13,226 nucleotides of DNA from a virus (taxonomy: Duplodnaviria > Heunggongvirae > Uroviricota > Caudoviricetes), in the IMG/VR virus record IMGVR_UViG_2563366869_000004; one strand, written 5' to 3'. Numbering within the stretch: the first letter of the stretch is position 1; the number at the start of each line of letters is the position of its first letter. The notes beneath the pieces are model-generated. The model did no database searches and was not told where the DNA came from. It saw nothing but the letters and a program-made list of their open reading frames with translations. The position numbers were made by a program, and so were the translations under genes. Below, in pieces: positions 1-13,226 of this stretch.

Positions 1-1284
1 TTACAGACTTCTGGAAGGTTGCGCAGCTCTTACAACACGCGGTTGATCTTCCGCAGCGTCTTCCAGCGCACTTAAATCACGGTCTTTCACTTCTGGCATT
101 TTCAGCGCAGAGATTAAACCAATCACTGAATATGCCATGATCATAATGGCGATCGGATACCAGGATTCCGTCATGGTGCAGAAAATACCCGCCAGGATAG
201 GACCAAAACCGGAAGCGATAAGACCACCAATTTCTTTAGAAATGGCCATCCGGGTAAAGCGGTTTTTACAGCCGAACATTTCTGCCATGGTAATGTTTTC
301 CAGAGCAAATAATCCCAGCACCGCACAGTTATGAATCACAATCAGTGCAACCATAATGGTGCTCGGGGCATAGCTTTTATCTACAATGATAGAAAGCATT
401 GGCCATGCCAGCACAATCGCGGAGGTATTCATAATAATATACGGGATCCGGCGACCAATTTTATCGGATAACCAACCAAGGAACGGAATGGTCATAAAGC
501 CGAGAATCGAACTAATCATCAATGCATCTGTTGGAATTGCTTTGTTAAACAATAACGTCTGCACTAAATAGCCTGCAAGGAAAGTCTGAATTAACCCGGA
601 GTTACCCGCCTGACCAAAACGCAGCCCTGTTGCCAGCCAGAAGGATTTGCTCTGGAACATGCTACCAGCAGGTGCAGGTTTTGCTGTGGGTTGGTTGCTG
701 TCATTAACCTTCTCAAAGACCGGGCTTTCTTTCAGATTCATACGTAACCAGATAGCAAAGACCATCACGACAACGCTCGCCAGGAACGGTATACGCCATC
801 CCCACGCCAGCAGTTCCTCTTTACTGAGAATGAAGAACATAAAGGCCCAGATTGCCGTTGCGCTCAAGGTTCCGCAGTTAGTTCCCATAGCTACAAATGA
901 GGAGATAATTCCGCGCTTACCTTTTGGTGCATATTCCGCCAGCATCGTACCGGCACCGGAAATTTCCGCACCTGCACCCAACCCCTGAATAATACGCAGC
1001 GTCACCAGCAAGATGGGGGCAAAAACACCAATCTGTGCATAGGTCGGTAACACACCAATTAAGGTGGTACAGATCCCCATCATGGTGATGGTAATAAAGA
1101 GCATTTTTTTACGCCCTATTCTGTCGCCCATTTTGCCGAAAATAAATGCTCCGACAATACGCGCCACATAACCTGCACCGTAGGTTCCCATTGCCAAAAT
1201 TAACGCCATTGCCGTTGATGATTCAGGAAAAAATATTTCATGAAACACCAACGCTGCGCCGAGCGAATATAACTGGAAATCCAT
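1..1284 (-). CDS. ydfJ: MFS (metabolite:H+ symporter-type) transporter, apparently N-terminally truncated at the prophage junction
   Basis: Complete 427-codon ORF (ATG at 1282-1284, TAA at 1-3). Translation has many hydrophobic spans and the MFS loop motif GKMGDRIGRKKML. It aligns from memory to ShiA/ProP-type symporters but starts at the equivalent of mid-TM1 (DFQLYSLGAALVF vs ShiA DFLLYGITAALVF), so about 30 N-terminal residues are missing. Weak SD upstream. The ydfJ name rests on the Qin-like context and my recollection that K-12 YdfJ is 427 aa. Confidence 0.8.
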   Translation of the reverse strand: MDFQLYSLGAALVFHEIFFPESSTAMALILAMGTYGAGYVARIVGAFIFGKMGDRIGRKKMLFITITMMGICTTLIGVLPTYAQIGVFAPILLVTLRIIQGLGAGAEISGAGTMLAEYAPKGKRGIISSFVAMGTNCGTLSATAIWAFMFFILSKEELLAWGWRIPFLASVVVMVFAIWLRMNLKESPVFEKVNDSNQPTAKPAPAGSMFQSKSFWLATGLRFGQAGNSGLIQTFLAGYLVQTLLFNKAIPTDALMISSILGFMTIPFLGWLSDKIGRRIPYIIMNTSAIVLAWPMLSIIVDKSYAPSTIMVALIVIHNCAVLGLFALENITMAEMFGCKNRFTRMAISKEIGGLIASGFGPILAGIFCTMTESWYPIAIMIMAYSVIGLISALKMPEVKDRDLSALEDAAEDQPRVVRAAQPSRSL

Positions 1285-2000
1285 AATTCACAGATGTTTT
1301 TTCTCATTCTGTGGTTTCCTTGGCGCTTTCTAGGTTTTTTCAGATAGTTACATTTTTTCAAAAGCATCCTGAGTTCGATCTTACTATCTATCTGTGGCCT
1401 ATTTCTGTCCCATATATGCCCCAAAAAACACCCCAACAGATAAGCAATCTTTTCATGGTGTTACGCGTAAAAACAATAACGGCTTGAAATTATTCAATAC
1501 ACTCTCGAAAGTGCATCAGCCAACCGCAGAACGTTATTGCATACAACGTTTCTGCGGCATATCACGAAACGATTACTTAATGACTGGGACTTCAGACCAC
1601 TCAATATCCGGTACAATTATGTATCAACGCAGTTTAACAACACCCTATATTTAATCCAGAGTGCGAGCAACGTTGTCCCTTTCTCTTTTGCACTCTTAAA
1701 ATATACGATTACTTAAGTGAAGATGCTTGACGAATCGCCAAATAAAACATCTTCATCAGCATAAAAATCCATATATGATTGAAAATTTAGTCATTAATAC
1801 CATTCATATCTGAATACTAACCTAATACGCTTACTAACCGTGAGAAATCTTTTTTTTCGACTTAATCACTCGAAATAAACTTTCACTCAATTGAAAACAA
1901 TTAGCTACAATTATCATTGCAATATCAAATCAAACATAACAACTTGCATAAATTCTCATGGGATACAGCATCAGTTGTGCCAAACACATAAGGAATTGAA

Positions 2001-2198
2001 ATGGACGGAGAAAGCTTTAACTTTGATGACAATGATATTGAATTTATTGCTTCAATGTATGCATCATGTAAATTATCAGGAAGTATCGCCCCCATAATGC
2101 ATATAATGGTTAGCATTCCAAAAAATAAGAAAAAACAATTCTACGAACGAGTTGAGCATTATTGTAGTTTATATTCCAATAAAAACCCACCTTCTTAA
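2001..2198 (+). CDS. Small hypothetical protein (65 aa) in the AT-rich region
   Basis: ATG at 2001 is preceded by AAGGAA with about 5 nt spacing. ORF of 65 codons, no recognisable motif. Two other ORFs overlap it in other frames, so coding status is uncertain. Confidence 0.3.
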   Translation: MDGESFNFDDNDIEFIASMYASCKLSGSIAPIMHIMVSIPKNKKKQFYERVEHYCSLYSNKNPPS

Positions 2199-2329
2199 AT
2201 TCGCTGCATTCTAGTGGATTCCATTAAGAAAACAATGACATACACTCAAACACATCTTTTTTATCAACAGTGAATTTCAGTTCGGCCAGTTTTTACCAGC
2301 TATTATAAAAATAGCACCCATATAAAGTT

Positions 2330-2430
2330 TTTACCCCACAGGTACAGCTGGCCATTCGATAACCGCACTAAGGAAGTGCCAACACGACATCAGCAAGACC
2401 CGATATTTCTTCCATGCCGCCAGCAACGAT
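2330..2430 (-). pseudogene. Remnant of a second tail-fibre-assembly (tfa) 3' end
   Basis: 2341-2430 aligns base-by-base, same orientation, with the 3' end of the intact tfa at 3031-3120 (ctggccattc, caacacg, cagcaa, acccgata, ttcttcca, ccagcaacga shared). Minus-strand translation gives ...IEWPAVPVG*, a Tfa C-terminus, but the frame has an internal stop upstream. No ORF of 60 aa or more covers it. Confidence 0.5.
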
Positions 2431-2901
2431 GTTAAGGTTAAATTAATTATAAAAAAATATATTATAATTCCATCTTCGCATTAAATTTTAACCTTTAATC
2501 TCCACACGGAACAAGTTGCATAGGTGACTATATTAAGAAAACTTATAACCACCAAAAAGATTTGCTTTGCAAGCAAAAACAGTGACCATTGACTCTAAGA
2601 AAATTCCGATCTATTGTTAGTGTCATCAAAGTTACTTAACAGTATTCCGAAATGAAAATACAAAGCAAGCTAATTGTCTTATTAAACATTATCATTGCAT
2701 TTATATTATTTGAGCTTTTAGCTCAAAAATTTGGTTTGAGTACATTATTTTAAAGCAAGATAAACAATATCGGGCACTCTAGTTTTTATAATTAACAATT
2801 AAACGCCCATAAAATGTTATTTACTTTTCTTCGCTATTGTCATATCTTAATATAGTGGCTTACGCCACTCTACTTTCATCATATTTTGTACGTTTATGTA
2901 C

Positions 2902-2932
2902 TCGCCATGAAGCTCTTTCATGGCGATTTTTT
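2902..2932 (+). terminator. Rho-independent terminator, plus-strand sense
   Basis: Perfect 10-bp stem tcgccatgaa / ttcatggcga with 5-nt loop gctct, followed directly by tttttt (2927-2932). No A-run on the other side, so it is unidirectional and convergent with tfa. Confidence 0.5.
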
Positions 2933-3018
2933 ATTCTTAATCCAAGAACATACTCCCTACCTATAGAAAAATCACTTTTTGAACAAAAGAATAACGTATT
3001 TAGGTAATCATTACGAAT

Positions 3019-3600
3019 TTACCCTATAGGTGCTACTGGCCATTCAATATCCGGTGCAGTTGTTGTATTAACACGGTTCAGCAACACCCGATACTTCTTC
3101 CAGGCTTCCAGCAACGAGATTTCTTCCTCCGTTGCAATTTCCAGATCTGCAGCATCCTGAAGCGGCGCAATATGCTCACTGGCTACCTGCATCAGGTTGT
3201 TTTTTGTTTCTTCCGCCTCCCGGATCCGGAACAGTTTTTCTGCTTCCGTATCCTTCACCCAGGCTGTGCCGTTCCACTTCTGATATTCCCCTTCCGGCGA
3301 TAACCAGGTGACATTTTCCGGTAACGAGCCAAGTTCAGAAATAAATAACGCGTCGCCGGAAGCCACGTCATAGACGGTTTTTCCCCGATGATCTTCAACG
3401 AGATGCCACGATGCCTCATCACTGTTGAAAACAGCCACAAAGCCAGCCGGAATATCTGGCGGTGCAATATCGGTACTGTTTGCTGGCAGACCTGTATGAG
3501 GCGGAATATATGCGTCACCTTCACCAATAAATTCATTAGTTCCGGCCAGCAGATTATAAATTTTTATGGTCCGTGGTTGTTCACTCATTCTGAATGCCAT
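3019..3600 (-). CDS. tfa: Tail fibre assembly protein Tfa (lambda Tfa-like)
   Basis: 193-aa ORF beginning [48 protein letters not shown], which matches lambda Tfa as I remember it; ends ...IEWPVAPIG. Its ATG overlaps the stop of the upstream stf ORF (TAATG arrangement at 3598-3602). Confidence 0.9.
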
Positions 3601-5297
3601 TATGCAAGCCTCACAATATAGTTAAATGCGATGTTTTTGACGGTGTTTTCCGCGTTACCAGCAGCGTTAACGGTGATGGTGTGTCCATGTGAACCAATCG
3701 CAACGGAGTGCGTATGAGCACCAATACCGACAGTATGCGCGTGTGCACCTGCAGATGCTGCTGTGCCGGACAGTGAGTGGCTATGGTTACCATCTGTACT
3801 GGTATTAGCTAACGCCCCCGTAGACATACCTACTGAGCCTTGTACACCCCAGGTATTTTGACCTGAGCTTGTATAACCATATTGATAAGTATCTTTAAAA
3901 ACACTGGGGTTAAATCGACGGCCATCTCTATGGCTGTGATTACCAGCTGCATTCGTGCTGCCACTTAAACTATGGGTATGCGCACCAGTGTTATTCGTGG
4001 ATTTAGTGCCGTAATCAAACGACGATGTGGTTTTCGTCCCCAAATCAGTACTGGATGCGCTGGCGCTGTGGGTATGCGATTTTATGCCGTCCTGTTCCTG
4101 AGACAATACGGCACGACCACTGGCGGGCTTGCCCTTAATCGTCCAGCCACGCATATCAGGGATCACGCCTGACGGATAAGCGGCTGCAAGTTTCGGGTAG
4201 GCAGATTTGTCAAAAGTCTGCCCCTGCATCAGGGCATAACCAGACGGAACGGTATCTGATGGCCACGGGATTGGTGCGCCGACTGGGTAGCTTTCTGGTG
4301 GAAGATTTTTCGAGGTATAAACTTCTGCCCAGTCTTCCTCAAAACCATAACCGTCTCTTGAAGAACGGTAGAACAGACCACCATTTCTGTAATGCGCCTT
4401 CATCTGCAAGGTCCGGCAACTTCCGACTCCGGTATAGAAGTTAACCAGAATATAGCTGTCGCCAGAGCGGGTGACATTATAAGCGCCTGATTCGGCATTC
4501 CAGGGAACGCCACCATCCGCATCGGCATATGTATCCGTTGCCCTTCTGGCAAAAGCAGCCACATGCGCGGCGGTTAAAGTAATATCTTTGGAACCATCAA
4601 ACTCAACACCAGAAACCCGTCTTGGCGTTTGCAGCTTTGTTGCTGTTAATGCATTACCGTTCAGACTTGCGGACAGTTTGGTTCCAATAACCAGTTCGCC
4701 GGTTGCGTTATCAATAGCAAACGGTCTTAATGTATTCCAGCCACCATAAACATCACCTTGATTGGTAAGCAGCAGGTAAGTTTTAGCGCCATCATTACGC
4801 CATAATGCCCCATACTCCCCACCTATCATTCGAATCTGATTACCACCACGCGCTACAATTTCGTCTGTGGCAAAAAGTTTTTTGCACGACAAGTTATCGT
4901 TAACGATTAATGAATGAGACTCATAAAAACCACGCCCACTCTTAAAATCAAGGATAACGTCCGCCGCGATACATTCAGTCGCCGGATTTGTTGCCCCAAA
5001 CTTATAGGTCGTATCATTAACAACGAGATCAGCACCAGGTGCGGATATTGACAGGCCATCTTCGATAAACGCAAAAACAGGGAAAGCAGCGCCATCAACA
5101 TAGAACACAGAGCGCAAATCATCGCCCTTATTACTCATCATTATTGAGTGGATGGCTCGTTCATTGTTTTGATATTGCCAGAACATTCCATAAGCATAAC
5201 GCCCCCTGTCAGTCCAGCCACCAGGCATAACAAATCCGTTATTCGAGCAACCCACCAGCGATATCAGCAGGAACAGGCAGATCACAGGTTTTTTCAC
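3600..5297 (-). CDS. stf: Side tail fibre protein (lambda Stf-like C-terminal HxH tip domain) with an N-terminal lipoprotein-type signal peptide; probable deletion fusion
   Basis: 565-codon ORF. The C-terminal region ([75 protein letters not shown] ... [29 protein letters not shown]) has the repeated HxH motifs and the ending of lambda Stf. The N-terminus [17 protein letters not shown] is a signal peptide with lipobox LVGC. The start is GTG at 5297 with GGGAGA about 9 nt upstream, in a different frame from and overlapping the 3' end of the Rz-like gene. About 565 aa is short for a lambda-type Stf. Confidence 0.8.
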
Positions 5298-5562
5298 GGC
5301 GGAGAATCTCCCGGTATTCGATTACGGTTTTTTCGGTGCTGGTGTCGATCAGGGAGTTAAGACTGTTGGCATGTTCTGCAACCTGATTGAATCGATTGAA
5401 GTTGAATGCCTGGGTGGCGATTACCTGCCCCAGCATAGAGTTGTCACTTCGCAGAACGTCGTTATCGCTCTGAAGATTACTGGCGTAAGAGCAACTCTTG
5501 ACGAGAGCGACCGAAAGGCCAGCAATAACGACAACGCCTATAAGATCCGGATTAATTTTCAT
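5239..5562 (-). CDS. Rz-like i-spanin (inner-membrane spanin component)
   Basis: ATG at 5560-5562 overlaps the endolysin TGA (ATGA overlap). 107 aa with an N-terminal TM segment ([15 protein letters not shown]) followed by a hydrophilic, probably coiled region; position immediately after the endolysin fits a spanin. The longer six-frame ORF (to 5655) would overlap the endolysin in another frame and is not preferred. Confidence 0.55.
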
Positions 5563-6101
5563 TGCTCCAGCCCCCAGCACGCCAGTGCGCTTTCCTGATC
5601 GCGCCGCTCGACCTGCCCATAACAGCCATTCTTCTGCCCTTTTGTCAGGCGGCAATCACGCCCACCATCTTTTATCCACCAGCGAATCGCCTCGCATGCC
5701 CCCTTACGATCATCGGCATTCAGCCGCTTATAAAACGTCGACGGGAAACACTTACCGGGGCCAATGTTATAGGGACAAAATGACGCTATACCCGCTTTCT
5801 GTGGTTCGGTCAGTGGCACTTTAATATTGCGCTCCACCCATGCCAGCGCCTTATCCCGTTCAATGGCGTTAACCTGGTCGCATTTTTCCTTCGACAGTTT
5901 CATACCGGGAAAAACGGGTTTTCCATCCACCACCGTGGCACCCCGACAGATGGTCCAGATGCCGGAACCATCGCGGTATGCCGTTGTGTGGTTACCTTCT
6001 TTTTCATTCAGAAACTGGTCGAGAATATCAGGCGCAGGCGCACCGACGGCAATCAGTGCCAGAACGGCAGCCGACAGGCCGTATCTGATTTTTACGTTCA
6101 T
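5559..6101 (-). CDS. SAR endolysin (T4-lysozyme-like, GH24)
   Basis: 180-aa ORF, ATG at 6099-6101. N-terminal hydrophobic, Gly/Ala-rich signal-anchor-release-type segment (LSAAVLALIAVGAPAP) followed by the lysozyme catalytic motif E-x8-D-x5-T (EGNHTTAYRDGSGIWTICRGAT). Weak SD. Confidence 0.9.
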   Translation of the reverse strand: MNVKIRYGLSAAVLALIAVGAPAPDILDQFLNEKEGNHTTAYRDGSGIWTICRGATVVDGKPVFPGMKLSKEKCDQVNAIERDKALAWVERNIKVPLTEPQKAGIASFCPYNIGPGKCFPSTFYKRLNADDRKGACEAIRWWIKDGGRDCRLTKGQKNGCYGQVERRDQESALACWGLEQ

Positions 6102-6206
6102 GGATTTTTATCAGGATTTATCGGTTTCTGAACCCTGGATATGTTTATCTGTCCCGGCCTGTTGAATCAGGCAAGGAATAGTTAAATACAATAGAGAGGA
6201 TTGTTT

Positions 6207-6479
6207 ATGGACAATAGCACCATTTCTCTACAGGAGTTGCTCGACTGCATTTCCAAGCTTCGGGATGATGTAAATGCCCTTACTGTCGCATTTTCATATC
6301 TGGCATTCTCAATTCCCAAGGAACAAATGCAACCAACACTGGCATCGCTCCAGCTTGAATCACTCAACCCCAAATGGTCCCAGCAACAACAAAATTCTTT
6401 CAAGTGGCTGGCGATATTACTGGAAGAAAAATATGCTGGTGAAATTACCATTTCGGCGGAGTCTTCAGAGAACCAGTAA
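6207..6479 (+). CDS. Small hypothetical protein (90 aa) encoded opposite to the lysis genes
   Basis: ATG at 6207 preceded by AGAGAGGA (6193-6200) at ideal spacing; TAA at 6477-6479. MDNSTISLQELLDCISKLRDDVNALTVAF... has balanced composition and no motif I recognise. Its 3' end overlaps the 3' end of the convergent YdfR-like ORF by 35 nt. Confidence 0.5.
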   Translation: MDNSTISLQELLDCISKLRDDVNALTVAFSYLAFSIPKEQMQPTLASLQLESLNPKWSQQQQNSFKWLAILLEEKYAGEITISAESSENQ

Positions 6480-6789
6480 TTCTTCCCGGTAGCTTTCCTT
6501 TGTAGGTTATCCACACATTCTGCGCCTCTAAAATTATGGGGCGCTTTTCCGGCGACAGCTCATCCCCTTCACATAACCCGGCAGCAACATCCAGGAAGAC
6601 CTGTCTGATGCTCCTTCTGGCTGCTGCCTCATAAAACTCCAGCGCGGCACCTTCAACACGGTCCAGCGAGATGTCCAGGTCAAAAATTTCACCGTCAAAG
6701 CGTTCTTTGTCCCGTAACGCTAAAGTTACCGTAACTTTATTCTCAAAATTGCGGATCCCTTTCACAATCAGTTCATATTTTTGAGTCAT
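6445..6789 (-). CDS. YdfR-like (DUF1327-type) lysis-cassette protein
   Basis: 114-aa ORF, ATG at 6787-6789 with GGGGAGAG SD, starting 4 nt after the holin stop. It occupies the position between S21-type holin and endolysin that ydfR holds in Qin. Family assignment is by position and memory, not by a sequence match. The C-terminal third may read into inserted DNA. Confidence 0.55.
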   Translation of the reverse strand: MTQKYELIVKGIRNFENKVTVTLALRDKERFDGEIFDLDISLDRVEGAALEFYEAAARRSIRQVFLDVAAGLCEGDELSPEKRPIILEAQNVWITYKGKLPGRITGSLKTPPKW

Positions 6790-6793
6790 TGAA

Positions 6794-7009
6794 TTACTCT
6801 CCCCGTGCAGCCTTACGCTTGTCTTCTTTAATCTTGAAATAAAGGTTTGTCAGGTACGTCAGCAGGCCAAATACCAGGCTACCCAGCACACCTATTGCTG
6901 CCCACTGTGAGGGCGTGACTTTATCGAGCAGCTGTAAAAACCAGTAGCCAGCACTGCCTGCGGAGGTGCCGTAGGCAATGCCTGTTGAAATTTTGTCCAT
7001 GGATTTCAT
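6794..7009 (-). CDS. Phage 21 S-type pinholin with dual-start motif
   Basis: 71-aa [74 protein letters not shown], close to S21 as I remember it. Met1-Lys2-Ser3-Met4 dual start (ATG at 7007-7009 and 6998-7000). Strong SD GGAGGTGA upstream. The six-frame ORF extends to 7066 but the RBS supports 7009. Confidence 0.9.
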
Positions 7010-7113
7010 AGCCTCACCTCCGCACGGAACGGATGGCATAGTTATTATGTGTAGGCTTCCAGACACATCAATCGGAGCCTTAATTGATATATATGCTGGA
7101 GACGATGCAATAT

Positions 7114-7135
7114 AAAAAGCTCGCCGTAGCGAGCT
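7114..7135 (-). terminator. Rho-independent terminator downstream of the lipoprotein pair
   Basis: Minus-sense RNA forms stem AGCUCGC / GCGAGCU with loop UACG, followed by UUUUUAUAUU (plus-strand A-run 7114-7118 adjoining hairpin 7119-7134). It lies between the lipoprotein gene end (7261) and the holin start (7009). Confidence 0.5.
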
Positions 7136-7260
7136 AATAAAATGTATTTCTCTGATATTATGTTTATTTGTATTAGCTCAGACTTGACATCACAGGTTTC
7201 GTATATAGAACATCATCAAATCTGTCAGTTTGCTATGAATGAGATATAGTAATTGAAGAG

Positions 7261-7656
7261 CTAACCTCGCATGTCAAAGCCAGATTTCTGAAAATCTCTG
7301 TAGACTTCCGGATTGTTGAAGGCCGGAAATTTGGCTTTATGAGCTGCGGACTTTATCGCTTCGCAATAGGCTTTATCACCGTTACTGGTAGATATTTTTA
7401 ACGCCGTGCCATCCTGAGAGAATTCCATATGCAACCTGCATTTTTTCCCTTTCCAGTTATGCGGCTCATCAAGTTTGGCATTAATTGCAGCTCTGATTCC
7501 CCGCGCTTGCGCCCCCCATTCATCCTGATCATCCCAGCGTCCTGAACTGCAACTACCTGTAGCAGTAGTTTTGTGGCAATCTGAAGGGTGTAAAGGTGTG
7601 CATCCCGCAACAAAACCGACCCAAAAAGTCAACATAACGATTTTCTTTAATCCCAC
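7261..7656 (-). CDS. Lipoprotein with divergent TolA C-terminal (domain III)-like domain, paralog of the upstream gene
   Basis: GTG at 7656 preceded by GAGGAG at 6 nt; TAG at 7261-7263. Signal peptide MGLKKIVMLTFWVGFVAGC with lipobox VAGC and Thr at +2. C-terminus KKCRLHMEFSQDGTALKISTSNGDKAYCEAIKSAAHKAKFPAFNNPEVYRDFQKSGFDM aligns with the upstream paralog and with the TolA domain III C-terminus, both Cys conserved. Confidence 0.75.
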   Translation of the reverse strand: MGLKKIVMLTFWVGFVAGCTPLHPSDCHKTTATGSCSSGRWDDQDEWGAQARGIRAAINAKLDEPHNWKGKKCRLHMEFSQDGTALKISTSNGDKAYCEAIKSAAHKAKFPAFNNPEVYRDFQKSGFDMRG

Positions 7657-7806
7657 TTCTTGCTCCTCAATCCATTAAAATCTCAGCAATAGTAGTTGTT
7701 ACGTCCGCCACTGGCTCAGAGCTGACTATCCGCTAGATTTAGCTCAGTGCCGTAGTTGTGTCAGAACAAACCTAAGCCGAAACCGTTTATTACAAAACAA
7801 TAAATA

Positions 7807-8235
7807 TCAGGGTTTAAAATCCAGCACCCCATTTTGAAATACTTTATATACTTCCGGCGAAGGGGGGGCAGGTATATCAGCATTCTTTATCGCATTCATC
7901 GCTTCACGACATAAATCGAGGTCTCCACTTTCTCTTTTAACCTCCAGTAGAAGGCCATTCGGGGCCATATGCATTCTCAGTGTACACTCTTTTCCTGAAT
8001 ACTTACTCGCATCCCCGAACTGTTTTTCGATGGCGCTCTTGATTTGATGGGCATACAGACGGATATCCTCACTAACATCAGAAGTACGTTCAGATGAACT
8101 CACATACTGTGTCTCTATTGCTTTATCGGAGTAATATGATGTACGGTCATGATAATTTGTCGATACAGCATCAGTGCACCCGATAATAATCCCACTAATA
8201 ATCAACGTAAGAATTGATGCGCTACGAAAACCCAT
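7807..8235 (-). CDS. Lipoprotein with TolA C-terminal (domain III)-like domain
   Basis: ATG at 8233-8235 preceded by GAGGA at about 5 nt. Signal peptide MGFRSASILTLIISGIIIGC with lipobox IIGC and Thr at +2. C-terminal 85 aa YAHQIKSAIEKQFGDASKYSGKECTLRMHMAPNGLLLEVKRESGDLDLCREAMNAIKNADIPAPPSPEVYKVFQNGVLDFKP matches the end of E. coli TolA as I remember it (YAGQIKSAIESKFYDASSYAGKTCTLRIKLAPDGMLLDIKPEGGDPALCQAALAAAKLAKIPKPPSQAVYEVFKNAPLDFKP), including both Cys and the terminal LDFKP. Confidence 0.85.
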   Translation of the reverse strand: MGFRSASILTLIISGIIIGCTDAVSTNYHDRTSYYSDKAIETQYVSSSERTSDVSEDIRLYAHQIKSAIEKQFGDASKYSGKECTLRMHMAPNGLLLEVKRESGDLDLCREAMNAIKNADIPAPPSPEVYKVFQNGVLDFKP

Positions 8236-8264
8236 TTTTCCTCACATATGTCATATAGTAAAGG

Positions 8265-8294
8265 ATTATATATACCGTTGTTTTGGACGCTCAA
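8265..8294 (-). promoter_or_regulatory. Candidate sigma70 promoter for the lipoprotein pair
   Basis: Minus-sense TTGAGC (-35, plus 8289-8294), 18-nt spacer, TATAAT (-10, plus 8265-8270), about 25 nt upstream of the ATG at 8235. Pattern match only. Confidence 0.35.
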
Positions 8295-8768
8295 ACAGCG
8301 AATCAGATCAAATAAAACGCACATTTGTTAACATTTACACAAAGTCTGCGTGGGATATTCTGAAAGAATATCCATAATGTGGAGAGAATCTATTGAAGTG
8401 CATGGTGCCGGGGGCCTCCCGGTGAATTCAGTACCAGCACCTGAATCCACGATTATCCCATATACCTACTCGCTGATTGCCCCTCCGCACAGGGGGATTC
8501 ACCATGCCAGTTTCTTTTAACAAACTCCCCGCAAACCAGAGAACAGTCAACCGCCTGAATTGTGAAGTATTTAAAAATTTCTCCCGCTAACTGATACCCG
8601 GCTAACAGTCTGGCGTTTTCTTTTTCAGCAACGGGAAAGCAACAACTACCACACCCGCCACCAGCACACCGTCAGCCAGCACTGACATTATCCGGCTGCT
8701 GCAATGCCATTCACAAAAACAGTAAGCAATCACTTTTTACCGTAACAGGTGATAATCCAGATATGTAT

Positions 8769-9122
8769 CTACCCCAGATGAGTAATCCGAAGTTCATCCA
8801 TACCACAGGTCCTGGCTATTCTGTTGTACTCCTGAACAAGAGCAAATAATTCTGAATTAGCAACCATGAACTCATCGCAAACCCTCTGTATAGCATCACT
8901 ATTCAGAATAATAACGTCTCTTCCCGAAAGACGATCAGGAGCACAGAACAAAACTGTCAAACGGCTGAAGGCCTTTGCTCGTGCTGCATTGACTATATCA
9001 ATACGCTGCCTAAGGATGAAACACCCCGACGCCTCATCAATATTCACTCTACCCACACCATATGAATGATAAATATTTAATGCTGAAAAAACCATTAGAC
9101 CGTATAACAAACACTCAATCAA
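8769..9122 (-). CDS. Hypothetical ORF (117 codons) of doubtful coding status
   Basis: Largest ORF between the tRNAs and the lipoprotein genes, same strand as the late operon. Starts with TTG; first in-frame ATG at 9093-9095; no convincing SD; no recognisable motif. Confidence 0.25.
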   Translation of the reverse strand: MIECLLYGLMVFSALNIYHSYGVGRVNIDEASGCFILRQRIDIVNAARAKAFSRLTVLFCAPDRLSGRDVIILNSDAIQRVCDEFMVANSELFALVQEYNRIARTCGMDELRITHLG

Positions 9123-9232
9123 TACTTAACAGAACTTTTATTTTTGACAAACATATAATGTTTTCAACAATATCCTGAGCCAGGTATATTCCAGTATAAG
9201 GCTCTGCCGGAAGGAATCTGGAAGAATGAATA

Positions 9233-9309
9233 TGGCGCGCTGTACTGGATTCGAACCAGTGACCGATTGCTTAGAAGGCAATTGCTCTGTCCGGCTGAGC
9301 TAACAACGC
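9233..9309 (-). tRNA. tRNA-Arg (anticodon UCU), phage-borne
   Basis: Minus-sense 77 nt folds as a cloverleaf: acceptor GCGTTGT/ACAGCGC (one G-U), D-arm GCTC-AGCCGGACA-GAGC, anticodon stem-loop ATTGC-CTTCTAA-GCAAT (UCU at 34-36), 5-nt variable loop, T-arm ACTGG-TTCGAAT-CCAGT, discriminator G, CCA encoded. Confidence 0.9.
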
Positions 9310-9339
9310 TGAATACCGATAATGGACCGCCATCGGGGA

Positions 9340-9357
9340 CCCCCCCCCCCCCCCCCC
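9340..9357. repeat. Homopolymeric C18 tract (G18 in the late transcript) between the two tRNA genes
   Basis: Direct count: one C at 9340 plus 17 C at 9341-9357, flanked by ggggac on the left and gca on the right. Confidence 0.9.
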
Positions 9358-9418
9358 GCACCAACAACCCTGTTATCGTGTCGTCTGCTCTTCCTGATAA
9401 GCTCATGGCGGTTTGTGA

Positions 9419-9494
9419 TGGTGGCCCTTGCTGGATTTGAACCAGCGACCTGGCGATTATGAGTCGCTCGCTCTCACCACTGAGCTAAAGGACC
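9419..9494 (-). tRNA. tRNA with CAU anticodon; closest to tRNA-Ile2 (lysidine, ileX-like), elongator Met not excluded
   Basis: Minus-sense 76 nt GGTCCTTTAGCTCAGTGGTGAGAGCGAGCGACTCATAATCGCCAGGTCGCTGGTTCAAATCCAGCAAGGGCCACCA. Acceptor GGTCCTT/AAGGGCC (one G-U), anticodon loop CTCATAA, T-loop TTCAAAT, CCA encoded. Strong resemblance to E. coli ileX as I recall it. Confidence 0.9.
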
Positions 9495-9530
9495 GGGAGC
9501 AGAATAATAACGGTCCGTAATTAATTCCGC

Positions 9531-9557
9531 AATAAAAAACCCGCTCGGTGGCGGGTT
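9531..9557 (-). terminator. tR'-like intrinsic terminator just downstream of the Q gene
   Basis: Minus-sense RNA stem AACCCGC / GCGGGUU with loop CACCGA, followed by UUUUUUAUU (plus-strand A-run 9534-9539). It sits between the pR'-like promoter and the first tRNA, as tR' does in lambdoid phages. Confidence 0.55.
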
Positions 9558-9604
9558 GTAGAAACTCTTCTAACGTCAGGTATAAAAAGCCCATCTTTAT
9601 GACG

Positions 9605-9632
9605 AATTTACCACAGATTCCGGAAAAATCAA
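9605..9632 (-). promoter_or_regulatory. pR'-like late promoter (putative Q-utilisation region)
   Basis: Minus-sense TTGATT (-35, plus 9627-9632), 16-nt spacer, TAAATT (-10, plus 9605-9610), immediately 3' of the Q-like gene stop (9638) and about 40 nt upstream of the terminator hairpin. TAAATT is the -10 I recall for lambda pR'. Confidence 0.45.
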
Positions 9633-9637
9633 CCTTG

Positions 9638-10459
9638 TTACCTAGTTACCTTTTTTAACTGCCGCTCAGCCCATGCTTCTTCAATATCAAACCGGGTCAC
9701 CAGCGCATCATAGAATTTCTTAACTGTTTTTTCCCATGACGCGCGTGTTATCTGGTTTGTCACCTCGCATATAGCATTAAATGCCTCCGTTGATGGTAGT
9801 CTTTCATAGCCACGACCACCACAACGCTGGCAGTCTCTGATAACAGGCATACCACGTTTTACCGACTCTTCACGGTGAATGGCGACACCACGCCCACGGC
9901 AATCCTTACAGGCGGTGGAAACCTCACCCTTTCCGCCACACTCCGGACAGGCAACTTTTACCACCTCCCTGACTTTTTTCCATTCTTCCCAGTAAGACGG
10001 ATACACACCTTTCGTACACTTTGCCCATACCGGCGGCTTACCATCCGGATACTGGACCTTGTTTGTAAAAACTACGCTTTCAATAAATTTTTCCCCATAG
10101 CAACAAGGGCACTGCTTTTTACTCGCTGCGCTGCGGGCATAATCCTCAAAAGCGTACGAAGCCATAATGCGCATCACTAACGGTTTTATTTCTGCCGGAA
10201 GTTTTCTCAACGCCGCCACACGATCGCACCGACTGAGTGCATAATCTGCCAGTAATTCTGTTGCCCGCGCCCTGTCATTCATACTGATGCCCATTTTCCC
10301 CAGGAACGCAGAAAACCCCATCTCAGCCCGATTCTGTGTCATGCCCTGCGCGGCCATCACATCAGTGATACTCAGCGCATCTTTTGACGTTGAGGCCGAT
10401 GCATCGGTCAGGCAAGGGGATTTTGGGGAGTAGTATTTCGGTAAATCTTCCAGTTTCAT
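9638..10459 (-). CDS. Q-like late antiterminator candidate (QuuQ-like) with cysteine-rich repeats
   Basis: 273-aa ORF whose ATG (10457-10459) overlaps the rusA stop (ATGA). It sits between rusA and the pR'/tR' pair, the canonical Q slot. Contains CPCCYGEK, CPECGGKG, CKDCRGRG and CQRCGGRG repeats. The Q call is by position and size; I could not confirm it by sequence. Confidence 0.6.
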   Translation of the reverse strand: MKLEDLPKYYSPKSPCLTDASASTSKDALSITDVMAAQGMTQNRAEMGFSAFLGKMGISMNDRARATELLADYALSRCDRVAALRKLPAEIKPLVMRIMASYAFEDYARSAASKKQCPCCYGEKFIESVVFTNKVQYPDGKPPVWAKCTKGVYPSYWEEWKKVREVVKVACPECGGKGEVSTACKDCRGRGVAIHREESVKRGMPVIRDCQRCGGRGYERLPSTEAFNAICEVTNQITRASWEKTVKKFYDALVTRFDIEEAWAERQLKKVTR

Positions 10460-10830
10460 TTTTTGACCTGCTCTTCATGCATTATGGGGTAAATCTTCAC
10501 CCCCATACGTCCACCAGATACTGGCTGACCACGAACGATATTGATTTCATCAAACTGCTCATCGTCCATTAACACTCCCGCATGCGTCAGCGCATCCAGC
10601 GGTGCTTTAAGGATATTGTCCAGGTCGCGACGACGCTTATCCGGTGGCTCTGCAATCACCTTTATCGCCAGCCTTCCGGACAGGCTTAATTTCAGCCGCT
10701 GCTGGCGAACAATAAGCGCCACAGCCCGGCGATAACGCTTTCCCTCCTCCGAGATAAAATATGTGCTGCCACGGCGTCGCCAGTAAGTGTTCACCGTCGG
10801 CGGGTAAGGTAAAACCAAATCTATGAGCAT
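10456..10830 (-). CDS. rusA: RusA Holliday-junction resolvase
   Basis: 124-aa ORF with AGAGGTGA SD 4 nt before the ATG at 10828-10830. Contains the RusA-family core DKRRRDLDNILKAPLDALTHAGVLMDDEQ (compare K-12 RusA DRRRRDLDN...KAAFDALTKAGFWLDD as I recall it). Confidence 0.85.
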   Translation of the reverse strand: MLIDLVLPYPPTVNTYWRRRGSTYFISEEGKRYRRAVALIVRQQRLKLSLSGRLAIKVIAEPPDKRRRDLDNILKAPLDALTHAGVLMDDEQFDEINIVRGQPVSGGRMGVKIYPIMHEEQVKK

Positions 10831-10842
10831 CAGTCACCTCTT

Positions 10843-11790
10843 TTACCCAAGCACGCCAGTTGCAAAGGCGTGATCAAGAAAACGAAAGATTAAATCAACC
10901 TGAGAACCATGCTTTTCTTCGAACGCCAGCGGATCCGCATGAAGCTCGTTGTGATGCTCCCGACACAGCGGTAGCGTGAAAATATCGTGAGATTTTGTCC
11001 CCATTCCGCCCTGACCATGACCAATCAGGTGATGGGGATCGTCGGCTGGCTTACCACAACACGCACACGGCTGTGTCTTCACCCAGCGTGTGTATTTCTC
11101 GTTAACCCAGCGGCGACGTTTAGGTCGTTTCATAAAAGATTCCGGAGACTCAGGATCAACGGCAATGCTTACCACCGTCTTTTCCTGTAGTGGGTGTTGT
11201 TCCTGGTGGGCGTGAGGCAACAGTGCAAGATTTTTTGTGCGCTGTTTCAGTATGCTGGTGGCGGTCTGCTCTCCCGGTACGATGTCGCTTTCACGGTACA
11301 TTGAGCGGATTTTTTCCGCACGCAACCCCAGCGAACGACGTAATACCGCTTCCGGTAGCGCGTCCGCCACCTGATTGCGGACCGCCCACCAGGATAATTC
11401 AGCCAGAGATAATTCACGCTCCTGCGTACCGCTTATTGCGTGACCGATGACGTCAATCATCCATGCTGACAGGTTTTGATGAGCAACTTGCTCGAGTGAT
11501 TCGGATGTCTGGTCACGCAGCTGGTTGTCGCAGTGCCAGCACAACACCATTGCGCCGGTACCATAACGGTGAATGACGGTTTCGCTGTGATGATAATCGC
11601 CGTGTGGCCACTGGCAGGATTTAATATGGCGCAACAGCCAGTCAGACAATGCACCAGCACCACCAGCAGCACGAATCACCCGTGCGTTACTGAAAAACGG
11701 CAGCAATGTTTTGTCTTCCACCAGCGGCTGGCGAGCGGCAGGAACGACCCCGGACGGCAGATTACGCATGCTTTTCGGTTCCGGCTCCAC
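10843..11790 (-). CDS. DUF968-family (YdfU-like) prophage protein with C-terminal HNH-like Cys/His cluster
   Basis: 315-codon ORF ending 12 nt upstream of rusA. C-terminal CACCGKPADDPHHLIGHGQGG...CREHHNELH cluster. Start is uncertain: GTG at 11790 has no SD and the first ATG at 11769 has poor context, so the gene may be 5'-truncated. Confidence 0.7.
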   Translation of the reverse strand: MEPEPKSMRNLPSGVVPAARQPLVEDKTLLPFFSNARVIRAAGGAGALSDWLLRHIKSCQWPHGDYHHSETVIHRYGTGAMVLCWHCDNQLRDQTSESLEQVAHQNLSAWMIDVIGHAISGTQERELSLAELSWWAVRNQVADALPEAVLRRSLGLRAEKIRSMYRESDIVPGEQTATSILKQRTKNLALLPHAHQEQHPLQEKTVVSIAVDPESPESFMKRPKRRRWVNEKYTRWVKTQPCACCGKPADDPHHLIGHGQGGMGTKSHDIFTLPLCREHHNELHADPLAFEEKHGSQVDLIFRFLDHAFATGVLG

Positions 11791-11812
11791 CAGTAACCGG
11801 GTATTGTGGAAT

Positions 11813-11911
11813 ATGCCATGGGATAACAGTCCATGCTTTTACAACCTGGAAGAAATTGATCGCTGGATTGAGCGCCAGGCATCAGCGAGACCAAGACGTC
11901 ATCTTACTTGA
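11813..11911 (+). pseudogene. Possible excisionase (xis) 3' remnant upstream of int
   Basis: Plus-strand frame ending TGA at 11909-11911, 20 nt before the int ATG, reads ...MPWDNSPCFYNLEEIDRWIERQASARPRRHLT*. The EEIDRWIERQ end resembles the C-terminal helix of Xis/AlpA-family proteins. The longer frame (from 11711) starts with TTG and overlaps the DUF968 N-terminus. Weak call. Confidence 0.25.
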
Positions 11912-11945
11912 CTAAAAGCCACACTAACTAATGAGAGAAGTTGAA

Positions 11946-13226
11946 ATGAAATATCCGACAGGCGTGGAAAACCATGGAGGGAAATTACGTATCTGGTTTG
12001 TTTATAAAGGCGTAAGAGTCAGGGAAAATCTGGGGGTTCCTGACACAGCAAAAAACAGGCGCGTTGCAGGTGAACTACGCGCCTCTGTTTGTTACGCAAT
12101 AAAAACTGGTGTTTTCGACTATGCAAAACAGTTTCCCTCCTCACGCAATCTGGAAAAATTTGGTGAGGCCCGACAAGATTTAACCATAAAAGAACTGGCT
12201 GAAAAATTTCTGGCACTGAAAGAAACTGAAGTCGCCAAAACATCACTCAACACATACCGTGCCGTCATCAAAAATATCCTGAGCATAATCGGTGAAAAAA
12301 ATCTTGCCTCATCGATTAATAAAGAAAAATTACTGGAGGTTCGTAAAGAGTTACTGACTGGATACCAGATCCCCAAAAGTAACTATATTGTTACACAACC
12401 AGGGAGATCGGCTGTAACTGTAAATAATTACATGACAAATCTTAACGCCGTGTTCCAGTTTGGTGTTGATAACGGTTACCTGGCAGATAATCCGTTTAAG
12501 GGGATCTCGCCATTAAAGGAATCAAGAACCATTCCGGATCCTCTTTCGCGGGAAGAATTTATCCGTCTTATCGATGCGTGCAGAAATCAGCAAGCAAAAA
12601 ATTTATGGTGTGTTTCTGTTTATACTGGCGTTCGCCCTGGTGAGCTGTGTGCACTTGGATGGGAGGACATAGATCTGAAAAATGGAACAATGATGATCAG
12701 GAGAAATTTAGCAAAAGACCGTTTCACGGTACCAAAAACACAGGCGGGAACCAATCGGGTCATTCATCTTATTAAGCCAGCAATCGACGCTCTCCGGAGT
12801 CAGATGACATTAACGAGACTGAGCAAAGAGCATATCATTGATGTTCACCTCAGAGAGTATGGCAGAACAGAAAAACATAAATGCACCTTTGTTTTTCAAC
12901 CTGAAGTGTCAGCGAGAGTAAAAAATTATGGTGACCATTTTACCGTTGACTCAATAAGGCAGATGTGGGACGCAGCGATAAAACGTGCCGGACTCCGCCA
13001 TCGAAAATCATATCAGTCGAGACATACTTATGCCTGCTGGTCGCTGACAGCTGGTGCTAACCCGGCATTTATAGCAAACCAGATGGGCCATGCAGATGCG
13101 CAAATGGTATTTCAGGTATACGGAAAATGGATGTCTGAAAACAATAATGCACAGGTAGCTTTGTTAAATACACAGTTAAGCGAGTTTGCCCCAACCATGC
13201 CCCATAACGAAGCAATGAAAAATTAA
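11946..13226 (+). CDS. int: Tyrosine site-specific integrase (lambda-integrase family)
   Basis: Full ORF to TAA at 13224-13226. Catalytic-region motifs near the C-terminus (RHTYACWSL...HADAQMVFQVYGKW). N-terminus MKYPTGVENHGGKLRIWF resembles the prophage IntR/IntS type. Start chosen at ATG 11946 (purine-rich GAGAGAAG upstream); an in-frame ATG at 11931 is the alternative. Confidence 0.9.
   Translation: MKYPTGVENHGGKLRIWFVYKGVRVRENLGVPDTAKNRRVAGELRASVCYAIKTGVFDYAKQFPSSRNLEKFGEARQDLTIKELAEKFLALKETEVAKTSLNTYRAVIKNILSIIGEKNLASSINKEKLLEVRKELLTGYQIPKSNYIVTQPGRSAVTVNNYMTNLNAVFQFGVDNGYLADNPFKGISPLKESRTIPDPLSREEFIRLIDACRNQQAKNLWCVSVYTGVRPGELCALGWEDIDLKNGTMMIRRNLAKDRFTVPKTQAGTNRVIHLIKPAIDALRSQMTLTRLSKEHIIDVHLREYGRTEKHKCTFVFQPEVSARVKNYGDHFTVDSIRQMWDAAIKRAGLRHRKSYQSRHTYACWSLTAGANPAFIANQMGHADAQMVFQVYGKWMSENNNAQVALLNTQLSEFAPTMPHNEAMKN

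Follow-up and report, generated by a model that had tools for sequence, protein, structure and literature searches.

What does a strong plus-strand terminator that points head-on at a tail fibre assembly gene bring to an end? The question is raised by a window of 13,226 nucleotides (the whole stretch of viral DNA analysed here), which occurs at 100% identity in KSC9 and other E. coli chromosomes and which begins, on the left, with ydfJ, a gene that the Qin prophage cuts short. The region between ydfJ' and the tail fibre genes is best explained as the cargo end of a Qin-type lambdoid prophage remnant in ydfJ, built of three stacked units, each of which consists of a tfa 3' end and its own downstream DNA. 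The terminator most likely closes a conserved, unannotated moron that is linked to tfa and encodes a YncL-like peptide. The features on which this view is based are collected in Table 1; the arrangement from position 1285 to 3100 is found in 578 of 5426 complete E. coli genomes.

Table 1. Features of the left part of the window
Feature	Position	Strand	Description
ydfJ'	1-1284	minus	
AT-rich stretch	1285-3018		~28-39% G+C
Two adjacent hairpins	1485-1563	minus	just downstream of stub 3; dG -33.4 kcal/mol, z -5.0
tfa stub 3	1576-1806	minus	lambda-like, frameshifted tfa 3' end; C-terminus PDIEWSEVPVIK followed by a stop
ORF65	2001-2198	plus	hypothetical protein WP_000348576.1, annotated in KSC9; between stubs 3 and 2
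tfa stub 2	2331-2430	minus	last ~33 codons of a presumably replaced tfa, middle section decayed
tfa-linked module (candidate moron cassette)	2436-3018 (~580 bp)	plus	28-30% G+C; abuts tfa stop codon
Sigma-70-like promoter site	2589-2617	plus	TTGACT / 17-nt spacer / TATTGT; 9/12 consensus positions (promoter scan)
ORF33	2652-2753 (33 codons)	plus	MKIQSKLIVLLNIIIAFILFELLAQKFGLSTLF; predicted single-helix small membrane protein, YncL-like
Structured 3' element	2853-2932	plus	stem-loop 1 (2854-2869), AU-rich linker, hairpin 2888-2901, terminator, U6
Intrinsic terminator (predicted)	hairpin 2902-2926, U6 2927-2932	plus	11 pairs, 5 G-C, 3-nt loop
tfaQ-type tail fibre assembly gene	3019-3600	minus	intact, 193 aa; convergent with module; annotated tfaQ
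Side tail fibre gene	3600-5297		truncated

Three tfa ends and the history of the tail-fibre end

The resident tfa gene is intact, with a Pfam Caudo_TAP domain (PF02413, 144 bits) that covers 130 of 131 profile positions. It is 95% identical to K-12 tfaQ, and the homology begins exactly at the stop codon. The sequence-only reading had proposed that positions 2330-2430 are a degenerate copy of the 3' end of this gene and that the fragment retains a Tfa-like C-terminus, and both proposals are borne out. Aligned with the intact end (3018-3117), the fragment reaches a Smith-Waterman score of 68, against 15.9 +/- 2.2 and a maximum of 25 in 500 shuffles, and the BLAST comparison that had been suggested as a check returns a significant match (blastn, 73.5% identity over 102 nt, E 4e-10). 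At the protein level 18 of 32 residues are identical to Tfa residues 162-193 (E 6e-8), AWKKYRVLL and IEWP being among them. The repeat search places this stub 2 in register with the intact gene (families D1 and D3), and in two other genomes the PGAP annotation lists the fragment as a tail fibre assembly pseudogene with a frameshift. No full-length Caudo_TAP domain is present in an open frame of stub 2; because only the last ~33 codons remain and the middle 10 of these are decayed, it is a pseudogene fragment rather than a gene, an ordinary recombination scar. Its tfa homology ends at 2430, and the AT-rich module starts ~5 bp beyond.

A third tfa 3' end, missed in the earlier reading, lies closer to ydfJ. 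Over 77 nt this stub 3 shares 76.6% identity with the resident tfa, and it is 81-84% identical to the 3' end of lambda orf-194 (tfa), the downstream hairpins of lambda included; the homology to lambda runs on for ~50 bp beyond the stop codon of that gene. A tblastn search recovers 14/24 and 6/10 identities in two different frames. The two adjacent hairpins that follow the stub are probably the old late-operon terminator region, and their sequence is common to K-12 Qin and to a prophage locus at argW (L002), the alignment reaching ~1563.

How might three such ends have come to lie side by side? They are in register and in direct orientation, spaced by 756 and 688 bp (repeat search, families D1-D4), and are 71-88% alike. 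Each is followed by its own, different downstream DNA, and each copy resembles the tfa of a different phage. K-12 Qin shares positions 1-1557 of the window, that is, ydfJ and most of the lambda-like hairpin pair (the three-way alignment extends slightly further); it then carries ynfT-ydfK-pinQ, and sharing resumes at the tfa stop codon. Since K-12 matches the window on both sides and differs in between, the tfa stop codon and the old terminator are mosaic boundaries. The simplest reading of the stubs, judged from their alignments, is repeated tail-fibre cassette exchange. We envision that on two occasions the resident tail-fibre genes gave way to an incoming stf-tfa cassette, which brought downstream cargo of its own, and that a single crossover inside the old tfa would in each case have left a 3' stub behind (stub 3 and stub 2). 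Both stubs would then be functionless pseudogene scars, and the newest unit would comprise the intact tfa and the ~580-bp module. A comparable layout of tfa, convergent cargo gene and tfa stub is found in phages 2G7b and PhiR26_1, in which a DLP12-type tfaD - ybcY - tfaX arrangement stacks a full tfa, a convergent cargo and a co-oriented tfa 3' fragment as in the window. There, however, the cargo is a SAM-dependent methyltransferase, whereas the window has other cargo and two stacked stubs. The stubs preserve a clear, datable history of the exchange of tail-fibre cassettes and their cargo among prophages.

Alternatively, the copies might be remnants of an invertase-controlled fibre segment, like those of Mu (G), P1 (C) or e14 (P), or of a local tandem duplication. 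The presence of pinQ next to the same tfa allele in K-12 Qin could be taken to favour an invertible segment, and a comparison with prophages that carry invertase-controlled cassettes had been suggested on the strength of the sequence. In the window, however, all three ends are direct and none is inverted, the annotation shows no Gin/Pin-type invertase gene from ydfJ to tfa, a stretch in which the longest ORF has just 86 codons, and K-12 has its pinQ at the equivalent position. Because the copies are direct, divergent and unaccompanied by an invertase gene, neither an invertible segment nor a tandem duplication fits, and the separate phage affinities of the copies and the change of downstream DNA from copy to copy speak against both. 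We consider these explanations largely refuted and their chances slight indeed. Past cassette exchange and tandem duplication had been offered side by side in the sequence-only reading; the former is supported and the latter is not, given a stub 2 that is only ~74% identical to the resident tfa, itself 95% identical to tfaQ of K-12, a lambda-like stub 3 and differing downstream DNA.

A module linked to tfa

The newest of the three units contains the terminator. Its downstream DNA, the module, stands out by a G+C content of 28-30% against 46-52% in its neighbours (G+C profile). It follows the tfa stop codon directly in the lambdoid phages ev099, mEp332 and PhiR70_1 and is also present in prophages at zinT, icd/sitABCD and argW. 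Altogether, 828 of 5426 complete E. coli genomes (about 15%) and 48 IMG/VR contigs carry it. Of 55 copies with enough flanking sequence, 53 are followed by tfa sequence, which is full length in 38 of the 53; locus L009 of FCI51 carries the module without tfa after it. Conversely, K-12 has the same tfa allele and lacks the module, which is carried by phages at other sites. The module would thus pass from phage to phage along with the tail-fibre cassette.

The left neighbour of the module is variable, being stub 2 in 21 of the 55 copies and an AraC-type regulator region in the three sequenced phages named above. ORF65 therefore lies outside the module. This small ORF had been regarded as the only obvious plus-strand gene upstream of the terminator, a role that we reject: the module is found in phages without ORF65, and a 33-codon ORF (ORF33) is much closer. 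Between the window and the argW locus L002, ORF65 shows 2 synonymous and 6 non-synonymous differences, and its product has a weak GlgS-like match (E 0.026).

Its distribution is restricted to E. coli and its phages; the GTDB species-representative genomes, scanned once with the core of the 3' element and once with back-translated ORF33, gave no matches to the module. Among 60 E. coli genome records sampled, none has an annotation under the module match, and the module sequence was not found in the literature as a DNA, RNA or peptide string. PADLOC gave no defence-system match. The module is thus conserved yet never annotated in the records sampled. Annotation routinely overlooks small membrane proteins and RNAs that are carried by prophages, and the module, present in this many genomes and in viable phages, would be an example.

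Most copies of the module are more than 95% identical, and its diversity is dominated by two allele types, A and B, which essentially represent two lineages. The two types differ unevenly: identity is 79% in ORF33, 66% with indels in the spacer after it, 96% in the block from 2853 to 2926 and ~70% beyond the terminator. This island of identity could be a recombination patch rather than a product of selection; the left part, 2331-2545, is also 97-100% identical between the same two loci from which the block is known.

ORF33 and the structured 3' end

The reading frame that the terminator would serve is preceded by a sigma-70-like promoter site, whose -35 hexamer TTGACT is invariant in both alignments and whose -10 hexamer reads TATCGT in type-B alleles. 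Over the whole site 21% of the columns vary, and promoter-like sites in the region are not above chance (6 found against 9.2 expected). All 57 copies examined (25 unique sequences) keep ORF33 itself intact, at exactly 33 codons. Among its codon variants, 12 are synonymous, while 7 are non-synonymous and for the most part conservative, and its variable sites are distributed 8/2/13 over codon positions 1/2/3 (n=23), substitutions that are few and non-independent because this coding signature comes mainly from one deep split between types A and B. A 5-nt indel directly follows the stop codon, and within the span of the ORF gap columns occur at the stop codon only.

What kind of protein would ORF33 encode? 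Its sole match among NCBIfam families is YncL (NF000537), with 25.0 bits (E 1.3e-5) for the type-A and 23.5 bits (E 3.7e-5) for the type-B allele, both below the curated cut-off of 35 bits. A precomputed match to Pfam PF28073 (YncL), marked weak, is the only Pfam family on record, and a local Pfam scan gave no match. BLASTP aligns ORF33 with K-12 YncL (b4598) without gaps over residues 1-28, with 11/28 identities (39%). The Smith-Waterman score of the pair is 60, which none of 20,000 composition-preserving shuffles reaches (20 +/- 4, maximum 54), and the likeness of the two peptides, each of ~30 residues with a single predicted helix, thus goes beyond composition. From the profile, BLASTP and shuffle results we call the peptide YncL-like: it is best described as a predicted phage-borne small membrane protein of this kind, and it is not an equivalog of YncL. 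Both proteins are similar in length, place basic residues before a single hydrophobic helix and have N12, A16, L19-F20 and a C-terminal (R/K)FG motif in common. The genes differ in their settings, in that yncL occupies the chromosomal patD-ortT interval, whereas ORF33 is carried by phages directly after tfa and has a different and much longer 3' UTR. K-12 yncL moreover has a Shine-Dalgarno sequence, AAGGUGG, whereas none is found at the start of ORF33 (UUCCGAAAUG). YncL is a 31-aa inner-membrane protein that is induced by heat shock, minimal medium and stationary phase, and its production leads to membrane depolarisation and nucleoid condensation (PMC12542507). The exact ORF33 peptide is represented by two unnamed calls only in a collection of 15 billion proteins, and a HMMER search of 1.84 billion representatives recovered ORF33 itself and a 43-aa frameshift variant and nothing else.

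Other candidates for a small protein in this region were rejected. An ORF that runs across the terminator (2837-3007) is frameshifted in 4 of 25 variants by a deletion at 2927, and a 37-aa ORF annotated upstream of ORF33 in PhiR70_1 lacks a start codon and has an internal stop in the window. K-12 Qin encodes a small hydrophobic protein, YnfT, at the corresponding position, but YnfT and ORF33 are not homologues.

The terminator consists of a G+C-containing hairpin with a U tract directly behind it, as predicted from sequence. The hairpin has a dG of -15.2 kcal/mol (z -6.4; 0 of 200 shuffles fold as well), and scan and fold energy thus agree with the earlier claim of a strong plus-strand intrinsic terminator that points at tfa. 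It would act in one direction only, because no T-run stands behind the hairpin on the minus strand. The 3' element as a whole also folds unusually well (z -6.7), and the type-B allele keeps the structure with the same z of -6.7. Only 11% of the columns of the element vary, against 45% in the upstream spacer. Of the substitutions in the 96% block, three affect its two main hairpins, where two lie in loops and one results in a G-U wobble; a fourth change, A>C at 2926, breaks the outermost terminator pair. The alleles show no compensatory double changes in the hairpins. Type A has the U6 tract and the AU-rich linker, while the U tract of type B is interrupted (CUUUCUU). A search of 1285-3018 against Rfam gave no family at threshold, the best score, for MicC (23.8 bits, E 1.1), being noise like the remaining hits, and pairing of the single-stranded stretch of the element with the start regions of yncL or ORF33 is no better than that of shuffled sequences.

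How the module might work

Lambdoid morons are extra genes with their own promoter and terminator beside late genes, lambda bor and lom being examples. The module is likewise a small insert of deviant, low G+C content at a gene boundary of the late region, with an upstream promoter-like site, which is a consensus match only, a downstream terminator, and presence or absence among otherwise similar phages. It differs from bor and lom in that it is convergent with the late operon and its cargo has just 33 codons. As the sequence-only reading had supposed, the terminator thus appears to belong to an unannotated plus-strand unit, possibly encoding a small RNA or small protein, and the comparison of copies supports this with a conserved promoter-like site, ORF and terminator that travel with tfa. 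As such, the module would be a modest new example of known phage cargo, both of morons and of the YncL family.

The anatomy of the sequence, its pattern of conservation, its association with tfa and the likeness to YncL are observed, whereas we infer transcription and translation of the module, action of its peptide at the membrane and any role as a small RNA. The module would be transcribed convergently with tfa in the order promoter site, leader of ~27 nt, ORF33 and a 3' UTR of ~150 nt up to 2932, which would end in a conserved stem-loop, an AU-rich stretch and the intrinsic terminator. The latter lies 86 bp short of the tfa stop codon; there it would stop the module transcript and any further read-through on the plus strand, and thereby keep antisense transcription out of the late operon. 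If the peptide behaves like chromosomal YncL, its insertion into the inner membrane might lower the membrane potential or alter the stress state of the lysogen, and the conserved 3' end may be released as a small RNA derived from the 3' UTR. If expressed, ORF33 would be a phage-carried paralogue of a depolarising host stress peptide and as such a simple, testable candidate for lysogenic conversion. We consider it probable that stacked scars of cassette exchange adjoin a convergent, tfa-linked moron with a YncL-like peptide and a structured 3' UTR. One may go further and regard the module as a previously unrecognised two-part phage regulator, in which a depolarising YncL-like peptide would change stress tolerance or block superinfection and a conserved ~78-nt small RNA, released from the 3' UTR of the same transcript, would act on host mRNAs; this extension is speculative, and we think it unlikely to hold in full.

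Could the module be nothing of the kind, but inert AT-rich phage DNA with a relic hairpin, in which ORF33 is open through recent common descent only? Low diversity, with so many nearly identical copies, would agree with this, as would the missing Shine-Dalgarno sequence, the absence from every GTDB species-representative genome and the fact that annotation pipelines essentially never call ORF33. Mere descent, however, hardly accounts for types A and B, which differ by 20-35% with indels in the flanks and yet keep the 33-codon frame and the 96% identical 3' element, with changes in ORF33 that are mostly synonymous or conservative. Viable phages retain the module, and the similarity of ORF33 to YncL lies far above that of composition-matched shuffles. 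We therefore hold it to be rather improbable that the module is inert.

A different alternative grants function to the 3' end and makes it a stand-alone gene for an Hfq-type small RNA (~2855-2932) with a promoter of its own, ORF33 being separate or non-functional. A 5' stem-loop, an AU-rich single-stranded stretch and a terminator with U6 are typical of such RNAs, the element is the most conserved part of the module, and a site TTTACT-17-TATCTT (8/12) would set the start at ~2855. This site is absent from the output of the promoter scan, however, and its -10 hexamer varies at 3 of 6 positions among alleles, which leaves no conserved promoter just upstream of the element; the broken U tract of type B, the failure to match an Rfam family and the lack of above-chance pairing with yncL or ORF33 weigh on the same side. 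An independent small RNA gene accordingly seems doubtful to us. Finally, the peptide might be a type I toxin controlled by an antisense RNA from a promoter-like site on the minus strand (2843 to 2814). ORF33 would encode a small and hydrophobic peptide, as befits such a toxin, and YncL does depolarise cells when produced (PMC12542507); the minus-strand site, ATGACA-18-TAACAT, is present, and its -10 is kept as TAATAT in type B. Against this, the -35 hexamer is unconserved in type B, a conserved minus-strand terminator or structured antisense region is missing, and neither PADLOC nor the known type I families in Rfam give a match. A toxin-antitoxin pair is thus very unlikely, and a moron with a YncL-like peptide and a structured 3' UTR stays our preferred reading.

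The 3' element of this candidate moron can also be set beside known RNAs. PasA-D (PMC8550237; bioRxiv 10.64898/2026.05.13.724894), KilS and STnc100 are prophage-encoded or 3'-UTR-derived small RNAs that depend on Hfq. They resemble the element in their location in lambdoid prophages and in the succession of a 5' hairpin, an AU-rich stretch and a terminator with a U tract, but have no sequence match to it, and none was found through Rfam. PasB was considered as a possible identity of the element and rejected: in E2348/69 it is flanked by gpJ and the gene for the tail assembly protein, whereas the element lies after tfa. Since its probe sequence is absent from the window and its location differs, PasB is unrelated. 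The flanks of PasB are rich in matches to IS009 (bioRxiv 10.64898/2026.05.13.724894). In the window, Rfam IS009 aligns with stub 3 at 1615-1806 (40.8 bits, below threshold), and the stubs show that IS009 tracks a protein-coding segment of tfa rather than an RNA gene.

A predicted small membrane-protein gene and its flanking sites

In the Qin prophage of K-12, the YnfT gene shares an equivalent place and the strand with ORF33, the predicted membrane-protein gene of the window's tfa-linked module; the two proteins are not homologous. A gene for a small membrane protein is thus present in both variants of the prophage end: YnfT in the one and ORF33, predicted as such, in the other. ORF33 and its promoter-like site are enclosed by a perfect 13-bp inverted repeat (2526-2538, CACTATATTAAGA; 2845-2857, TCTTAATATAGTG), which matches at 20/25 positions when extended to 25 nt, and which is intact in alleles of the window's own class (type A) and decayed in the second class (type B). 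This repeat could reflect chance, a site for a regulator or long-range pairing. The candidate minus-strand promoter-like site would give rise to an antisense transcript over ORF33; type-B alleles keep its -10 hexamer but not its -35.

Features in the window and in the K-12 Qin prophage (L005)
Feature	Coordinates	Strand	Remarks
YnfT, small hydrophobic protein, 37 aa	L005 (K-12) 4891-5004	+	between ydfJ' and tfaQ
tfa stub 3, lambda-like 3' end	1576-1806	-	frameshifted; C-terminus PDIEWSEVPVIK*
ORF65, hypothetical, WP_000348576.1	2001-2198	+	good Shine-Dalgarno; promoter-like site 1882-1911
Promoter-like site, ATGACA-18-TAACAT	2843->2814	-	18-nt spacer
565-codon ORF	3600-5297	-	lipoprotein-like signal peptide fused to tail-fibre domains
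STnc100 match and two tRNA genes	8346-8536, 9236-9309, 9422-9494	all -	deeper in the prophage

tfa remnants, IS009 and ORF65

The Rfam family IS009 (RF02111, type 'Gene') matches the minus strand at 3059-3257 with 225 bits, which is the protein-coding 3' part of tfa, and weaker, sub-threshold matches lie over both decayed tfa stubs (1615-1806 and 2370-2445). Here, this 'RNA family' follows a conserved tfa coding segment and not an RNA gene. Just downstream of stub 3 lies a double hairpin (1485-1563) that resembles lambda and is also kept by K-12 Qin.

ORF65, located between the stubs, has a weak GlgS-like match (E 0.026). Its copy at the argW prophage locus (L002) differs from that of the window by 2 synonymous and 6 non-synonymous changes, so purifying selection on it is not clearly apparent.

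Neighbouring genes

The tail-fibre domains of the 565-codon ORF, labelled by PGAP as a truncated tail fibre pseudogene, are Gp34_trimer, Collar and gp37_C. Its N-terminus does not correspond to K-12 RzoQ. The interior of the prophage also contains a match to the small RNA STnc100, at 110 bits, and two tRNA genes.

In the sequenced phages ev099, mEp332 and PhiR70_1 (L006-L008), the left flank of the module, about 1 kb away, has a gene for a regulator of the AraC family together with remnants of IS2-type transposase. Past these, ev099 carries an integrase; the mEp332 and PhiR70_1 records end earlier.

Follow-up and report, generated by a model that had tools for sequence, protein, structure and literature searches.

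The question raised by this locus is whether a 565-codon reading frame that opens as a lipoprotein and continues as a phage tail fibre is a gene in its own right or the residue of a deletion. In the window (the whole stretch of 13,226 nucleotides analysed here) all the elements concerned lie on the minus strand, and the ORF list gives the frame as 5297..3600 (-), starting with the GTG at 5297. Codons 1-19 of this chimeric ORF derive from an o-spanin gene and codons 20-565 correspond to Stf residues 631-1176; the near-identity of either half to a known gene shows that the frame is no chance ORF. We conclude with high confidence that a deletion in a Qin-like lambdoid prophage integrated between rspB and ydfJ left this frame behind as a scar, the chimera being a by-product and no adapted gene. 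The chimeric frame is real yet almost certainly functionless, an outcome of ordinary prophage decay.

The N-terminal part is the remnant of an o-spanin (Rz1-type; 5241..5297, minus strand), in which the GTG start, the signal peptide, the predicted lipidated Cys17 and the following Ser-Asn are retained. The signal peptide ends in a lipobox, LVGC, that agrees with the consensus [LVI][ASTVI][GAS]C quoted in PMC6139136. As is characteristic of an o-spanin, the start lies within Rz in another frame and downstream of the endolysin gene: the GTG sits 59 nt within the 3' end of the Rz-like ORF (5562..5239), and upstream of the remnant the lysis cassette has rrrQ (5559..6101, minus strand), an intact endolysin of 180 aa identified by Pfam Phage_lysozyme (1e-23) and annotation. 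The mature domain of an o-spanin, short, proline-rich and with a periplasmic Cys, is absent from the chimera, in which just Ser-Asn follows Cys17 and the intact o-spanin sequence TRTVYVPAPCTPIPADLMKPMIVPLPPAQ gives way to 546 aa of Stf. Thus, with its mature periplasmic domain replaced, the chimera is an o-spanin remnant and not an o-spanin.

An intact counterpart is found in E. coli PC-NDM34, whose o-spanin starts at the same GTG, is identical to the remnant over its first 19 codons and runs for 48 aa in frame +1 of a 178-aa Rz. This intact ORF matches phrog_456 'Rz-like spanin' (E 1.3e-6), and in phage mEp237 a lipoprotein ORF of 48 aa, likewise opened by a GTG and embedded in frame +1 of Rz, shares its N-terminus. 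The GTG of the intact relative lies at 0.49 of the i-spanin length (L), directly after the endolysin gene, an arrangement like that of the embedded lambda Rz/Rz1-type spanins; in the survey of Kongari et al. 2018 (PMC6139136), some 70% of embedded o-spanins have their start at ~0.4-0.5 L. The window resembles these systems in the o-spanin start, signal peptide and lipobox that it retains, but differs in having lost the proline-rich periplasmic part with its cysteine, two mature residues being left. The i-spanin is affected by the same junction, which generates a TAA in its frame: the truncated Rz-like product (5239..5562, minus strand) comprises 107 of 178 aa, the C-terminal 71 aa being gone, matches the phrog_214 profile at positions 14-113 of 176, and lacks the full periplasmic domain of an i-spanin, whose C-terminal portion makes contact with the o-spanin. 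PGAP calls it a pseudogene, 'missing C-terminus'. On the basis of these truncations, neither spanin subunit of the window can function.

The remainder of the frame (3600..5240, minus strand) is the 3' part of stf, with Gp34_trimer-like, gp37_C-like and Collar domains and an HxH needle tip; the Pfam matches in the chimera are Gp34_trimer, gp37_C, Collar and Phage_fiber. The gp37-like C-terminal tip is recovered in chimera residues 335-565 (231 aa), which match the T4 gp37 tip 2XGF with E 3e-85 and share 71% identity with the C-terminal portion of lambda Stf, orf-314; the chimera contains seven HxH motifs. The cognate Tfa chaperone gene, tfaQ (3019..3600, minus strand), follows immediately downstream and is intact (193 aa; Pfam Caudo_TAP 3e-42); its product is 94% identical to lambda Tfa, and its accession, WP_001593356.1, is identical in the remnant and in the intact PC-NDM34 prophage. 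The chimera is thus like lambda Stf/Tfa and the T4 gp37 tip in its C-terminal tip, HxH repeats and accompanying Tfa. Unlike lambda Stf, it has a lipoprotein leader in place of the N-terminus and no tail for attachment, the 'prophage tail fiber N-terminal domain' (as named by PGAP) and the Ala/Ser-rich shaft being missing from the window. Stf residues 1-630, i.e. the tail-attachment domain and shaft, are absent, and the chimera has no similarity to lambda orf-401. PGAP labels the stf part as a pseudogene, 'tail fiber protein, missing N-terminus'. The usual setting in a tail gene cluster, after J and lom, is also absent: the window and all contexts read are without terminase, head and tail genes, whereas the intact PC-NDM34 prophage does have them. 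The earlier note had described a lipoprotein signal from a GTG overlapping the Rz-like 3' end in another frame, leading into a lambda Stf C-terminal HxH domain with an intact tfa downstream; all of these elements are confirmed and real, with the one correction that they lie on the minus strand.

The relationship between the two halves becomes apparent from PC-NDM34, which carries an intact prophage of ~46 kb at the same site between rspB and ydfJ. The window aligns to it in three collinear blocks of 99.4% (the stf-ydfJ side), 98.95% (the lysis side) and 99.6% identity, and 22,711 bp are missing from the window. The left breakpoint falls at o-spanin codon 19/20 and the right one at Stf codon 630/631 of 1176; base by base, the Rz1-side match ends at window position 5240 and the stf-side match begins at 5241, so that the junction (5240..5241, minus strand) is a TA dinucleotide common to both parental sequences. 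A 5-bp overlap in BLAST (5237-5241) proved on this inspection to be a gapped-extension artefact. In the missing DNA, genes for terminase, portal, head and tail, together with J and lom, lay between the 3' ends of the two spanin genes and the first 630 codons of stf. An artefact of assembly is ruled out by the identical junction in dozens of independent complete genomes. With the junction placed by alignment to o-spanin and Stf, and with collinearity on either side of the gap at the same locus, the single deletion that the earlier note had proposed, with one end within the o-spanin gene, the other in the middle of stf and the terminase, head and tail genes between them, is well supported.

The window's prophage has a second, unrelated deletion of 11.7 kb at 11812/11813, which takes out everything upstream of the DUF968-RusA-Q genes. 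It is like the K-12 cryptic prophage Qin in its gene names (tfaQ, rrrQ and essD) and in the truncation of ydfJ at the prophage boundary, and like Qin-type remnants generally in being a defective prophage with large deletions and IS insertions that retains stf/tfa fragments and lysis genes. It is unlike them in its o-spanin::stf junction, which marks the set of genomes that have it (59 of 5,426 complete ones). K-12 Qin presumably occupies this same chromosomal site with a different deletion pattern.

These observations show that a single illegitimate recombination at the TA microhomology removed the 22,711 bp; with 2 bp of shared sequence, the junction is not the product of homologous exchange. 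As the join is in frame, the o-spanin start codon, upstream sequence, signal peptide and lipobox Cys lead into 546 Stf residues, and the same join produces the immediate TAA in the i-spanin frame. The in-frame character of the join requires no special cause, as one in three deletions is in frame. With the o-spanin translation signals unchanged, some protein could be made, a point counted against the scar. Were a late transcript produced, putative Sec export and lipidation of Cys17 would follow, and presumably sorting to the outer membrane, a destination predicted from the Ser, and not Asp, after the Cys. The fibre part would then probably lie in the periplasm, apart from cytoplasmic Tfa, any tail and the cell-surface receptor. 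Late transcription should depend on Q antitermination; with the region upstream of the Q operon deleted in the window, the ORF is most likely silent and drifting. A promoter scan gave 16 sites versus 14.6 ± 3.5 in shuffled sequence, i.e. no excess, and a terminator-like hairpin just downstream of Q (9557-9538, minus strand) is a lead only.

Among the matches listed, 59 of 5,426 complete E. coli genomes have the junction, each time in this remnant, and it also occurs in draft assemblies, numbering in the hundreds. For the exact 565-aa protein there are records on 574 contigs; in each of the 24 that were read it lies in this remnant, and head and tail genes are lacking. The junction is not bridged by any phage record (none of 33 matches covers >=80% of the query), and full-length homologues in intact phages, which the earlier note had named as evidence for a bona fide protein, were thus not found, all contexts read being this remnant. 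A protein database search with a 72-aa junction peptide, limited by its word index and thus uninformative on other contexts, returned four matches: one partial copy of the chimera, two pieces of the Stf region that cross the breakpoint and a short, frameshifted piece of the stf part. Identity among the carriers is 99.8-99.9%, which leaves too little divergence for dN/dS; ~50 of the 59 have the ORF intact, and at least four kinds of independent later damage are seen in it, namely IS3, ISVsa5, a frameshift and an internal deletion reaching into tfaQ. IS insertions are found elsewhere in the remnant in other genomes. Since several carriers broke the ORF independently, selection for it is disfavoured. 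Over the retained stf part, 14 synonymous codon changes and one non-synonymous change separate the window from the intact allele. This ratio resembles purifying selection but probably reflects history in functional phages; its use as a sign of selection on the chimera was rejected, as the changes are undatable relative to the deletion.

One further case of a lysis::stf fusion was found among the matches listed, those otherwise being carriers of the o-spanin::stf junction. E. coli UK_Dog_Liverpool encodes an 875-aa in-frame endolysin::Stf chimera in a prophage remnant beside ssrA. As in the window, an independent deletion has placed a lysis-cassette gene in frame with the C-terminal part of Stf, and tfa follows; it differs in joining at endolysin residue ~89, in a Stf breakpoint farther upstream and in its chromosomal site. 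Its leader is the hydrophobic segment of the endolysin, as against the lipoprotein signal of the window. For two of two fusions to be in frame the chance probability is ~0.11, and since most lysis genes start with a membrane-targeting segment, chance alone would be expected to give a lysis::stf fusion an export signal. The occurrence of this independent in-frame fusion of a lysis export signal to Stf was counted against the scar.

In one alternative the host would have domesticated the chimera, keeping a lipid-anchored receptor-binding domain together with Tfa for its own benefit; by binding the Stf receptor the protein could serve as a superinfection-exclusion factor or decoy, or it could be an adhesin of the envelope or of vesicles. 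This reading draws on the ORF being intact in most carriers, which also counts against a scar, on the intact tfaQ, on start signals inherited from a truly translated gene, on the 14 to 1 excess of synonymous changes and on the UK_Dog_Liverpool fusion. Against these stand the at least four independent kinds of inactivation, accumulated at a lineage divergence of just ~0.1-0.2% and in one instance also removing part of tfaQ, the IS insertions elsewhere in the remnant, and the expected dependence of late-operon expression on Q, the region upstream of which has been deleted in the window. Further, a lipoprotein of the o-spanin type faces the periplasm, while Stf-type receptors are at the cell surface and Tfa is cytoplasmic. 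We therefore regard domestication as very unlikely; the host-retained secreted or lipidated receptor-binding protein offered as an alternative in the earlier note found no support and is weakened by the several independent ORF disruptions. That the chimera is made, lipidated and temporarily kept for host benefit, its envelope-anchored receptor-binding tip perhaps hindering infection by phages that use the same receptor or altering the outer membrane or vesicle surface, is likewise highly improbable; if true, in-frame fusions of lysis genes to stf would be a recurrent route to such proteins, with the UK_Dog_Liverpool chimera as a second, independent case.

Recombination between two prophages, with the stf-tfa end coming in from a different element, is extremely unlikely. 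The slightly unequal identities of the blocks to PC-NDM34 (99.4% for stf-ydfJ versus 98.95% for lysis) and the high similarity of stf-tfa modules in many E. coli prophages point in that direction, but both flanks are collinear with a single intact prophage at the same site as far as the shared ydfJ boundary and the small hypothetical gene WP_000348576.1. Either event, exchange between prophages or internal deletion, results in the same scar. As for a genuine phage gene for a tail fibre with a natural lipoprotein leader, the existence of the ORF and the label 'tail fiber protein' used by some depositors are all that speak for it. It is effectively refuted, with a vanishingly small probability, by the lack of any phage record across the junction, by contexts read that are all without head or tail genes, by halves near-identical to two separate genes 22.7 kb apart in an intact same-site prophage, and by the missing tail-attachment region at the Stf N-terminus.

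The deletion scar thus favoured provides a base-level record of how one illegitimate deletion turns a complete lambdoid prophage into a remnant with a plausible 565-aa 'lipoprotein tail fibre'. The locus also shows prophage decay as a stepwise process, deletion being followed by IS insertions, frameshifts and more deletions, and carrier genomes of E. coli can conveniently be recognised by its junction. Its importance beyond annotation is small, and wider interest would arise only if the improbable functional reading were true. The ORF deserves a flag as a chimeric pseudogene, both halves being called pseudogenes by PGAP already; some depositors name it 'tail fiber protein', and some gene callers treat it as a normal protein.

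The feature described in the earlier note lies on the minus strand and consists of a GTG-initiated ORF of 565 codons (5297..3600 in the ORF list) in which the leader of an o-spanin (Rz1-type) gene runs in frame into the C-terminal portion of Stf. The GTG, with GGGAG 10 nt upstream, falls within an Rz-like ORF of 107 aa (minus strand; likely ATG at 5562, stop at 5239), 59 nt before its 3' end and in a different frame, an overlap that the note had pointed out. The lipoprotein signal proposed for this start is borne out by the fit of the N-terminus to the lipobox consensus [LVI][ASTVI][GAS]C, as quoted in PMC6139136. A 180-aa lysozyme (endolysin; 6101..5559, minus strand; Pfam Phage_lysozyme) is encoded further upstream. 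The assignment of the remainder to an Stf C-terminal HxH domain is likewise upheld: Pfam recovers Gp34_trimer (residues 96-195), gp37_C (residues 260-329), Collar (residues 340-387) and the Phage_fibre repeat; residues 335-565 match both the T4 gp37 receptor-binding tip 2XGF (E 3e-85) and lambda orf-314 (the Stf C-terminal part; 71% identity); and there are seven HxH motifs. The predicted intact tfa is present directly downstream as tfaQ, a 193-aa ORF (3600..3019, minus strand; Pfam Caudo_TAP 3e-42) whose product is 94% identical to the lambda assembly chaperone Tfa. The chimera lacks any mature o-spanin domain and so is not an o-spanin; it also lacks the N-terminal half of Stf and the tail cluster, and so is not a complete Stf. 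Both genes survive in it as remnants.

The comparison with a related intact prophage, which the note had called for, was provided by E. coli PC-NDM34, matching the lysis side at 99.6% and carrying a complete lambdoid prophage of ~46 kb between rspB and a 5'-truncated ydfJ, a boundary that is also the end of the window. Its gene order is int, xis, exo, dicB, immunity and replication genes, hokD, rem, DUF968, RusA, Q, two tRNAs, two TolA-like genes, essD, ydfR, lysozyme, a 178-aa Rz, terminase, portal, head and tail genes, J, lom, a 1176-aa Stf and tfaQ. The same accessions, WP_001593356.1 for tfaQ and WP_000348576.1 for a small hypothetical gene adjoining ydfJ, are found in this prophage and in a genome carrying the junction. 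Both the PC-NDM34 prophage and phage mEp237 have this GTG as the start of a 48-aa ORF that lies within Rz in frame +1, beginning at 0.49 of the Rz length; it matches the spanin PHROG phrog_456 (1.3e-6), while the 178-aa Rz matches phrog_214 (2e-54). This is the same arrangement as the embedded two-component spanins described by Kongari et al. (PMC6139136).

In blastn, the window aligns with the PC-NDM34 locus (L004) as three collinear blocks: 357-5241 with L004 49001-44117 (99.4%), 5237-11813 with 21411-14842 (98.95%) and 11812-13226 with 3137-1723 (99.6%). Base-by-base comparison places the junction exactly: the first 58 nt of the chimera, to window 5240, match the o-spanin gene without a difference, and from 5241 onward it is identical to stf, with the dinucleotide TA as the only sequence common to both parents at the join. 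A 5-bp BLAST overlap at this point was rejected as a gapped-extension artefact. Compared with the intact prophage, the window lacks 22,711 bp here, and the product comprises o-spanin residues 1-19 followed by Stf residues 631-1176 (…DPMNNCEF|NGFVMPGGW…). Because the join reads GAA TAA in the Rz frame, Rz stops at residue 107 instead of 178, covering phrog_214 profile positions 14-113 of 176. A single non-homologous deletion made the chimera, and the same event wrecked the two spanin subunits together with the half of Stf that attaches to the tail, and took out all virion genes. The deletion reading preferred in the earlier note, from inside the o-spanin gene through terminase, head and tail genes to mid-stf, is therefore correct. 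In cryptic lambdoid E. coli prophages, large deletions leaving lysis genes and an stf/tfa fragment are well known, and the o-spanin::stf junction is a new, well-documented case of this familiar event.

Were the ORF a genuine phage gene with a lipoprotein leader and an Stf tip, as the note had allowed for, it should recur in intact phages. A megablast search of phage records with 801 bases around the junction found none spanning it: on the lysozyme/Rz side, matches to mEp237 and other phages end at the junction, and on the stf side, those to ev099, mEp332 and others (up to 99.7%) begin there. The same two-sided split was seen in E. coli genomes, and among the contexts examined the junction lies in no intact prophage, which refutes this reading. 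Dozens of independent complete genomes have the junction, which excludes an assembly artefact. That the stf end came from another prophage is unlikely, since the window is collinear with a single intact prophage at the same site and the junction is of 2 bp. We found the junction in 59 of 5,426 complete E. coli genomes, of which 58 match over at least 80% of a 3.2-kb query (98.9-99.9% identity). The sources, on several continents, are pigs, humans, poultry, dogs, a cat, a frog and water. Records of the exact 565-aa protein exist for 574 contigs; the 24 contigs examined all have lysozyme, truncated Rz, chimera, tfaQ, ydfJ and ydfI, and none carries head or tail genes.

The note's alternative, a lipidated receptor-binding protein retained by the host, is improbable: nothing supports it beyond the intact ORF, which persists in most carriers, themselves a very young lineage. 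The chimera differs from the intact allele by 14 synonymous changes and one non-synonymous change, which cannot be assigned to the time since the deletion. Independent disruptions of the chimera argue against selection. These include IS3 close to its 3' end in four carrier genomes, ISVsa5 close to its 5' end in a carrier, a frameshift, and an internal deletion that also removed the 5' part of tfaQ; one further assembly has multiple frameshifts, possibly sequencing errors. The NCBI pipeline PGAP labels each half a pseudogene ('tail fiber protein, missing N-terminus'; 'hypothetical protein, missing C-terminus'), whereas some records enter the chimera as an ordinary protein. Elsewhere in carrier remnants, ISCro1 (IS66 family) lies between a TolA-like gene and holin and IS3 within a TolA-like gene; transposases of further IS families occur near ydfJ or at other places in the remnant, and IS5, IS1 and IS4 were seen solely as features under the remnant match. 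The insertion sequences differ between carriers (loci L001, L005, L006, L011, L015 and further matches).

Lambdoid late genes require Q antitermination. The window has lost all that preceded the DUF968-RusA-Q genes, with int and the xis remnant facing away. A strong terminator-like hairpin directly follows Q (9557-9538, minus strand) and may be the late terminator tR'. Since the o-spanin start codon and upstream sequence are kept, the chimera would be translated if a late transcript existed. From established knowledge, its leader would route the protein into Sec export, with lipidation at Cys17, and Ser at +2 predicts outer-membrane sorting, as for the o-spanin. That would place the fibre part in the periplasm, apart from cytoplasmic Tfa, any tail and a cell-surface receptor, which leaves little scope for receptor binding. 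The chimera is most likely a silent, drifting pseudogene.

A second deletion at window 11812-11813 (flanks 10843-11790 and 11812-11911) removed ~11.7 kb relative to the intact prophage, joining the 3' 100 nt of xis to a DUF968 gene without its first ~79 nt (codon ~27), with loss of exo, dicB, immunity, replication, hokD and rem. It is independent of, and younger than, the o-spanin::stf deletion: only 2 of the 5,426 complete genomes (GPEC1240 and FDN-11) have it, which makes the o-spanin::stf deletion the older and shows decay to have gone on since.

A prophage remnant adjoining ssrA in E. coli UK_Dog_Liverpool (NZ_CP031653.1) encodes an in-frame endolysin::Stf fusion followed by tfa. This 875-aa ORF (4563-7190 of that locus, L013, minus strand) combines the first ~89 endolysin residues, including the hydrophobic leader, with the C-terminal ~786 of a near-identical Stf; PGAP annotates the ORF in two pieces, a lysozyme pseudogene and a 677-aa 'phage tail protein'. 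It represents an independent deletion between lysis cassette and stf. The chance of two in-frame joins out of two is ~0.11, and an export signal on such fusions is expected because most lysis genes start with a membrane-targeting segment; we treat this second case as a pointer, not as evidence for function.

The phage 21-type lysis cassette (5559-7066, minus strand) has a P21-family holin (PF04971, 1.8e-35) upstream of the lysozyme, with a DUF1327/YdfR gene between them; holin and endolysin are intact despite the loss of both spanin subunits. The endolysin N-terminus is hydrophobic and Ala/Gly-rich (LSAAVLALIAVGAPAP), resembling a signal-anchor-release leader. A 92-aa antisense ORF (6201-6479, plus strand; PGAP hypothetical, no Pfam match) lies between the ydfR-like and endolysin genes, overlapping the ydfR-like 3' end; its accessions differ between the remnant (WP_001593363.1) and the intact prophage (WP_000370545.1). 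Downstream of Q are tRNA-Arg (anticodon tct) and a CAT-anticodon tRNA (9233-9309 and 9419-9494, minus strand), the latter called Met by ARAGORN and Ile by PGAP. Between these and the holin, in the position occupied by stx in Shiga-toxin phages, are two small minus-strand ORFs with TolA C-terminal domains (PF06519; 7261-7656 and 7807-8235; Pfam 1.3e-14 and 2.4e-23) and lipoprotein-like leaders (…FVAGC, …IIIGC). As candidate accessory (moron) genes, they might disturb Tol-dependent colicin or filamentous-phage entry; PGAP labels one a tolA pseudogene in some genomes. At the other end, ydfJ (1-1284, minus strand), an MFS transporter gene, is 5'-truncated at the prophage boundary. The ~1.7 kb between it and tfaQ (1285-3018) show little coding signal, contain the conserved 65-aa hypothetical gene WP_000348576.1 (2001-2198, plus strand; no Pfam match) and presumably hold the prophage end and attachment site.

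Follow-up and report, generated by a model that had tools for sequence, protein, structure and literature searches.

ORF90, a 90-codon open reading frame running opposite to the lysis genes of a Qin-type prophage of E. coli, is, judging from comparative sequence analysis, a genuine protein-coding gene under purifying selection, and the DNA that carries it has taken the place of the 3' end of the adjoining gene, ydfR. ORF90 is probably an autonomous accessory ("moron") cassette gene encoding a small binding protein, the uncoupling of the endolysin gene from ydfR being a side effect of its presence. Morons are autonomously expressed prophage genes that are dispensable for the lytic cycle (bioRxiv 10.1101/2022.10.28.514194; PMC7067206). 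The whole stretch of DNA analyzed, hereafter the window, is 13,226 bp long and 100% identical to E. coli chromosomes; it corresponds to a decayed Qin-type prophage with a truncated ydfJ on one side and an integrase gene on the other. The same sequence is also found as IMG/VR contig UViG_2698536480_000007. In addition to the lysis genes listed in Table 1, the minus strand harbors a truncated spanin-like gene abutting a truncated tail-fibre gene.

The initial annotation of this DNA had described a 90-codon plus-strand ORF within a gap of about 340 bp between the ydfR-like gene and the endolysin gene, convergent with the former and overlapping its 3' end. This description proved accurate: the interval between the ydfR stop and the endolysin start measures 343 bp (6102-6444), and ORF90 shares 35 nt with the end of ydfR (6445-6479). 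The strong and well-spaced Shine-Dalgarno (SD) sequence attributed to the gene is also present, 6 nt before the ATG, although its position had to be shifted by about 1 nt to the left. Predicted pairing energies with the anti-SD were -6.4 kcal/mol for ORF90, -8.6 kcal/mol for ydfR and -13.8 kcal/mol for the holin gene. The endolysin gene, in contrast, was considered devoid of an SD because the energy of its anti-SD duplex was +0.3 kcal/mol, in agreement with what had been noted earlier.

Table 1 Features of the lysis region discussed in the text (positions are those of the window).
Feature	Position	Strand	Evidence or remark
Relic of the K-12-type ydfR end, AAAAATCCATGA	6098-6109	-	TGA still over endolysin ATG
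SAR-type lysozyme (rrrQ-like endolysin), 180 aa	5559-6101	-	Phage_lysozyme, E=1e-23
Segment without K-12 Qin counterpart: leader, ORF90, terminator-like site, alternative ydfR 3' third	6110-6583		Alignment
Conserved box CCCTGGATATGTT	6133-6145	+	TAT..T unchanged in all 11 sequences (four genera)
Imperfect inverted repeat (possible leader hairpin), box to SD	6146-6184	+	Predicted dG -13.4 to -19.1 kcal/mol
Shine-Dalgarno sequence AGAGAGGA, 6 nt 5' of ORF90 ATG	6193-6200	+	Anti-SD pairing
ORF90, 90 codons, ATG 6207 to TAA 6479	6207-6479	+	phrog_2411; WP_001593363.1
Terminator-like hairpin, GCGCCTC-N9-GGGGCGC then TTTT	6522-6548	+	43-69 nt past ORF90 stop, inside ydfR
YdfR-like gene, 114 aa	6445-6789	-	DUF1327, E=7.6e-43
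S21-type class II holin, MKSM dual-start motif	6794-7009	-	Phage_holin_2_1, E=9e-36

To assess the coding status of ORF90, nine different versions of the gene, drawn from E. coli and E. albertii and 84-99% identical in nucleotide sequence, were compared; all nine kept the frame open over exactly 90 codons. Outside the overlap with ydfR, the part of the gene to which the selection figures refer, pS was 0.244 and pN 0.085, yielding a dN/dS ratio of 0.30, and variable sites numbered 25, 18 and 39 at codon positions 1, 2 and 3, respectively, position 2 being the least variable as predicted for a true frame. Fisher tests supported an excess of synonymous changes in three window-versus-variant pairs (p=0.0006, 0.003 and 0.015), with p=0.15 in a fourth. 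An intact 90-aa ORF was present in 78 of 80 IMG/VR loci; a few genomes carry frameshifted forms of 94 aa, and a few truncated copies also occur. The identical protein was found on at least 1000 contigs, invariably labeled hypothetical. In complete E. coli genomes it bears the PGAP label WP_001593363.1, hypothetical protein, and its entire length matched phrog_2411 (function unknown; E=5.1e-59, with residues 1-90 aligned to all 90 positions of the profile).

It is highly improbable that gene callers picked up a frame left open by chance, or an antisense shadow cast by coding or RNA constraints on the minus strand. The few frameshifted copies and a similar dN/dS of 0.25 in one antisense frame are what such a reading could appeal to; the latter value is nevertheless expected, since that frame shares third positions. 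The initial annotation had named the shadow of a longer YdfR C-terminus as a possible objection. The antisense ORF, a minus-strand frame of 110 codons (6182-6514), differs in frame from ydfR and is interrupted by stop codons in six of the nine variants, whereas ORF90 is open in every one of them, which rules the shadow out. Also at odds with a non-coding origin are the low variability of codon position 2, the conservation of the SD, whose core (GAGGA or AAGGA) is kept in all relatives of ORF90, and the existence of homologues that, at 30-40% identity, hold the frame, the length and the hydrophobic core in unrelated genomic contexts. Thus, the opposite-strand gene is real and equipped with a good ribosome-binding site, as first proposed.

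How this gene came to separate ydfR from the endolysin gene was apparent from the alignment with the Qin prophage of K-12. There, the stop codon of ydfR overlaps the start codon of rrrQ (ATGA), indicating that the two genes are contiguous and probably translationally coupled; the contiguity assumed for S21-type lysis genes thus holds true in this prophage, whose cassette is missing ORF90. Homology to K-12 spans the lysozyme gene and ~10 nt 5' of its ATG, and returns only at ~6584, within ydfR near codon 69-74, such that ~474 bp of the window (roughly 6110-6583) stand for ~100 bp of the K-12-type cassette. The GC content of this segment is 0.445 compared to 0.541 for the endolysin gene. Residues 1-74 of YdfR are 82% identical to K-12 YdfR, and the C-terminal third is unrelated. 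With the last third of its gene replaced, YdfR (hereafter YdfR114) is here a chimera with a different C-terminus, ending in GRITGSLKTPPKW, a tail that recurs in the small late-strand genes adjoining the relatives of ORF90 in other genera. The earlier notion of an insertion was therefore right insofar as extra DNA is present relative to K-12, but this DNA was not cleanly inserted between genes. The relic AAAAATCCATGA of the former ydfR end persists next to the endolysin gene, and no start codon now feeds its frame. The proposal that endolysin expression was altered likewise fits the sequence: the translational coupling to ydfR is gone and the endolysin gene is left without an SD. The N-terminal domain of YdfR, an RNase E binder that also co-purifies with RNA (PMC13232886), is the part conserved in the YdfR of the window.

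The two alleles are both common. Among 5426 complete E. coli genomes, 1052 carry the junction of the window (at ≥80% coverage) and 1776 the contiguous K-12 junction, which has zero spacer rather than an interval of equal length lacking the extra DNA. Most of the 1052 copies are probably the same Qin-locus allele transmitted by vertical descent, and their number thus overstates independent retention. Exactly the same arrangement occurs in the complete genome of an isolated phage, Chlobot, and is thus compatible with productive lysis.

Sequences surrounding ORF90 were next compared across the family. Four genera have three upstream elements in common: a box, an inverted repeat and an SD. The box reads CCCTGG(A/T)TAT(G/T)(T/G)T, in which T, A, T and T are invariant, and TATGTT at 6140-6145 within it is a plausible candidate for the -10 element of a promoter proper to ORF90, the -35 being poor. 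A consensus scan for promoters and terminators detected neither element of ORF90; the terminator-like hairpin located beyond its stop was missed because the loop is too long. In E. coli, this hairpin is weak (9-nt loop, only four T) and is weakened in one variant (L006). The corresponding hairpin and U run are strong in Yersinia and plausible in Citrobacter, and all lie inside the convergent late-strand gene. Between box and SD, the inverted repeat may form a structure in the leader RNA: in eight E. coli variants, 90% of cells were paired, with zero double-sided changes in the covariation analysis, and one compensatory change from T-A to C-G distinguishes Citrobacter from Atlantibacter. TACAAT at 6187-6192 was rejected as a -10 element in that transcription would begin within the SD and the motif is not conserved outside E. 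coli. A LexA box and a CsrA site in the leader were dropped upon visual inspection, neither motif being present or conserved across the variants, and a search of positions 5500-7400 against Rfam at a permissive threshold returned Prion_pknot as its sole match, by chance.

The remote-homology and structure searches suggested in the initial annotation brought to light relatives in further genera and no fold match. An exhaustive search with a profile, followed by an iterated one, retrieved homologues at 30-60% identity from Citrobacter, Atlantibacter, Yersinia, many Serratia species, Chania, Gibbsiella, Chimaeribacter, Sodalis and Acerihabitans. The resulting family is unnamed, restricted to Enterobacterales, made up of proteins of 83-97 aa and devoid of any Pfam domain. 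Its alignment reveals the core ELL..I..L...vN.L..AFSYLAF, with Y31, L32 and E51 invariant, the latter residue being part of a conserved ESxN stretch that comes after the second helix.

The genomic contexts of these genes vary. In its E. coli form, the YdfR114-ORF90 pair follows the S21 holin gene and precedes either a lysozyme gene or a holin8/holin3_7/M15-peptidase set, the latter as in Stx2k phages; in one E. coli locus (L015), ydfR is deleted and ORF90 intact. The relative found in Citrobacter prophages lies upstream of a holin gene, that of Atlantibacter between the tail genes M and L, and that of Yersinia after tail gene I. Phage-borne members were antisense to the late genes in every phage context examined. 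In Serratia marcescens, the relative (X) is a chromosomal gene located in the conserved stretch rne-pyrC-dinI-X-bssS-solA, and the Sodalis one stands isolated on the chromosome; these and related chromosomal homologues preserve the same length and core across genera. The members found in tail regions and on chromosomes indicate that the family is not tied to lysis genes. A search of viral and metagenome contigs for further insertion contexts returned the same Yersinia locus or nothing, and one Logan contig (L115) carried a relative without the conserved flanks. In three of the loci (L017-L019), a bor gene was observed ~1.1 kb from ORF90 in the same orientation. In related Stx2k phages, an IraM/PmrD-like moron sits directly upstream of the holin gene.

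The late-strand gene that converges on ORF90 was found to have features of its own. In Citrobacter, Salmonella, Atlantibacter and Yersinia, this partner encodes a family of 63-71-aa proteins, with a form of 238 aa at one Citrobacter locus. The partner proteins and YdfR114 of E. coli have a C-terminal tail in common, (E/R)KITGSLxxP in most of them and looser in Atlantibacter (DQIFGDLKKPP), and the synonymous differences between the tail codons of different genera may reflect selection on the peptide. In Citrobacter, the nucleotides encoding the tail double as part of the terminator-like hairpin. The C-terminus of YdfR114 was not retained as a member of the 63-71-aa family: in a profile search, YdfR114 fell short of the E≤0.01 cutoff, the resemblance being confined to its last ~22 residues. 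In Salmonella, the partner is intact beside a decayed ORF90 homologue. Together with the E. coli locus that retained ORF90 without ydfR, this indicates that the gene pair is not obligate; each gene being kept without the other, the obligate pairing of a toxin-antitoxin-like system was not found.

The product of ORF90 is a 10.2-kDa acidic protein (pI 4.34). Its maximum 19-residue Kyte-Doolittle mean of 0.88 points to the absence of a transmembrane segment, and hence to a protein that is not membrane-embedded. AlphaFold2, run with a 52-sequence alignment, predicted helices at residues 8-35, 38-52 and 59-76 followed by a disordered tail (pLDDT 79). Scans of ORF90 and 52 family members against Pfam, NCBIfam and PADLOC returned nothing consistent; ORF90 matched none of the Pfam holin and spanin families and nothing in a comparison to PDB sequences and a fold library, the best PDB-sequence profile match (YibL, E 0.25) having been dismissed as noise. 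Literature searches on DUF1327 and ydfR yielded nothing about ORF90. The ORF90 product would most likely be a protein binder acting as a small regulator or connector, rather than an enzyme, a membrane protein or a DNA binder, given its size, its charge, its helical fold, the lack of catalytic or membrane features, and the location of the Serratia homologue amid small regulators of stress and biofilm formation.

The reading that we favor, that of a moron, is based on the absence of the gene from the same site in collinear relatives and on its varied positions in different phages. According to this model, the cassette would run counter to late transcription in lambdoid prophages, with ORF90 being transcribed from its own weak sigma-70-type promoter and transcription stopping at the hairpin and T run within ydfR. 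If ORF90 indeed has its own promoter and terminator, its synthesis in the lysogen would not require Q-dependent late transcription and would yield a soluble acidic three-helix protein with AFSYLAF as its conserved hydrophobic core and an invariant E51. Any effect on lysis would be collateral, with the endolysin gene deprived of both its coupling to ydfR and an SD, and with the late mRNA gaining 343 nt of untranslated sequence to which the ORF90 mRNA is complementary.

The initial annotation had envisioned roles in lysis control, anti-phage activity or immunity, none of which gained positive support from relatives residing among tail genes and on the Serratia chromosome, or from PADLOC, which yielded no match. 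A lysis regulator would act either through the ORF90 protein binding to the holin, YdfR or the SAR endolysin, or through the antisense mRNA, which is fully complementary to the stretch of late transcript separating ydfR from the endolysin gene and might tune endolysin production or lysis timing by way of RNase III cleavage or transcriptional interference. We consider it unlikely that ORF90 is such a regulator, despite its location inside the lysis cassette, its overlap with ydfR and the fact that the Citrobacter relatives adjoin a holin gene (two of the four phage contexts being beside holins). Endolysin expression must indeed differ from that of the K-12-type allele, as the gene is without SD or coupling, and the binding of RNase E by the N-terminal domain of YdfR leaves room for an interplay at the RNA level (PMC13232886). 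However, ORF90 lies on the strand opposite to the late operon and is not co-oriented with it in any phage context, has relatives in tail regions and on the chromosomes of Serratia and Sodalis, all without a lysis gene in the vicinity, precedes endolysins of unrelated types, and is kept where ydfR is gone. Selection, moreover, acts on the protein, beyond the antisense stretch alone.

Alternatively, ORF90 made in the lysogen could keep out superinfecting phages, make their infection abort, or antagonize a host defence, perhaps together with the partner bearing the KITGSLxxP tail. Exclusion or defence is a frequent function of antisense morons (PMC7067206), the ORF90 protein is small and acidic, and a late-strand partner with a conserved tail accompanies the gene in E. 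coli, Citrobacter, Yersinia and Atlantibacter. Such a role nonetheless appears improbable in light of the PADLOC searches, which at E≤1 gave no match for ORF90, two of its relatives, YdfR114 or the partner, of the non-obligate nature of the pair (decayed ORF90 in Salmonella, missing ydfR in locus L015), and of the Serratia gene between dinI and bssS, which resembles a small housekeeping regulator rather than a gene from a defence island. Very unlikely, in our opinion, is a scenario in which ORF90 and the late-strand frame that it overlaps form a mobile convergent two-gene cassette whose products or RNAs interact, amounting to a new prophage switch controlling lysis timing or abortive infection. 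In its favor, all phage-borne copies adjoin a late-strand gene with this common tail at its end. The ORF90 protein would then recognize the KITGSLxxP tail, or its mRNA would pair with the late transcript, such that the onset of late transcription could be sensed or gated; in E. coli, the tail would have been grafted onto a YdfR protein with an RNase E-binding N-terminal domain, with the Serratia gene located between dinI and bssS as a cellular ancestor or a domesticated copy.

Lambda bor and lom, which encode envelope proteins of known phenotype, are reportedly morons of lambdoid phages (Juhala, Hendrix and co-workers). As these genes do, ORF90 represents extra DNA relative to collinear relatives, placed on the opposite strand in or beside the late operon, with a candidate promoter and terminator, a GC content below that of the endolysin gene, and variable positions. 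Unlike Bor and Lom, its product is predicted to be cytoplasmic, and its cassette replaced the end of ydfR and overlaps this gene convergently instead of being slotted between genes. T4 RIII is a cytoplasmic lysis-inhibition cofactor which ORF90 may resemble in being small, soluble, helical and near a holin gene; no sequence or fold match was obtained for ORF90, however, and it lies on the strand opposite to the lysis genes and has family members away from holins. By analogy only, ORF90 is reminiscent of small connectors or anti-adaptors of enterobacteria such as AriR/YmgB and IraM, which are also helical, acidic, ~90 aa in size, often borne by prophages or islands, and act by protein binding, although none of the 52 members of the ORF90 family matched such families in Pfam.

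Previously known were the annotation of ORF90 as a hypothetical protein, its inclusion in a PHROG and the existence of morons as such. Both phrog_2411 and WP_001593363.1 are labels of unknown function, neither of which links the E. coli proteins to those of Citrobacter, Atlantibacter, Yersinia, Serratia and Sodalis. New are the connection of ORF90 to a wider Enterobacterales family including a chromosomal Serratia gene, the replacement of the 3' end of ydfR by the E. coli cassette, the conserved flanking signals, and the tail common to the convergent partners.

ORF90 is found in about one E. coli genome in five and belongs to an unnamed Enterobacterales family of small helical proteins, one member of which is a conserved chromosomal gene of Serratia. 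If it acts on host stress responses or biofilm formation, or in phage conflict, it would add one more function to those of lysogenic conversion, which would not upset the prevailing view. The allele that carries it is a common form of the S21-type lysis cassette in which YdfR is chimeric and the endolysin gene is without translational coupling, and the K-12-type allele and this one thus make up a natural pair for the study of endolysin translation and of the effects of an antisense moron on late genes.

ORF90 is the 90-codon plus-strand gene between the endolysin and ydfR-like genes. The genes that face its relatives outside E. coli encode a family of small late-strand proteins (63-71 aa, with a 238-aa form in one Citrobacter locus) with a coiled-coil-like N-terminus, found in prophages of Citrobacter, Salmonella, Atlantibacter and Yersinia. 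In every case, the partner gene was convergent with an ORF90-family gene or its remnant. A KITGSLxxP-like C-terminal tail was common to these proteins and to YdfR114, the 114-aa YdfR-like protein of the E. coli window, the Atlantibacter tail being looser (DQIFGDLKKPP). A homologue of ORF90 was also found on the Serratia marcescens chromosome, within a conserved rne-pyrC-dinI-bssS-solA region; proteins resembling it are distributed across Serratia and allied genera.

Among the other loci carrying ORF90, four Stx2k-type phages (L005, L009, L011 and L012) harbor the S21 holin-YdfR114-ORF90 block and, after it, another complete lysis set made up of holin_8, holin_3_7 and an M15 peptidase. In these phages, an IraM/PmrD-like gene in the opposite orientation occupies the interval from stx2B to the holin. 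In L009, insertion of an IS66-family element splits ORF90 from its conserved upstream box; L001 carries an element of this family upstream of the holin. ORF90 is intact and ydfR deleted in the L015/L016 lineage, which bears a ParE/ParD-like pair.

Coordinates of features in the window and in related loci (L-numbers)
Feature	Locus	Position	Strand	Remarks
Tail-fibre gene	window	3600-5249		5'-truncated; adjoins cut spanin-like gene
Spanin-like gene	window	5242-5562		cut; adjoins 5'-truncated tail-fibre gene
Holin	window	6794-7009		N-terminus MKSMDK
Terminator-like hairpin + T run	window	7118-7135	minus	strong; 7 bp, 5 G-C; ~110 nt upstream of holin start
TolA C-terminal-domain protein gene 1	window	7261-7635		just upstream of holin; lipoprotein-like N-terminus
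TolA C-terminal-domain protein gene 2	window	7807-8235		upstream of holin; lipoprotein-like N-terminus; pseudogene per PGAP
tRNA-Arg(tct) + CAT-anticodon tRNA	window	9233-9309 and 9419-9494		directly downstream of Q antiterminator gene
IS66-family element	L009	1339-3927		73 nt upstream of ORF90, inside leader inverted repeat
ParE/ParD-like toxin-antitoxin pair	L015/L016	1589-2123		downstream of lysozyme
93-aa ORF90 homologue	L021	5001-5282		S. marcescens chromosome, between dinI and bssS
Partner-family members	L022	5239-5430	late
	L024	5261-5476	late
	L029	3206-3421	late
	L028	3239-3955	late
	L111	3001-3192	late

The window is filled from end to end (1-13226) by a decayed 13.2-kb Qin-type prophage, with an integrase gene at one end and a truncated ydfJ at the other, in which DUF968 and xis persist only as fragments and neither a repressor nor an early region is present. 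The location of its tRNA genes relative to Q is common to many lambdoid prophages; the CAT-anticodon tRNA was called Met by ARAGORN and Ile by PGAP. Locus L022 of Citrobacter and locus L111 of Salmonella each have a TolA-domain gene as well. The hairpin preceding the holin is a candidate terminator that could be read through by Q-modified polymerase. S21 holin has a dual-start arrangement yielding 71- and 68-residue products. Because the MKSMDK start of the window allele matches this arrangement, the allele is predicted to retain its own holin/antiholin timing device.

Follow-up and report, generated by a model that had tools for sequence, protein, structure and literature searches.

The cargo slot of a prophage remnant

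In the window, i.e. the whole stretch of 13,226 nucleotides that was analyzed, two adjacent genes, A (7807..8235, minus strand) and B (7261..7656, minus strand), are found in a Qin-like E. coli prophage remnant located at ydfJ. The cassette formed by these genes is situated between Q and the tRNA genes on one side and the holin gene on the other, and its proposed placement in the Q-to-S cargo slot was confirmed. The upstream border of the slot is the gene for a Q-type late antiterminator (9638..10459, minus strand). On its 3' side, two phage tRNA genes (9233..9494, minus strand) encode a tRNA-Arg(TCT) and a tRNA with a CAT anticodon, which is a tRNA-Met according to ARAGORN and a tRNA-Ile according to PGAP. 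PGAP likewise places tRNAs downstream of Q in L015, a prophage carrying an A-type gene. An RNA element of the STnc100 family (8346..8536, minus strand; 110 bits for a gathering score of 47) lies directly upstream of the cassette, and no further copies were present in the window between or after A and B. The downstream border is formed by an essD-like holin gene (6794..7009, minus strand), after which come a YdfR-family gene (6445-6789) and a lysozyme gene (5559-6101).

The same slot, 3' of Q and the tRNAs and with the same STnc100-like border, is that of the stxAB, nanS-p, nmpC and cspB/F cargo genes, and the STnc100 element also borders the position of stx or A-type cargo in other lambdoid prophages. 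It had been suggested that the pair sits where Stx phages carry their toxin genes. This is correct for the slot, but the cassette is located 3' of the STnc100-like element, which is the place of nanS-p; it is in other prophages that A-type genes take the exact stx position, from the tRNAs to the STnc100-like element. The presence or absence of the cassette and the polymorphism of the slot among related phages are clear. As for the other cargo genes, expression of A and B may be driven by both a local and the late promoter. The cargo itself differs, since a toxin, an esterase, a porin and a cold-shock protein are encoded by the others, whereas A and B are copies of a domain of a host envelope machine.

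On the 5' side of gene A, a sigma-70 promoter-like site, TTGAGC-18 nt-TATAAT (8265..8294, minus strand), has 10 of the 12 consensus positions. Counted by consensus matches only, the region contains 10 such sites, compared with 6.5 ± 2.7 in shuffled sequences. The -10 hexamer reads TGTAAT in a relative with 93% identity; a relative with 78% identity has unrelated DNA upstream. In the gap between gene B and the holin gene, an intrinsic-terminator-like hairpin (AGCTCGC-TACG-GCGAGCT followed by a T-run; 7108..7135, minus strand) is a consensus match only. This status of both signals, together with the differences seen upstream of A in its relatives, was counted against the decoy function considered below.

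The prophage surrounding A and B is heavily decayed. Head genes are absent and the sole tail-fibre gene is truncated, so that particles are presumably not produced.

Two predicted lipoproteins with a TolA domain III

Gene A has an ATG start codon, with a Shine-Dalgarno sequence, GAGG, recognized by eye 4 nt on its 5' side, and encodes a predicted outer-membrane lipoprotein of 142 amino acids. This protein consists of a signal peptide (residues 1-19), Cys20, a disordered tether (about 21-50) and a TolA domain III (about 51-142). Its signal peptide and lipobox, as read from the translation, are MGFRSASILTLIISGIIIGC followed by TD, with an n-region (MGFR), an h-region (SASILTLIISG) and the lipobox IIGC. 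Gene B, with a GTG start codon, encodes a predicted outer-membrane lipoprotein of 131 amino acids with Cys19, a TolA domain III (about 45-131) and the C-terminus FDMRG. Here, the corresponding segment is MGLKKIVMLTFWVGFVAGC followed by TP, with an n-region (MGLKK), an h-region (IVMLTFWVGF) and the lipobox VAGC. The start chosen by PGAP for gene B is Met8 (124 aa, WP_001348108.1); with the GTG start, the Lys-Lys n-region is regained and GAGGAG is found 6 nt upstream. The tether of B is conserved and contains a cysteine (CTPLHPSDCHKTTATGSCSSGRWDDQDEWG).

Judged from their sequences, A and B are both probable lipoproteins, with a basic n-region, a hydrophobic h-region and a lipobox of the form [LVI][ASTVI][GAS]C, and the signals originally described, IIGC and VAGC with Thr at +2, were recovered in both translations. 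The lipobox is conserved throughout both subfamilies, and the +2 residue among the relatives is Thr, Ala or Ser, but never Asp. According to the Lol sorting rule, lipoproteins without Asp at +2 are directed to the outer membrane. Thus, with Thr at +2, A and B are predicted to be sorted to this membrane.

The original prediction that both proteins carry TolA domain III was upheld by the TolA_C profile, sequence identity and predicted fold, and the profile and structure comparisons gave strong matches for both. Against Pfam PF06519 (TolA_C; gathering score of 25 bits), A scored 82.6 bits (E 2.4e-23) and B 54.6 bits (E 1.3e-14), and the plasmid relatives likewise scored above the gathering score. 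In a phmmer search of the PDB, residues 334-421 of E. coli TolA were matched with E values of 5e-28 (A) and 5e-9 (B), the ungapped identities being 59% and 31%, respectively. The Cys363/Cys388 pair of TolA is present in both proteins and the C-terminus of A, LDFKP, matches the end of TolA exactly, as was expected from the description of A as a near copy. Compared with every other full-length TolA representative, the identity of the A domain is at most 52%. Its closeness to E. coli TolA was counted in favor of a decoy function.

AlphaFold2 modelled residues 51-142 of A with pLDDT values above 90, and B with high confidence from about residue 45. The best Foldseek matches of the models were 3qdr, 3qdp, 2x9a_B and 1tol, with an rmsd to E. 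coli TolAIII of 0.7 Å over 88 residues for A and of 1.1-1.5 Å for B. Both models display the alpha/beta fold of TolAIII, in which three strands are packed on helices, together with the disulfide. A and B therefore share with E. coli TolA domain III (1TOL, 2X9A, 3QDP/3QDR, 1S62) the fold, the Pfam family, the disulfide, the beta3 edge strand and helix alpha1. In contrast with TolA, they possess neither the inner-membrane anchor (domain I) nor the long helical domain II, bear a predicted lipoprotein signal for the outer membrane, and are encoded on mobile elements, outside the tolQRA-tolB-pal operon. In keeping with this, only positions of about 265-387 of the full-length TolA model are matched, and the NF007065 scores (A 107.8, B 53.7) are below the cut-off of 213. 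For TIGR02794, A scored 75.6, above the cut-off of 59.45 by its C-terminal part alone, and B scored 47.2, below it. In PHROGs, both proteins belong to phrog_5772, a family of unknown function.

The best-kept surface of the two proteins is the beta3 edge strand, with the sequence APLDFKP in TolA, GVLDFKP in A, SGFDMRG in B, and APLDFRP and AALDFRL in K1 and K2, two Klebsiella plasmid types of TolAIII lipoprotein. In TolA, beta3 is the common site for TolB, g3p and ColN (PMC4339652, PMC7391070), and the colicin A site comprises L375-P380 plus K368, K379 and K396 (PMC3365938). The L375-P380 strand is retained solely in A, in which the colicin A site is largely preserved. The docking surfaces of B diverge much from those of TolA (FDMRG at the end and QDEWGAQA in helix alpha1), so that its ligands may differ; this divergence was also counted against a decoy function.

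Both genes are under purifying selection. For A, dN/dS was 0.26-0.42 over the whole gene and 0.12-0.35 for the domain only, and for B it was 0.08-0.14. Variants of A down to 65% protein identity are 140-142 residues long and retain the lipobox and the Cys pair.

Occurrence on prophages, plasmids and chromosomes

The pair, as an identical cassette, was present in about 775 of the 5426 complete E. coli genomes (about 14%). When the DNA search was run in 'distant' mode, 1350 of the 5426 genomes gave a match, though tolA is present in all of them, which indicates that the cassette has no DNA-level match to host tolA. That the cassette is so highly conserved in E. coli may be due to nothing more than the recent spread of a single prophage remnant, a point counted against a decoy function. 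In IMG/VR, a scan yielded 80 near-identical prophage contigs of E. coli, and among 50,697 deposited phage genomes a single one, mEp460_ev081, carried either gene, so that the idea of a common phage gene was rejected.

A and B had been described as adjacent paralogous genes forming a self-contained two-gene phage cassette. They are indeed adjacent and both encode a TolA domain III, but with about 27% identity they represent two distant subfamilies with separate histories, and each occurs alone elsewhere. In other lambdoid prophages, equipped with terminase genes, A-type genes occupy the stx slot without a B-type partner. B-type genes without an A-type partner are carried by I-complex plasmids, by pO157 and by the chromosomes of many Enterobacteriaceae. 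Co-occurrence between Q and S is not obligate, B being mainly a chromosomal or plasmid gene of this family; the TolAIII lipoproteins are neither an obligate pair nor a purely phage system.

Chromosomal B-type genes were identified in Enterobacter, Citrobacter, Leclercia, Raoultella, Kluyvera, Serratia and others; in Enterobacter and its relatives the gene stands alone amid housekeeping genes, and in Serratia it adjoins a GmrSD/HEPN defence-like pair. Prophages and plasmids have taken up B as a gene-sized block, made of the ORF and about 30 bp, in which it is intact. About 1300 of the 72,556 plasmids of PLSDB gave a match. On IncK2/Z and IncI-gamma/K1 plasmids, the relaxase gene is immediately followed, on its own strand and within the transfer region, by the B-type gene. 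It was rejected as a standard feature of IncI1 plasmids, R64 being empty between nikB and trbC.

On Klebsiella ColRNAI bacteriocin plasmids, the gene of a TolAIII lipoprotein overlaps that of a TonB_C protein bearing a signal peptide and adjoins a colicin-like bacteriocin/immunity/lysis operon. This pairing with a secreted TonB C-terminal domain near a bacteriocin operon was also counted in favor of a decoy function. Among the best 150 representatives obtained by clustering at 50% identity, at least 61 were short TolAIII proteins bearing a lipobox.

A possible periplasmic decoy and its alternatives

We consider that A and B are most likely periplasmic decoys against Tol-dependent bacteriocins and filamentous phages, with a probability of roughly 0.45. 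They would be two independently acquired cargo ('moron') genes, each encoding a motor-less TolA C-terminal hub domain. Through a lipid anchor and about 25-35 residues of flexible tether, this domain would hang on the periplasmic side of the outer membrane. Due to the lack of TolA domains I and II, they would not be coupled to TolQR or to the proton motive force, and a docked ligand would consequently be held unproductively. They retain the disulfide as well as helix alpha1 and the exposed edge strand, beta3, which form the surface that, in TolA, is used by the TolB N-terminus, g3p-N1 (Ff/If1) and colicin N. In this way, a decoy placed just under the outer membrane could intercept Tol-dependent bacteriocins and the g3p of filamentous phages; alternatively, its target could be the TolB N-terminus, which is exploited by enzymatic E colicins. 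The gain for the lysogen or plasmid host would be tolerance. If the dose were high, for instance when late transcription is driven by Q, such binding would also titrate TolB, leaving the outer membrane looser.

The conserved docking strand, the +2 residue, the purifying selection and the recurrence on plasmids fit this decoy model. In addition, TolAIII binds TolB weakly (Kd of 40-200 µM) compared with colicin N (about 1 µM) (PMC4339652, PMC7391070), so that a decoy could favor invaders over TolB. However, the late-operon site implies that expression would peak in lytic growth, when colicin tolerance is of little use, and the B-type genes that stand alone in chromosomes, surrounded by housekeeping genes, would be compatible with a native role in the envelope as well. 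A PADLOC scan of A, B and three neighboring ORFs gave no matches. The original prediction knew of no characterized phage system of this kind, and full-text literature searches likewise revealed neither such a system nor a functional study or phenotype of such TolAIII lipoproteins; passing mentions of 'tolA' on small plasmids were the sole find (PMC6807383).

Among the known systems, Cor (phi80/N15/mEp phages), Llp (T5) and TraT (F plasmid) are likewise small accessory lipoproteins of mobile elements, thought to act on the periplasmic side of the outer membrane, where they block the entry of competitors. They share no sequence similarity with A and B, and they act on a receptor in the outer membrane (FhuA, OmpA), which they mask or plug, whereas A and B, for which exclusion is a proposal, would copy a periplasmic co-receptor. 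The decoy principle, an uncoupled hub domain competing with the energized machine, is that of laboratory fragments (exported TolAIII, including that of Wan and Baneyx 1998, periplasmic g3p-N1 and the TonB C-terminal domain), the effect of which is tolerance and/or leakiness. Exported TolAIII was reportedly found by Levengood-Freyermuth and colleagues, in 1993, to confer colicin tolerance together with leakiness, and the periplasmic TonB C-terminal domain is said to have served Howard and colleagues, in 2001, as a dominant-negative fragment. Such fragments are artificial, soluble and overexpressed, whereas A and B are natural, evolutionarily maintained and predicted to be lipid-anchored.

Somewhat more tentatively, mobile elements of Enterobacteriaceae might widely deploy 'import-machinery decoys', i.e. 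tethered TolAIII and, on some bacteriocin plasmids, secreted TonB C-terminal domains, which would confer a broad, toxin-independent tolerance to Tol-/Ton-dependent bacteriocins and pilus-specific filamentous phages; in E. coli, the prophage pair would exemplify them. Should the decoy reading be true, roughly one of every seven E. coli strains that have been sequenced, as well as many I-complex, pO157 and Klebsiella plasmids, would be equipped with general protection from Tol-dependent colicins and from filamentous phages. This would help to account for natural colicin insensitivity and would be relevant wherever colicins, klebicins or plasmid-dependent phages are employed as antimicrobials. 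A new defence principle of mobile elements would be involved, in which a periplasmic co-receptor is copied and no surface receptor is masked, forming a layer apart from cognate immunity proteins and receptor-masking exclusion proteins. The Tol-Pal field would also gain natural, evolution-tuned TolAIII variants in which ligand binding is split from force transduction.

A less probable explanation, to which we would give about half the weight of a decoy, is that the tethered TolAIII modulates Tol-Pal and has no part in defence. It would mainly titrate the TolB N-terminus and locally disable Tol-Pal; a phage would benefit from a looser outer membrane, with more vesiculation or leakage aiding late lysis and release, and a plasmid from easier envelope remodelling in conjugation. 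The position of the cassette in the Q-dependent late operon, just 5' of the holin and lysozyme genes, is consistent with such a role, as are the A-type genes in the slot of stx, a cargo let out at lysis, and the I-complex plasmid gene after the relaxase gene. The conserved surface is the TolB-binding strand (PMC7391070) and, according to PMC6195910, which uses Wan and Baneyx 1998, E. coli cells that overproduce TolAIII and send it to the periplasm release periplasmic protein. Yet, in some 14% of E. coli genomes, the genes have stayed intact within a remnant that presumably makes no particles, and neither the standalone chromosomal orthologues nor the copies on small non-conjugative bacteriocin plasmids, accompanied by a TonB C-terminal domain, have a lysis or transfer role. 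Furthermore, due to the low affinity of TolB for TolAIII (PMC7391070), a modulator would need high expression.

Slightly less likely still, and concerning chiefly B, is an envelope protein with a different partner. The TolAIII/TonB-C fold is a general beta-strand-augmentation module, and B-type lipoproteins may have a native role in Enterobacteriaceae outside the TolA ligands and, in E. coli, may simply be passengers of mobile elements, with or without benefit. The 31% identity of B to TolAIII, its divergent docking surfaces, its own strongly conserved Cys-containing N-terminal segment, its chromosomal location in many genera and the very strong purifying selection point in this direction. Against it, B is captured as a gene-sized block by prophages and plasmids and stays intact there, the Serratia copy adjoins a defence-like pair, and the fold and edge strand of B are still TolAIII-like.

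Finally, non-functional debris, i.e. a tolA pseudogene fragment or an assembly artefact of host tolA, is very improbable in spite of the decay of the surrounding prophage and of the RefSeq/PGAP label of gene A ('tolA' pseudogene, incomplete, N-terminus missing), since it is effectively refuted by the complete ORFs, each provided with a signal peptide, a lipobox and a ribosome-binding site, by dN/dS values below 0.45 with length, lipobox and Cys pair kept, and by the recurrence of an identical cassette, unmatched by host tolA DNA, in hundreds of complete genomes. This mislabel makes gene A absent from most protein-level surveys.

Reading frames and domain identity of genes A and B

Both genes are located on the minus strand of the window. 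Gene A (7807..8235) starts with ATG and encodes 142 aa, and gene B (7261..7656) starts with GTG and encodes 131 aa. The PGAP start of gene B is Met8; the GTG start gives back the Lys-Lys n-region and has GAGGAG 6 bases upstream. The two N-termini are typical lipoprotein signals (MGFRSASILTLIISGIIIGC followed by TD in A, MGLKKIVMLTFWVGFVAGC followed by TP in B), in which the residue right after the predicted lipid-modified cysteine is threonine. According to the Lol sorting rule, this residue sets the membrane of the lipoprotein. [quoted passage not shown] A promoter-like TTGAGC-18-TATAAT (8294..8265, minus strand) precedes A and a hairpin with a T-run (7135..7118, minus strand) follows B, both being consensus matches only.

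The original prediction of two lipoproteins with C-terminal domains resembling TolA domain III (TolAIII) was borne out by the HMM search and the structure comparison. Against PF06519 (TolA_C, gathering score 25), A scored 82.6 bits and B 54.6 bits, and the best match among PDB sequences was E. coli TolA 334-421 (E 5e-28 and 5e-9, respectively), with an ungapped identity of 59% for A and 31% for B. The Cys363/Cys388 pair is present in both proteins, and A also ends with the LDFKP terminus of TolA. In the AlphaFold2 models, the signal and tether (residues 1-50 in A, 1-39 in B) were disordered and the domain was confident. Superimposition on the solved TolAIII structures (3QDR, 3QDP, 2X9A chain B and 1TOL) gave 0.7 Å for A (88 residues) and 1.1-1.5 Å for B. 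It was concluded that A and B are predicted lipoproteins with a genuine TolAIII domain.

In RefSeq, gene A is annotated by PGAP as a 'tolA' pseudogene lacking its N-terminus (9808-10068 in L001, another carrier, corresponding to window 7807-8067; likewise in equivalent records). This label is an artefact of the full-length TolA model: both proteins score far under the cut-off of NF007065, and A exceeds that of TIGR02794 through the C-terminal third of the model alone. Due to the pseudogene call, intact A lacks a protein accession in RefSeq for most genomes, so that protein-level surveys miss it.

Distribution of the genes and of tethered TolAIII proteins

Of 5426 complete E. coli genomes, about 775 contain the two-gene block at a coverage of at least 80%. 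An assembly artefact of host tolA was ruled out, because the block has no DNA-level resemblance to that gene. A and B had been proposed to form a self-contained phage cassette; this pairing did not hold, as they are about 27% identical and belong to separate subfamilies, each is found singly elsewhere and neither is strictly a phage gene.

A-type genes occur singly in other lambdoid prophages with terminase genes, between the phage tRNAs and nanS-p/DUF826/holin, which is the stxAB position of Stx phages; the protein variants (91%, 74% and 65-66% identical to A) all have 140-142 aa and retain the lipobox and the Cys pair. The B-type gene is also found on plasmids and chromosomes. On IncK2/Z and IncI-gamma/K1 plasmids it forms a gene-sized block, made up of the ORF and about 30 bp, which lies directly 3' of the relaxase gene and has the same orientation, and on pO157 it is beside a nikB remnant; it was absent from R64, the IncI1 prototype. 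It is a single chromosomal gene in Enterobacter (among housekeeping genes), Citrobacter, Leclercia, Raoultella, Kluyvera, Pluralibacter, Serratia and others. In Serratia marcescens (L011-L014, around 8957-10736), its neighbours are genes for a GmrSD_N (DUF262) protein and a HEPN-domain protein, a pair resembling a defence module.

A or B was present in only one of 50,697 deposited phage genomes, that of Escherichia phage mEp460_ev081 (LR597641). Its late region carries gnsB, a cspG-like gene, Qin-type lysis genes, A and B, and looks like Qin-type prophage DNA; our guess is that 'ev' denotes an evolved recombinant that acquired the two genes from a host prophage.

Tethered TolAIII-only proteins constitute a large family, as deduced from plasmid matches and a profile search. 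With B as query, tblastn against PLSDB matched 1297 plasmids. About 650 Klebsiella plasmids carry two more TolAIII lipoproteins distinct from the B-type copies, with lipoboxes LTAC (followed by K) and ITAC (followed by S) and C-termini LDFRP and LDFRL. On 10-kb ColRNAI plasmids, a TolAIII lipoprotein gene overlaps, by ATGA, a gene whose product has a Sec signal and a TonB_C domain (5905-6638 in L005, Klebsiella plasmid NZ_CP031718; also in L133). The pair is placed divergently beside an operon with bacteriocin (colicin-like tRNase), immunity and lysis genes, so that one small bacteriocin plasmid combines decoy-like copies of both import machines, Tol and Ton. On a Klebsiella IncR plasmid (L006, 4217-5246), the gene for the second type of Klebsiella TolAIII lipoprotein lies directly 3' of a thioredoxin-fold (DsbC/TraF-like) gene, whose product may form the disulfide of the TolAIII domain.

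The profile search, exhaustive over 1.84 billion representatives, gave 584 matches. Among the best 150, 96 have at most 170 aa, and at least 61 of these 96 bear a lipobox, none with Asp at +2. The family is already catalogued (PF06519, PHROG 5772, NCBI name 'TolA C-terminal domain-containing protein'). In agreement with the earlier remark that no characterised phage system of this type was known to its author, a full-text literature search yielded no functional study of any tethered TolAIII-only protein.

Docking surfaces and proposed function

Purifying constraint was compared between prophage, plasmid, Enterobacter and Serratia copies of B (dN/dS 0.08-0.14); for A, dN/dS was 0.26-0.42 when the whole gene was taken and 0.12-0.35 for the domain alone. 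On TolA, the beta3 edge strand (A415-K420) and helix alpha1 form one dock common to colicin N, g3p-N1 and the N-terminus of TolB (PMC4339652, PMC7391070), while colicin A docks on the opposite strand beta2, L375-P380, with K368, K379 and K396 (PMC3365938). Over four mobile-element lineages, the best-kept surface is the beta3 strand (GVLDFKP, SGFDMRG, APLDFRP and AALDFRL, versus APLDFKP in TolA). Only A retains most of the colicin A site (LLEVKR, two of the three lysines). The domain of A lies nearer to E. coli TolA than to any other full-length TolA representative, which fits a mimicry of the TolA of this particular host.

As domains I and II are absent, TolQR would be unable to energise A and B; tethered beneath the outer membrane, they are expected to engage TolA ligands in an unproductive way. 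Our leading reading is that they would serve as decoys against Tol-dependent bacteriocins and against those filamentous phages that use conjugative pili plus TolA. This reading is supported by the ColRNAI TolAIII/TonB_C pair near a bacteriocin operon, by the site next to transfer genes of pilus-making plasmids, and by persistence in a remnant without head genes and with only a truncated tail fibre. The dominant-negative effect that exported TolAIII has in the laboratory, reportedly described by Levengood-Freyermuth in 1993, lends further support. TolAIII sent to the periplasm also makes E. coli leak periplasmic protein (Wan and Baneyx 1998, as used in PMC6195910). TolAIII binds TolB weakly (40-200 µM) and colicin N at about 1 µM (PMC4339652, PMC7391070); a decoy could therefore discriminate, favouring invaders.

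The main rival is that TolB is deliberately titrated and the outer membrane thereby loosened, for lysis, vesicle release or conjugation, which the late-operon position of the two genes favours. Decoy action and TolB titration are compatible, and the dose may decide which holds. It is also possible that B has a distinct partner of its own.

The nearest known systems are the exclusion lipoproteins Cor, Llp and TraT, which mask a receptor, and dominant-negative fragments of TolAIII or TonB made artificially. A natural tethered copy of a co-receptor would represent a new form of entry exclusion by mobile elements.

The prophage remnant and its cargo slot

The window is 100% identical to one E. coli chromosome, where ydfJ holds a prophage remnant some 10.6 kb long, at the insertion site of the Qin prophage of K-12. 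In the order of minus-strand transcription, it comprises a DUF968 gene, rusA, the Q antiterminator gene, two tRNAs, a DUF3927 gene, an STnc100-family RNA element, A, B, the holin gene, a ydfR-like gene, the lysozyme gene, a truncated Rz joined to a fragment of a tail fibre, and tfa. In the region of a 565-aa ORF (window 3600-5297 and 5239-5655, minus strand), an Rz1-like lipoprotein signal starts the ORF and continues in frame into the C-terminal portion of a tail fibre; there, PGAP reports an Rz-like gene without its C-terminus beside a tail-fibre gene without its N-terminus. The junction looks like a deletion scar by which the entire morphogenesis region was lost.

A tyrosine integrase gene (11931-13226, plus strand) directly adjoins the DUF968 gene (10843-11790, minus strand), where other carriers such as L001 have hokD and replication-region genes. 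Thus, either the remnant is still shorter in this strain or a second element was inserted there. The ydfJ fragment is separated from tfa by some 1.7 kb of AT-rich sequence (1285-3018, GC 0.30-0.35) that has no long ORF, and Rfam IS009 (RF02111, 225 bits) matches 3059-3257 (minus strand) within the tail fibre assembly gene.

The STnc100 element (Rfam RF02076; 8346-8536, minus strand) lies just upstream of A. Others are found 3' of the A-type gene in prophage L015 (5626-5832), on either side of the A-type gene in L017 (5704-5877, 6599-6803, 6854-7061), and, just 3' of stx1B, in Shigella phage 75/02 Stx (L132, 4440-4638). STnc100 repeats frame the cargo slot of lambdoid late regions, and may be recombination borders for cargo exchange, or processing or termination elements.

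Follow-up and report, generated by a model that had tools for sequence, protein, structure and literature searches.

Analysis of the interval 8236-9232 within the window, i.e., the whole 13,226-nt stretch of viral DNA studied here, revealed that it is a cluster of small, separately evolving insert modules and not a single leader. The modules are probably two short protein genes, one member of the already described prophage small RNA (sRNA) family STnc100/PasD, and a sigma-70-like promoter. They are probably strung between the Q antiterminator and tRNA genes on one side and the lysis genes on the other, in a degraded lambdoid prophage with extensive deletions that has lost its immunity and replication regions. 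All features of the interval lie on the minus strand, where the order would run from the PHROG 2873 gene via the DUF3927/TciB-like gene and the STnc100/PasD gene to the sigma-70-like promoter of the TolA-like lipoprotein genes (Table 1). A previous reading of the letters without database searches (the sequence-only reading) had set the limits of the interval at the tRNA and lipoprotein genes, and both limits were correct. It had also seen no convincing gene between them and had called the region mostly non-coding; both statements fell, as two ORFs have family support from Pfam and PHROG and the coding share is about 46% of the 997 bases.

Table 1. Features of the interval 8236-9232 and its surroundings (positions in the window)
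Feature	Position	Strand	Basis or remark
Q	10459-9638	minus	
tR'-like terminator	9557-9538		downstream of Q
orf108, PHROG 2873, function unknown	8769-9095	minus	117-codon ORF of the sequence-only reading shortened to ATG 9095
DUF3927/TciB-like small hydrophobic protein gene	8602-8733	minus	Pfam, PHROG, RefSeq; 43 aa, GTG start
Conserved upstream block, taken as sRNA promoter	8508-8577	minus	conservation; predicted function
Extra TTGACT	8550-8545	minus	
-35 hexamer TTCTCT	8543-8538	minus	TTGTCT or TTGCCT in relatives
-10 hexamer TAAAAG	8519-8514	minus	TG at 8522-8521 (extended -10)
Structured core, STnc100/PasD-family RNA	8400-8507	minus	Rfam, RNAalifold, pair counts
Closing helix P0	8507-8500 with 8407-8400	minus	
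P1	8497-8492 with 8486-8480	minus	CCCC/GGGG hairpin of the sequence-only reading
Pseudoknot	AUCAGCG 8477-8471 with P3 loop UGCUGGU 8439-8433	minus	covariation
P3	8448-8441 with 8431-8424	minus	10-bp stem of the sequence-only reading
P4	8422-8418 with 8412-8408	minus	
RefSeq "hypothetical protein" partial pseudogene	8377-8517	plus	antisense to RNA core
Lineage-specific 3' tail	8346-8399	minus	mosaic breakpoint; fold
Sigma-70-like promoter, TolA-like lipoprotein genes	8265-8294	minus	TTGAGC, 18-nt spacer, TATAAT; consensus match, predicted function
GAGGA ribosome-binding site	8243-8239	minus	then ATG 8235
Holin gene	7066-6794	minus	
Lysozyme gene	6101-5559	minus	

The Rfam family STnc100 (RF02076) matched the minus strand from 8536 to 8346 with 110 bits (E 8.2e-24; gathering score 47 bits) along the whole model (positions 1-206 of 206), which establishes the family membership of this RNA, and no other Rfam family matched the core, even at E values up to 1. 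A tRNA-like or riboswitch/ribozyme identity of the core was considered and found no support, with these other families unmatched and the P4 loop unlike a T-loop by eye. Two GC-rich hairpins had been pointed out before, namely an imperfect 10-bp stem (GGTGAATTCAG, 8421-8431, pairing with CTGAATCCAC, 8441-8450) and a CCCC/GGGGG hairpin (CCCCTCC, 8480-8486, pairing with GGGGGA, 8492-8497). Both pair as described and go beyond chance, corresponding to P3 and P1 of the full-length RF02076 match, and the suggestion that the region could encode a small RNA is borne out, the hairpins being part of a member of the STnc100/PasD family.

Covariation analysis across relatives, proposed as a check along with the hairpins, supports the helices as well. 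The relatives came from E. coli, Shigella, and Salmonella-like phages, about 45 distinct ones overall, with 27 distinct ones in the helix alignment; a pattern scan of genome contigs with 15 specified bases was too loose and gave mostly chance matches from unrelated phyla. Across the 27 relatives, 98.5% of the cells in the four helices were paired, and the covariation score of 0.122 was reached by none of 500 shuffles (0.077) and compares with at most 0.054 when the partners were slid. Since the search pattern used to gather the relatives partly forces the invariance of P0 and P1 in the alignment, the real covariation is confined to P3, where RNAalifold and pair counts revealed compensatory changes, and to the pseudoknot described below. 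All four helices, i.e., the closing helix, the CCCCC/GGGG helix, the long hairpin, and the CCGGG/CCCGG hairpin, are present in the window copy. Folding of the single sequence (8520-8340) was no better than shuffles (z -1.13) and is uninformative alone. The loop and junction nucleotides of the core are nearly invariant.

RefSeq places a partial pseudogene for a "hypothetical protein" antisense to this core, and a 132-aa ORF is likewise annotated antisense to PasD1 of EPEC, so that the conserved block might be read as a plus-strand protein gene. This is hardly credible: the ORF 8350-8520 on the plus strand had no match in Pfam or PHROG, the substitutions are compensatory for RNA pairing, and PasD has been validated as an RNA on the opposite strand (PMC8550237). 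In addition, the core measures 107-129 nt among the relatives, and as these lengths do not differ by multiples of three, neither strand can hold a conserved ORF; the evolution of the region is constrained by RNA pairing. The antisense annotation is probably spurious.

Apart from the helices, a covarying pseudoknot seems to lock the core; this pseudoknot is missing from the Rfam consensus structure, is not shown in the RNAalifold models of one published study on this RNA family, and is intact in the window copy. Its strands covary in at least four independent sequence classes, with the pairs AUCAGC:GCUGAU, CUGGUG:CACCGG, AAUGAC:GUCAUU, and CUGGCU:AGCCAG, and with AAUGAUCGA:UUGAUCAUU in PasD. 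The mean complementary run between both strands was 6.9 within a sequence, compared with 4.4 across classes and 3.8 in shuffles. The RNA would fold into a four-helix core in which the strand following P1 and the loop of P3 form the lock, followed by a variable 3' tail.

Upstream of the core, a block conserved across relatives was taken as the putative sRNA promoter; homology to Stx phages starts at about 8577, its outer end. The block has an extended -10 element (TG plus TAAAAG). The -35 hexamer TTCTCT was found in only 8 of 129 elements, all of the window's lineage, and reflects a G-to-C change private to that lineage, by which the hexamer is weakened. A generic promoter scan did not call the site. 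The measured 5' ends of PasD1 and PasD2 are the first G of GCATGGTG, which predicts a start at G8507 here; by homology with both RNAs, the transcript of the window copy would begin at this base.

Regarding the protein genes, the 117-codon ORF (TTG 9122), which had been regarded as doubtful, proved to be a member of PHROG 2873. Its residues 10-117 matched the profile over positions 1-108 of 108 (E 2.2e-69), with a conserved core of about residues 20/26-117 of the long ORF, and apart from ATG 9095 and TTG 9122, alternative starts are GTG 9056 and GTG 9047. Two further copies from E. coli (L003 and L004), 71-76% identical in DNA, keep the frame for about 92-102 codons with neither insertions nor deletions. 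The dN/dS ratios were 0.25-0.29 in all three pairwise comparisons, compared with about 0.9-1.5 in shifted frames, and changes by codon position amounted to 26/19/40 and 25/23/43, i.e., with an excess at third positions. With such ratios in diverged copies, the ORF is a genuine gene, its product measuring about 92-108 aa. The L003 copy is annotated as a CDS, and AGGAG stands ahead of its GTG start; start signals in the window copy are weak, and RefSeq leaves the gene unannotated in about 1183 genomes. Homologs were found in E. coli only (at least 73% identity), and a tblastn search of phages gave mEp460_ev081 as the sole match. The AlphaFold2 model was poor and unusable (mean pLDDT 45.5).

The second gene encodes a 43-aa membrane peptide, a DUF3927 family protein, as RefSeq labels it in an identical sequence (8733-8602). 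Pfam PF13064 matched residues 2-43 at profile positions 7-53 of 53 with 95.6 bits against a cut-off of 25, and phrog_1470 ("TciB-like") matched with E 7.8e-13; the coding status of both ORFs is established. PADLOC and NCBIfam gave no matches for either protein. Among 115 related elements, 57 have a DUF3927 gene immediately in front of the RNA core.

The lipoprotein genes themselves follow a predicted sigma-70-like promoter, which was the best promoter-like site in the scan (10 of 12 positions). The interval had originally been viewed as a single structured and mostly non-coding leader ahead of the cargo cassette, comparable to the leader of the toxin genes in Stx phages. In favor of a gene-free leader of a Q-dependent late transcript, the interval is located inside the late unit, downstream of Q, the tR'-like terminator, and the tRNA genes, and RefSeq annotates little in it. 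A leader of this kind would hold no independent gene or promoter from the tRNA to the cargo gene; found instead were the two ORFs with family and selection support, an sRNA unit with its own conserved, putative promoter block, and the separate predicted promoter in front of the lipoprotein genes. The sRNA unit is self-contained and recurs in many different contexts, with four or five copies in one locus. Moreover, with immunity and replication regions lost, Q-driven late transcription is doubtful. We therefore regard a single leader as very improbable.

The comparison with Stx phages also turned out to be off by one slot. In the Stx phage 75/02 of Shigella, the homologous RNA core begins 108 nt past the stx1B stop codon, and in Stx2 phages the RNA lies 75 nt downstream of stx2 (PMC12370729). 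With the RNA after and not before the toxin genes, the part of the interval upstream of the RNA matches the place of the toxin genes and not that of their leader, and the interval as a whole is the counterpart of the stxAB slot together with the sRNA that follows stxAB. The sRNA of the window is found in the late region of a lambdoid prophage, on the strand of the late transcript, with Q on one side and the lysis genes on the other, and the synteny is the same in relatives.

The window copy differs from most relatives at the 3' end. In these relatives, the tail consists of a single-stranded seed of roughly 25 nt and a GC-rich terminator with a U-run, and such a GC-rich terminator is present in 120 of 129 related elements. 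Terminator hairpin and U-run together form the Hfq-binding 3' module by which functional relatives are defined. In the window, 26 nt (8399-8374) at the position of the family's seed are predicted to be single-stranded, followed by an AU-rich 9-bp hairpin (8373-8353) which continues into CACGCAGACUUUGUG in place of a U-run. The hairpin region folds at -12.8 kcal/mol, compared with -20.3 and -15.9 kcal/mol for relatives' terminators, and a scan of the minus strand from 8536 to 8236 found no terminator. The window-type tail was identified in 8 of 129 related elements, with the TolA-like gene next in all eight, and its mosaic breakpoint coincides exactly with the end of P0. Decay from a PasD-type or STnc100-type terminator was rejected as its origin; global alignments with five tail types resembled shuffles (z 0.35-0.81). 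A source upstream of the TolA cassette in L004 was also sought, where homology is absent upstream of codon 18. An STnc100 copy adjoining a DUF3927 gene, examined with regard to the Northern-positive STnc100_4 of EDL933, carried a PasD-like tail. The 3' seed/terminator tails of the family are interchangeable modules, and the family resembles a constant platform, made up of promoter and core, to which swappable tails are joined. The window lineage has swapped its tail for an unrelated one without a terminator, in addition to the G-to-C change in its -35 hexamer. One of two outcomes is therefore expected: either a weakly made RNA that ends poorly and runs on into the TolA-like lipoprotein genes, or a decaying copy whose sRNA function is being lost. 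The earlier idea of a decayed gene may apply to the 3' end of the sRNA copy alone.

A relic in which no RNA function remains is a possible, though not the favored, alternative: recombination at the end of the core would have replaced seed and terminator with the region upstream of the TolA cassette, the promoter would have been weakened, and the core would still be intact due to the recency of the event. In its favor are the missing terminator and U-run, the private -35 change, and the uniformity of the tail. Of 5426 complete E. coli genomes, 788 carry this tail, and 772 of these carriers have it with at least 99% identity, fitting a recent spread with no sign of selection. The window's sub-lineage shows two private substitutions, one of them in the otherwise near-invariant P4 loop, and a precedent exists in the terminator-less PasA-3, which was suggested to be a pseudogene (bioRxiv 10.64898/2026.05.13.724894). 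On the other hand, the four helices, the pseudoknot, and the extended -10 (TG plus TAAAAG) are retained, and the module persists in mEp460_ev081, a viable phage, as well as in about 15-22% of complete E. coli genomes.

A role in cis is less likely. Here, transcripts from the sRNA promoter or late transcripts would run through the core into the TolA-like genes, with core and tail as a structured 5' leader in which, for example, the region of ribosome binding, AUGUGAGGA (8247-8239), could be masked by UCUCUCCACAU of the tail (8387-8377). In the minimum-energy fold of 8400-8215, tail and ribosome-binding region are indeed paired, there is no terminator on the minus strand from 8507 to 8235, and the constant TolA-like neighbor of the window-type tail agrees with it. 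However, the fold is not distinguished from shuffles (z -0.41) and its frequency in the ensemble is 0.0008, the tail is without the sequence diversity for testing the pairing, and the sigma-70-like promoter between tail and gene would yield a short leader without the masking sequence. A still bolder proposal, which we consider improbable, is that the 108-nt core is no passive sRNA body but a pseudoknotted RNA domain that works independently, together with a partner such as a protein, a ligand, or RNA polymerase. Prophages would attach exchangeable 3' modules to this domain, in most cases a seed plus a terminator and in the window lineage an entire TolA-like lipoprotein operon, which the domain would here control in cis. 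The near-invariance of loops and junctions, the covarying pseudoknot, mosaic junctions at the end of the closing helix, and up to five copies per late region fit such a domain.

Returning to the cluster of modules, the locus is largely ordinary and leaves the current understanding of these prophages unchanged. For annotation, a stretch with hardly any annotated feature in about 1200 complete E. coli genomes resolves into an unannotated PHROG 2873 gene, a DUF3927 gene, and a known sRNA family. For sRNA biology, the gains are modest, being structural (the pseudoknot) and evolutionary (the swappable tails). The platform-plus-tail view offers a concrete approach to the role of the core, and it also shows how new targets are acquired, or function is lost, by prophage sRNAs in the vicinity of Shiga toxin genes.

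Lambdoid morons are small independent inserts of promoter, gene, and terminator in the late region, e.g., stxAB. The units of the window resemble them in having their own promoter-like sites, in their location between Q/tRNAs and the lysis genes, and in their exchange at sharp boundaries, but one of the units is an RNA gene, and the sRNA copy does not have the closing terminator. With STnc100 the window RNA shares the full model match, the four-helix core, the upstream block, and the place and orientation between Q and the lysis genes. It differs by the unrelated tail (z below 1) without the terminator GCCCCUC...GAGGGGC and U-run, by the lineage-specific change in its -35 hexamer, and by the TolA-like lipoprotein gene directly next to it.

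Members of the STnc100 family include PasD1 and PasD2 of EPEC as well as EcOnc27/sRNA103 of EHEC (E. coli O157:H7, just downstream of stx2B); EcOnc27 was described as an Hfq-binding sRNA downstream of stx2B that overlaps STnc100 (PMC12711010). In EDL933, 11 of 11 STnc100 copies are transcribed, one of them being positive in Northern blots (PMC5331693). PasD1 and PasD2 of EPEC E2348/69, corresponding to EcOnc13 of EHEC, are Hfq-dependent sRNAs validated by RIL-seq and Northern blot; PasD is stabilized by Hfq and forms RIL-seq chimeras via its 3' part (PMC8550237). Both sit between Q and the holin gene, following a DUF3927 gene at a distance of about 40 nt, and the window shows the same arrangement. 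P0, P1, P3, and the pseudoknot are homologous, with the 5' end at the first base of P0, whereas the PasD core is shorter, with a reduced P4 and a different closing strand, and PasD carries a strong terminator along with a seed of its own, CCUUGUGAG. Thus, the window core is of the STnc100 type, while its tail is of neither the STnc100 nor the PasD type; PasD and STnc100 have a common ancestor (bioRxiv 10.64898/2026.05.13.724894). PasA-3, a prophage sRNA whose body is kept, whose intrinsic terminator is missing nearby, and which was read as a possible pseudogene in the same study, resembles the window copy, but belongs to another sRNA family, and in the window copy the loss is accompanied by exchange of the entire tail at a sharp mosaic boundary and by fusion with the downstream cassette. 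Hfq association and pairing with target mRNAs via the 3' tail are known from relatives; for the window copy, whose tail has another sequence, Hfq dependence and targets are putative, and base-pairing, Hfq-associated sRNA action, as in relatives expressed in lysogens, would be the most likely ancestral mode.

Most of the locus can be annotated with standard libraries and belongs to a known family. Modest additions beyond these libraries are that an unannotated small gene shows evidence of coding, that the core of STnc100/PasD has a candidate covarying pseudoknot, and that the family looks like a platform with swappable tails, the window lineage being its terminator-less case. Coordinates are summarized in the table.

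A scan against Rfam revealed a full-length STnc100 match, so that the sequence-only reading was right in supposing that the interval could encode a small RNA. Both hairpins that it had described were found at its positions, with CCCCTCC (8480-8486) pairing with GGGGGA (8492-8497) and GGTGAATTCAG (8421-8431) with CTGAATCCAC (8441-8450); they are helices P1 and P3 of STnc100 and thus more than chance, despite a single-sequence fold no better than that of shuffles (z -1.13). Copies of STnc100 are prophage-borne; strain EDL933 transcribes all 11 of its copies, one of which was detected by Northern blot (PMC5331693). The copy found 75 nt downstream of stx2 (PMC12370729) overlaps the Hfq-binding sRNA EcOnc27/sRNA103 (PMC12711010). 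The EPEC RNAs PasD1 and PasD2 were Northern-confirmed and Hfq-stabilised, and in RIL-seq they ranked among the sRNAs with the most connections (PMC8550237); according to a 2026 preprint, PasD and STnc100 share a common ancestor (bioRxiv 10.64898/2026.05.13.724894). Antisense to the core, RefSeq lists "hypothetical protein" ORFs in many genomes, some as pseudogenes, which look like annotation artefacts spreading via protein-family evidence. Core lengths differed by non-multiples of three, and the antisense ORF was therefore excluded.

The headline of a mostly non-coding leader was wrong, as the interval holds two supported ORFs, and the statement that a convincing gene is missing from every frame failed for both. 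The first encodes a DUF3927 protein (Pfam 95.6 bits, cut-off 25), also matched phrog_1470 ("TciB-like"), and is annotated by RefSeq in identical sequence. The second, a 117-codon ORF, matched phrog_2873 (E 2e-69) with residues 10-117 spanning all 108 profile positions, and therefore ATG 9095 is the likely start of this gene (orf108). Since its close homologs were found only in E. coli, coding constraint was tested on the window copy and two diverged E. coli copies (L003 and L004); in L003, the ORF is annotated as a CDS that starts with GTG behind an AGGAG. The frame was intact over about 92-102 codons without indels at 71-76% DNA identity, dN/dS was 0.25-0.29 in all three pairs (shifted frames c. 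0.9-1.5), and changes by codon position (26/19/40 and 25/23/43) revealed a third-position excess. Profile match and dN/dS refute the earlier view of this ORF as doubtful, and orf108 is a real gene. It had no match in PADLOC, NCBIfam, or Pfam, its structure model was unusable (pLDDT 45), and RefSeq leaves it without annotation in about 1183 genomes.

A pattern scan of viral contigs yielded 120 loci; pooled with the other loci analysed, they comprised about 45 distinct cores. Four helices make up the core, in the order P0 (which closes it), P1 and, after a variable insert, P3 and P4, with 98.5% of helix cells paired (27 distinct sequences). Its covariation score was 0.122 vs 0.077 in shuffles, of which 0/500 reached 0.122, and at most 0.054 with slid partners. 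Compensatory changes were detected in P3 (GC-AU and AU-UA/GC); P0, P1, and P4 were nearly invariant, in P0 and P1 partly imposed by the search pattern. Judged by its sequence variants, the core also appears to hold a pseudoknot: in 44 of 45 variants, the P3 loop was complementary to the 6-9 nt directly after P1 (8439-8433 with 8477-8471 in the window), and the partners switched jointly by class (AUCAGC:GCUGAU, CUGGUG:CACCGG, AAUGAC:GUCAUU, CUGGCU:AGCCAG, AAUGAUCGA:UUGAUCAUU in PasD, and UAUCAGUAC:GUACUGAUA). Complementary runs averaged 6.9 within a sequence, compared with 4.4 between classes and 3.8 after shuffling. This pairing is absent from the structure line of the Rfam STnc100 model, and no pseudoknot is mentioned in the RNAalifold-based preprint (bioRxiv 10.64898/2026.05.13.724894).

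The 3' tails are swappable modules joined precisely at the P0 end. Usually, about 25 single-stranded nucleotides are followed by a GC-rich terminator, identified in 120 of 129 elements, and a U-run. The window tail revealed an AU-rich hairpin (8373-8353) without a U-run, and no terminator-like site was found on the minus strand ahead of the lipoprotein gene. Kinship with other tails was rejected (z below 1). A TolA-like gene follows in all eight elements with this tail type, and only this lineage displays the -35 hexamer TTCTCT instead of TTGTCT. Of the 788 complete E. coli genomes with this tail, 772 have it at 99% identity or more, which therefore leaves no diversity for testing selection. 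Apart from that, E. coli 07-4299 (L004, NZ_CP027462.1) harbors five STnc100-like elements in one prophage late region, four of them in tandem about 260-300 nt apart between its orf108 homolog and an esterase gene, and several viral contigs (e.g., L133, L141, L149, L162, L194) contain a pair of copies spaced by about 468 nt.

The window copy may give an RNA that is expressed only weakly and whose 3' end is ill-defined. Alternatively, the core may have turned into the leader of the lipoprotein operon. In the minimum-energy fold, the tail can pair with the region of ribosome binding, but this fold was no better than shuffles, and between tail and gene stands the best promoter-like site of the region (TTGAGC-18-TATAAT), which shortly precedes the GAGGA and ATG of the lipoprotein gene. 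A relic sRNA copy is also possible, comparable to PasA-3, a likewise terminator-less variant of another prophage sRNA and a possible pseudogene according to the preprint (bioRxiv 10.64898/2026.05.13.724894). The two lipoproteins themselves are paralogous, each combining a signal/lipobox region with a C-terminal TolA domain (Pfam TolA, 82.6 and 54.6 bits), and both match phrog_5772. A decoy with a TolA domain in the periplasm might plausibly interfere with TolA-using colicins or filamentous phages.

Features of the window and of related loci (window positions unless a locus is named)
Feature	Coordinates	Strand	Evidence
Q antiterminator gene	10459-9638	minus	Pfam Antiterm, 185 bits
Short unit directly after Q	9637-9531	minus	Trp_leader-like, 27 bits, below threshold
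tR'-like terminator	9557-9538	minus	
tRNA(CAT)	9494-9419	minus	
tRNA-Arg(TCT)	9309-9233	minus	
Interval under study	9232-8236	minus	
117-codon ORF	9122-8769	minus	phrog_2873
DUF3927 ORF	8733-8602	minus	Pfam
STnc100 match	8536-8346	minus	RF02076, 110 bits (threshold 47), E 8e-24
RNA core	8507-8400	minus	
RNA tail	8399-8346	minus	
Antisense ORF	8377-8517	plus	RefSeq
Promoter-like site	8294-8265	minus	
Two TolA C-terminal-domain lipoprotein genes	8235-7807, 7656-7261	minus	Pfam TolA
P21-type holin gene	7066-6794	minus	
DUF1327 gene	between holin and lysozyme genes	minus	
Lysozyme gene	6101-5559	minus	
Antisense ORF, L006 (EPEC)	2801-3199	minus	RefSeq
STnc100-like elements, L004	~1629-1822, 3565-3696, 3861-4050, 4131-4313, 4391-4561		

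Upstream of Q, only RusA, DUF968, and an integrase gene were identified; therefore, the element is a lambdoid prophage that has undergone heavy deletion and has neither an immunity nor a replication region. The integrase gene (11931-13226, plus strand) adjoins the DUF968-RusA-Q block at 11790-10843 without repressor or replication genes, and the lysis genes (5559-6101) adjoin tail-fibre genes (5297-3600) without head or tail genes between them. Directly after the lysozyme gene come tail-fibre genes and, from the host, an MFS transporter gene. Thus, after this drastic reduction, the insert genes are kept in a remnant that is probably not inducible. The 997 bases were 99.6% identical in phage mEp460_ev081, and 1182 of 5426 complete E. 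coli genomes contained at least 80% of them. The short unit after Q, closed by a strong intrinsic terminator (AACCCGCCACCGAGCGGGTT and a T-run), occupies the position of the PR'-tR' transcript, which in Stx phages gives the regulatory RNA StxS. Between the tRNA genes, a homopolymer at 9340-9357, which reads C18 on the plus and G18 on the transcribed minus strand, varies among otherwise near-identical copies (G18 in the window, G13-C-G3 in E. coli KSC9, G5-C-G3 in mEp460_ev081); this tract may be slippage-prone and possibly G-quadruplex-forming, or could be an assembly-sensitive site. Rfam IS009 also matched the minus strand at 3059-3257, 2370-2445, and 1615-1806 (225, 32, and 41 bits). The strongest match lies wholly within a tail-fibre assembly gene (3600-3019, Pfam Caudo_TAP) and the weak ones are probably pieces of further such genes, so that IS009 looks like coding sequence here.

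The arrangement in the window is that of the PasD loci, where a DUF3927 gene precedes each RNA by about 40 nt and the RNA lies between Q and holin genes, and the sequences align across the upstream block, P0, P1, and P3. Published PasD 5' ends are exactly the first G of GCATGGTG, which by analogy predicts a start at G8507 for the window RNA; its putative promoter would combine a -35 hexamer (8543-8538) with a TG-extended -10 TAAAAG (8519-8514). The core homolog of Shigella phage 75/02 Stx begins 108 nt after stx1B, ahead of the esterase gene; by this comparison, the orf108 and DUF3927 genes of the window occupy the toxin-gene slot, with the RNA coming after it.

Follow-up and report, generated by a model that had tools for sequence, protein, structure and literature searches.

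The window, by which we mean the whole 13,226-nt stretch of DNA that was analyzed, is a piece of the E. coli chromosome, ~100% identical end to end to GPEC1240 and 99.9% identical to many strains. According to RefSeq annotation it holds the gutted remains of a Qin-like lambdoid prophage, located at the Qin site with a truncated ydfJ on one side and rspB on the other. The upstream part of the prophage comprises an integrase (plus strand), fragments of xis and of a DUF968 gene, RusA and then the gene of the antiterminator Q. The downstream part, on the minus strand, holds DUF3927, two genes with a TolA C-terminal domain, the holin essD, ydfR and the lysozyme rrrQ, and the prophage ends in tail-fibre fragments and tfaQ. 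Two tRNA genes lie on the late strand between Q with its late promoter and the lysis cassette, among the following features.

9638-10459, minus strand: gene of the Q antiterminator, 273 aa (Pfam PF03589, E 2.6e-55)
9590-9632, minus strand: pR'-like late promoter, assigned by likeness to lambda pR'
9531-9557, minus strand: tR'-like intrinsic terminator, found by terminator scan (AACCCGCCACCGAGCGGGTT then TTTTTTATT)
9495-9532, minus strand: candidate promoter of the tRNA array, with a geometry conserved across upstream families
9419-9494, minus strand: tRNA-Ile2 (CAU), homologue of ileZ (ARAGORN; Rfam 69.4 bits)
9323-9411, minus strand: pseudo-argN, a decayed tRNA-Arg(UCG), delineated by alignment with intact argN
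9233-9309, minus strand: tRNA-Arg (UCU), homologue of argO (ARAGORN; Rfam 68.0 bits)
8769-9095, minus strand: 108-aa ORF of phrog_2873, function unknown (full-length PHROG match, E 2e-69)
8602-8733, minus strand: DUF3927/TciB-like small membrane protein, a moron (Pfam PF13064, E 1.7e-27)
7807-8235, minus strand: lipoprotein with a TolA C-terminal domain, lipobox IIGC (PF06519, E 2.4e-23; phrog_5772)
7261-7656, minus strand: second lipoprotein with a TolA C-terminal domain, lipobox VAGC (PF06519, E 1.3e-14; phrog_5772)
6794-7009, minus strand: holin
5559-6101, minus strand: lysozyme

The first gene after the tRNAs is thus the phrog_2873 ORF, which lacks a PGAP annotation; in 21 related loci it is 98-100% identical, intact and free of internal stops. 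It is followed by the DUF3927 protein, a member of phrog_1470 (described as 'TciB-like inhibition of cell division or resistance to colicin'). The lipoprotein cargo that a first-pass annotation of this DNA had placed behind the tRNAs is indeed present, in the form of the two PF06519 proteins, both with a signal peptide and a lipobox as read from the translations.

The same annotation had described two phage-borne tRNAs with complete cloverleaves and an encoded CCA at 9233-9494. Congruent with this, ARAGORN calls two tRNA genes, and no more, across all 13,226 nt; they are on the minus strand and have the same ends, and Rfam assigns both to the tRNA family RF00005 (gathering score 29) with E-values of 2e-13 for the UCU and 9e-14 for the CAU tRNA. 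Reading the stems from the sequence, we found the acceptor, D, anticodon and T arms complete in both, with an anticodon loop of 7 nt, the T-loop TTCRAAT, and CCA encoded after the discriminator, A73 for the CAU and G73 for the Arg species. Pairing imperfections are limited to U4.G69 in tRNA-Arg(UCU), and to U3.G70 and A27xC43 in the CAU tRNA. Of the latter two, A27xC43 is common to all ~120 sampled phage copies of ileZ, and U3, which creates a wobble pair seen in only 2/122 sampled copies, is the sole change from the dominant phage allele (1/76 nt). Minimum free energy folding of the single tRNAs returned no cloverleaf (z = -3.5 and -1.6), as is usual for unmodified tRNA sequences. This is no argument against either tRNA, as the appropriate tests are ARAGORN and the covariance model. 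The two genes are thus real, and their tRNAs structurally intact.

We then considered which amino acids they would be expected to carry. Aligned to the K-12 tRNAs, the CAU tRNA resembles ileY and ileX closely but metT and metZ poorly, and in place of the U4 and A5 of metT (the tRNA-Met type U4-A69/A5-U68) it carries the pairs C4-G69 and C5-G68. A73, A37, A38, U12-A23 and C29-G41, which we take to be IleRS identity elements, are likewise present, as read from the sequence, placing it among the Ile2 tRNAs. RefSeq/PGAP labels it tRNA-Ile, and curated phage records give tRNA-Ile or ileZ. The major identity elements of E. coli TilS are the pairs 4:69 and 5:68, and the pair 3:70 is common to E. coli tRNA-Met and tRNA-Ile2 (PMC11947777). 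Thus, the U3.G70 of the window copy affects no known TilS determinant. By its grouping with ileX and ileY, on top of the Rfam and ARAGORN support for the tRNA call itself, the CAU species is Ile2 of the lysidine type and not Met, as had been proposed at first pass. An elongator or initiator tRNA-Met, as in the ARAGORN label, which derives from the anticodon alone, and as in some phage records, has a practically negligible probability given the nearness to ileX/ileY rather than metT/metZ, the C4-G69/C5-G68 pairs (PMC11947777 for their role) and the tRNA-Ile or ileZ assignments by PGAP and curated phage records.

The window argO differs from argO of Stx2a_WGPS8 at one base (1/77 nt) and, as an allele, ranks second in frequency among 100 sampled copies, its anticodon loop CUUCUAA being that of K-12 argU. 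A20, C35, U36 and G73 were read from the sequence, with the A directly after G18G19 in the D loop AGCCGGACA, in keeping with a tRNA-Arg(UCU); A20, C35 and a purine discriminator are presumably ArgRS identity elements. In anticodons and identity features the window tRNAs are therefore like K-12 ileX/ileY and argU. In overall sequence, ileX and ileY are close to the window ileZ, whereas the likeness between argO and argU is much lower than that between ileZ and ileY. Unlike the K-12 genes, moreover, the window copies are prophage-borne and in tandem, with a tRNA pseudogene in between.

This pseudogene lies in the 109-nt spacer that separates the two tRNAs. Alignment with three-tRNA modules, using the intact argN of Stx2a_WGPS8 and of E. 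coli AVS0655 as references, identifies the spacer as a decayed argN. It preserves an acceptor stem and D arm, but ~29 scrambled bases stand where the anticodon arm should be, and the T loop, bereft of TTC, has given way to a G tract. The scrambled anticodon-arm allele is also found in phiP27, in mEp460_ev081 and at ~24 IMG/VR loci. A functional but odd tRNA was considered for the spacer and rejected: ARAGORN makes no call here, 28 nt rather than 23 separate the D and T arms, and there is neither a 7-nt anticodon loop nor a T loop with TTC. The G tract itself is hypervariable and has grown longer in the lineage of the window. Most phages have G5CG3, near-identical E. coli strains have G12 to G16 followed by CG3, and the window has an uninterrupted G18 at 9340-9357, while both flanking tRNAs are identical across the strains that vary in tract length. 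The length differences could in part be homopolymer sequencing error. The spacer is thus the relic of a tRNA gene, and the homopolymer within it is unstable or, at the least, prone to assembly error. The first-pass annotation had compared the locus with the ileZ-argN-argO arrangement of Stx phages. The homology holds, with 1-nt differences from annotated ileZ and argO and a like order and position; the argN gene between the two tRNAs had however been overlooked, and with its decay the window represents a two-tRNA variant rather than a module of three functional tRNAs.

The closest relatives show how the module is assembled elsewhere. Escherichia phage mEp460_ev081 (LR597641) is 96.5% identical to the window over 451 nt and shares the ileZ, decayed argN and argO as well as Q and the TolA-domain and DUF3927 genes. 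In phiP27 (NC_003356) the ~315-nt tRNA segment is 88.9% identical to the window, and ileZ and argO, both annotated, flank a decayed argN; the tRNAs there have a DNA methyltransferase in front, in place of Q, and stx2e behind. Both phages have the same scrambled anticodon arm as the window, but with a tract of G4-G5 instead of G18. The same ~315-nt segment is ~85% identical to many Stx2 phages with annotated ileZ, argN and argO. Stx2a_WGPS8 (NC_049944, 933W type) agrees with the window in order and strand, running from Q/pR' through cargo to lysis, and has the same promoter-like motif before ileZ. It differs in that the Q of 933W-type Stx phages has 144 aa, compared with the 273-aa lambda type of the window, in that the window has a tR' just 37 nt before ileZ, and in cargo, which is stxAB in the Stx2a_WGPS8 type and phrog_2873, DUF3927 and TolA-domain lipoproteins in the window.

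Among complete E. coli genomes, the 276-nt tRNA region has a match in 3061/5426 and is covered to at least 80% in 2578/5426, many genomes holding several copies. A scan of IMG/VR seeded with a 37-mer of ileZ yielded 125 usable loci, 61 with Ile-Arg(UCG)-Arg(UCU) arrays, 34 with Ile-Arg(UCU) as in the window, and ~17 with Ile-Lys-Thr-Gly or similar arrays; the type of Q upstream varies across the sampled loci. A scan of genome contigs with the argO core found three species representatives only, all Escherichia or a MAG, and so tells nothing more of the spread beyond this. Transfer RNA genes just past Q are common in lambdoid phages (PMC3636060), and the legend to Fig. 5 of PMC3491183 likewise places tRNAs downstream of Q in lambdoid phages. 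Judged by homology, then, the pair is a well-known and widespread rare-codon tRNA module of Stx and non-Stx lambdoid phages. With the module in about half of the complete E. coli genomes, and both tRNAs already annotated by RefSeq (as tRNA-Ile and tRNA-Arg), it is an ordinary find.

Codon usage agrees with the decoding expected of the two tRNAs. The twelve prophage genes of the window (2573 codons) have 11.7 ATA, 12.0 AGA and 5.4 AGG per 1000, counted with the integrase one base off frame (in frame it has 7 ATA, 11 AGA and 4 AGG, which leaves the picture unchanged), compared with 4.1, 1.2 and 0 per 1000 in twelve flanking host genes (3209 codons). The rare codons are thus 3- to 10-fold commoner in the prophage genes (Fisher p = 1e-3 for ATA, 9e-8 for AGA and 1e-5 for AGG), whereas CGA shows no enrichment over the flanking host genes. 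In the four genes directly behind the tRNAs the frequencies are 21, 16 and 9 per 1000 for ATA, AGA and AGG, on counts that are few (428 codons), and the phrog_2873 ORF has three of each, or 9/109 codons. With prophage and cargo genes both exceeding the neighboring host genes in AUA, AGA and AGG, the first-pass notion of cargo genes rich in these codons is borne out. A fit of the tRNAs to this particular cargo is not: in the sampled loci the same module stands before Stx, IraM, DUF3927 or TolA-domain lipoproteins, or is followed by the holin directly. Enrichment of AT-rich rare codons is moreover general in horizontally acquired DNA. Considering this and the unrelated cargos, the link is to phage genes generally rather than to the cargo found here.

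The retention of intact tRNAs in a gutted prophage had also been taken as a sign of selection, a view that our comparisons neither bore out nor refuted. Among the 815 genomes that carry the 1.8-kb Q-tRNA region at a coverage of at least 80%, the closest strains are 99.8-99.9% identical over this region, so that there is no power to detect selection between them. In the family of modules with this Q and DUF3927, comprising 9 distinct sequences, pi was 0.003 for ileZ (half fixed by the search seed), 0.011 for pseudo-argN, 0.017 for argO, 0.022 for the tRNA promoter and 0.050 for the pR'/tR' region; the pseudogene is thus no more diverged than argO. These values invite a neutral reading, where the tRNAs are intact merely through the youth of the remnant or its spread by recombination and bring the host no measurable benefit. 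The near-identity of the closest strains implies little time for decay, a dead gene is conserved to the same degree as a live one, and at some loci elsewhere argO has been lost or copies are altered in the T loop or anticodon loop. We regard such a neutral relic as possible but rather doubtful, since ileZ and argO hardly vary between phages that are just 85-89% identical in their module regions, a pattern that fits purifying selection in the phage population. Also at odds with it are the few host genes for these tRNAs (ileX, ileY and argU in K-12) and the richness of the downstream genes in matching codons.

Next, we turned to how the tRNAs may be transcribed. The Q product matches the lambda Q chains 7ubm/4mo1 (E 1e-40) and belongs to PHROG 127, anti-termination protein Q-like (RefSeq: 'antitermination protein'); the gene is intact and of the lambda-Q type, with an internal insertion of ~65 aa. 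Just 3' of it, the pR'-like promoter has a -35 element TTGATT (9632-9627), a 16-nt spacer ending in TGG and a -10 element TAAATT (9610-9605), followed by a -10-like element AAAGAT at 9598-9593 and then GGG. The window thus reads TAAATT-N6-AAAGATGGG where lambda pR' reads TAAATT-N6-AACGATGGG. In lambda, the second -10-like element causes a sigma-dependent pause, which is the site of Q loading. Two other phages or prophages that share this Q have an identical segment; the promoter scan left the pR'-like site uncalled, at 8/12 matches and below threshold. Further downstream, the strong tR'-like terminator has a 7-bp stem with 5 G-C pairs and a T tract, is kept in relatives with changes confined to the loop, and lies with its T tract 37 nt from ileZ.

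The layout is consequently that of lambda, with a promoter 3' of Q, a -10-like pause element and then an intrinsic terminator. Q is homologous, the -10 TAAATT and the 6-nt gap to the second element are the same, and an intrinsic terminator likewise lies downstream of pR' in lambda. The terminated leader would however be ~65 nt, compared with 194 nt in lambda, the -35/-10 spacer, where Q binds in lambda, is unrelated in sequence, and the ~65-aa insertion has no counterpart in lambda Q. With the lambda-like TAAATT-N6 element and the terminator call, the pR'/tR'-like pair of the first-pass annotation is well founded, as is the location of the tRNAs on the late strand behind it and the Q gene, and the likeness to lambda suggests that 9590-9632 functions as a pR'.

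A second promoter-like pair was recognized between this terminator and ileZ, the T tract of tR' running straight into it. It consists of a -35 element TTGCGG (9532-9527, 3/6 consensus positions), a 17-nt spacer and a -10 element TATTAT (9509-9504), and a 9-nt GC-rich stretch, TCTGCTCCC, leads from TATTAT to G1 of ileZ. The promoter scan did not call this site either (8/12 matches, below threshold). The TTGCnn-17-TATTAT-9 nt geometry is nevertheless held in 12 diverged upstream families (>10/60 positions different, behind different genes), where a different Q, a methyltransferase or another module precedes the same pair; these families share common ancestry, so that conservation of the pair among them counts as non-independent observations. 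In an offset scan, the mean was 7.67/12 consensus matches at offset 9, compared with 4.38 +/- 0.74 over all offsets. A similar close coupling is found on the chromosome, where the -10 hexamers of K-12 ileX and ileY lie 8-10 nt before G1.

The first-pass annotation had placed the tRNAs on the late strand directly after the pR'/tR'-like pair, and a strict model built on this position would make them purely late, produced by Q-dependent read-through of tR' from pR' and silent in the uninduced remnant. It has in its favor the intact Q gene, the lambda-like pR' and the position of ileZ on the late strand, so close behind the terminator T tract. We nonetheless consider it unlikely. That the promoter-like pair keeps its distance to G1, whatever lies upstream, points to tRNAs that are probably independent of pR' and Q, and the chromosomal ileX and ileY have a like close-coupled geometry. 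The conserved arrangement leads us to propose a sigma-70 promoter belonging to the array itself, which would act independently of Q.

One might go further and see the module as an autonomous expression cassette that serves the host and is not an accessory of the late genes. On its separate parts, a stringent-type promoter adjoining tR' may make the tRNAs constitutively; the same transcript may enter the phrog_2873 ORF and the colicin-/TolA-related cargo, given that no terminator follows argO (the terminator scan found none between argO and a weak site at 8933-8915); the G12 to G18 tract may alter processing or read-through; and the tract may thereby tune argO and cargo output strain by strain. 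As a joint reading of all these parts we hold it to be very improbable.

Also very improbable is that the tRNAs act in counter-defence, replacing host tRNAs cut by anticodon nucleases or tRNA-targeting toxins, rather than compensating codon usage. Colicin D cuts tRNA-Arg, and tRNA spare parts against tRNA cleavage are a concept from other phages. That the arrays occupying this slot differ in content (with Lys, Thr and Gly at ~17/125 loci) and that the nearby cargo is colicin-related by annotation (TciB-like, TolA C-terminal domain) would suit such a role. The anticodon loop of argO is however that of argU and so gives no sign of an escape variant, the codon enrichment already accounts for the choice of Ile2 and Arg(UCU), and we know of no nuclease in this tRNA-module context.

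Taken together, the locus is very probably a standard lambdoid tRNA module that decodes rare codons of phage and cargo and has its own promoter. In it, ileZ, the pseudogene argN and argO occupy the variable moron slot between Q-pR'/tR' and the lysis cassette of a gutted Qin-like prophage inserted at ydfJ of E. coli. The host TilS would turn C34 of the CAU tRNA into lysidine, so that AUA is read, and the UCU tRNA would read AGA and, by wobble, weakly AGG. As these codons are rare in the host and 3- to 10-fold commoner in the prophage genes, the module would add decoding capacity for phage and cargo mRNAs. Transcription would start from the sigma-70 promoter directly past tR', with the GC-rich stretch before the mature 5' end, and the tRNAs would thus be made in the lysogen and in the remnant without Q antitermination. 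Upon induction, Q-modified transcription from pR' would top up their output.

As a discovery the pair carries little weight, as it is annotated in RefSeq and the module has been described for Stx phages and phiP27. What is added here is a decayed argN whose G tract is unstable, a probable promoter dedicated to the tRNAs, and an unannotated, rare-codon-rich ORF. For annotators and readers, the CAU tRNA of such modules should be labeled Ile2, not Met. If the candidate promoter is real, uninduced cells may receive additional AUA- and AGA-decoding tRNAs from prophage remnants, and this could affect acquired AT-rich genes, including the toxin genes that occupy the slot in Stx phages.

The array of tRNA genes behind ileZ, the phage tRNA-Ile2(CAU) gene, is itself modular, since the tRNAs that follow it vary among the 125 IMG/VR loci with classed arrays: in approximately 17 of these Lys(UUU)-Thr(UGU)-Gly(UCC) replace the Arg tRNAs after the same ileZ, and in two Lys(UUU) occupies the argN position. 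The window carries at this position a decayed tRNA-Arg(UCG), pseudo-argN, with the following tract:

9340-9357, minus strand, G18 homopolymer inside pseudo-argN (9323-9411)

The T arm of the decayed argN gave rise to this tract, which is merely G4-G6 in related phages and an uninterrupted G18 in the window. Its length differs between strains otherwise 99.9% identical (G12-G16, then CG3). Either the site is a hotspot for slippage, or an assembly error recurs here.

Downstream of argO, the tRNA-Arg(UCU) gene, an additional reading frame was recovered:

8769-9095, minus strand, 108-aa ORF directly after argO, phrog_2873, absent from the RefSeq annotation

The match to phrog_2873, a family of unknown function, is full-length, and the ORF is intact in 21 related loci, with ATA, AGA and AGG together comprising about 8% of its codons. 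No clear Shine-Dalgarno sequence was found upstream of it.

Further along the late strand, a pair of lipoprotein genes was found, and Rfam returned two RNA matches:

8346-8536, minus strand, STnc100 sRNA family match (110 bits, gathering score 47)
7807-8235, minus strand, first lipoprotein with TolA C-terminal domain (PF06519, phrog_5772)
7261-7656, minus strand, second lipoprotein with TolA C-terminal domain (PF06519, phrog_5772)
3059-3257, minus strand, 'IS009' match (225 bits)

The STnc100 match falls in the interval that separates the first TolA-domain gene from DUF3927, where the PGAP annotation instead has a small pseudo-ORF on the plus strand. The 'IS009' match is located wholly within the coding sequence of the tail-fibre assembly gene tfaQ (3019-3600), and hence is most likely due to conservation of the coding sequence and not to a distinct RNA gene. 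The two lipoproteins are paralogues, each composed of a lipobox signal peptide and the TolA domain, and are adjoined by a TciB-like DUF3927 gene (8602-8733). PGAP labels the first as a 5'-truncated pseudogene, despite the presence of a full 142-aa ORF with lipobox, equal in length to the gene annotated 'TolA protein' in the Escherichia phage mEp460_ev081. The pair could act as decoys that divert TolA-dependent colicins or filamentous phages.

Finally, the region upstream of phage ileZ was compared with that of a chromosomal gene:

NC_000913.3 2785762-2785837, chromosomal, K-12 ileY

The ileY upstream sequence (TTATTGCGT..., with a -10 element TATTGC 8 nt before G1) resembles the putative promoter region of phage ileZ (TTATTGCGG..., TATTAT). 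This resemblance suggests that ileY itself may be descended from a prophage tRNA module.

Follow-up and report, generated by a model that had tools for sequence, protein, structure and literature searches.

We found that an uninterrupted run of 18 C residues in a lambdoid prophage remnant of E. coli lies inside a decayed tRNA-Arg gene, and that the length of this run differs widely between otherwise identical strains. The tract is very probably a hypermutable mononucleotide repeat without a function of its own, which arose inside a tRNA pseudogene. Four observations carry this reading: the homology of the surrounding interval to the phage tRNA gene argN, the loss of tRNA signatures from that interval, a series of tract alleles in related genomes and the hypervariability of the tract on identical sequence backgrounds.

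A late-operon tRNA module with a decayed argN gene

The window, i.e. the whole stretch of 13,226 nucleotides that was analysed, matches E. coli chromosomes at ~99.9-100% identity and corresponds to a Qin-like cryptic prophage remnant inserted in ydfJ of E. coli. Its gene order runs from the integrase through an excisionase fragment, a truncated DUF968 gene, rusA and the Q antiterminator gene to two tRNA genes; beyond these lie a DUF3927 gene, two genes for TolA C-terminal domains, the holin gene essD, ydfR, the lysozyme gene rrrQ and tail-fibre fragments. The prophage is a deletion remnant. At 11800-11945, the DUF968 gene with its truncated N-terminus abuts the excisionase fragment and the integrase; at this site, ~6 kb of extra sequence is present in strain MSHS 472, including hokD, DUF977 and ydaT-like genes. 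Position 472 of the window, which belongs to the ydfJ fragment (1-1284), is a C, where the strains GPEC1240 and FDN-11 have a T, and RefSeq flags an internal stop in ydfJ of these two strains besides the truncation by the prophage. The features in and around the tract are the following:

9233 to 9309, minus strand: argO-like tRNA-Arg(UCU) gene (ARAGORN; Rfam tRNA, 68 bits; RefSeq relatives)
9323 to 9412, minus strand: psi-argN, a decayed tRNA-Arg gene (homologous in position and sequence to argN(TCG) of Stx2a_1447)
9340 to 9357, minus strand: homopolymer, C18 on the plus strand and G18 in the transcript
9419 to 9494, minus strand: ileZ-like tRNA-Ile2 gene, anticodon CAT (ARAGORN; Rfam tRNA, 69.4 bits; RefSeq relatives)
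9530 to 9557, minus strand: intrinsic terminator, stem AACCCGC...GCGGGTT followed by a T run (terminator scan)
9605 to 9632, minus strand: candidate late promoter, pR'-like (TTGATT, 16 nt, TGgTAAATT; found by eye)
9638 to 10459, minus strand: Q-type antiterminator gene, 273 aa (Pfam PF03589 Antiterm, 185 bits; RefSeq WP_000762863.1, 'antitermination protein')

The tract consists of exactly 18 uninterrupted C on the plus strand, as determined by direct reading and run counting, and is contained in the 109-nt interval between the tRNA genes. The preliminary description had assigned it the span 9329-9360, which does contain the C18, but the run itself is confined to 9340-9357 and the remainder of that span consists of flanking bases. 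Since both flanking tRNA genes are encoded on the minus strand and the tract lies between them, the tRNA sense strand carries G18. The run had also been called highly unusual, and it is indeed exceptional for E. coli: base composition predicts ~1e-7 C18 runs per window and ~7e-5 per 5-Mb genome, both strands included, elsewhere in the window G runs reach at most 7 nt and C runs at most 6 nt, and 1.24 Mb of related prophage DNA contained no G or C run of at least 10 nt at any other locus. The C18 is thereby confirmed as a real feature of the given sequence, far beyond chance.

The layout around the tract is that of a lambdoid late-operon tRNA module, which follows Q and a tR'-like terminator and precedes cargo and lysis genes. 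The terminator (9557-9530) lies between Q and the tRNA cluster and occupies the lambdoid tR' position. The candidate late promoter directly follows the Q stop codon and agrees with 8/12 consensus positions; because this match falls under the threshold of the promoter scan, we treat it as a candidate only. With both the Q antiterminator gene and an intrinsic terminator upstream of it, the tract occupies the late-operon position that the preliminary description had presumed, and with this lambdoid layout it may reasonably be placed in a putative late transcript. Further downstream, two adjacent TolA C-terminal-domain (PF06519) genes (7261-7656 and 7807-8235, minus strand) occupy the site where Stx phages have stx. 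One of the two is a truncated pseudogene in relatives according to RefSeq, and a role of these genes in superinfection or colicin exclusion is possible.

The interval between the tRNA genes had been regarded as a spacer. This holds insofar as the tract does lie between two tRNA genes, but the interval is itself a decayed argN gene, which had been missed. A search of phage records gave ~85-89% identity between the 321-nt tRNA region and Stx-converting phages, where ileZ, argN and argO are all annotated over the corresponding span. The ileZ-argN-argO cluster of Stx2a_1447 and phiP27 has the same order, the same strand and the same place, after Q, the late promoter region and the terminator and before cargo and lysis genes. 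Both flanking genes of the window are near-identical to ileZ and argO of this Stx2a_1447/phiP27-type cluster; the gene at 9419-9494 is labelled Met by ARAGORN and Ile by RefSeq in near-identical genomes. Two alignments in transcript orientation show that the interval is colinear with argN of Stx2a_1447, which is called as tRNA-Arg(TCG). The acceptor halves, ACCGCCA(U) and (A)UGGCGGU, and the CCA end are invariant in these alignments, and part of the D-arm and the T-stem 3' strand CCCC are likewise retained.

Unlike argN of Stx2a_1447, the interval no longer encodes a recognizable tRNA. Its anticodon-arm region has diverged at about half of its positions with unchanged length, the D region has gained a 4-nt insertion and the T-loop has been replaced by a G run. 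ARAGORN called only the two flanking tRNAs, and neither this program nor the Rfam model RF00005 (E<=10) detected a tRNA in 9310-9418. A functional tRNA gene is not what the interval presents, with both detectors silent, the T-loop lost and a loop of 3 nt in the predicted 'anticodon' hairpin; its position between ileZ and argO and its sequence homology are those of an argN-derived tRNA pseudogene. Owing to this homology, and to the absence of any tRNA call, 9412-9323 is best described as psi-argN. The minimum free energy fold predicted by ViennaRNA still resembles a cloverleaf, with an 8-bp acceptor stem and a T-arm hairpin.

An intermediate situation is found in phiP27, where no argN is annotated already, yet the TTCGAG T-loop remains, unlike in the window. 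The phiP27-type version in strain K_EC180 bears the RefSeq label 'tRNA-OTHER'. Neither the interval nor the phiP27-type versions matched a tRNA or any other Rfam family in the spacer, even at permissive thresholds. Three other Rfam matches in the region were discarded. A weak Trp_leader match covers the terminator hairpin only, and the YrlA matches are weak and attributable to chance. A 'Plastid-ycf2 5'UTR' match at 9421-9494 (plus strand; 32 bits, under the gathering score) is exactly antisense to tRNA-Ile; since the same match occurs in three other loci, the model seems to capture antisense tRNA-like sequence, and we reject a real element of this kind here. The literature searched on ileZ, argN and argO, a search that lay outside the classic Stx-phage tRNA papers, does not report the tract.

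Allelic series and hypervariable tract length

The T-arm of argN reads C-GGGG-TTCGAGC-CCCC-G, and the G18 of the window starts exactly at the T-stem GGGG. From there it spans the T-stem 5' strand (4 G) and the former T-loop, and it ends at U-CCCC-G. Relatives exhibit a series of forms at this site: the GGGG-TTCGAG form, GGGGTTCGAG, in argN, phiP27 and K_EC180; the form GGGGCCGGG in Xuzhou21; the G5CG3 form, GGGGGCGGG, in mEp460 and 2013C-4361; G6CG3 in ECMA0423 and in the GTDB E. coli representative; and G9 to G18 followed by CGGG in many strains, which reads C3-G-Cn on the plus strand. The longest allele read directly is C3GC18, in strain PEC178.

Short alleles prevail. Among the first 120 exact-flank matches listed for IMG/VR, 91 were C3GC5, 12 C3GC6, six C3GGC4 and two CCAGC6, and the remaining forms were longer, up to n=16; a targeted scan of IMG/VR recovered 13 contigs with n of at least 8 (C after G). 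The full-length interval is present in 1,775 complete E. coli genomes. An evenly spaced sample of 53 of these carriers comprised the 9-nt base allele in 43 cases, an allele 1 nt shorter in one and n=6 in two, and the total tract reached at least 12 nt in 7/53. According to this sample, ~80% of carriers have the short allele G5CG3, and extrapolation from the same 53 genomes suggests long alleles in ~200 of the 1,775. A scan of GTDB species representatives returned a single match, the C3GC6 allele of the E. coli representative, and carries no cross-species information.

Long and short alleles can share one genome, as both are present in the 13.2-kb IMG/VR contig 2695420747_000007, where two tRNA modules (L045 and L067), each 95-99% identical to the window, carry C3GC16 and the 9-nt base allele. 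In strain ACN001 and in the IMG/VR contig L126, C3GC14 is followed by GCCACC instead of GCACC, which amounts to an extra C past the tract.

Tract length varies widely on backgrounds that are otherwise the same. Nine sequences with an identical 800-nt flanking haplotype had seven different alleles, and sequences that match the window at 100% identity across both 1.5-kb flanks had total tracts of 16, 16, 17, 18, 18, 19 and 21 nt. GPEC1240, which differs from the window at four other sites in 13.2 kb, carries C3GC13. Many length alleles on identical backgrounds are the hallmark of a hypermutable mononucleotide microsatellite, and the range of 16-21 nt on identical 3-kb flanks identifies the tract as such a repeat and not as an assembly artefact. 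The preliminary description had suspected a slipped-strand hotspot and had proposed to compare tract lengths in related prophages; this comparison, with seven alleles on one 800-nt haplotype and 16-21 nt on identical 3-kb flanks, bears the suspicion out.

Homopolymer errors of long-read assemblies could account for part of this variation in length. Strain pairs with near-identical genome sizes or coordinates (EC15/EC18, ZH48/ZH49 and 61/64) have the same length, however, which argues that the variation is in large part heritable and not sequencing noise, although some noise is likely. Strain CH4797 carries C3-G-C-T-C15, with an extra T interruption that is unique among the sequences; a base-calling error of long-read sequencing is the probable cause, but the run may instead be acquiring a second interruption.

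The long alleles read are 98.0-100% similar in their Q-proximal flank (96.7% in the IMG/VR contig L125), and several have different downstream flanks. Such a pattern would fit one lineage whose run passed a threshold and diversified afterwards, a fit that falls short of proving a single origin. Short-allele sequences are about as close in the Q-proximal flank as long-allele ones.

The uninterrupted run of the window

The window differs from its relatives in one detail of the tract, the absence of the interruption. The interrupting G (fourth position on the plus strand) is kept in all close relatives that were read directly, i.e. MSHS472, GPEC1240, FDN-11, GPEC620-622, CH4797, PEC178, NC22, GZM7, ACN001, GENOMIC23-002 and 13 IMG/VR contigs. 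Read in the transcript, the closest relatives have G14-C-G3 at the same total length of 18 nt, and the interruption is a G in the window. The pure C18 is thus either a rare real G-to-C substitution or a miscalled base.

We consider it a serious possibility, without leaning towards it, that the exact allele is a base-calling or assembly error, and that the true allele is C3-G-C14 or lies 1-2 nt off, with the long tract itself being real. Such an error would account for the G at the fourth position in every close relative read directly and for the four complete genomes that share the total length of 18 nt and have a single mismatch to the window. It also agrees with the lack of a full-length 100% match in 5,426 complete genomes and of a related pure-C allele in JGI metagenomes, where two apparent matches were rejected as unrelated AT-rich contigs containing the 19-mer by chance. 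Three further positions in a tail-fibre pseudogene, 3714, 3717 and 3738, read A, A and C in the window and G, T and T in four near-identical genomes. Gene conversion from a paralogous copy of the tail-fibre gene could have produced these private differences, as could a consensus error over a collapsed repeat; they may point to an imperfect assembly or consensus, and their clustering calls for slightly more caution about the consensus quality of the window.

Against an error stands the only other uninterrupted allele that we found, the C13 of the independent contig L125, which has a somewhat different background; it implies either that loss of the interruption does occur or that the same error recurs. 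Transient misalignment is known to convert an interrupting base to match the flanking run, and a real G-to-C change by this route is plausible. An error of this kind is compatible with a functionless, hypermutable repeat, as it concerns the exact allele only.

Origin of the tract and its possible roles

The identification of psi-argN with an overgrown T-stem G run explains the origin of the tract without invoking a function. We infer replication slippage as the mechanism, neutrality of the repeat and a direction of change towards greater length. In late operons of Stx-type lambdoid phages, ileZ-argN-argO separates Q/pR'/tR' from the cargo and lysis genes further downstream. In the present prophage lineage argN has decayed, with a diverged anticodon arm and a lost T-loop, and because of this decay indels would no longer have been purged by selection. 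The G run of the T-stem 5' strand could thus have grown by replication slippage from G4 to G5 and G6; beyond ~8-9 nt it would have become a self-accelerating microsatellite, whose mutation rate climbs with its length. The lineage now ranges from 9 to 18 G ahead of the single interrupting C, and the window allele, of 18 nt like G14-C-G3, would be one in which the interruption has turned into G.

G:C runs in the T-stems of live E. coli tRNA genes are the hottest indel sites of such genes and provide a close parallel. In a mutation-accumulation study of the Foster lab, 95 of the 117 tRNA-gene indels of mismatch-repair-deficient E. coli fell into the 8-bp G:C run of the leuP/Q/V/T T-stem; serW and serX, whose T-stem runs measure 7 bp, received 5 and 2 indels and were noted as likely further outliers, and the indel rate was, according to the authors, an exponential function of run length (PMC8510543). 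As in these genes, the G:C run considered here derives from a T-stem strand, where single-base indels are frequent (PMC8510543). The difference lies in the state of the gene: live tRNA genes are held at 7-8 bp by selection, whereas the dead gene has reached 18 nt here, with natural alleles from 5 to 18.

Several points weigh on this explanation. The step from TTCGAG to GCGGG requires several substitutions, which slippage does not explain, and neutrality rests on the absence of evidence for a function. If long G:C runs are deletion-biased, the persistence and spread of long alleles could hint at some form of maintenance.

An alternative reading is a functional switch, in which a G-quadruplex or an R-loop, formed by the G tract in the RNA or on the non-template DNA strand, would modulate late read-through or the processing of tRNA-Arg(UCU), and slippage would make the setting heritable and reversible. 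We consider such a switch very unlikely. Its appeal stems from the location of the tract on the sense strand, 30 nt upstream of the 5' end of the argO-like gene and downstream of Q and the terminator, from its hypervariable length and from its putative structure. Four G runs of at least 3 nt with short loops are available in both G18 and G14-C-G3, and G18, which can give four G3 runs separated by 1-nt loops, resembles an RNA quadruplex by prediction. ViennaRNA with quadruplex energies predicts a three-layer quadruplex for G14CG3 and G18 (~-63.5 kcal/mol, compared to -32 kcal/mol without quadruplex) and none for the base allele G5CG3. The capacity of G18 to form such a structure, which the preliminary description had raised, is hence supported by modelling for the long alleles.

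Several features of the locus oppose a switch. The short allele, present in ~80% of carriers, is incapable of forming a quadruplex, and because this common allele lacks it, quadruplex capacity looks like a by-product of expansion. The tract lies outside supported open reading frames and promoter-hexamer spacers, and its lengths are continuous without on/off classes. The long alleles read appear to form one module lineage, given their near-identical Q-proximal flanks (96.7-100%), and are often situated in deleted prophage remnants, to which the prophage of the window belongs. Phage records reach at best 96.3% identity to the window and none is at least 99% identical, so that apparently no phage record carries a long allele. 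An effect of the tract on tRNA processing or read-through is speculation and unlikely to matter. Folding of the whole ileZ-psi-argN-argO precursor was abandoned as a processing test, as its minimum free energy structure misses the known cloverleaves even with the short allele.

Contingency loci of Haemophilus, Neisseria, Campylobacter and Helicobacter are phase-variable homopolymeric tracts that change by slipped-strand mispairing. The tract described here resembles them as a long poly-G/C run whose length changes at high frequency. In contingency loci, however, the repeat belongs to a reading frame or a promoter spacer and turns a gene on or off, whereas this run lies in a pseudogene between tRNA genes and has no identifiable target. 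It is part of no annotated coding sequence or promoter spacer, the promoter scan found no promoter-like hexamers around it, and a spacer promoter that would use the tract as its -35 element or spacer was rejected, as neither the scan nor inspection by eye revealed a credible -35. A regulatory, contingency-type role is accordingly highly improbable. It would be just as much of a long shot for a quadruplex or an rG:dC hybrid to act as a heritable and reversible roadblock that tunes tRNA-Arg(UCU), the TolA-like cargo and the lysis transcripts. If true, this roadblock would represent a non-coding, structure-based contingency switch in E. coli, in which slippage produces cell-to-cell variation; unless this low-probability regulatory reading holds, the tract opens no long-standing question.

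It is even harder to sustain that the tract is an artefact altogether and that the real genome lacks a long homopolymer at this locus. Most sequencing platforms have difficulty with extended runs of G or C, and the exact lengths do vary among assemblies, but runs of C12-C18 occur at exactly this place in dozens of independent complete genomes from various laboratories, hosts and countries, at least 8 C follow the G in 13 IMG/VR contigs, and near-identical strain pairs have identical lengths. A wholesale artefact is effectively refuted. The assembly error considered in the preliminary description is thus excluded for the long tract, which many independent genomes contain, and survives for the missing interrupting G, which may be an error. 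The weakest alternative, a phase-variable poly-glycine segment in an 80-aa open reading frame (9164-9406, minus strand), can be practically discounted: this frame is included in a program-made list and its translation reads RGGGGGV over the tract, but it shares its strand and part of its sequence with the tRNA-Arg gene, lacks a Pfam match, is unannotated in all RefSeq relatives checked and is not conserved among relatives, whose tract lengths are not multiples of three apart.

We therefore return to the hypermutable repeat without function as the preferred explanation. For practical purposes, the interval should be annotated as psi-argN and not as an anonymous spacer, and in E. coli genomics the locus is likely to cause errors in assembly and polishing as well as false SNP and indel calls. 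Tract length may also serve as a fast-evolving marker within clones. The locus is a lambdoid ileZ-argN-argO module with a pseudogenised argN, and it behaves like a mononucleotide microsatellite. It thus offers a natural experiment, in which a T-stem run that pseudogenisation has freed from selection has grown to 18 nt and is still changing.

Follow-up and report, generated by a model that had tools for sequence, protein, structure and literature searches.

The close apposition of an integrase gene and a DUF968 gene described here most probably marks the scar of a deletion of about 11.3 kb in a Qin-type cryptic prophage, a reading to which we assign a probability of roughly 95% on the basis of sequence comparisons. 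The stretch of DNA analyzed, referred to as the window, comprises 13,226 nucleotides. Near its right end the first possible start codon of the DUF968 gene, a GTG at position 11790 on the minus strand (ORF 10843-11790, 315 amino acids), and the ATG of the integrase gene int at 11946 on the plus strand face away from each other at a distance of 156 bp. This spacing on opposite strands had been pointed out in the first-pass annotation and agrees with the ORF coordinates. As proposed there, the early and immunity module is gone and a truncated DUF968 gene is fused to a truncated excisionase gene (xis), and colinearity with the flanks of the intact region in E. coli GPEC620-622 (L004) shows that this is a deletion. 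The features required for the following sections are:

1-1284, minus strand: ydfJ' remnant (host MFS transporter gene), 427-aa ORF, first 28 codons absent; left chromosomal border of the prophage
1276-1286, no strand: left att core, 11 bp, GAAATCCATAA, with an exact repeat at L001 25263-25273
9638-10459, minus strand: Q-type antiterminator gene (Pfam Antiterm, E=2.6e-55; RefSeq 'antitermination protein')
10456-10830, minus strand: rusA Holliday-junction resolvase gene (Pfam RusA, E=2.6e-17)
10843-11813, minus strand: 5'-truncated DUF968/ydfU gene, codons 28-349 kept, codons 1-27 deleted
11812-11813, no strand: deletion junction, 2-bp TA microhomology common to both parental flanks
11813-11911, plus strand: xis stub, comprising codons 52-83 with the stop codon; the complete DUF1233-type excisionase has 83 aa
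11946-13226, plus strand: tyrosine integrase of the IntQ type, intact, 426 aa (Pfam Arm-DNA-bind_2, Phage_integrase)

A prophage remnant in ydfJ with a single pair of att sites

A megablast search with the entire window as query, covering 5,426 complete E. coli genomes, placed it between ydfI/ydfJ and rspB, and more than 50 of these genomes carry its left part. In the window and in the annotated sister loci, the ydfJ remnant is followed by a tail-fibre-assembly gene, a truncated tail-fibre gene, a lysis cassette (lysozyme, a ydfR-like gene and holin), two genes with a TolA C-terminal domain, two tRNAs, the Q antiterminator gene, rusA, the DUF968/ydfU gene, the xis fragment and the integrase gene, and then by rspB. 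The remnant carries a second scar, at which a fragment of a lysis gene is fused to the truncated tail-fibre gene. The ydfJ' gene is labeled 'missing N-terminus' in the RefSeq annotation and its 1284-bp extent is the same as that of b1543 in K-12. The missing N-terminal codons (MTIEKHERSTKDLVKAAVSGWLGTALEF) were found beyond int in locus L001, with rspB after them. Qin has been described as an insertion into the 5' end of ydfJ by which 28 codons were lost, and its size ranges from 11,280 to 97,450 bp across strains (Ramisetty & Sudhakari 2019, PMC6379469). Between equivalent positions of the att core (L001 13276 to 25263) the remnant measures about 12.0 kb, which is near the lower end of this published range.

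The first-pass annotation had suggested a search for att core repeats downstream of int and at the 5' end of the MFS transporter gene, and repeats were indeed found at both places. The second copy of GAAATCCATAA lies 38 bp past the int stop codon, just outside the window, and was read from L001, a genome 99.95% identical to the window. Read on the minus strand, the core is TTATGGATTTC, which codes for M-D-F. The host DNA beyond the right core encodes the absent YdfJ N-terminus as MTIEKHERSTKDLVKAAVSGWLGTALEF-MDF, and the remnant in the window starts with MDFQLYS. The attP of the viable phage HannyBb reads ...CTCTTGAAATCCATAATTCACAGGTG... (longer stretch, ...CTCTTGAAATCCATAATTCACAGGTGTTTT...). 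Its int-side arm corresponds to the sequence after int in L001 and its other arm to the window from position 1287 onward, positions 1276-1557 of the window being 86.8% identical to HannyBb 24092-23805. Joined to each other, the ends of the remnant restore the HannyBb attP, which shows that int is part of the same element. Furthermore, an artificial empty site was constructed by joining window positions 1000-1286 to L001 25274-25500. This reconstructed attB is uninterrupted in 2006 of the 5426 genomes at 99.8% identity, and the annotation there gives ydfJ and then rspB. With its insertion at the 5' end of ydfJ, rspB as neighbour, direct att repeats, empty sites in other genomes and an IntQ-type integrase on the side proximal to rspB, the window is, as judged from these sequence features, a cryptic lambdoid prophage of the Qin type in E. 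coli.

The integrase gene itself appears intact. An alternative ATG upstream, at 11931, would extend the protein to 431 aa. Both domains score above the cut-offs (Arm-DNA-bind_2, PF12167, E=5.6e-24; Phage_integrase, PF00589, E=3.8e-18), and the motifs YTGVRPGEL, SRHTYA, MGHA and QVYGKW are found at residues 226, 358, 380 and 390, respectively. The protein thus combines an arm-binding domain with the predicted catalytic R...HxxR...H...Y residues of an integrase of the lambda Int type. It is identical in 423 of 426 positions to the integrase of HannyBb and is the same protein, WP_000876976.1, as in the sister strains GPEC620-622 and MSHS 472 (L002). At the nucleotide level the gene is 99.66% identical to the intQ pseudogene of K-12 over 1160 bp.

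The junction between the DUF968 and excisionase genes

By BLAST, positions 1-11813 of the window align to 18001-29814 of GPEC620-622 with 99.96% identity, and positions 11812-13226 align to 41122-42536 with 100% identity. Relative to this strain 11,307 bp (29815-41121) are absent from the window, and relative to MSHS 472 the difference amounts to 5,971 bp. The junction was determined from a three-way alignment in which the window was set against both parental flanks for each of the two strains. The BLAST coordinates agree with this alignment and were reproduced with the L001 genome. Across the junction, the window reads ...GTGGAATA followed by TGCCATGG..., the left parent ...GTGGAATA followed by CCGGCATGG..., and the right parent ...GACGGTA followed by TGCCATGG.... 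The sequences on both sides are thus colinear with the parents and have only a short TA in common at the breakpoint, and the junction alignment revealed no inserted DNA, IS or att site there.

Both genes at the junction lack their 5' parts, as had been supposed before from the sequence of the window; their intact homologues encode proteins of 349 and 83 aa. For the DUF968 gene, reading of the upstream sequence confirmed a GTG start without a Shine-Dalgarno sequence: no AGGAG-like sequence is present 5' of the GTG, which is directly preceded by ...CACAATACCCGGTTACTG. The homology, in contrast, runs past this ORF start to 11813. Here the frame reads, after a stop codon, KHGLLSHGI and then FHNTRLLVEPEPK..., and it matches the intact 349-aa protein of GPEC620-622, MSHS 472 and WWCOL-315 (L003) from F28 on. 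The native start codon and N-terminus are therefore missing, as the deleted codons 1-27 include the annotated GTG start as well as the alternative start at Met25, which is apparently the one used in the HannyBb annotation. The DUF968 domain as such is complete (PF06147 profile positions 1-171 of 171, E=3.4e-77). RefSeq labels the fragment 'incomplete; missing N-terminus'. Because the DUF968 homology reaches 11813, the real gap between DUF968-derived DNA and int is 132 bp, and it is filled completely by the xis stub (11813-11911) and the 34-bp spacer that natively separates xis from int.

The excisionase identity of the short frame in this gap, suggested in the first-pass annotation, could be substantiated, but the C-terminal end quoted there, '...IERQ', is wrong, since the frame is 11 codons longer. 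The plus-strand frame that stops at 11911 contains ...MPWDNSPCFYNLEEIDRWIERQASARPRRHLT directly before its stop codon, and it is identical in 32 of 32 positions to residues 52-83 of the 83-aa Xis of GPEC620-622. Instead of a complete DUF1233 domain of about 70 residues, only positions 49-69 of the 70 in the Pfam DUF1233 profile ('putative excisionase') are matched (E=1.6e-6), residues 1-51 of the 83 being deleted. Judged by this comparison, the stub is a gene fragment and not a functional member of the DUF1233 (XisR-like) family. RefSeq describes it as 'xisR excisionase family protein ... missing N-terminus'. A search of the PDB sequences with the intact Xis gave one weak match (2kvv, 'putative excisionase', E=0.0039), which is too weak to map DNA binding. 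We therefore call the stub non-functional because of the loss of 51 of the 83 residues.

According to the annotation of GPEC620-622, supplemented by Rfam, the lost interval contains on the DUF968 side the 5' end of the DUF968 gene, a small hypothetical gene and hokD with the sok antisense RNA. A small ORF in this interval is called rem-like. Two hypothetical genes, a DUF977 gene and a gene for a 356-aa hypothetical protein follow in the middle, in a region that includes replication genes. Next comes ydaT, followed by the immunity genes, one for a regulator of the Cro/CI family and one of the LexA family (cI-like). Towards xis, ydfA, ydfB, ydfC, the DicF RNA, dicB and ydfD are encoded, and the interval ends with the gene for an 823-aa 3'-5' exonuclease (RecE-like) and codons 1-51 of xis.

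The frequency of this arrangement was assessed with a query of 451 bp centred on the junction. Only two of the 5426 complete E. coli genomes, those of the chicken isolates FDN-11 and GPEC1240, cover the query fully, while one or both of its halves are present at separate places in another 3,889 genomes. Among 50,697 phage records none spans the junction. Both genomes that contain it carry the same two truncated genes, and in GPEC1240, which differs from the window by 5 mismatches and one gap, the RefSeq/PGAP annotation already treats both fragments as pseudogenes. Given these differences, the window probably derives from a different strain within that lineage. Since the junction is present in two independent complete assemblies in addition to the window, a misassembly is unlikely. 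For each of the two sides, intact counterparts with 99.9-100% nucleotide identity are found in thousands of E. coli genomes, and for this reason the juxtaposition is not a chance pattern.

Three other origins of the juxtaposition were considered. The integrase could stem from a separate mobile element inserted beside a prophage remnant, as had been held out as an alternative in the first-pass annotation. All that speaks for such an origin is that int and a nin-region gene are unusually close and point away from each other. However, the 11-bp core flanks the remnant as a whole and the ends of the remnant restore one attP, that of HannyBb; ydfJ is split, with one half on either outer side of the remnant, and the 2006 genomes mentioned above contain the reconstructed attB without interruption; an identical Int closes the longer version of the prophage in GPEC620-622 and MSHS 472; and the Qin feature of K-12 has the same boundaries. 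No second pair of att sites was seen between 11813 and 13226. The flanking core, the rebuilt attP, the empty sites and the Int of the sister strains refute a separate element, to which we give next to no probability. The same extremely low probability applies to a natural compact element, i.e. a satellite or minimal integrative element in which int is regularly located beside DUF968-rusA-Q. Apart from the compactness of the 12-kb remnant nothing points in this direction, and it is rejected in view of the truncation of both genes at the junction. The absence of the junction from all 50,697 phage records and its rarity among the genomes (2 of 5426), as well as the second scar between the lysis and tail-fibre genes, argue against it too. 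Relatives that naturally carry int beside an intact DUF968 gene, which had been named as evidence against a deletion, were found neither among these genomes nor among these phage records.

If the loss of DNA as such is accepted, it might have been brought about by Int, acting on secondary att-like sites. On the DUF968 side, the deleted sequence begins with CCGGCATGGATTCAC and there contains ATGGATT, a match of 7 nt to the att core in its complementary form, TTATGGATTTC. The TA crossover, however, lies outside this heptamer and the partner flank, CCATGGGATAAC, is without it, on which grounds Int-mediated recombination was rejected. In addition, a 7-mer noticed post hoc near a breakpoint is by our own estimate a chance event of about 2%, and it has no arm-site context here. 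We regard this route as very improbable. The 2-bp microhomology and a breakpoint free of IS and att sequences point instead to illegitimate recombination, e.g. slippage or end-joining at TA, which would have removed the approximately 11.3 kb from codon 27 of DUF968/ydfU to codon 51 of xis in a prophage that was defective before.

Deletion history of the sister alleles

Two sister strains also lack parts of the early region. In MSHS 472 positions 35526-40855 of the GPEC620-622 sequence are missing, so that a truncated ydaT is fused just upstream of xis, which is also frameshifted. WWCOL-315 lacks 36894-41640, i.e. ydfA through the first third of int. By comparison of the sequences, these two deletions are independent of each other. 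The allele in the window cannot be derived from that of WWCOL-315, as int is complete in the window. The deletion of MSHS 472, however, is nested in the interval lost from the window, and therefore the allele of the window descends either from an ancestor of the GPEC620-622 type or from an intermediate of the MSHS 472 type. In the latter case, the history would comprise two or more steps, with a deletion of the MSHS 472 type (and the frameshift in xis) coming first and a deletion of 5,971 bp later. The position of the MSHS 472 deletion (L004 35526-40855) within the lost interval is equally compatible with such a history, and deletions in the early region are recurrent, as three different ones are found in near-identical backgrounds. 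On the other hand, a single event is more parsimonious than two steps, and over 1,415 bp at its right end the window is identical to GPEC620-622 but shows one difference from MSHS 472, although neither point is decisive. With 0 mismatches to the former and 1 to the latter, the few available SNPs seem to slightly favour an origin from the GPEC620-622 type. Overall, we consider a stepwise loss unlikely, and the deletion of about 11.3 kb is preferred as the origin of the junction.

All three deletions (L004 29815-41121, 35526-40855 and 36894-41640) remove the block from ydfA-C via DicF, dicB and ydfD to the exonuclease gene. An intact integrase, 99.3% identical to that of viable phages, is kept in two of the three deletion alleles. 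DicB is a division inhibitor and YdfD a lysis protein, and together with DicF they represent toxic early genes. The three deletions could reflect a purging of these genes under weak immunity control, and int might have been kept for action in trans on incoming phages of the mEp460/HannyBb type with the same att site, but we consider such a scenario improbable.

Consequences for the remnant and comparison with known elements

The loss of the complete early region would leave a remnant without immunity, replication or recombination functions. Although Int looks intact, the remnant should not excise because Xis has lost 51 of its 83 residues, and the integrase gene would thus be intact but orphaned. 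DUF968'-rusA-Q and the downstream cargo and lysis genes would be deprived of their early promoter and may be silent or, as suggested in the first-pass annotation, depend on read-through; DUF968' has also lost its start codon. In a scan of L001 23500-25500 (junction, int and the rspB side) for sigma-70 promoters and terminators, 3 promoter-like and 3 terminator-like sites were obtained, as compared to 3.5 and 2.4 in shuffled sequence. The promoter-like sites thus do not exceed the chance level, and none of the sites lies within the 132 bp between junction and int, which, coming from a simple scan, is weak evidence.

The Qin prophage of K-12 (b1543-b1579, ydfJ to intQ') shares with the window the site in ydfJ, the 1284-bp remnant of this gene, the att boundaries and the neighbouring rspB. 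The annotated boundaries of this prophage are located 9 bp within the ydfJ remnant and 37 bp beyond intQ'. The backbone of ydfU, Q, lysis and tfa genes is homologous in both, with the ydfU homologue being only 86.5% identical. The K-12 element, however, keeps the early region that is missing from the window (rem, hokD, relBE, dicC/dicA, ydfA-C, dicF, dicB, ydfD and ydfE'). Its intQ is truncated and xis is absent due to an IS2-associated lesion, whereas the window contains a full-length int and a xis stub. The cargo also differs, with TolA-C-domain genes and tRNAs in the window and csp genes in K-12.

Much closer are GPEC620-622, MSHS 472 and WWCOL-315, which are 99.96-100% identical to the window beside the junction. 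The RusA, Q and lysis proteins of the sister strains are identical to those of the window, and the first of these strains retains the 11,307 bp. Among viable lambdoid phages, HannyBb, Tritos, PhiR42_1 and mEp460_ev081 have a xis-int segment 99-100% identical to the corresponding sequence and the same attP core, and their DUF968/HNH-Q module is 91.7% identical to that of the window. For HannyBb the values are 99.6% for the xis-int segment and 91.7% for the DUF968/HNH gene. In this phage, about 9.9 kb separate int from the DUF968/HNH gene, and this interval is occupied by exonuclease, repressor, cro-like, cII-like and O-like genes. In contrast to the remnant of about 12 kb in the window, these phages have complete genomes of 45-49 kb, and HannyBb possesses the full set of head and tail genes.

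The gradual removal of modules by deletion, together with the loss of the functions needed for excision, has been described as prophage 'grounding' or domestication (Ramisetty & Sudhakari 2019, PMC6379469). The window does not differ in principle from the cases treated there and adds one more allele. The deletion allele is thus ordinary, amply documented prophage decay of an already known kind. As a clean, base-resolved example of prophage grounding, its value lies mainly in the correct annotation of the locus. For the isolates that bear the junction, it means that hokD/sok, DicF, dicB and ydfD are absent from the remnant, which would probably have lost the ability to excise, and for this group of prophages it means that deletions of this kind have arisen independently more than once among close relatives.

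ydfJ remnant and left arm

Copies of the att core are found at window positions 1276-1286 and at 25263-25273 of L001, the genome locus matching the window. Read on the minus strand, the core codes for Met-Asp-Phe of YdfJ, and therefore ydfJ keeps an ATG-started ORF of 427 codons after integration, lacking the promoter and the first 28 codons. This remnant is open in the window, whereas in the chicken isolate GPEC1240 it carries an internal stop according to the PGAP annotation.

The approximately 1.7 kb from the att core to the tail-fibre-assembly gene (1287-3018) contain a single annotated ORF, which is small and hypothetical (2001-2198). About 280 bp at the att-core end are 86.8% identical to the attP arm of the lambdoid phage HannyBb. 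Both HannyBb and K-12 carry an invertase gene (pin) on this side, which is absent from the window.

Scar between lysis region and tail fibre

A second deletion scar is present within 3600-5562, with its breakpoint near 5242-5249, where two annotated fragments adjoin:

3600-5249: tail-fibre gene, missing N-terminus
5242-5562: lysis-region ORF, missing C-terminus

As the lysis-ORF fragment abuts the truncated tail-fibre gene, the head, tail and packaging genes have all been lost. The scar is common to the many genomes matching window 1-11813 and is apparently older than the int-side deletion.

TolA-domain ORFs and RNA genes

Two Rfam matches in the window exceeded the gathering threshold; they are listed here with the TolA-domain ORFs and tRNA genes.

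3059-3257, minus: 'IS009' (Rfam, 225 bits), within the tail-fibre-assembly gene
7261-7656, minus: TolA C-terminal domain ORF 1 (Pfam, E=1.3e-14)
7807-8235, minus: TolA C-terminal domain ORF 2 (Pfam, E=2.4e-23)
8346-8536, minus: STnc100 sRNA (Rfam, 110 bits), upstream of the TolA-domain genes
9233-9309, minus: phage-borne tRNA-Arg (anticodon TCT), directly downstream of Q
9419-9494, minus: phage-borne tRNA (anticodon CAT), directly downstream of Q

Both TolA-domain ORFs, situated between the holin gene and Q with the tRNAs, have lipoprotein-like N-termini (...FVAGC and ...IIIGC) and may represent moron or superinfection-exclusion cargo. PGAP treats the second as a truncated tolA pseudogene (7807-8067); nonetheless, it is open in the window, with an ATG start and 142 aa.

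The CAT-anticodon tRNA is called Met by ARAGORN and Ile by PGAP; the latter fits a lysidine-modified Ile2 tRNA. Late regions of the lambdoid and Stx-like kind typically carry tRNA genes at such a position.

Recurrent early-region deletions

Two further independent deletions were found in near-identical sister prophages. Relative to L004, the longer allele, MSHS 472 (L002) is missing 35526-40855 (junction L002 25519-25523) and WWCOL-315 (L003) is missing 36894-41640 (junction L003 21890-21891). ydfA-C, DicF, dicB, ydfD and the exonuclease gene were lost in all three deletions, that of the window included. Either the region from ydfA-C to the exonuclease gene is a hot spot for deletion, or selection favours its loss.
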